From IMG/VR virus record IMGVR_UViG_2537562013_000016, positions 1 to 9,704 of that record: a DNA stretch of 9,704 nucleotides; one strand, given 5' to 3'. Origin of the DNA: a virus (Duplodnaviria > Heunggongvirae > Uroviricota > Caudoviricetes). A model generated the notes under the pieces. That model had not been told where the DNA came from, did not search any database, and was given only the letters and a program-made list of their open reading frames with translations. The position numbers and the translations under genes are program-made. Every line of letters begins with the position of its first letter. The first letter of the stretch is position 1. Shown here one piece after another: positions 1-9,704 of the stretch.

Positions 1-596
1 TCCTTCATTTCTCGACGTTTTGGCCTAATATTACTATGTAGTGTCATGAAATCACGAAGATATTTATTCATCAGTTCTGTATCTGAAATTGAACTATGGA
101 ATTTTATTGATGCAAAAATATTTAAAGAGGGAACAAACCAATAATAAGCGGGCTCACCCCATATAACATTTTCACCATCTAACTCTTCATCAGCACTGTA
201 CAAACGATCATCACTTAAGGCAGAGTCAGAGCGAATACCATAAACTCCATTCCCATTTCCAATTGCTCGCCATAAAATTACAACATAATCGCCTGTGCTC
301 TCGTTACGCTCAATTCCCTTCAAGTAAACTTTTTTCCTTGAAGAATACCCGGGAGTATTGTCATCCCAAAGTAATGTATCTGCCAATGAAGTCCTACTTG
401 AGAACCAAGTATGTAAGGACTCCAGCATATCGGCCATCATCAACGGCTCATAATATGAATCACCTCTCTTATGGAATCCTAATTGTTTATATTTGAAAAA
501 AGTGACCAGTCCTTCGCTCATTTGCGCACCATTAGTTGAAGTTGAATGCTTCGATTTTAGAGAAAATCTAACCAGAAGAAGATGTGTGATGAACAT
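1..596 (-). CDS. Hypothetical protein, N-terminal part only (runs off the left edge); AT-rich cargo gene in the psu/cos-to-int variable region
   Basis: My own minus-strand translation shows an open frame with no stop from ATG 596-594 (AAGGA 9 nt upstream) or ATG 521-519 down to position 1; protein begins MSEGLVTFFKYKQLGFHKRGDSYYEPL... Absent from the ORF track because it has no in-window stop. GC is visibly lower than the P4-like core. No motif recognised. Confidence 0.5.
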   Translation of the reverse strand, partial: MFITHLLLVRFSLKSKHSTSTNGAQMSEGLVTFFKYKQLGFHKRGDSYYEPLMMADMLESLHTWFSSRTSLADTLLWDDNTPGYSSRKKVYLKGIERNESTGDYVVILWRAIGNGNGVYGIRSDSALSDDRLYSADEELDGENVIWGEPAYYWFVPSLNIFASIKFHSSISDTELMNKYLRDFMTLHSNIRPKRREMK

Positions 597-634
597 TTAA
601 TCATGTCCTTAAATTAATGCAACCTTCGTGCGCA

Positions 635-653
635 GTGCTTTCCCCGCCTCGCC
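635..653 (-). other. cos: cos site: 19-nt P2/P4-type cohesive end sequence
   Basis: Plus strand reads GTGCTTTCCCCGCCTCGCC, the exact reverse complement of the P2/P4 cohesive end GGCGAGGCGGGGAAAGCAC as I recall it; located just past the 3-prime end of psu as in P4. Confidence 0.8.
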
Positions 654-756
654 CGCCCGCTTTGCAGGGCGGTTTTAATGCAGTTGCACAGACACGCTCA
701 GACCGCGCCGGGAATGGCGCGGTTTGCAGAAAATGAGGCAGGGAAACGCATGCAAA

Positions 757-787
757 GCCATGCACCTTATCGATGCATGGCTTTTTT
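757..787 (+). terminator. Intrinsic terminator-like hairpin between cos and the psu 3-prime end
   Basis: GCCATGCA (757-764) / TGCATGGC (774-781) 8-bp stem, 9-nt loop, followed by TTTTTT (782-787) on the plus strand; on the minus strand the same hairpin is preceded by an A-run and followed by TTTG, so it may also weakly terminate the psu transcript. Confidence 0.5.
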
Positions 788-817
788 CAGTAAAATCGGA
801 CGGATTTTCGGGGAGTT

Positions 818-1390
818 TTACACAGACTGATGTGATGCCAGTTGCGCACTTTTACGCGAAAAAATCATGTTCTGCGCAGGGGTGAATTTTTCACGGCTGT
901 CATCCACCGAAGCCGCGTCAGGCCTGAATCCGATGGTCGTTAAAATGTCGCTATCCTGTGCGGAATAATTAATTTTTTCCCCCTTCGCAAGCCAGGACAG
1001 AAGGGCTTCACGCAGGGCATCTGTGGCACGCTGTATGGCACAGTTTCGGGCAATGTCCGTCAGTTCACTGTAGCCCATCAACTCCGGTGCCAGTGCGGCC
1101 GCCATTACTGTGCCGTGCTGCTGCATAAAATCATTCAGCCGGTCGCGGATGCTGATGTGCTGAACGGCTTCATGCGAACGAATATAACGACCGGCGGCCT
1201 GATTCACCTGCCATTTTCTGACTTCGATAATATTGCGTAATTCGTCCAGGCGACTGACGTTTCTGCCTTCTCCTGACAGAAGCCGCAGGTATTCCTGTTC
1301 GGCCGCTGCCAGCTCATTTTTGCGTTGCAGCCATGCTGCTTTGTTATTCTGACAGGTGTCAAAGGCCTGCTGTAAGGCTGTGCTTTCCAT
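818..1390 (-). CDS. psu: Psu polarity-suppression / capsid-decoration protein (190 aa)
   Basis: ORF track 818..1390 (190 aa, same size as P4 Psu); N-terminus MESTALQQAFDTCQNNKAAWLQRKNELAAAEQEY matches my memory of P4 Psu; last gene of the sid-delta-psu order, next to cos. Confidence 0.9.
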   Translation of the reverse strand: MESTALQQAFDTCQNNKAAWLQRKNELAAAEQEYLRLLSGEGRNVSRLDELRNIIEVRKWQVNQAAGRYIRSHEAVQHISIRDRLNDFMQQHGTVMAAALAPELMGYSELTDIARNCAIQRATDALREALLSWLAKGEKINYSAQDSDILTTIGFRPDAASVDDSREKFTPAQNMIFSRKSAQLASHQSV

Positions 1391-1463
1391 CGTTATCTCT
1401 TTCTCATCATGCTGAAGAATAAAAATACGGTGTGCGGCGACGGCCGGTGTTAACCGGCAGCCC

Positions 1464-1964
1464 TCATTCCAGACGCAGCGAATATGATTGTGTTTTTAAG
1501 CGTACTGGCGGCAGTTCCTGTTTTTCATACAGGCGTTCTGCCAGTTCGTCCGGCGTGACCGGGCGGACAATGAAACGGTTGATGGTCTGAAGCGTTTTAA
1601 ACACCAGACCACAGCCCGGATCCGTGCACACATAAAAACGCTCGGTGACTTCCTGAGACAGACGCCGCGATGTTCTTGACAGTGCAAGGCCTTTACATCT
1701 CCGACAACAATATCCGGTAACAAGCATTCTTTTCGGGCGTTTCATACTGCCGGAGGCTGACGTCAGTGAATCGCGGTATCTCTGTTTGCCTGAAATGTAT
1801 TCCATTCCTGAATCTTTACTGTCAGAGAAAAAGCTTTCACTCGCTTCAAATGTCGCAGAGCAATAAATATTCCGGCACTGTGCAATCATTATCTTGGTGC
1901 CATCGTCCATGAAATGTGCGCGACGGGTGTGAGCAACATGTCCACACGACGGGCAGTAAATCAT
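1464..1964 (-). CDS. delta: Delta late transcriptional activator (duplicated Ogr-type zinc finger, 166 aa)
   Basis: 166 aa as in P4 Delta; two Cys-rich repeats (CPSCGH...CRNIYC and CCRRC...CTDPGC) typical of a fused Ogr dimer; ATG 1964-1962 overlaps the sid stop 1963-1961 (ATGA overlap, translational coupling). Confidence 0.9.
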   Translation of the reverse strand: MIYCPSCGHVAHTRRAHFMDDGTKIMIAQCRNIYCSATFEASESFFSDSKDSGMEYISGKQRYRDSLTSASGSMKRPKRMLVTGYCCRRCKGLALSRTSRRLSQEVTERFYVCTDPGCGLVFKTLQTINRFIVRPVTPDELAERLYEKQELPPVRLKTQSYSLRLE

Positions 1965-2695
1965 GACAGCAGCCCTCTGGCCTTAAGCTCTGCTCCCTGC
2001 TGGTCTATTTTGTCCTGCCACACCTTGCGCTGTGCCGGTGTGCCTGCCACCTCATAATCCATGTGCGGAAGTGTTGCCGCTGACAGTCCGGTCAGCCGGA
2101 GAACCGGCTCGCCGGTGAGGCTGATTTGCATCTGTTTAATTTTCTGTTCCAGCGATGATTTCACCTGCTGCATGACAGCCTTTTCCGGTGCGACGTAGCC
2201 CTGATGGCCGGTGGTGTTGGCGAGCGGATTTTCCTGTACCAGGATACTCAGATGCATTGCCCGGACAAGCGCCTCACAGGTTTCATTCAGGGCGTGTTCC
2301 AGCTCATGCTCTGCATACAGACTCAGAAGGTGATGATGTGCCTTCCGGTAGGCGGTGGCCGTACTGTCACACGCCCCTTTCAGGCGTTCACGTTCGAAAT
2401 TCAGCACCACGGCCAGATTGTCATATTCCTGTACCAGCTCCCTGCGTGCCACGCGCTCAATGTGGCGCTGTTTCAGCTCGTCGCTCAGGACACCACCGGC
2501 TGCACGAAAGGCCGTGCGCCAGTCGTCAGCGTCGTTTCCGTCGGCCTGCGCCAGCGCATTTTTTTCCTGCTCTGCCCGTTCAATGGCCGTGACGGTCTCA
2601 TCCATCAGGCGGGCGTTCTCAAGATGGGCGGCTCTGGCCTTTTCCAGTTGTGCCAGCGCGGGTTGCAGATATTCAGGGATGGTGTTGTCAGACAT
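1961..2695 (-). CDS. sid: Sid external capsid size-determination scaffold (244 aa from ATG 2695; track ORF starts at GTG 2713)
   Basis: ORF track 1961..2713; the ATG at 2695 has a strong GAGGAG Shine-Dalgarno 7 nt upstream and gives 244 aa, the size of P4 Sid; first gene of the sid-delta-psu operon downstream of two Delta-type sites. Confidence 0.85.
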   Translation of the reverse strand: MSDNTIPEYLQPALAQLEKARAAHLENARLMDETVTAIERAEQEKNALAQADGNDADDWRTAFRAAGGVLSDELKQRHIERVARRELVQEYDNLAVVLNFERERLKGACDSTATAYRKAHHHLLSLYAEHELEHALNETCEALVRAMHLSILVQENPLANTTGHQGYVAPEKAVMQQVKSSLEQKIKQMQISLTGEPVLRLTGLSAATLPHMDYEVAGTPAQRKVWQDKIDQQGAELKARGLLS

Positions 2696-2729
2696 TTTCC
2701 GGCTCCTCGTCACTTCAGGTTAAGAAAAT

Positions 2730-2785
2730 TGTGACGTACACCGGACAACAACACGACGCATTGCAGATGTGCCAGCCCTGACACA
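2730..2785 (-). promoter_or_regulatory. P_sid-type late promoter region with two Delta/Ogr binding motifs (TGT-N12-ACA)
   Basis: TGT(2730-2732)-N12-ACA(2745-2747) and TGT(2768-2770)-N12-ACA(2783-2785). Relative to a predicted minus-strand start near 2721 their centres fall at about -18 and -55, the arrangement I recall for P4 Delta-dependent promoters. Confidence 0.6.
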
Positions 2786-2864
2786 GGAGACTCATCCTCA
2801 GACCGGCAAGCCAGGAAAAGGTCGCAGGAAAAACCGGCTTACTGTTTGTTTTTTTATATTTTAC

Positions 2865-2968
2865 TGTTCACCTCTGTTCACCTTAAGAAAAAAGATAAGT
2901 AATACAGTAAGTTAAAGGTTGAACAATAGCAGTAATGACTGTTCACCGTCTGTTCACCACTGTTCACC
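2865..2968. repeat. ori-like iteron cluster: five direct TGTTCACC octamers plus one degenerate inverted copy, flanked by an AT-rich tract
   Basis: TGTTCACC at 2865-2872, 2875-2882, 2940-2947, 2951-2958, 2961-2968 (the last three at 10-11 bp spacing); GGTTGAACA at 2917-2925; AT-rich stretch 2979-3060 directly downstream (possible unwinding element). The same octamer fills the crr-like repeats after alpha. Confidence 0.7.
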
Positions 2969-3126
2969 CGTTGATGGACTTTTTGTGCTGTTTATTACTT
3001 TTTATTTTTATTAATTCACTGAAATAAATAAGAAAAAACAATTTGTATTTCACTATAAAAAATTCCAGGTCCTTCAGAACCCTTTGAGACCCTTCCAGTC
3101 CGGATGGATAAAAAACACACAGCCAT

Positions 3127-3144
3127 TGTAAGGTTGCCGGAACA
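3127..3144 (+). promoter_or_regulatory. Delta/Ogr-type site of a P_LL-like late leftward-operon promoter upstream of vis
   Basis: TGT(3127-3129)-N12-ACA(3142-3144); predicts a plus-strand start near 3190, about 395 bp upstream of the predicted P_LE start, matching the P_LL to P_LE spacing I recall for P4. No clean second site found at -18. Confidence 0.45.
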
Positions 3145-3246
3145 AATTCCCCCTGTTGCGTCTGCTGAAAATATTCACAAAATAAAGCGCTACCCGAAGC
3201 CGGACGGACTTATCCGGTGCTGTATGGACATTAACGAGGTAGCCCG

Positions 3247-3513
3247 ATGCAAGCTGTTTTTTCTTCCCCGTCTCCCGCCCCTGTTACGCCACTGATGCCG
3301 CTGCCGGACATCACGCAGGAGCGTTTTTTACGTCTGCCGGAAGTGATGCACCTGTGCGGCCTGTCACGCTCGACCATCTATGAACTCATCCGTAAGGGGG
3401 AATTTCCGCCGCAGGTGAGTCTTGGCGGTAAAAATGTGGCCTGGCTGCACTCTGAAGTCACCGCATGGATGGCCGGGCGCATTGCCGGACGCAAACGGGG
3501 GTACGACGCATGA
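3247..3513 (+). CDS. vis: Vis / AlpA-family excisionase-like transcriptional regulator (88 aa)
   Basis: ORF track 3247..3513; GAGG 8 nt upstream of the ATG; protein contains the AlpA-family helix-turn-helix signature [48 protein letters not shown]. Confidence 0.85.
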
Positions 3514-3548
3514 TGATGCCCGCTCTGCAAAAACTCCCTTTTTCTGGC

Positions 3549-3578
3549 TTGCCTTTTTCCGGCATTTGCGGATATAGT
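3549..3578 (+). promoter_or_regulatory. Strong sigma70 promoter, candidate P_LE (early/immunity promoter)
   Basis: TTGCCT (3549-3554), 17-bp spacer, ATATAG (3572-3577), with TATAGT as an alternative at 18 bp; predicted start near 3585; lies just after the vis stop. Confidence 0.6.
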
Positions 3579-3641
3579 TTTTCCGCTGCCGCAAAATCGG
3601 CAGCCGGGCGTGAGAACCCGAGCAATTCACAGGCGACATAT

Positions 3642-3663
3642 GACGCGCCACGCGTCTTTTTTT
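3642..3663 (+). terminator. Intrinsic terminator-like hairpin about 60-80 nt downstream of the P_LE candidate (leader attenuator or 3-prime end of a small immunity RNA)
   Basis: GACGCG (3642-3647), loop CCA, CGCGTC (3651-3656), then TTTTTTT (3657-3663); plus-strand specific. Confidence 0.5.
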
Positions 3664-3695
3664 GTGTCGCAATCAATGCCACAGAGCGCCAGATT

Positions 3696-4109
3696 ATGGT
3701 GTGGTGTGTGGTCAGTCGTGCAGATGGCATTCCGTGCATCCTGCCCGCGTCCGCTCATTATGCCGCAGAGTCAATGGTAGCTCAGGCGGGGCAGCCTCCG
3801 GGCTGGCCGGTATCCTGTGAAGCCGGTATTCTCACCCCCGTCTGGGCTATCGCCATCGAGCGTGAGAACTCCGGCGATAGCGTTATTTGCTATTCACAGG
3901 AGGCTGCCATCATGGCTACAACCCTTACCCCTTCACACCCTGAATTTGTCTTTGTGTTTGCGGCTGTCCGTCGCGCAGACCGTCATCCCCGTATCTGCAT
4001 GCTTCGCACCGTCGCCGGTGATGAACGCAGCGCCCGCCGTTCCCTTGTCCGTGACTATGTGCTCTCCCTTGCTGCCCGTCTGCCGGTGGTGGAGGTGTCC
4101 CGTGCGTAA
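3696..4109 (+). CDS. kil-region ORF of the immunity/early operon (137 aa from ATG 3696; nested 65-aa ORF from ATG 3912 with a strong ribosome-binding site)
   Basis: Same frame and stop as track ORF 3465..4109, but 3465 and 3510 lie upstream of and within the P_LE promoter and leader, so the first plausible start is ATG 3696. AGGAGG (3898-3903) sits 8 nt upstream of in-frame ATG 3912. Nested in-frame starts fit the kil/eta arrangement I recall for P4; start choice is uncertain. Confidence 0.45.
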
Positions 4110-4389
4110 TAAAAAAGCCCCTCAGACCGTCTCAGCACGTCATGACGCCCGTGAACACCTCAGCATTGAGGCTTACCATAAGCTCAACCGCGCCAGCGCC
4201 GTATCCCGGTTTGTTGGGGGTGATTTGATTCACCGTGAACTCTCCGGCCTGCATCAGCTCTACATTCCGCATATTTTCAGCTACCTGAATGAAGATATTG
4301 ATTTTGTGCTGAATGAGCTGAAAGCCAAAGGCCTGTGCCGCGATTTTCTCGCCCAGCAGAAAGACCGGGGAGACAGGACGCATGTTTGA
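4102..4389 (+). CDS. eps: Epsilon-like protein (P2 prophage derepressor homologue), 95 aa, GTG start
   Basis: Distal 95 codons of track ORF 3817..4389; GGAGG (4091-4095) 6 nt upstream of GTG 4102; no methionine codon anywhere downstream in this frame, so a non-ATG start is required; its stop overlaps the next ATG (4382). Assigned by position and size only. Confidence 0.55.
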
Positions 4390-4837
4390 TTTTCCCCAGC
4401 CCGGTGAGATTTACCGTTCTGCCGGTTTTCCCGATGTGGCCGTGGTCGGCATTCTGGAAGACGGTATTCCGTGGGAAATGCCGTCCCGCTGCCCGGACAT
4501 TGTCTGGAACCCGTACCGCCGTAAATTCAGTATCCTTGTGCGTATCCTCGCTGACGGGCGCACCACAGACATCCCGCTGGGGCGTTTTCTGCGGGAATTT
4601 ACCTGTGACCGTCCTGACCTGTTTAAACGCAGCCCCGTAAACCGGCATGCGGTACTGAAAGAAATGGCCGGAGACCCGGAATTACAGAAATGGCGGGAGA
4701 AATATCTGGATATTTACCCGCAGGACACTGTTCCGGCCAGCCGGGCGGCACCGGTGGCGCGGGAATGGCGGGAAATTCCCCGCACGGAGCCTGACCCAGA
4801 AATCACCCCGGATAACAGTTACCGCAATTATCTGTAA
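4382..4837 (+). CDS. Conserved P4-family hypothetical protein (151 aa; orf151 equivalent)
   Basis: ORF track 4382..4837; translationally coupled to the upstream ORF; position between eps and alpha and a size matching the P4 orf151 I recall. Confidence 0.7.
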   Translation: MFDFPQPGEIYRSAGFPDVAVVGILEDGIPWEMPSRCPDIVWNPYRRKFSILVRILADGRTTDIPLGRFLREFTCDRPDLFKRSPVNRHAVLKEMAGDPELQKWREKYLDIYPQDTVPASRAAPVAREWREIPRTEPDPEITPDNSYRNYL

Positions 4838-4910
4838 TTAAAAAACGACACCCGAAAAATTAAATGTGCGTATTCGCGCAGGGATACGCACGTCTTCAGG
4901 AGACGCAGAT

Positions 4911-4976
4911 ATGCCTTATCAGTTAATGCAACCGGCACGGAATGCAGTCATCTGTCACAGGGAGGAAAGCAAATGA
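4911..4976 (+). CDS. Possible small ORF (21 aa, [21 protein letters not shown]) coupled to the following gene
   Basis: AGGAG (4898-4902) 8 nt upstream of ATG 4911; stop TGA 4974-4976 overlaps ATG 4973 of the next ORF; preceded by hairpins at 4866-4891 and 4891-4905. Below the ORF-track length cutoff. Confidence 0.25.
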
Positions 4977-5293
4977 AACCCCCCTTACCGCCCGTCTTAC
5001 GCGCAGCCCTTTACCGTCGTGCTGTCGCCTGTGCCTGGCTGACCGTGTGCGAACGTCAGCATCGCTACCCGCATCTCACCCTTGAGTCACTGGAGGCGGC
5101 CATCGCCGCTGAGCTGGAGGGCTTTTATCTGCGCCAGCACGGTGAGGAAAAAGGGCGTCAGATAGCCTGTGCCCTGCTGGAAGATTTAATGGAATCCGGC
5201 CCCCTGAAGGCCGCGCCGTCGCTGTCCTTTCTCGGGCTGGTTGTGATGGATGAACTCTGTGCCCGTCACATAAAAGCGCCGGTACTGCACTGA
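4973..5293 (+). CDS. Conserved P4-family hypothetical protein (106 aa; orf106 equivalent) immediately upstream of alpha
   Basis: ORF track 4973..5293; GGAGG (4961-4965) 7 nt upstream of the ATG; ends 15 bp before alpha. Confidence 0.7.
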
Positions 5294-5307
5294 AGGAGAA
5301 CAACACC

Positions 5308-9704: not shown

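Follow-up and report, generated by a model that had tools for sequence, protein, structure and literature searches.

Upstream of PLL, the rightward late promoter of a P4-type satellite prophage, there appears to be an array of operators resembling those recognized by the Cox protein of phage Wphi rather than those recognized by the Cox protein of phage P2. As read from sequence, it is this array which is genuinely new here. The arrangement that had originally been flagged in this DNA, i.e., divergent late promoters with a replication origin found between them, is textbook biology, already known from P4 and with nothing new to it. Going beyond this one element, the comparisons described below lean somewhat toward P4-like satellites possessing an exchangeable helper-recognition cassette, one consisting of three to five helically phased operators for the first lytic protein of the helper (Cox or Apl), situated beside the origin and 90-130 bp upstream of PLL, with the allele that is present deciding which helper wakes the satellite. 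At least five cassette types would then exist (P2 Cox, Wphi Cox, SW3-type Cox, 186 Apl, and one made up of GGCCAA boxes), with the element considered here apparently of the Wphi type. In the four-element reading of the sid–vis region as a whole, including its Wphi-type cassette, I place considerable confidence, with transcription starts, attachment of Delta/Ogr, alpha, and Cox to the DNA, and a changed helper specificity all being what I infer.

The sid–vis control region

The window, that is, the whole 9,704-nucleotide stretch of DNA which was analysed, aligns to P4 (X51522) at 98.1% identity across positions 654-7989. On the basis of that homology, positions 2696-3246 are the sid–vis control region of a P4-type satellite prophage. 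This spacer of 551 bp is the counterpart of P4's Psid, annotated origin, and PLL (X51522 9030-9583), with gene order and elements in common. To its left, on the minus strand, are the genes of the Psid operon (sid-delta-psu), the first of which is sid (1961..2695; 243/244 as in P4 Sid), along with delta (1464..1964; 163/166 as in P4 Delta) and psu (818-1390; 185/190 identical to P4 Psu). Delta is a tandem Ogr/Delta zinc-finger activator of 166 aa. Pfam PF04606 (Ogr_Delta) matches two stretches within it, i.e., both zinc fingers are present and Delta is intact. To the right, on the plus strand, vis (ORF88; 3247..3513) is the first gene from PLL and encodes an AlpA-family HTH protein which has a Pfam Phage_AlpA match and is 87/88 identical to P4 ORF88. 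Further along on that strand is the gene for the alpha primase-helicase, the origin-binding protein (5308..7641; 768/777 as in P4 alpha). Vis and alpha, like Delta, are intact.

Homology to the experimentally characterised P4 system supports the original prediction of divergent Delta/Ogr-dependent late promoters with an origin between them. The further expectation that origin and late promoters share one intergenic region of ~500 bp is borne out by the 551-bp spacer, which is as annotated in P4. The comparison with the P4 promoters that had been proposed also comes out in its favor, with 100% identity over the Psid side (2696-2887) and a single differing base in the PLL core, which runs from 3145 up to the vis ATG. 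Differences from P4 are seen as well in the spacer of the PLL dyad, with four changes, and in one mismatch of an inverted iteron. In an alignment of 14 copies, i.e., the window, P4, and 12 E. coli copies taken from across the identity range, three TGT-N12-ACA dyads and all of the iterons are invariant.

These iterons, TGTTCACC, are found at 2865..2968 and correspond to the 'ori type 1 repeat' inside the rep_origin of X51522. There are five exact copies (2865-2872, 2875-2882, 2940-2947, 2951-2958, and 2961-2968) plus an inverted copy, with one mismatch, at 2918-2925. At one mismatch or fewer, 23 copies are present in the window versus 7.9 expected, a number which none of 200 shuffles reached. 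The placement of ori-like iterons between the divergent promoters had been proposed from the letters of the sequence, and X51522 agrees, its origin and six 'ori type 1 repeats' lying exactly between sid and ORF88/vis. The iterons are kept in position in more divergent satellites as well. Adjoining them is an AT-rich stretch (2990..3050), 87% A+T in composition, which is likely the unwinding region of ori. With P4, replication initiation at ori and the binding of alpha to the iterons are established, going by its annotated record and published work. Here the six TGTTCACC iterons would similarly be bound by the alpha primase-helicase, beside the AT-rich stretch, with ori cooperating with crr some 4.8 kb off. 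The latter, a second cis replication region, is found at 7688..7989 (X51522 and X05623 annotation) and consists of two 120-bp repeats with the same iterons, which recur there as two sets 182 bp apart. That the sid–vis iterons might themselves be crr is ruled out, as X51522 puts crr after alpha and the origin here.

A variable cassette upstream of PLL

Within the spacer, sharp divergence from P4 is confined to one ~45-bp patch, at 3058-3102, which is only ~50% identical. The patch is predicted to be a helper RDF (Cox-type) operator cassette on the minus strand, with four boxes held in an exact 10-bp register: ACTGGAAGGGTC (3099-3088), TCTCAAAGGGTT (3089-3078), TTCTGAAGGACC (3079-3068), and CCTGGAATTTTT (3069-3058). 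The earlier reading of this region had made no mention of it.

The P4 counterpart, labeled as 'ori type 2 repeats', is three P2 Cox boxes, TTAAAGCAA, TTAAAGCCA, and TTAAAGTCA, with 10-bp spacing and on the minus strand. P2 Cox reportedly binds upstream of PLL and activates that promoter, with the P4 prophage as a consequence derepressed, and the consensus P2 Cox box is TTAAA(G/C)NC(A/C) (PMC3936717). Position, strand, 10-bp phasing, and the presence of at least three adjacent boxes are all features which the array at P4's PLL has in common with the window's cassette. The sequence of the boxes, however, is different: Using TTAAASNCM with no more than one mismatch as the criterion for a P2 Cox box, none is found in the window from 3030 to 3125, versus three in the P4 equivalent. 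A P2 cox-box position weight matrix (PWM) gives the same picture. That is, applied to P2 it finds the Pe-Pc switch and the annotated attP Cox site, and in P4 the cassette scores 35.2 versus 8.7 for the next match, but no cluster is found at the window's cassette.

Wphi Cox, according to published work, fails both to bind P2 boxes and to activate P4, recognizing instead a direct repeat of 12 nt within the Wphi Pe-Pc region (PMC5009727). An unbiased repeat search recovers that Wphi Pe-Pc repeat, as CCTAGAAAGGAC / CCTAGAAGGGAC. At least three helically phased boxes that resemble the 12-nt repeat CCTAGAAGGGAC are found in the window, as the four predicted boxes of the cassette. These boxes are 6-9/12 identical to the Wphi repeat, and Wphi Cox operators and the window's cassette have in common both helical spacing and boxes with a core of CT-N-GAAGGG. 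The Wphi sites belong to a helper switch, however, and the predicted ones to a satellite promoter. The way in which the boxes are oriented in helper and satellite is parallel for the P2/P4 and the Wphi/window pairs.

How strong this resemblance is depends on how it is measured. A PWM made from only the two Wphi Pe-Pc repeats does not find the window's cassette to be significant, and, as 37/100 shuffles reach its score, this matrix is too crude. It does identify a second cluster in Wphi, beside the 3' end of the int gene. The relative position of that int-side cluster equals that of the annotated P2 attP Cox site. With a rebuilt, Wphi-only PWM, the cassette outscores every other cluster of the 9.7-kb window (18.7 versus 10.9), with its score reached by 14/200 shuffled windows when three boxes are used and by 6/200 when four are used. 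Window-wide, the apparent match to Wphi is only moderately significant, with P about 0.03-0.07 and dependent upon box choice.

Cassette alleles among E. coli satellites

Outside of the cassette, conservation of the spacer among E. coli copies is 95% or higher, and the cassette itself, as seen in the 14-sequence alignment, exists as three discrete alleles. Each of these alleles, 47-48 nt in length, was searched for in complete E. coli genomes. The P4 type (P2-like) is present as 480 copies in 439 genomes, the window type (Wphi-like) as 253 copies in 237 genomes, and a third type (SW3-like) as 395 copies in 373 genomes. Together the three account for 1128 of the 1211 spacer copies in complete E. 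coli genomes, with roughly one E. coli copy in five having the Wphi-like array.

Each allele was then aligned, against a null of cassette shuffles, with int-C-cox loci (5 kb each) from nine P2-like phages. Three pairs are significant, each of the matches falls in a Cox-regulated site, and no other significant pair was seen among these alignments. The P4 type matches P2 in Pe-Pc (score 18; 0/150 shuffles), the third type matches Salmonella phage SW3, also in Pe-Pc (score 16; 0/150 shuffles), and the window type matches Wphi at its attP-side Cox site (score 15; 2/150 shuffles). An exact 12-mer, GGACTGGAAGGG, is common to the window's cassette and that attP-side site, though on its own this is weak evidence because the Wphi int gene likewise shares a chance 12-mer with the P4 allele. 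Unrelated pairs do have 11-12-mers in common by chance. The Cox proteins of Wphi, P37, and SW3 are close relatives, with differences found mainly around the recognition helix.

BLAST of the cassette against phages returned chance matches only, and the sites of 186 Apl, considered as partners of the E. coli alleles, match none of the three. IMG/VR was scanned with patterns built from the matches themselves, and because of that origin the scans say no more than that the motifs are seldom found beyond satellites and matching phages. Particularly, the pattern of the third allele and SW3 was found in 22 satellites plus 2 SW3-type switches and nothing more, whereas the pattern of the window allele and Wphi was found in 16 satellites, 8 Wphi-type attP sides, and 5 unrelated contigs. 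A Sid-based search for related loci in genome contigs returned a single locus. A literature search, with older work largely outside its coverage, returned no paper linking P4-like elements to Cox specificity.

Alleles and helpers residing in the same bacterium supply no support, i.e., co-residence is not allele-matched. One strain carries the window allele together with a Wphi-type helper. Strains 120899 and 103605, however, each carry a third-allele satellite with a Wphi-type helper, and in RM8385 the switch of the resident helper matches no allele, including that of its satellite. A full-length SW3-type switch was not found in the E. coli complete genomes, though its putative partner allele is common there.

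Cassettes of divergent satellites

The E. coli copies are too similar to one another for a strong test of conservation, and for that reason divergent satellites, with Sid only 56-67% identical, were brought in. These possess different arrays at the equivalent position, 140-190 bp upstream of vis. With three of them the array consists of TTTGCCA boxes set 10-11 bp apart. A PWM for Apl was constructed solely from the twelve operators discerned within two stretches that the phage 186 record marks as bound by Apl, and scores the three satellite arrays at 33.2, 28.9, and 36.2 versus next-best matches of 18.0, 13.7, and 15.3 (0/60 shuffles). These values are comparable to those of 186's own two Apl sites, 34.6 and 34.3. 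The Apl arrays of 186, at pR-pL and at attP, thus have their like in the TTTGCCA arrays of divergent satellites, and none is present in the window. Two more divergent satellites display GGCCAA boxes with exact 10-bp spacing, a fifth type. RDFs need at least three adjacent, helically phased operators (PMC7498355), a general requirement which the arrays of the divergent satellites fit.

What the cassette may be for

Two other roles for the cassette can be envisaged. The patch might instead be part of the origin, bound by alpha or by a host factor, with its alleles reflecting replicon specificity or simply neutral drift. X51522 does label the three P4 repeats as 'ori type 2 repeat' inside its rep_origin, and the repeats do adjoin the AT-rich stretch. 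If the patch served replication, though, then some replication-side feature might be expected to vary along with it, and none does: The type I iterons stay the same whichever allele is present, and the alpha proteins of P4-type and window-type elements share 99% identity. This failure of iterons and alpha to co-vary with the cassette argues against a replication role, and drift fits poorly with alleles that are discrete replacements in which the 10-bp periodicity is kept. Each allele, furthermore, resembles a helper Cox or Apl operator, and it is upstream of PLL that P2 Cox is reported to bind (PMC3936717). A role in the origin consequently seems quite unlikely. Less probable still, indeed very much so, is that the cassette is the site of the satellite's own AlpA-type Vis, acting to autoregulate PLL and with alleles tracking Vis specificity. 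Vis is a DNA-binding excision/regulatory protein encoded just downstream, and binding to helically phased direct repeats is what RDFs do (PMC7498355). A single Vis accession, however, WP_001149160.1, is found beside P4-, window-, and third-type cassettes, at 11 of the 12 E. coli loci, i.e., there is no co-variation, and because one Vis accompanies all three alleles the cassette is not specific to Vis.

The reading that is preferred here is of a helper-recognition cassette. With P4, it is P2 Cox, the first lytic protein made by a helper, that binds to the boxes and activates PLL, by which the resident satellite is derepressed. In the element considered here, four boxes spaced at 10 bp, some 90-130 bp upstream of the predicted PLL start, occupy the position of P4's P2 Cox boxes. 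As these boxes are seemingly of the Wphi-Cox type, the window's element is therefore predicted to be woken by Wphi-type helpers and not by P2.

To my knowledge, helper recognition by individual P4-like satellites is annotated nowhere. The sid–vis spacer was found in 1005 of 5426 complete E. coli genomes, that is, P4-like satellites are present in about a fifth of them. If the above scheme is true, then helper range would be readable from ~45 bp in thousands of prophages, and the published failure of Wphi Cox to activate P4 would be accounted for. If alleles do set induction specificity, then satellite–helper pairings, and with them the spread of satellite-borne defence systems, would be predictable from sequence. 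Orthogonal Cox/operator pairs would also become available for the engineering of P4-based delivery particles.

The divergent late promoters

Three perfect TGT-N12-ACA motifs had been reported for this region, and exact matches are indeed present at 2730-2747, 2768-2785, and 3127-3144. The first two are on the sid side. There the Psid core (2721..2733, minus strand) consists by its geometry of a -10-like CACAAT (2733-2728) and a predicted start at A2721. Relative to such a start, the motifs that had been described as at about -18 and -55 have minus-strand centres at -17.5 and -55.5, in agreement with that description. Psid, leftward and lacking a -35, would be switched on at the -55 dyad (2768..2785), a predicted activator site, by either Delta (from the satellite) or Ogr (from the helper), with a second dyad at -18 (2730..2747) constituting a candidate proximal Delta site. 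This proximal dyad is identical in P4 and in 12/12 E. coli copies.

On the vis side, the PLL core (3178..3192, plus strand) has, again by its geometry, a -10-like CAAAAT (3178-3183) and a predicted start at ~3189-3192. Rightward PLL would be served by a single Delta/Ogr dyad (3127..3144), centred at about -54.5, and would drive vis along with the downstream replication operon. That this promoter lacks a clean second motif is correct, with only a one-mismatch site present (3154-3171; centre -27.5) and no further perfect or convincing dyad found near PLL. The suggestion that activation may as a consequence be weaker is not supported, though, because it overlooks a known second input to PLL, that is, the helper Cox-box array directly upstream. 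No sigma-70 promoter-like site, with -35 and -10, was found on either strand from 2600 to 3350, which is as expected for promoters that are activator dependent.

Going by predicted starts, the geometry of the Psid and PLL dyads (-55.5 and -54.5) matches that of annotated P2 late promoters. In the P2 record the activator site is centred at -55.5 from the starts of both PO and PP, while the PF site is at -57.5. P2's PP/PO, PV, and PF have in common with the window's promoters a dyad at -55 to -58, the lack of a -35, and a weak -10, and PP and PO are divergent, like the window promoters. In P2, however, one imperfect dyad, TGT-N12-CCA, serves both PP and PO, the starts of which are 111 bp apart, whereas in the window each promoter has a perfect dyad, Psid has the extra -18 dyad, and 470 bp, including the origin, separate the starts.

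Might these dyads be due to chance and lack a regulatory role? Across the whole window TGT-N12-ACA occurs five times versus 2.2 expected, and because 16/200 shuffles match that total the motif count on its own is not significant; the other two perfect matches, at 4833 and 8515, are without obvious role. Chance nevertheless is barely credible as an explanation. Three dyads fall within 415 bp (Poisson lambda 0.095; P(≥3) = 1.3e-4, the region having been picked post hoc), their placement relative to -10-like hexamers, at -55 or -18, is as in annotated P2 promoters, and they are identical to those of the P4 promoters, with half-sites kept even as spacers vary. That chance might have supplied just one part of one dyad is a more serious proposal, though still a doubtful one. 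That is, the -18 motif may arise from the -10 hexamer together with a TGT that is there by chance, leaving Psid with a single functional dyad such as P2 late promoters possess, one site each. The promoter-proximal half-site of the -18 dyad (ACA, on the sid strand) does overlap the -10 hexamer, CACAAT. In five of six divergent satellites the dyad is TGT-N12-AGA and the -10 is CAGAAT, the AGA being read there because the promoter-proximal half belongs to the hexamer (CACAAT or CAGAAT), with the dyad perfect only in the P4 clade and one Salmonella element. Against this, such perfection is nevertheless seen in those lineages, the TGT half is at a constant position in 7/7 lineages examined, and Delta footprints reportedly have been found at -18 on Psid as well as at -55 on all P2/P4 late promoters, in the work of Julien and Calendar (1995). 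As an independent site, the -18 dyad is in any case less secure than those at -55.

The -55 dyad of Psid, by comparison, is perfect in 6/6 divergent satellites (Sid 56-67% identical), with variable spacers, an unchanged distance to the sid ATG, and a consensus of TGTG-N10-CACA. At PLL, the TGT and ACA half-sites are invariant among the 14 copies and the spacer between them is variable. The divergent satellites conserve the PLL -10 block, GAAAATATTCACAAAATA, and their PLL -55 element is a TGTGGTG-N3-CACCACA dyad, with spacing of N11 or N13 rather than N12. The P2 PV promoter also has an apparent N11 dyad, as read by eye from its sequence.

The exchanged segment and cassette variants

To the left of the cassette, that is, of the putative operator patch upstream of PLL, there is a linked haplotype block (window 2990-3045; columns 360-400 of A2, the alignment of the window, P4, and 12 E. 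coli copies). Across that alignment this block divides P4-type copies from window-type (Wphi-like) along with third-type (SW3-like) copies. The segment which is exchanged therefore may be longer than 45 bp, at about 150 bp, and would then take in the dyad spacer and an AT-rich stretch as well as the cassette itself. With two divergent P4-like satellites, L085 and L087, the cassette position (about 1060-1110 in each) is occupied by five boxes at an exact 10-bp spacing and of the form (T/A/C)GG(C/T)CAA. These boxes have no good match to the Cox boxes of P2, Wphi, or SW3, nor to the Apl operators of phage 186. A Wphi-type switch is found in fiAA91-ss (L017, NC_022750; 125-2850), a P2-like phage of O157:H7, the cox gene of which is broken by an IS21 element.

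Delta and the sites of Psid

In the divergent satellites L083-L087 (Sid identity of 56-65%; Delta at about 2235-2495 in each), Delta has a single domain and a length of 81-87 aa, versus the 166-aa tandem form that is seen with P4-type elements. In these same satellites the -18 site of Psid reads TGT-N12-AGA, which is not a perfect dyad. Given this co-occurrence of single-domain Delta and an imperfect -18 site, tandem Delta may be linked to the two-site Psid. Module order differs from that of P4 in another satellite, L082 (positions 1-1500; Salmonella enterica GCA_013807005.1), where sid is preceded not by ori and vis but by alpha and a 129-aa ORF that share its strand. The two dyads of Psid nevertheless are perfect there, despite this changed order.

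The inverted iteron

The sole inverted iteron (window 2918-2925) is degenerate, reading TGTTCAAC, and is polymorphic at one base across E. coli copies, i.e., as GGGTGAACA, GGTTGAACA, or GGATGAACA in the alignment. The five direct iterons, unlike the inverted one, are invariant among these copies.

Remainder of the window

A P4 immunity RNA system is detected 3' of vis (3572-3857), with every Rfam match above its gathering score: c4-a1b1 targets (3572-3624), isrK (3585-3662), and C4 antisense RNA (3770-3857). Similarity to P4 stops at 7989, with none detected beyond that point upon comparison with P4. The integrase found 3' of crr (8439-9630) differs from P4 int and is broken into two overlapping ORFs, the first (8439-9275) supplying arm-binding and central domains plus the start of the catalytic domain, and the second (9154-9630) supplying the remainder of the latter. 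This suggests an integrase of a different type from that of P4 and, as based on its split, one that is frameshifted or pseudogenised.

At the opposite end, the initial approximately 600 bases are AT-rich and without relation to P4, while 630-695 is 90-95% identical to the cos region of P2-like phages. Positions 1-695 are the site of the cos-adjacent variable hotspot of P4-like elements. A cluster of matches to the Apl weight matrix at about 255-300 (score of 21.2) probably is due to chance.

Lastly, a Sid which is 100% identical to that of the window is encoded on L003 (URND01000141.1), a contig of 6.8 kb that carries the label 'uncultured Clostridiales bacterium'. This contig probably is an E. 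coli satellite, present as binning contamination.

Follow-up and report, generated by a model that had tools for sequence, protein, structure and literature searches.

The CI RNA immunity region of a P4-family satellite element and its target sites

Genes, promoter and RNAs of the region

The window (the whole 9,704-nt stretch of viral DNA that was analysed) carries the colinear psu-delta-sid / ORF88-cI-epsilon-orf151-orf106-alpha core, with ORFs that agree with the P4 annotation and with the protein families Derepression, DUF5375, and AlpA. Positions 654-7701 correspond to P4 11624-4577 (P4 coordinate = 12277 - window position); this alignment contains 131 substitutions and two indels of 1 nt each, and identity to P4 is 99.1% over 3400-4200. 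The interval studied here (3549-3912, 364 nt) differs from the P4 reference by two bases at 3584-3585 only, where P4 has the equivalent of GC and this element has CG, a form common to all 22 other aligned relatives that gives the first leader hairpin its seventh base pair. Judged by its sequence, the whole stretch is a P4-family satellite and the interval is the P4 immunity control region, which has been well known since the 1990s. The same module was matched in 2836 of 5426 complete E. coli genomes.

The element departs from P4 beyond the shared core, where it has another left end and a frameshifted integrase. This integrase is of a different allele, and comparison to an intact O157 relative shows that one extra G (9233/9234) splits it. 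Neither an intact P4-type integrase nor a P4-type att region was found, and the DNA past 7989 has no P4 match. Because its integrase is frameshifted, the element may not be fully functional. The integrase/att difference has no bearing on the immunity region.

The features of the region are collected in Table 1. The stop codon of ORF88 and the start of eta overlap (ATGA at 3510-3513), and the ATG codons at 3510, 3696, and 3912 lie in one frame that ends at 4109, with AGGAGG (3898-3903) placed 8 nt before the last of them. The nested in-frame starts with a strong internal ribosome-binding site that had been noticed in the original prediction could be identified as eta (ATG 3510) and kil (ATG 3912). 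Upstream of kil, 59 of 62 distinct relatives keep the eta frame open (median 149 codons vs 44 and 11 in the other frames), and PGAP calls the long eta ORF in all fetched P4-like relatives. The genes and RNAs eta, kil, CI, and seqA have been described for P4, eta and kil being nested genes of which eta is translated only from the upstream late promoter (PMC10111431). Kil matched the NCBIfam model NF033153 (phage_ICD_like) over residues 12-59 of 65 with 76.1 bits (cut-off 25), and the position of the terminator timm was transferred from its P4 coordinates, 8365-8209 (PMC3177188).

P_LE is the sole sigma-70-like site in 3200-4400 (promoter scan: one found, 0.5 expected), and the original P4 record X02534 marks the same -10 element. 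Transcription is expected to start near G3585, and the match to the Rfam isrK model begins at 3585. This model (RF01394) gave 69.7 bits (gathering 50) over 3585-3662 and c4-a1b1 (RF03163) gave 49.5 bits (gathering 46.7) over 3572-3624, both on the plus strand. The fold and the promoter and terminator scans agree on a leader in which the promoter is followed by two 5′ hairpins, a single-stranded spacer, and a 3′ intrinsic terminator. The promoter, the exact 7-bp hairpin at 3585-3604, and the terminator-like hairpin at 3642-3663 had all been proposed from the letters alone, and each was recovered. Among 23 relatives, the leader stems are 98-100% paired. The terminator t1, which is kept in all relatives, starts 8 nt past site b1, and the probability of being unpaired in the leader is 0.92 for site a1 and 0.86 for b1. 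In the minimum free energy (MFE) fold of the full leader, both sites are paired in cis with a′ and b′ of CI. A weak antiterminator helix between GGCG (3632-3635) and CGCC in the 5′ arm of t1, removed by CI at b1, would be plausible and is not claimed here; it has 4-5 pairs, without comparative support.

The C4 antisense RNA family of Rfam (RF01695), whose covariance model the original prediction had named as a check, matched at full length (model 1-87) over 3770-3857 of the plus strand with 74.9 bits (gathering 45). The MFE fold of CI (-49.5 kcal/mol) is cloverleaf-like, with a minor hairpin, a major hairpin, and a single-stranded bulge inside a long stalk, and the stalk and hairpins are 100% paired in the 23 relatives, with compensatory changes in five pairs. 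Overall, the stems are 99.4% paired in these relatives, and 10 pairs show compensatory changes. The ends of the RNA, which the original prediction could not place, are provisionally put at about 3776-3855 on the strength of the covariance model and of the shape of an RNase P substrate. The substrate features include a stalk that begins at G3776 and a tail that is NCCA-like in the relatives, and CI RNA has been listed among RNase P substrates (PMC5499578). A C4 match was present in all 15 relatives fetched (plus a second P4 record), with isrK just upstream in all but one (L093). A permissive Rfam scan of 3100-4400 revealed no further family at E <= 1, Rfam searches and the promoter/terminator scan detected nothing on the minus strand around the interval, and ARAGORN found no tRNA or tmRNA in the window.

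Table 1. Features of the immunity region in window coordinates
Feature	Position	Strand	Details and basis
ORF88, AlpA/Vis-type helix-turn-helix protein	3247..3513	+	Pfam Phage_AlpA, 74.2 bits; P4 annotation
eta, 199-codon frame through promoter, leader, CI gene, and kil	3510..4109	+	in-frame ATG 3510
P_LE promoter	3549..3578	+	-35 TTGCCT 3549-3554, 18-nt spacer, -10 TATAGT 3573-3578
Leader RNA, P4 seqA region, IsrK homolog	3585..3663	+	Rfam isrK and c4-a1b1, MFE fold, terminator scan
Leader hairpin 1	3585-3604	+	GCTGCCG 3585-3591 / CGGCAGC 3598-3604, exact 7 bp
Leader hairpin 2	3605-3620	+	loop carries site a1, GTGAGAA 3610-3616
Site b1, TTCACAGG	3626-3633	+	single-stranded in leader
Intrinsic terminator t1	stem 3642-3656, U-tract 3657-3663	+	6 pairs (5 G-C), then seven T
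CI RNA, C4 family, about 79-80 nt	3776..3855	+	Rfam C4, MFE fold; ends inferred
CI stalk	3776-3791 / 3836-3851	+	MFE fold
CI minor hairpin	3792-3805	+	MFE fold
CI major hairpin	3806-3827	+	loop holds b′, CCTGTGAA 3814-3821
CI a′, TTCTCAC	3829-3835	+	single-stranded bulge, unpaired probability 1.0
CI 3′ tail	G3852, then CCA 3853-3855	+	RNase P substrate feature
Hairpin GCTATCGCC / GGCGATAGC	3846..3881	+	site a2, GTGAGAA 3862-3868, in 18-nt loop
Site b2, TTCACAGGA	3893-3901 (element 3893..3903)	+	9/9 complementary to CI 3813-3821; overlaps kil Shine-Dalgarno AGGAGG 3898-3903
kil, 65 codons, Icd-like cell-division inhibitor	3912..4109	+	first gene translated from P_LE transcripts; NF033153, translation, PMC10111431
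timm, Rho-dependent terminator of P4	3912..4068	+	transferred from P4 8365-8209

Target sites and their pairing with CI

The direct repeat GCGTGAGAAC is present in two perfect copies, as had been predicted; the downstream copy lies at 3860-3869 as stated, and the upstream copy lies at 3608-3617 rather than at 3609-3618. Similarly, a segment partly complementary to both repeats does exist, at 3823-3840 (CCGGTATTCTCACCCCCG) and not at 3821-3838, its complementarity being 88% over 16 nt in the upstream repeat region and 79% over 19 nt in the downstream one, with a perfect 7-nt core, TTCTCAC, at 3829-3835. This core is a′, which is complementary to a1 (3610-3616) and a2 (3862-3868). A second repeat pair, ATTCACAGG (3625-3633 and 3892-3900), was missed by the original prediction; its complement is located in the main loop of CI, where b′ (3814-3821) is complementary to b1 (3626-3633) and b2 (3893-3900) with an extension to 3813 and 3901, and its downstream copy lies over the kil ribosome-binding site. 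The complementarity had been described as imperfect, and it appears so because pairing uses two short perfect sites and not one long one.

By itself, the 10-mer pair is modestly unusual, at least two matches (one mismatch allowed) being found in 23 of 200 shuffles. The composite motif GTGAGAA-N(8-30)-TTCACAGG, however, occurs exactly twice here, in no shuffle, and with 0 occurrences expected. Across 23 diverse relatives, pairing of a1/b1 with a′/b′ is 94.8% complete and both partners have changed in 12 of its 15 pairs; slid controls reach 41-53%, and none of 500 shuffles was as good. The corresponding values for a′/b′ with a2/b2 are 98.1% and 12 of 16 pairs, and again none of 500 shuffles was as good on either percentage paired or covariation score. 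At least five a-types and at least nine b-types were distinguished in the relatives, with a match at the cognate sites in each case, and all eight combinations of two a-types and four b-types were seen among those sampled. The downstream sites always match CI and the upstream sites sometimes do not: in two natural relatives (L056 and L070) the upstream sites are mismatched to the CI of the same element, which means that the a1/b1 interaction is dispensable or can be lost.

The hairpin at 3846..3881 that presents a2 is 98.6% paired in the relatives, with compensatory changes in four pairs (slid controls 22-64%). Since its 5′ arm and the CI stalk both use 3846-3851, the two structures are mutually exclusive. 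This hairpin is a candidate for the published t4 region or a part of it. A further hairpin (3876-3894), nested in CUCC 3869-3872 / GGAG 3899-3902, takes this shape in per-sequence folds of 21 of the 23 relatives, and indels disturb its column-wise comparison.

Several further pairings were considered and not adopted. Full-length duplexes of CI (RNAduplex) have energies of -53.9 kcal/mol with the upstream region and -63.7 kcal/mol with the downstream region, which are not better than those of shuffles (z = -1.6 and -3.7, respectively), and unrelated 75-nt windows form duplexes with CI at still lower energy, down to -71.9 kcal/mol; a model in which each target is an inverted copy of CI over its whole length was therefore abandoned, and the case rests on the short sites. 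When the a-site helices are extended into their flanks (16-19 nt), the alignment shows flanks that keep to stems of their own in cis, without compensatory changes. A third complementarity, between CI 3790-3799 (GGCAGCCTCC) and GGAGGCTGCC at the kil ribosome-binding site (3899-3908), is perfect here and 96% paired in relatives, with no compensatory change and no better than shuffles; the CI segment involved is buried in stems (unpaired probability 0.3).

Proposed immunity switch and alternative explanations

The region is very probably the lysogeny-maintenance (immunity) switch of a P4-type satellite prophage, working by the published P4 mechanism, and nothing in the sequence contradicts this explanation. 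The P4 identity, the RNA families and their structures, and both pairs of target sites with their co-variation with CI are observed here, as are the position of b2 across the ribosome-binding site, the resemblance of Kil to Icd, and the conservation of the eta frame. The P4-like CI scheme that had been suspected is borne out by the Rfam families and by the two-base difference from P4. What follows draws on the literature or on inference for the maturation of the RNA, for where transcription terminates and which factors this needs, for the activity of CI in trans, and for the way in which eta overrides immunity. IsrK and C4 have been equated with P4 seqA and CI in two reports (PMC4825925, PMC3632133).

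The constitutive promoter P_LE would produce a transcript from near 3585 that carries, in order, the leader with targets a1 (GUGAGAA) and b1 (UUCACAGG) and the terminator t1. RNA that reads through would include CI with its tRNA-like stalk and two hairpins, which would be released by an RNase P cut at the 5′ end and by trimming at the 3′ CCA end, and which would display a′ (UUCUCAC) in the single-stranded bulge and b′ (CCUGUGAA) in the main loop. CI would pair with a2 in the hairpin loop and with b2 at the kil Shine-Dalgarno sequence, either in trans or, while the RNA is still unprocessed, in cis. With kil untranslated, Rho would terminate transcription at timm, and t4, a short way before it, would be a further site of termination. 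Because transcription ends at these two sites, epsilon, orf151, and alpha, the genes for replication, are proposed to stay silent. Binding of CI to a1 and b1 would increase termination at t1 and lower the supply of CI precursor, which would amount to autoregulation. Reportedly, Briani et al. 2000 found that CI RNA increases termination at t1 in vitro with no host factor present and that the Rho-independent t4 is the main block. Once the late promoter upstream of ORF88 is on, ribosomes coupled from ORF88 would translate eta across the region, and late transcription is proposed to ignore immunity because this translation masks the targets and terminators.

The position of b2 over the kil Shine-Dalgarno sequence would also suit a purely translational control of the P1/P7 type, in which CI/C4 only blocks the kil ribosome-binding site and downstream silencing is due to Rho polarity, without a direct effect on an intrinsic terminator. 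Such control would fit the Icd-like character of Kil, the location of timm inside kil, the C4 and isrK/a1b1 module that also precedes icd in P1-like plasmids and phiKO2, and the CI match that is constant at the downstream sites and sometimes missing at the upstream ones. It is harder to reconcile with a canonical intrinsic terminator placed 8 nt after b1 and conserved in all relatives, or with the in vitro effect of CI at t1 and the Rho independence of t4 mentioned above. We regard it as rather unlikely, and translational control is better seen as a component of the P4-type switch than as a true alternative.

Somewhat more doubtful is the possibility that the short P_LE-to-t1 leader is a trans regulator of the IsrK type, which would bind the CI segment (either as free RNA or inside read-through RNA), release the kil ribosome-binding site, and serve as an activator or decoy against immunity. 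The isrK score, the terminator at the end of the leader, the identity of the highly accessible a1/b1 to a2/b2, and the cis pairing with a′/b′ in the full-leader MFE fold all speak for it, as does the short IsrK of Gifsy-1, which acts in trans by binding the read-through isoform, with translation of the first ORF being switched on as a result (PMC4825925). Its sign would be wrong, however: seqA is needed to establish lysogeny in P4 (P4 literature cited in PMC3632133), and IsrK-like elements of P4-like prophages in S. Typhi are described there as required and repressor-like. Of the same doubtful standing is a circuit of three RNAs with a combinatorial address code, in which the short leader, abundant and with both CI target sites copied exactly, would compete in trans with the kil message for CI and the almost free assortment of a and b sites would yield many mutually heteroimmune satellites. 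The assortment of sites is observed, the role of the leader as a decoy in trans is drawn by analogy with Gifsy-1 IsrK, and the rule of heteroimmunity (one mismatched site or both) is putative. If this reading were true, mutually heteroimmune satellites would be able to share one cell.

In the historical view, the immunity factor is a protein repressor encoded by the 137-codon 'cI/ash' ORF from ATG 3696, and the repeats are operator-like DNA sites. The frame is indeed open, GenBank records still annotate a cI gene product or transcriptional repressor, and the Pfam 'Ash protein family' matches the ORF. Nevertheless, the variation is RNA-like: changes in CI and its targets are complementary, and not identical as with operators of one protein, the stems contain compensatory and G-U changes, and the annotated 'ash' CDS in a P1-like plasmid and a phage-plasmid is no longer than 39 or 72 codons, with its start on the C4 gene. 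Moreover, this view was already refuted in P4 by published genetics, and three reports name the processed CI RNA as the immunity factor (PMC4825925, PMC5499578, PMC10111431), making a protein repressor highly improbable. That a G+C-rich leader should contain these repeats and hairpins by chance, as the modest rarity of the 10-mer pair and the non-significant long duplex energies might suggest, is next to inconceivable given three independent covariance-model matches, the composite motif, strong three-way co-variation, and the frequency of the module among E. coli genomes.

Significance and comparison with known systems

P4 immunity by a processed CI antisense RNA is already known and the RNAs are curated Rfam families, and the present analysis carries little weight as a discovery; it gives the exact coordinates of every element in this copy. 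It also indicates that an RNA-based immunity module can be recognised from raw sequence alone and that the module is very common in E. coli genomes. The RNA genes are obscured by current annotation, in which PGAP gives the name of an Icd-like protein to the entire eta frame and in which the Pfam Ash family consists largely of translated RNA genes.

The closest system is P4 itself, which has the same promoter, leader, CI RNA, target sites, kil/eta, and timm. P4 and this element have the same specificity type (a = GTGAGAA, b = TTCACAGG) and essentially the same immunity sequence, with no difference in the CI RNA or in any of the four target sites. The element is therefore predicted to confer immunity in trans, and the two should be homoimmune.

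The immI region of P1/P7 (c4, a1/b1, a2/b2, icd, ant) belongs to the same Rfam families, C4 and c4-a1b1, and has the same order of targets, antisense RNA, targets, and icd-like gene. Recognition at two sites, with the downstream b site at the ribosome-binding site, is common to P1/P7 and this element, as is probably processing by RNase P (PMC5499578), and a P1-like plasmid locus (L092) aligns along the module with co-varying sites. The P1 operon, however, is also under the C1 protein repressor and its regulated product is the antirepressor Ant (PMC8198154), whereas P4 relies on the RNA alone for immunity and uses it to regulate the genes for replication and derepression; in addition, P1-like loci are without the long eta frame.

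In the IsrK-STnc1160-orf45-anrP region of the Salmonella prophage Gifsy-1, whose IsrK is a structural homolog of the present leader, a leader that ends at an intrinsic terminator likewise precedes a C4-like RNA, which is processed, and a first ORF of small size (PMC4825925). Salmonella IsrK has been reported to bind Hfq. PMC4825925 reports the short leader as a trans activator of translation of the read-through isoform, whereas in P4 the reported regulator is the repressor CI and the leader is its target.

Among the linear plasmid-prophages N15, phiKO2, and PY54 (icd-antA-antB), phiKO2 has tandem isrK and C4 matches upstream of an icd-like gene, and PY54 and others share DNA similarity with this element. 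They differ in their downstream antirepressor genes and specificity sites and are helper-independent temperate phages.

Relationship to satellite phage P4

In a blastn comparison of 3400-4200 with phage records, satellite phage P4 matched at 99.1% identity with the full query covered. Global alignment placed window 654-7701 on the reverse strand of P4 11624-4577, the two differing by 131 substitutions and two single-base indels; for 3018-7666, the P4 coordinate is 12277 minus the window position. Within the immunity/leader region (3549-3912), the P4 reference differs only at the adjacent bases 3584-3585, which are CG in the window versus GC in P4. The CG version is common to all 22 other relatives aligned and gives the first leader hairpin a seventh base pair, G3585-C3604, and the GC of the P4 reference may be an inversion from old sequencing or a change specific to the strain, at the transcription start. 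Among 5426 complete E. coli genomes, 2836 contain DNA similar to 3549-3930.

Divergence within the P4-like core is highest in the 500-nt bin 3000-3500, which holds 42 of the 131 substitutions and spans the ori repeats, the region of the late promoter and the beginning of ORF88; a 1-nt indel relative to P4 lies at 3017/3018. Positions 1-653 and 7990-9704 have no DNA-level match to P4, and thus the element departs from P4 in its integrase module and beyond psu. In an O157:H7 relative, an anti-phage dCTP deaminase gene is found at the position beyond psu. A single additional G at 9233/9234 (GAAGGTAATG in the window versus GAAGTAATG in the intact O157:H7 relative) splits the integrase (8439-9630) into ORFs of 278 and 158 codons; the gene is a pseudogene, or else the extra base is a sequencing error.

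Features of the immunity region and gene layout (window coordinates)
Feature	Position	Strand	Details
P_LE promoter	3549-3578		TTGCCT-18-TATAGT; -10 marked in original P4 entry
c4-a1b1 RNA	3572-3624	+	Rfam 49.5 bits (threshold 46.7)
isrK RNA	3585-3662	+	Rfam 69.7 bits (threshold 50)
First leader hairpin	3585-3591 / 3598-3604		7-bp arms
First direct repeat, GCGTGAGAAC	3608-3617; 3860-3869		contains a1 (3610-3616) and a2 (3862-3868)
Second direct repeat, ATTCACAGG	3625-3633; 3892-3900		b1 3626-3633; b2 3893-3901 (at 9 nt)
Terminator-like hairpin	3642-3656		stem of 6 pairs, then seven T
C4 antisense RNA	3770-3857	+	Rfam 74.9 bits (threshold 45)
b′	3814-3821		CCTGTGAA
a′	3829-3835		TTCTCAC
Ribosome-binding site	3898-3903		AGGAGG, 8 nt 5′ of ATG 3912
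Nested starts	3510, 3696, 3912		single frame ending at 4109
kil	3912-4109		65 codons
psu, delta, sid		-	P4 gene order
ORF88, immunity region, epsilon, orf151, orf106, alpha		+	P4 gene order

RNA structures and two-site recognition

Every item of the original prediction exists in the sequence, including the promoter, both hairpins, the nested in-frame starts and the strong internal ribosome-binding site, with two corrections of position. The direct repeat does occur as two perfect copies, the second as predicted and the first one base upstream of the predicted 3609-3618, and the segment described as partly complementary to both, CCGGTATTCTCACCCCCG, is present at 3823-3840 instead of 3821-3838. 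A second direct-repeat pair had been missed; its complement in the CI RNA, b′, lies 7 nt upstream of a′, the complement of the first repeat. The complementarity thought to be imperfect is thus made up of two short perfect helices, one of 7 bp and one of 8-9 bp. The two complements stand in the order that antiparallel pairing demands, and the composite GTGAGAA-N(8-30)-TTCACAGG has exactly two occurrences in the window, while none of 200 shuffles contains it. The energies of long-range duplexes between CI and its targets were not significant.

The proposed check against the Rfam C4 model gave a match above the curated threshold, accompanied by isrK and c4-a1b1, likewise above theirs, and a permissive Rfam scan of 3100-4400 added no further RNA families. 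The predicted fold of 3776-3855 (-49.5 kcal/mol) has a 16-bp stalk, minor and major hairpins and a single-stranded bulge of 8 nt, with a′ in the bulge (predicted unpaired probability 1.0) and b′ in the major loop (0.59). Since this modeled fold is shaped like an RNase P substrate, with a stalk beginning at G3776 and G3852 followed by CCA (3853-3855) directly 3′ of the stalk, the mature CI RNA would be placed at about 3776-3855. This agrees with a mapped CI 5′ end at P4 8501 and a length of approximately 79 nt. CI RNA is included among listed RNase P substrates (PMC5499578), and IsrK and C4 are named as structural homologs of P4 seqA and CI RNA in PMC3632133 and PMC4825925.

The leader (3585-3663) is predicted to form two hairpins, a single-stranded spacer and a terminator, in which both target sites, a1 in the second hairpin's loop and b1 in the spacer, are highly accessible. 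Downstream, a co-varying 9-bp hairpin (3846-3854 / 3873-3881) encloses a2 in an 18-nt loop; its 5′ arm overlaps both the CCA tail of CI and the 3′ strand of its stalk, and the six bases shared with the stalk make the two structures mutually exclusive in the precursor. This hairpin may be part of t4, the terminator between cI and timm, or a processing switch. For 21 of 23 relatives, folding predicts a candidate cis helix between CUCC 3869-3872, directly 3′ of a2, and GGAG 3899-3902, formed around an inner hairpin (3876-3894); as modeled, such pairing with the kil Shine-Dalgarno sequence would mask the ribosome-binding site in cis. We also considered pairing of the CI minor hairpin (3790-3799, GGCAGCCTCC) with the kil ribosome-binding region (3899-3908, GGAGGCTGCC). 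The complementarity is a perfect 10 nt and is 96% paired in relatives with several one-sided G-U changes, but the candidate was rejected as no compensatory changes were found.

Covariation among relatives

A total of 80 viral-contig loci were gathered via the Kil protein. They were supplemented with E. coli relatives graded by identity to as low as 70%, and with one P1-like plasmid, one phage-plasmid and phage phiKO2. C4 was matched in all 15 relatives run through Rfam, with isrK directly upstream in all except the phage-plasmid (L093). When the loop, the bulge and the best-matching flanking sites were tabulated, at least five a-types (GTGAGAA, GTGGAAA, GTAGGAA, TTGGCGT and TTGGAAC) and at least nine b-types were distinguished, and in nearly every locus a change in the CI segment is accompanied by changes in both copies flanking it. 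In a 23-sequence alignment (A1), 94.8% of cells are paired between CI and the upstream sites, with both-side changes in 12 of 15 pairs, whereas none of 500 shuffles was as good and slid controls reached 41-53%. For the downstream sites, 98.1% of cells are paired and 12 of 16 pairs are compensatory; none of 500 shuffles equaled the percentage paired or the covariation score. Pairing in the intramolecular stems reaches 99.4%, and 10 of the pairs are compensatory. Comparison among relatives thus gives direct evidence that these repeats serve as RNA-RNA recognition sites, two per target. Identity, RNA families, structures, and two-site recognition with its co-variation are shown here.

In two loci (L056 and L070), the upstream sites are of a type differing from their own CI, while the downstream sites match. 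Both are natural recombinants (1169-1509 in each), with a1/b1 of one type and CI plus downstream sites of another. This mismatch fits an upstream interaction that would be accessory and autoregulatory. The a and b sites assort combinatorially, as all eight combinations of GTGAGAA or GTGGAAA with four b-types were observed (L003-L094). Reassortment of such interleaved sites (a1 b1 ... b′ a′ ... a2 b2) by ordinary crossover would need several exchanges. The three common a-types are separated by transitions alone and could be linked via G-U intermediates; b-types are separated by many changes.

Coding content, mechanism and comparison with known systems

The 65-codon ORF at 3912-4109 is P4 kil (Icd-like family match, 76.1 bits, cut-off 25), and b2 overlaps its Shine-Dalgarno sequence. 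Its frame is open back to ATG 3510, forming eta, which overlaps the ORF88 stop in ATGA. Upstream of kil, this frame is open for a median of 149 codons in 62 distinct relatives versus 44 and 11 in the other frames, and it is broken in just three of them; compensating +1/-1 indels occur between a2 and the kil start in A1. The ribosome-binding-site overlap, the Icd-like character of the kil product and the conservation of the eta frame are likewise shown here.

In RefSeq/PGAP annotation, the name host cell division inhibitor Icd-like protein is given to the entire eta frame of 182-199 codons (3510-4109; L083-L091), and no RNA gene is annotated; the Icd-like profile matches only the last 65 codons (kil). 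In addition, the translated sequence of 3573-3948 (eta residues 22-146), a stretch corresponding to promoter-leader-CI-seqC, scores 85.1 bits against Pfam PF10554 (Ash protein family). Ash family CDSs of 39 and 72 codons in the P1-like plasmid (L092, 610-729) and the phage-plasmid (L093, 604-822) start on the C4 RNA gene and match profile positions 49-87 only, and the conserved core of this family therefore looks like a translated RNA gene.

The leader intrinsic terminator t1 is reportedly CI-enhanced and autoregulatory in the work of Briani and colleagues from 2000, with t4 between cI and a Rho-dependent timm. The latter is located at P4 8365-8209 (PMC3177188), which converts to window 3912-4068, inside kil. 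According to PMC10111431, the P_LE transcript begins inside eta and is quickly terminated by RNA interactions at CI and seqA, CI is a processing product of this transcript, and read-through allows translation of Kil; synthesis of full-length Eta occurs from the late promoter only, coupled to the alpA homolog, and this translation prevents termination. This published mechanism is the best-supported account, in which CI processing, its action in trans and the choice of responding terminators come from the literature or inference.

The resemblance to the P4 scheme is supported, considering the near-identity of the interval, the matching RNA families and the co-varying sites. P4 is the closest known system, and by all testable criteria the sequence belongs to it; the finding is already known, with no departure from established knowledge. 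Two angles extend from it: a possible role of the short leader RNA in trans, and the combinatorial way in which a- and b-types assort. The immI region of P1/P7 shares the architecture and RNA families but controls an antirepressor and is under an additional protein repressor (PMC8198154). IsrK of Gifsy-1 shares the leader and is reported to be an activator rather than a target.

Follow-up and report, generated by a model that had tools for sequence, protein, structure and literature searches.

What is a well-initiated reading frame of only 21 codons doing directly in front of the putative copy-number gene and the primase gene of a P4-type satellite, and why is it preceded by the only appreciable gap in an otherwise tightly packed operon? 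Both features lie in the 9,704-nucleotide stretch of viral DNA analysed here (the window), whose region 4300-5400 matches the minus strand of the phage P4 record (X51522, NC_001609) at 98.5% identity, window position x corresponding to P4 coordinate 12277-x. An identical copy of the region is present in a P4-type prophage of an E. coli chromosome, and Rfam models of the P4 immunity RNAs (isrK, C4 and c4-a1b1) match the window at 3572-3857; judged by its sequence, the window is a P4-type satellite prophage. Its genes run from an Icd-like gene (3510-4109) through epsilon (4102-4389) and orf151 (P4 ORF151; 4382-4837, plus strand, stop codon TAA at 4835-4837) to a gap of 73 nt (4838-4910), the 21-codon ORF (4911-4976, plus strand), a gene for a 106-aa protein (4973-5293, plus strand) and the alpha primase gene (5308-7641). 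The 106-aa protein is P4 ORF106, a DUF5375 protein, and its gene is the one we take to be cnr, the P4 copy-number gene. Between the Icd-like gene and alpha (3510-5307) all junctions are overlaps or gaps of 14 nt or less except the 73-nt gap, and in elements that have no epsilon and orf151 even the junction that matches this gap is an ATGA-type overlap. The 21-codon ORF is unmarked in the P4 GenBank records and in the RefSeq annotation. A preliminary description had read it, together with two hairpins placed upstream of it, as a leader peptide or a translational coupling device controlling the genes just before alpha.

The individual signals that prompted this reading are all present on the plus strand. 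An 8-bp stem lies within 4866-4891, where GTGCGTAT (4866-4873) pairs with ATACGCAC (4884-4891); CGTCT (4891-4895) is complementary to AGACG (4901-4905), as a second hairpin spanning 4891-4905 would require; AGGAG occupies 4898-4902, 8 nt before the ATG at 4911; and the TGA of the small frame (4974-4976) overlaps the ATG of cnr (4973-4975) in an ATGA at 4973-4976. To ask which of these signals are kept, 21 distinct variants of the region from spacer to ATG were aligned and base pairs were counted for each hairpin. The ribosome-binding site CAGGAG (4897-4902) is invariant in 21 of 21 variants, including lineages in which cnr third positions are only ~60% identical, and the frame is open from the shared ATG in at least 14 divergent variants, with indels in multiples of three. 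On this pattern CAGGAG-N8-ATG is a genuine start site; the claim of strong initiation holds for the site itself and fails for the hairpin proposed as its gate. Hairpin 2 is predicted at -5.6 kcal/mol (z -0.75), a value equalled by 37 of 200 shuffled sequences, and shares C4891 with hairpin 1; its pairs form in 76% of cells across the 21 variants, and four of its five pairs deviate by mismatch alone, uncompensated. With stability at chance level and no conservation as a structure, hairpin 2 was rejected as a gate on the ribosome-binding site and is not a real element.

Nor does the RNA further downstream offer anything for a leader to regulate. The segment 4906-5005 folds worse than its shuffles (z +1.33) and 4935-5000 is close to them (z +0.28), while cnr has its own ribosome-binding site, GGGAGG (4960-4965), which lies inside the last codons of the 21-codon ORF, 7 nt before the cnr ATG, and is annotated as such in record X05623. 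An attenuation-type leader peptide of the trpL, pheL or ermCL kind was considered and rejected: there are no alternative or occluding hairpins, the peptide is not conserved, and there is no room for an attenuator because the stop of the ORF overlaps the next start. Coupled gene pairs are recognised by overlapping stop and start codons, which the 21-codon ORF and cnr have, and by a weak or occluded downstream site, which they lack; since GGGAGG sits in unstructured RNA there is nothing for an upstream ribosome to open. Termination-reinitiation is thus geometrically possible, and would be inherited from an ancestral gene pair, but it is probably a minor contributor, because cnr has a strong, unstructured site of its own. 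Of the proposed coupling device, then, the stop-start geometry is real and the dedicated purpose is not borne out. The window itself differs from nearly all other P4-type sequences, P4 included, just beyond this junction: its Cnr begins MKPPLPP where theirs begins MKTPLPP (AAA ACA CCC), and the difference, at 4979-4981, creates a C6 run able to pair with the GGGAGG site.

Transcription signals are equally sparse. A scan of both strands from 3000 to 6000 found no sigma-70 promoter in the A-rich spacer and no antisense promoter in the small ORF or cnr, and a search by eye of spacer, small ORF and cnr turned up poor hexamers only. The supplements of a small-gene study of E. coli O157:H7 Sakai held no match to the peptide or its DNA, although prophages in the immune state would not transcribe the region. 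No Rfam family matches 4838-4976 at E<=1, leaving hairpin 1 without one. Elsewhere in the window RsmY matches below threshold at 666-784, and this weak match is overlapped by a probable terminator, a perfect inverted repeat of 11 bp around a 9-nt loop (AAAGCCATGCA/TGCATGGCTTT, 754-784) just past the end of a psu-like gene on the minus strand (818-1390).

If the ORF is not a leader, comparison with related satellites suggests what it is: in all likelihood the vestige of a small gene still present in sister elements. A scan of Enterobacterales genomes with the Cnr protein gave 56 loci, four of them P4-type and 52 not. At 48 of these 52 the cnr gene is preceded by an ORF containing a conserved core, with its stop overlapping the cnr start as ATGA (once GTGA), and the remaining four comprise two coordinate offsets, a fusion (L056) and a partial match (L059). 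The protein ends in ...SVIYLMTAQLDGVVERCNQ(Q/R)WLTGEGNV and the core of the full-length gene reads DLECLEHLRNVGQ...ERCNQRWL (DLECLEHLRNVGQ...VIYLMTAQLDGVVERCNQRWL). Where epsilon and orf151 are absent, a 75-codon version follows directly after the Icd-like gene; where they are present, a version of 85-87 codons begins at CAGGAG-N8-ATG right after the same A-rich spacer and hairpin 1, as it does in L043, L044, L046, L048, L050, L054 and at least 10 further variants. Both forms are joined to cnr by ATGA, and in relatives the C-terminal codons of the full-length gene contain a conserved GGGGAGG. Examples of the full-length gene can be seen at L043 2244-2504, at L011 2277-2504 and at ~50 other loci.

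This family is widespread and its core is constrained. It comprises at least 347 protein clusters from Citrobacter, Enterobacter, Klebsiella, Salmonella, Kluyvera and E. coli, all of them labelled hypothetical, with a median dN/dS of 0.22 over the core (1071 pairs) and a fast-evolving N-terminal tail (pN/pS 0.62). No Pfam or NCBIfam model matched the 75-86-aa protein, and an AlphaFold model of the 86-aa form shows two long helices at a mean pLDDT of 59, a confidence too low for a fold search. An earlier survey (PMC8628076) recorded that 61% of P4-like elements carry, between epsilon and alpha, a 75-aa family that P4 lacks; the connection of that absence with the unannotated P4 mini-ORF, which the shared position and end signals suggest, is new here. 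Because the gene is always joined to cnr by the ATGA overlap, its full-length product may work together with Cnr. Of 5426 complete E. coli genomes, 995 contain the P4-type region and only 16 contain at least 80% of the 86-codon-type region.

Set against the 86-codon type, the P4-type locus looks like the product of a deletion. L043 has 257 nt between the shared ATG and that of cnr and the window has 62 nt, a shortfall of 195 nt. Clear homology runs from the orf151 end across hairpin 1, the ribosome-binding site and the ATG as far as the second codon, and resumes over the last ~20 nt, which hold GGGAGG, the spacer and ATGA. What is missing in the P4 lineage is the whole conserved core; the start and the last five codons, which double as the cnr ribosome-binding site, now flank 14 codons whose origin is uncertain. 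Local alignment of codons 3-16 with the full-length gene gives no significant similarity, and the match to its variable N-terminal tail is marginal, being equalled by 15 of 300 shuffles. What supports the remnant reading is therefore position and shared end signals, because homology through the ORF itself is not significant, and the short form is taken as the derived state because the core-containing gene occurs in both architectures and in many genera. The start and stop signals that gave the ORF the look of a leader peptide would thus be inherited from a full-length gene, and with no attenuator-like structure and a peptide under no selection the leader-peptide reading is not supported.

P4 would not be alone in having lost this gene. 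A 52-aa in-frame deletion interrupts it in L250 and a 1-nt frameshift in L031, the ORF at this position in L182 stops after 39 codons, and in L056 (a Scandinavium MAG, 2440-2560) the gene is gone and the start site with the first six codons is fused in frame to an intact cnr, reading MADQLT (MPYQLM in P4) in place of the usual Cnr N-terminus MK(P/T)PLP. In L250, L031 and L056 the gene has decayed independently, and the L056 fusion to an intact cnr shows the start site to be capable of driving a conserved gene.

Variation within the P4 type tells whether the shortened frame still matters as a peptide. Among 81 P4-type sequences the 21-codon ORF carries no synonymous and 7 nonsynonymous variants, compared with 16 synonymous and 5 nonsynonymous in cnr of the same sequences (Fisher p=0.00067), and the peptide lacks a synonymous-site pattern, an absence that the preliminary description had itself named as counting against its reading. 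Under neutrality the probability of no synonymous change in seven is 0.13-0.24. When metagenome loci are added, giving 121 sequences, nine sites vary, eight by missense change and one by conversion of the ATG to ATA (L193), and the frame is intact in 120 of 121; neutrality predicts 0.6-0.7 disruptive changes and one is observed. No frameshift or nonsense variant occurs in these 121 sequences, which are closely related and so give little power (P4-type sequences are 95-100% identical). The peptide is not under selection and fits neutral drift, and the intact frame is compatible with weak selection for keeping it open. The gene upstream, orf151, for which no Pfam or NCBIfam assignment was found, is itself under much weaker constraint than cnr, with 25 synonymous and 31 nonsynonymous variants in the 81 P4-type sequences against the 16 and 5 of cnr. 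In two P4-type sequences a diverged orf151 (~80% identity) stands beside an identical intergenic region, which suggests recombination.

How much function this remnant retains can be read in more than one way. At one extreme it would be a dedicated leader or coupling device, with translation gated by hairpin 2 and required for, or tuning, cnr and alpha in the manner of tap-repA or repY-repZ. The strong CAGGAG at optimal spacing, the ATGA overlap with cnr, the frame kept in 120 of 121 P4-type sequences and the direct use of the same site by cnr in L056 all speak for such a device, as does the fact that in this Rho-sensitive operon the ORF cuts the untranslated gap to 73 nt, down from 135; yet the start and stop signals came with the full-length gene, the peptide evolves neutrally and one natural allele (L193) does without its ATG, the cnr GGGAGG lies in RNA less structured than shuffles (z +1.33), hairpin 2 is at chance level with uncompensated mismatches, and no minus-strand antisense promoter was found in the scan of 3000-6000. 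We consider a device of this kind unlikely. At the other extreme the ORF would be a silent fossil, no longer usefully translated, whose signals appear conserved only because the P4-type lineage is young. That lineage has indeed had little time for decay, its members being so nearly identical, both the pattern of substitutions and the number of disruptive variants are as neutrality predicts, and L193 has lost the ATG; against this, CAGGAG is invariant across lineages whose cnr third positions are ~60% identical and starts a conserved gene in them, and the initiation region is unstructured, so that ribosomes are expected to load there whether or not the product is useful. A silent fossil is a real alternative, if one we would bet against.

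We regard it as probable that the locus combines two things, a 21-codon ORF that is a gene remnant, its peptide having no function of its own, and a first hairpin that is a conserved plus-strand RNA element and presumably a boundary; the second hairpin is not real. Ribosomes would probably continue to initiate at 4911 and, 21 codons later, terminate on the cnr ATG. Translation along the operon would then be almost unbroken, with some reinitiation at cnr in addition. The left operon is subject to Rho-dependent termination, with the terminator timm at X51522 8365-8209 (PMC3177188), or 3912-4068 in the window. A residual benefit of translating the stump could therefore lie in the shorter stretch of untranslated RNA that it leaves.

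The first hairpin is the part of the locus that does stand out, although it is situated upstream of the ribosome-binding site and does not include it. Its core stem (4866-4875/4882-4891) encloses the loop GCGCAG (4876-4881), and further pairs are possible at 4865.4892 and 4864-4893; on the plus-strand RNA the 8-bp stem first described extends through G.U and C-G pairs to 10-12 bp. The plus strand is predicted to fold at -17.5 kcal/mol (z -4.45), a stability reached by none of 200 shuffles, and the minus-strand RNA much more weakly, at -10.7 kcal/mol (z -2.2). As a bare DNA repeat it is unremarkable, for the window holds nine perfect 8-bp inverted repeats, and its significance comes instead from its conservation in relatives. 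The same sequence was marked as long ago as the 1984 record of the P4 essential region (X02534), in which a 'region of imperfect dyad symmetry' at 3656-3690 corresponds to window 4862-4896; that record notes the symmetry only, without function, conservation or a link to the small ORF, and its interpretation as a putative selected plus-strand RNA element is new here.

Of the two hairpins in the preliminary description, only this one withstands comparison with relatives. Hairpin 1 is 90-93% identical to the window in lineages where cnr third positions are 58-67% identical and the last 100 codons of orf151 68-75% identical, for which the binomial probability is 5e-5 to 7e-4 at 28/30 identical positions and 3e-4 to 4e-3 at 27/30. 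The A-rich spacer beside it (4838-4863) is 73-85% identical to the window in most of the 86-aa-type relatives compared, 58% in L054, and is variable among P4-type sequences, in which the density of variable sites is 0.03 per nt for hairpin 1, 0.065 for cnr and 0.11 for the 21-codon ORF. Coding constraint does not account for this, because the reading frame through the hairpin differs in L056. The pairs are kept in 98% of cells across the 21 variants, the hairpin folds in five of the six lineages tested, and outside L054 five of six substitution events preserve a standard pair on the plus strand, by C-to-U changes opposite G at two positions and by alternation of U.G, C-G and U-A at two loop-proximal pairs; the same substitutions would give A.C mismatches on the minus strand. 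Strict covariation is weak, with a single pair altered on both sides, and the pairing counts do not exceed shuffle controls because the sequence is so conserved. In L054 the stem is broken and the loop sequence GCGCAGGG is retained, which could reflect selection on hairpin 1 at the level of sequence rather than structure.

Could the hairpin act as DNA, or on the other strand, as an operator for a dimeric DNA-binding protein or as the intrinsic terminator of an antisense transcript? The perfect 8-bp half-sites, the T-rich run AUUUAAUUUUU that follows the stem on the minus strand and the survival of the loop in L054 despite its degraded stem would suit such an element. The changes within the stem (C-to-T opposite G, UG/CG/UA) keep pairing in plus-strand RNA only, however; the minus-strand stem that the T-rich tail follows is the weak one, no promoter-like site was found on the minus strand between 3000 and 6000, and the window has no second copy of the site besides a degenerate one inside orf151. 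We therefore give this explanation little credence. On the plus strand the hairpin is not an intrinsic terminator either: the stem is followed by GUCUUCAGGAG with no U-tract, and a terminator scan found nothing here. Pairing of hairpin 1 with the P4 cI immunity RNA (3770-3857), an idea that arose from a slight resemblance of the hairpin-1 loop to the complement of the cI loop, was rejected, since by duplex energy 4845-4890 ranks far behind many other sites in the window.

Two further observations concern the hairpin sequence itself. The degenerate copy inside orf151 (4538-4563, 328 nt upstream) repeats the arms of hairpin 1 imperfectly as GTGCGTAT-N10-GGGCGCAC, and its 5' arm could pair with the 3' arm of hairpin 1; it is confined to P4-type sequences, and ~0.04-0.07 such copies are expected by chance per window. 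Several E. coli genomes (H41-H43) carry an IS66-family element within the 5' arm of hairpin 1, for example at L376 2447-2510 in E. coli 2012C-4606, where homology to the window starts at 4871, and the insertion splits cnr and alpha from the rest of the operon.

As a boundary in plus-strand RNA, hairpin 1 would separate the epsilon-orf151 segment from the cnr-alpha segment of the transcript as an intercistronic stability or processing element. It could block 3'-to-5' exonucleases on behalf of promoter-proximal epsilon-orf151 RNA, protect the 5' end of cnr-alpha RNA, or both, and it would leave little naked RNA on which Rho might load. P4 is reported to make 1.3-kb RNAs from the PLE promoter besides full-length ones. 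Judging by a promoter-like site at 3549-3578 and by the start of isrK at 3585, +1 lies near 3585 in the window; as a lead for further work, this would put the end of a 1.3-kb RNA near 4885, within hairpin 1. A more ambitious version holds that hairpin 1, at its fixed distance from CAGGAG, is a regulatory RNA operator for a P4 or host protein or an RNase, setting the ratio of epsilon and orf151 to cnr and alpha and hence the copy number, with the stump kept translated to shield cnr-alpha from Rho polarity; we think it improbable that all of this is so.

Seen as a remnant beside a boundary, the locus has consequences beyond its size. P4, the reference element, would be the degenerate case, with only a stump of a gene that is retained by most P4-like satellites, and a well-initiated, unannotated small ORF of a classic model satellite would be explained without a new mechanism. 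A deletion can evidently leave behind a fully equipped mini-ORF that mimics a leader peptide, which is a caution for scans that search for small ORFs and leader peptides. Hairpin 1, more conserved than the genes that flank it and located in the sole untranslated gap of the replication operon, is the only part that would merit an experiment.

Both elements are best filed under kinds already known, as a gene remnant that keeps its expression signals and an adjoining intercistronic stem-loop. The closest counterpart of the ORF is the 75-86-aa family, whose position it occupies (behind orf151 and hairpin 1, or behind the Icd-like gene where epsilon-orf151 is lacking); it shares the CAGGAG-N8-ATG start with the 86-aa form and the ATGA overlap with the family as a whole, and departs from it in having no conserved core, a middle of 14 codons without significant similarity and neutral evolution. 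The trpE-trpD and trpB-trpA pairs of E. coli are translationally coupled through overlapping stop and start codons, and the ATGA overlap and the placing of the downstream ribosome-binding site inside the upstream coding sequence are alike here; the downstream site of P4, however, is strong and unstructured and the upstream partner is a 21-codon remnant; any dependence of cnr on it is putative. In plasmids R1 and ColIb-P9, the leader peptides of tap-repA and repY-repZ bring replication genes under the control of antisense RNA, and there too the stop of a short ORF (~20-30 codons) lies at the start of a gene within an operon for replication control, but P4 has neither a structure sequestering the downstream site nor a signal for an antisense promoter or RNA, and its short ORF appears to have arisen recently by deletion and is no conserved leader. 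The malE-malF REP element, the puf operon hairpins and papBA processing exemplify intercistronic stem-loops that set the stability of mRNA segments. Hairpin 1 differs from them in being unique rather than one of a repeated family and in having no Rfam match; it would resemble them as a stable, conserved stem-loop with no U-tract in the sole untranslated gap of a long polycistronic operon, flanked by segments that plausibly need different levels of expression.
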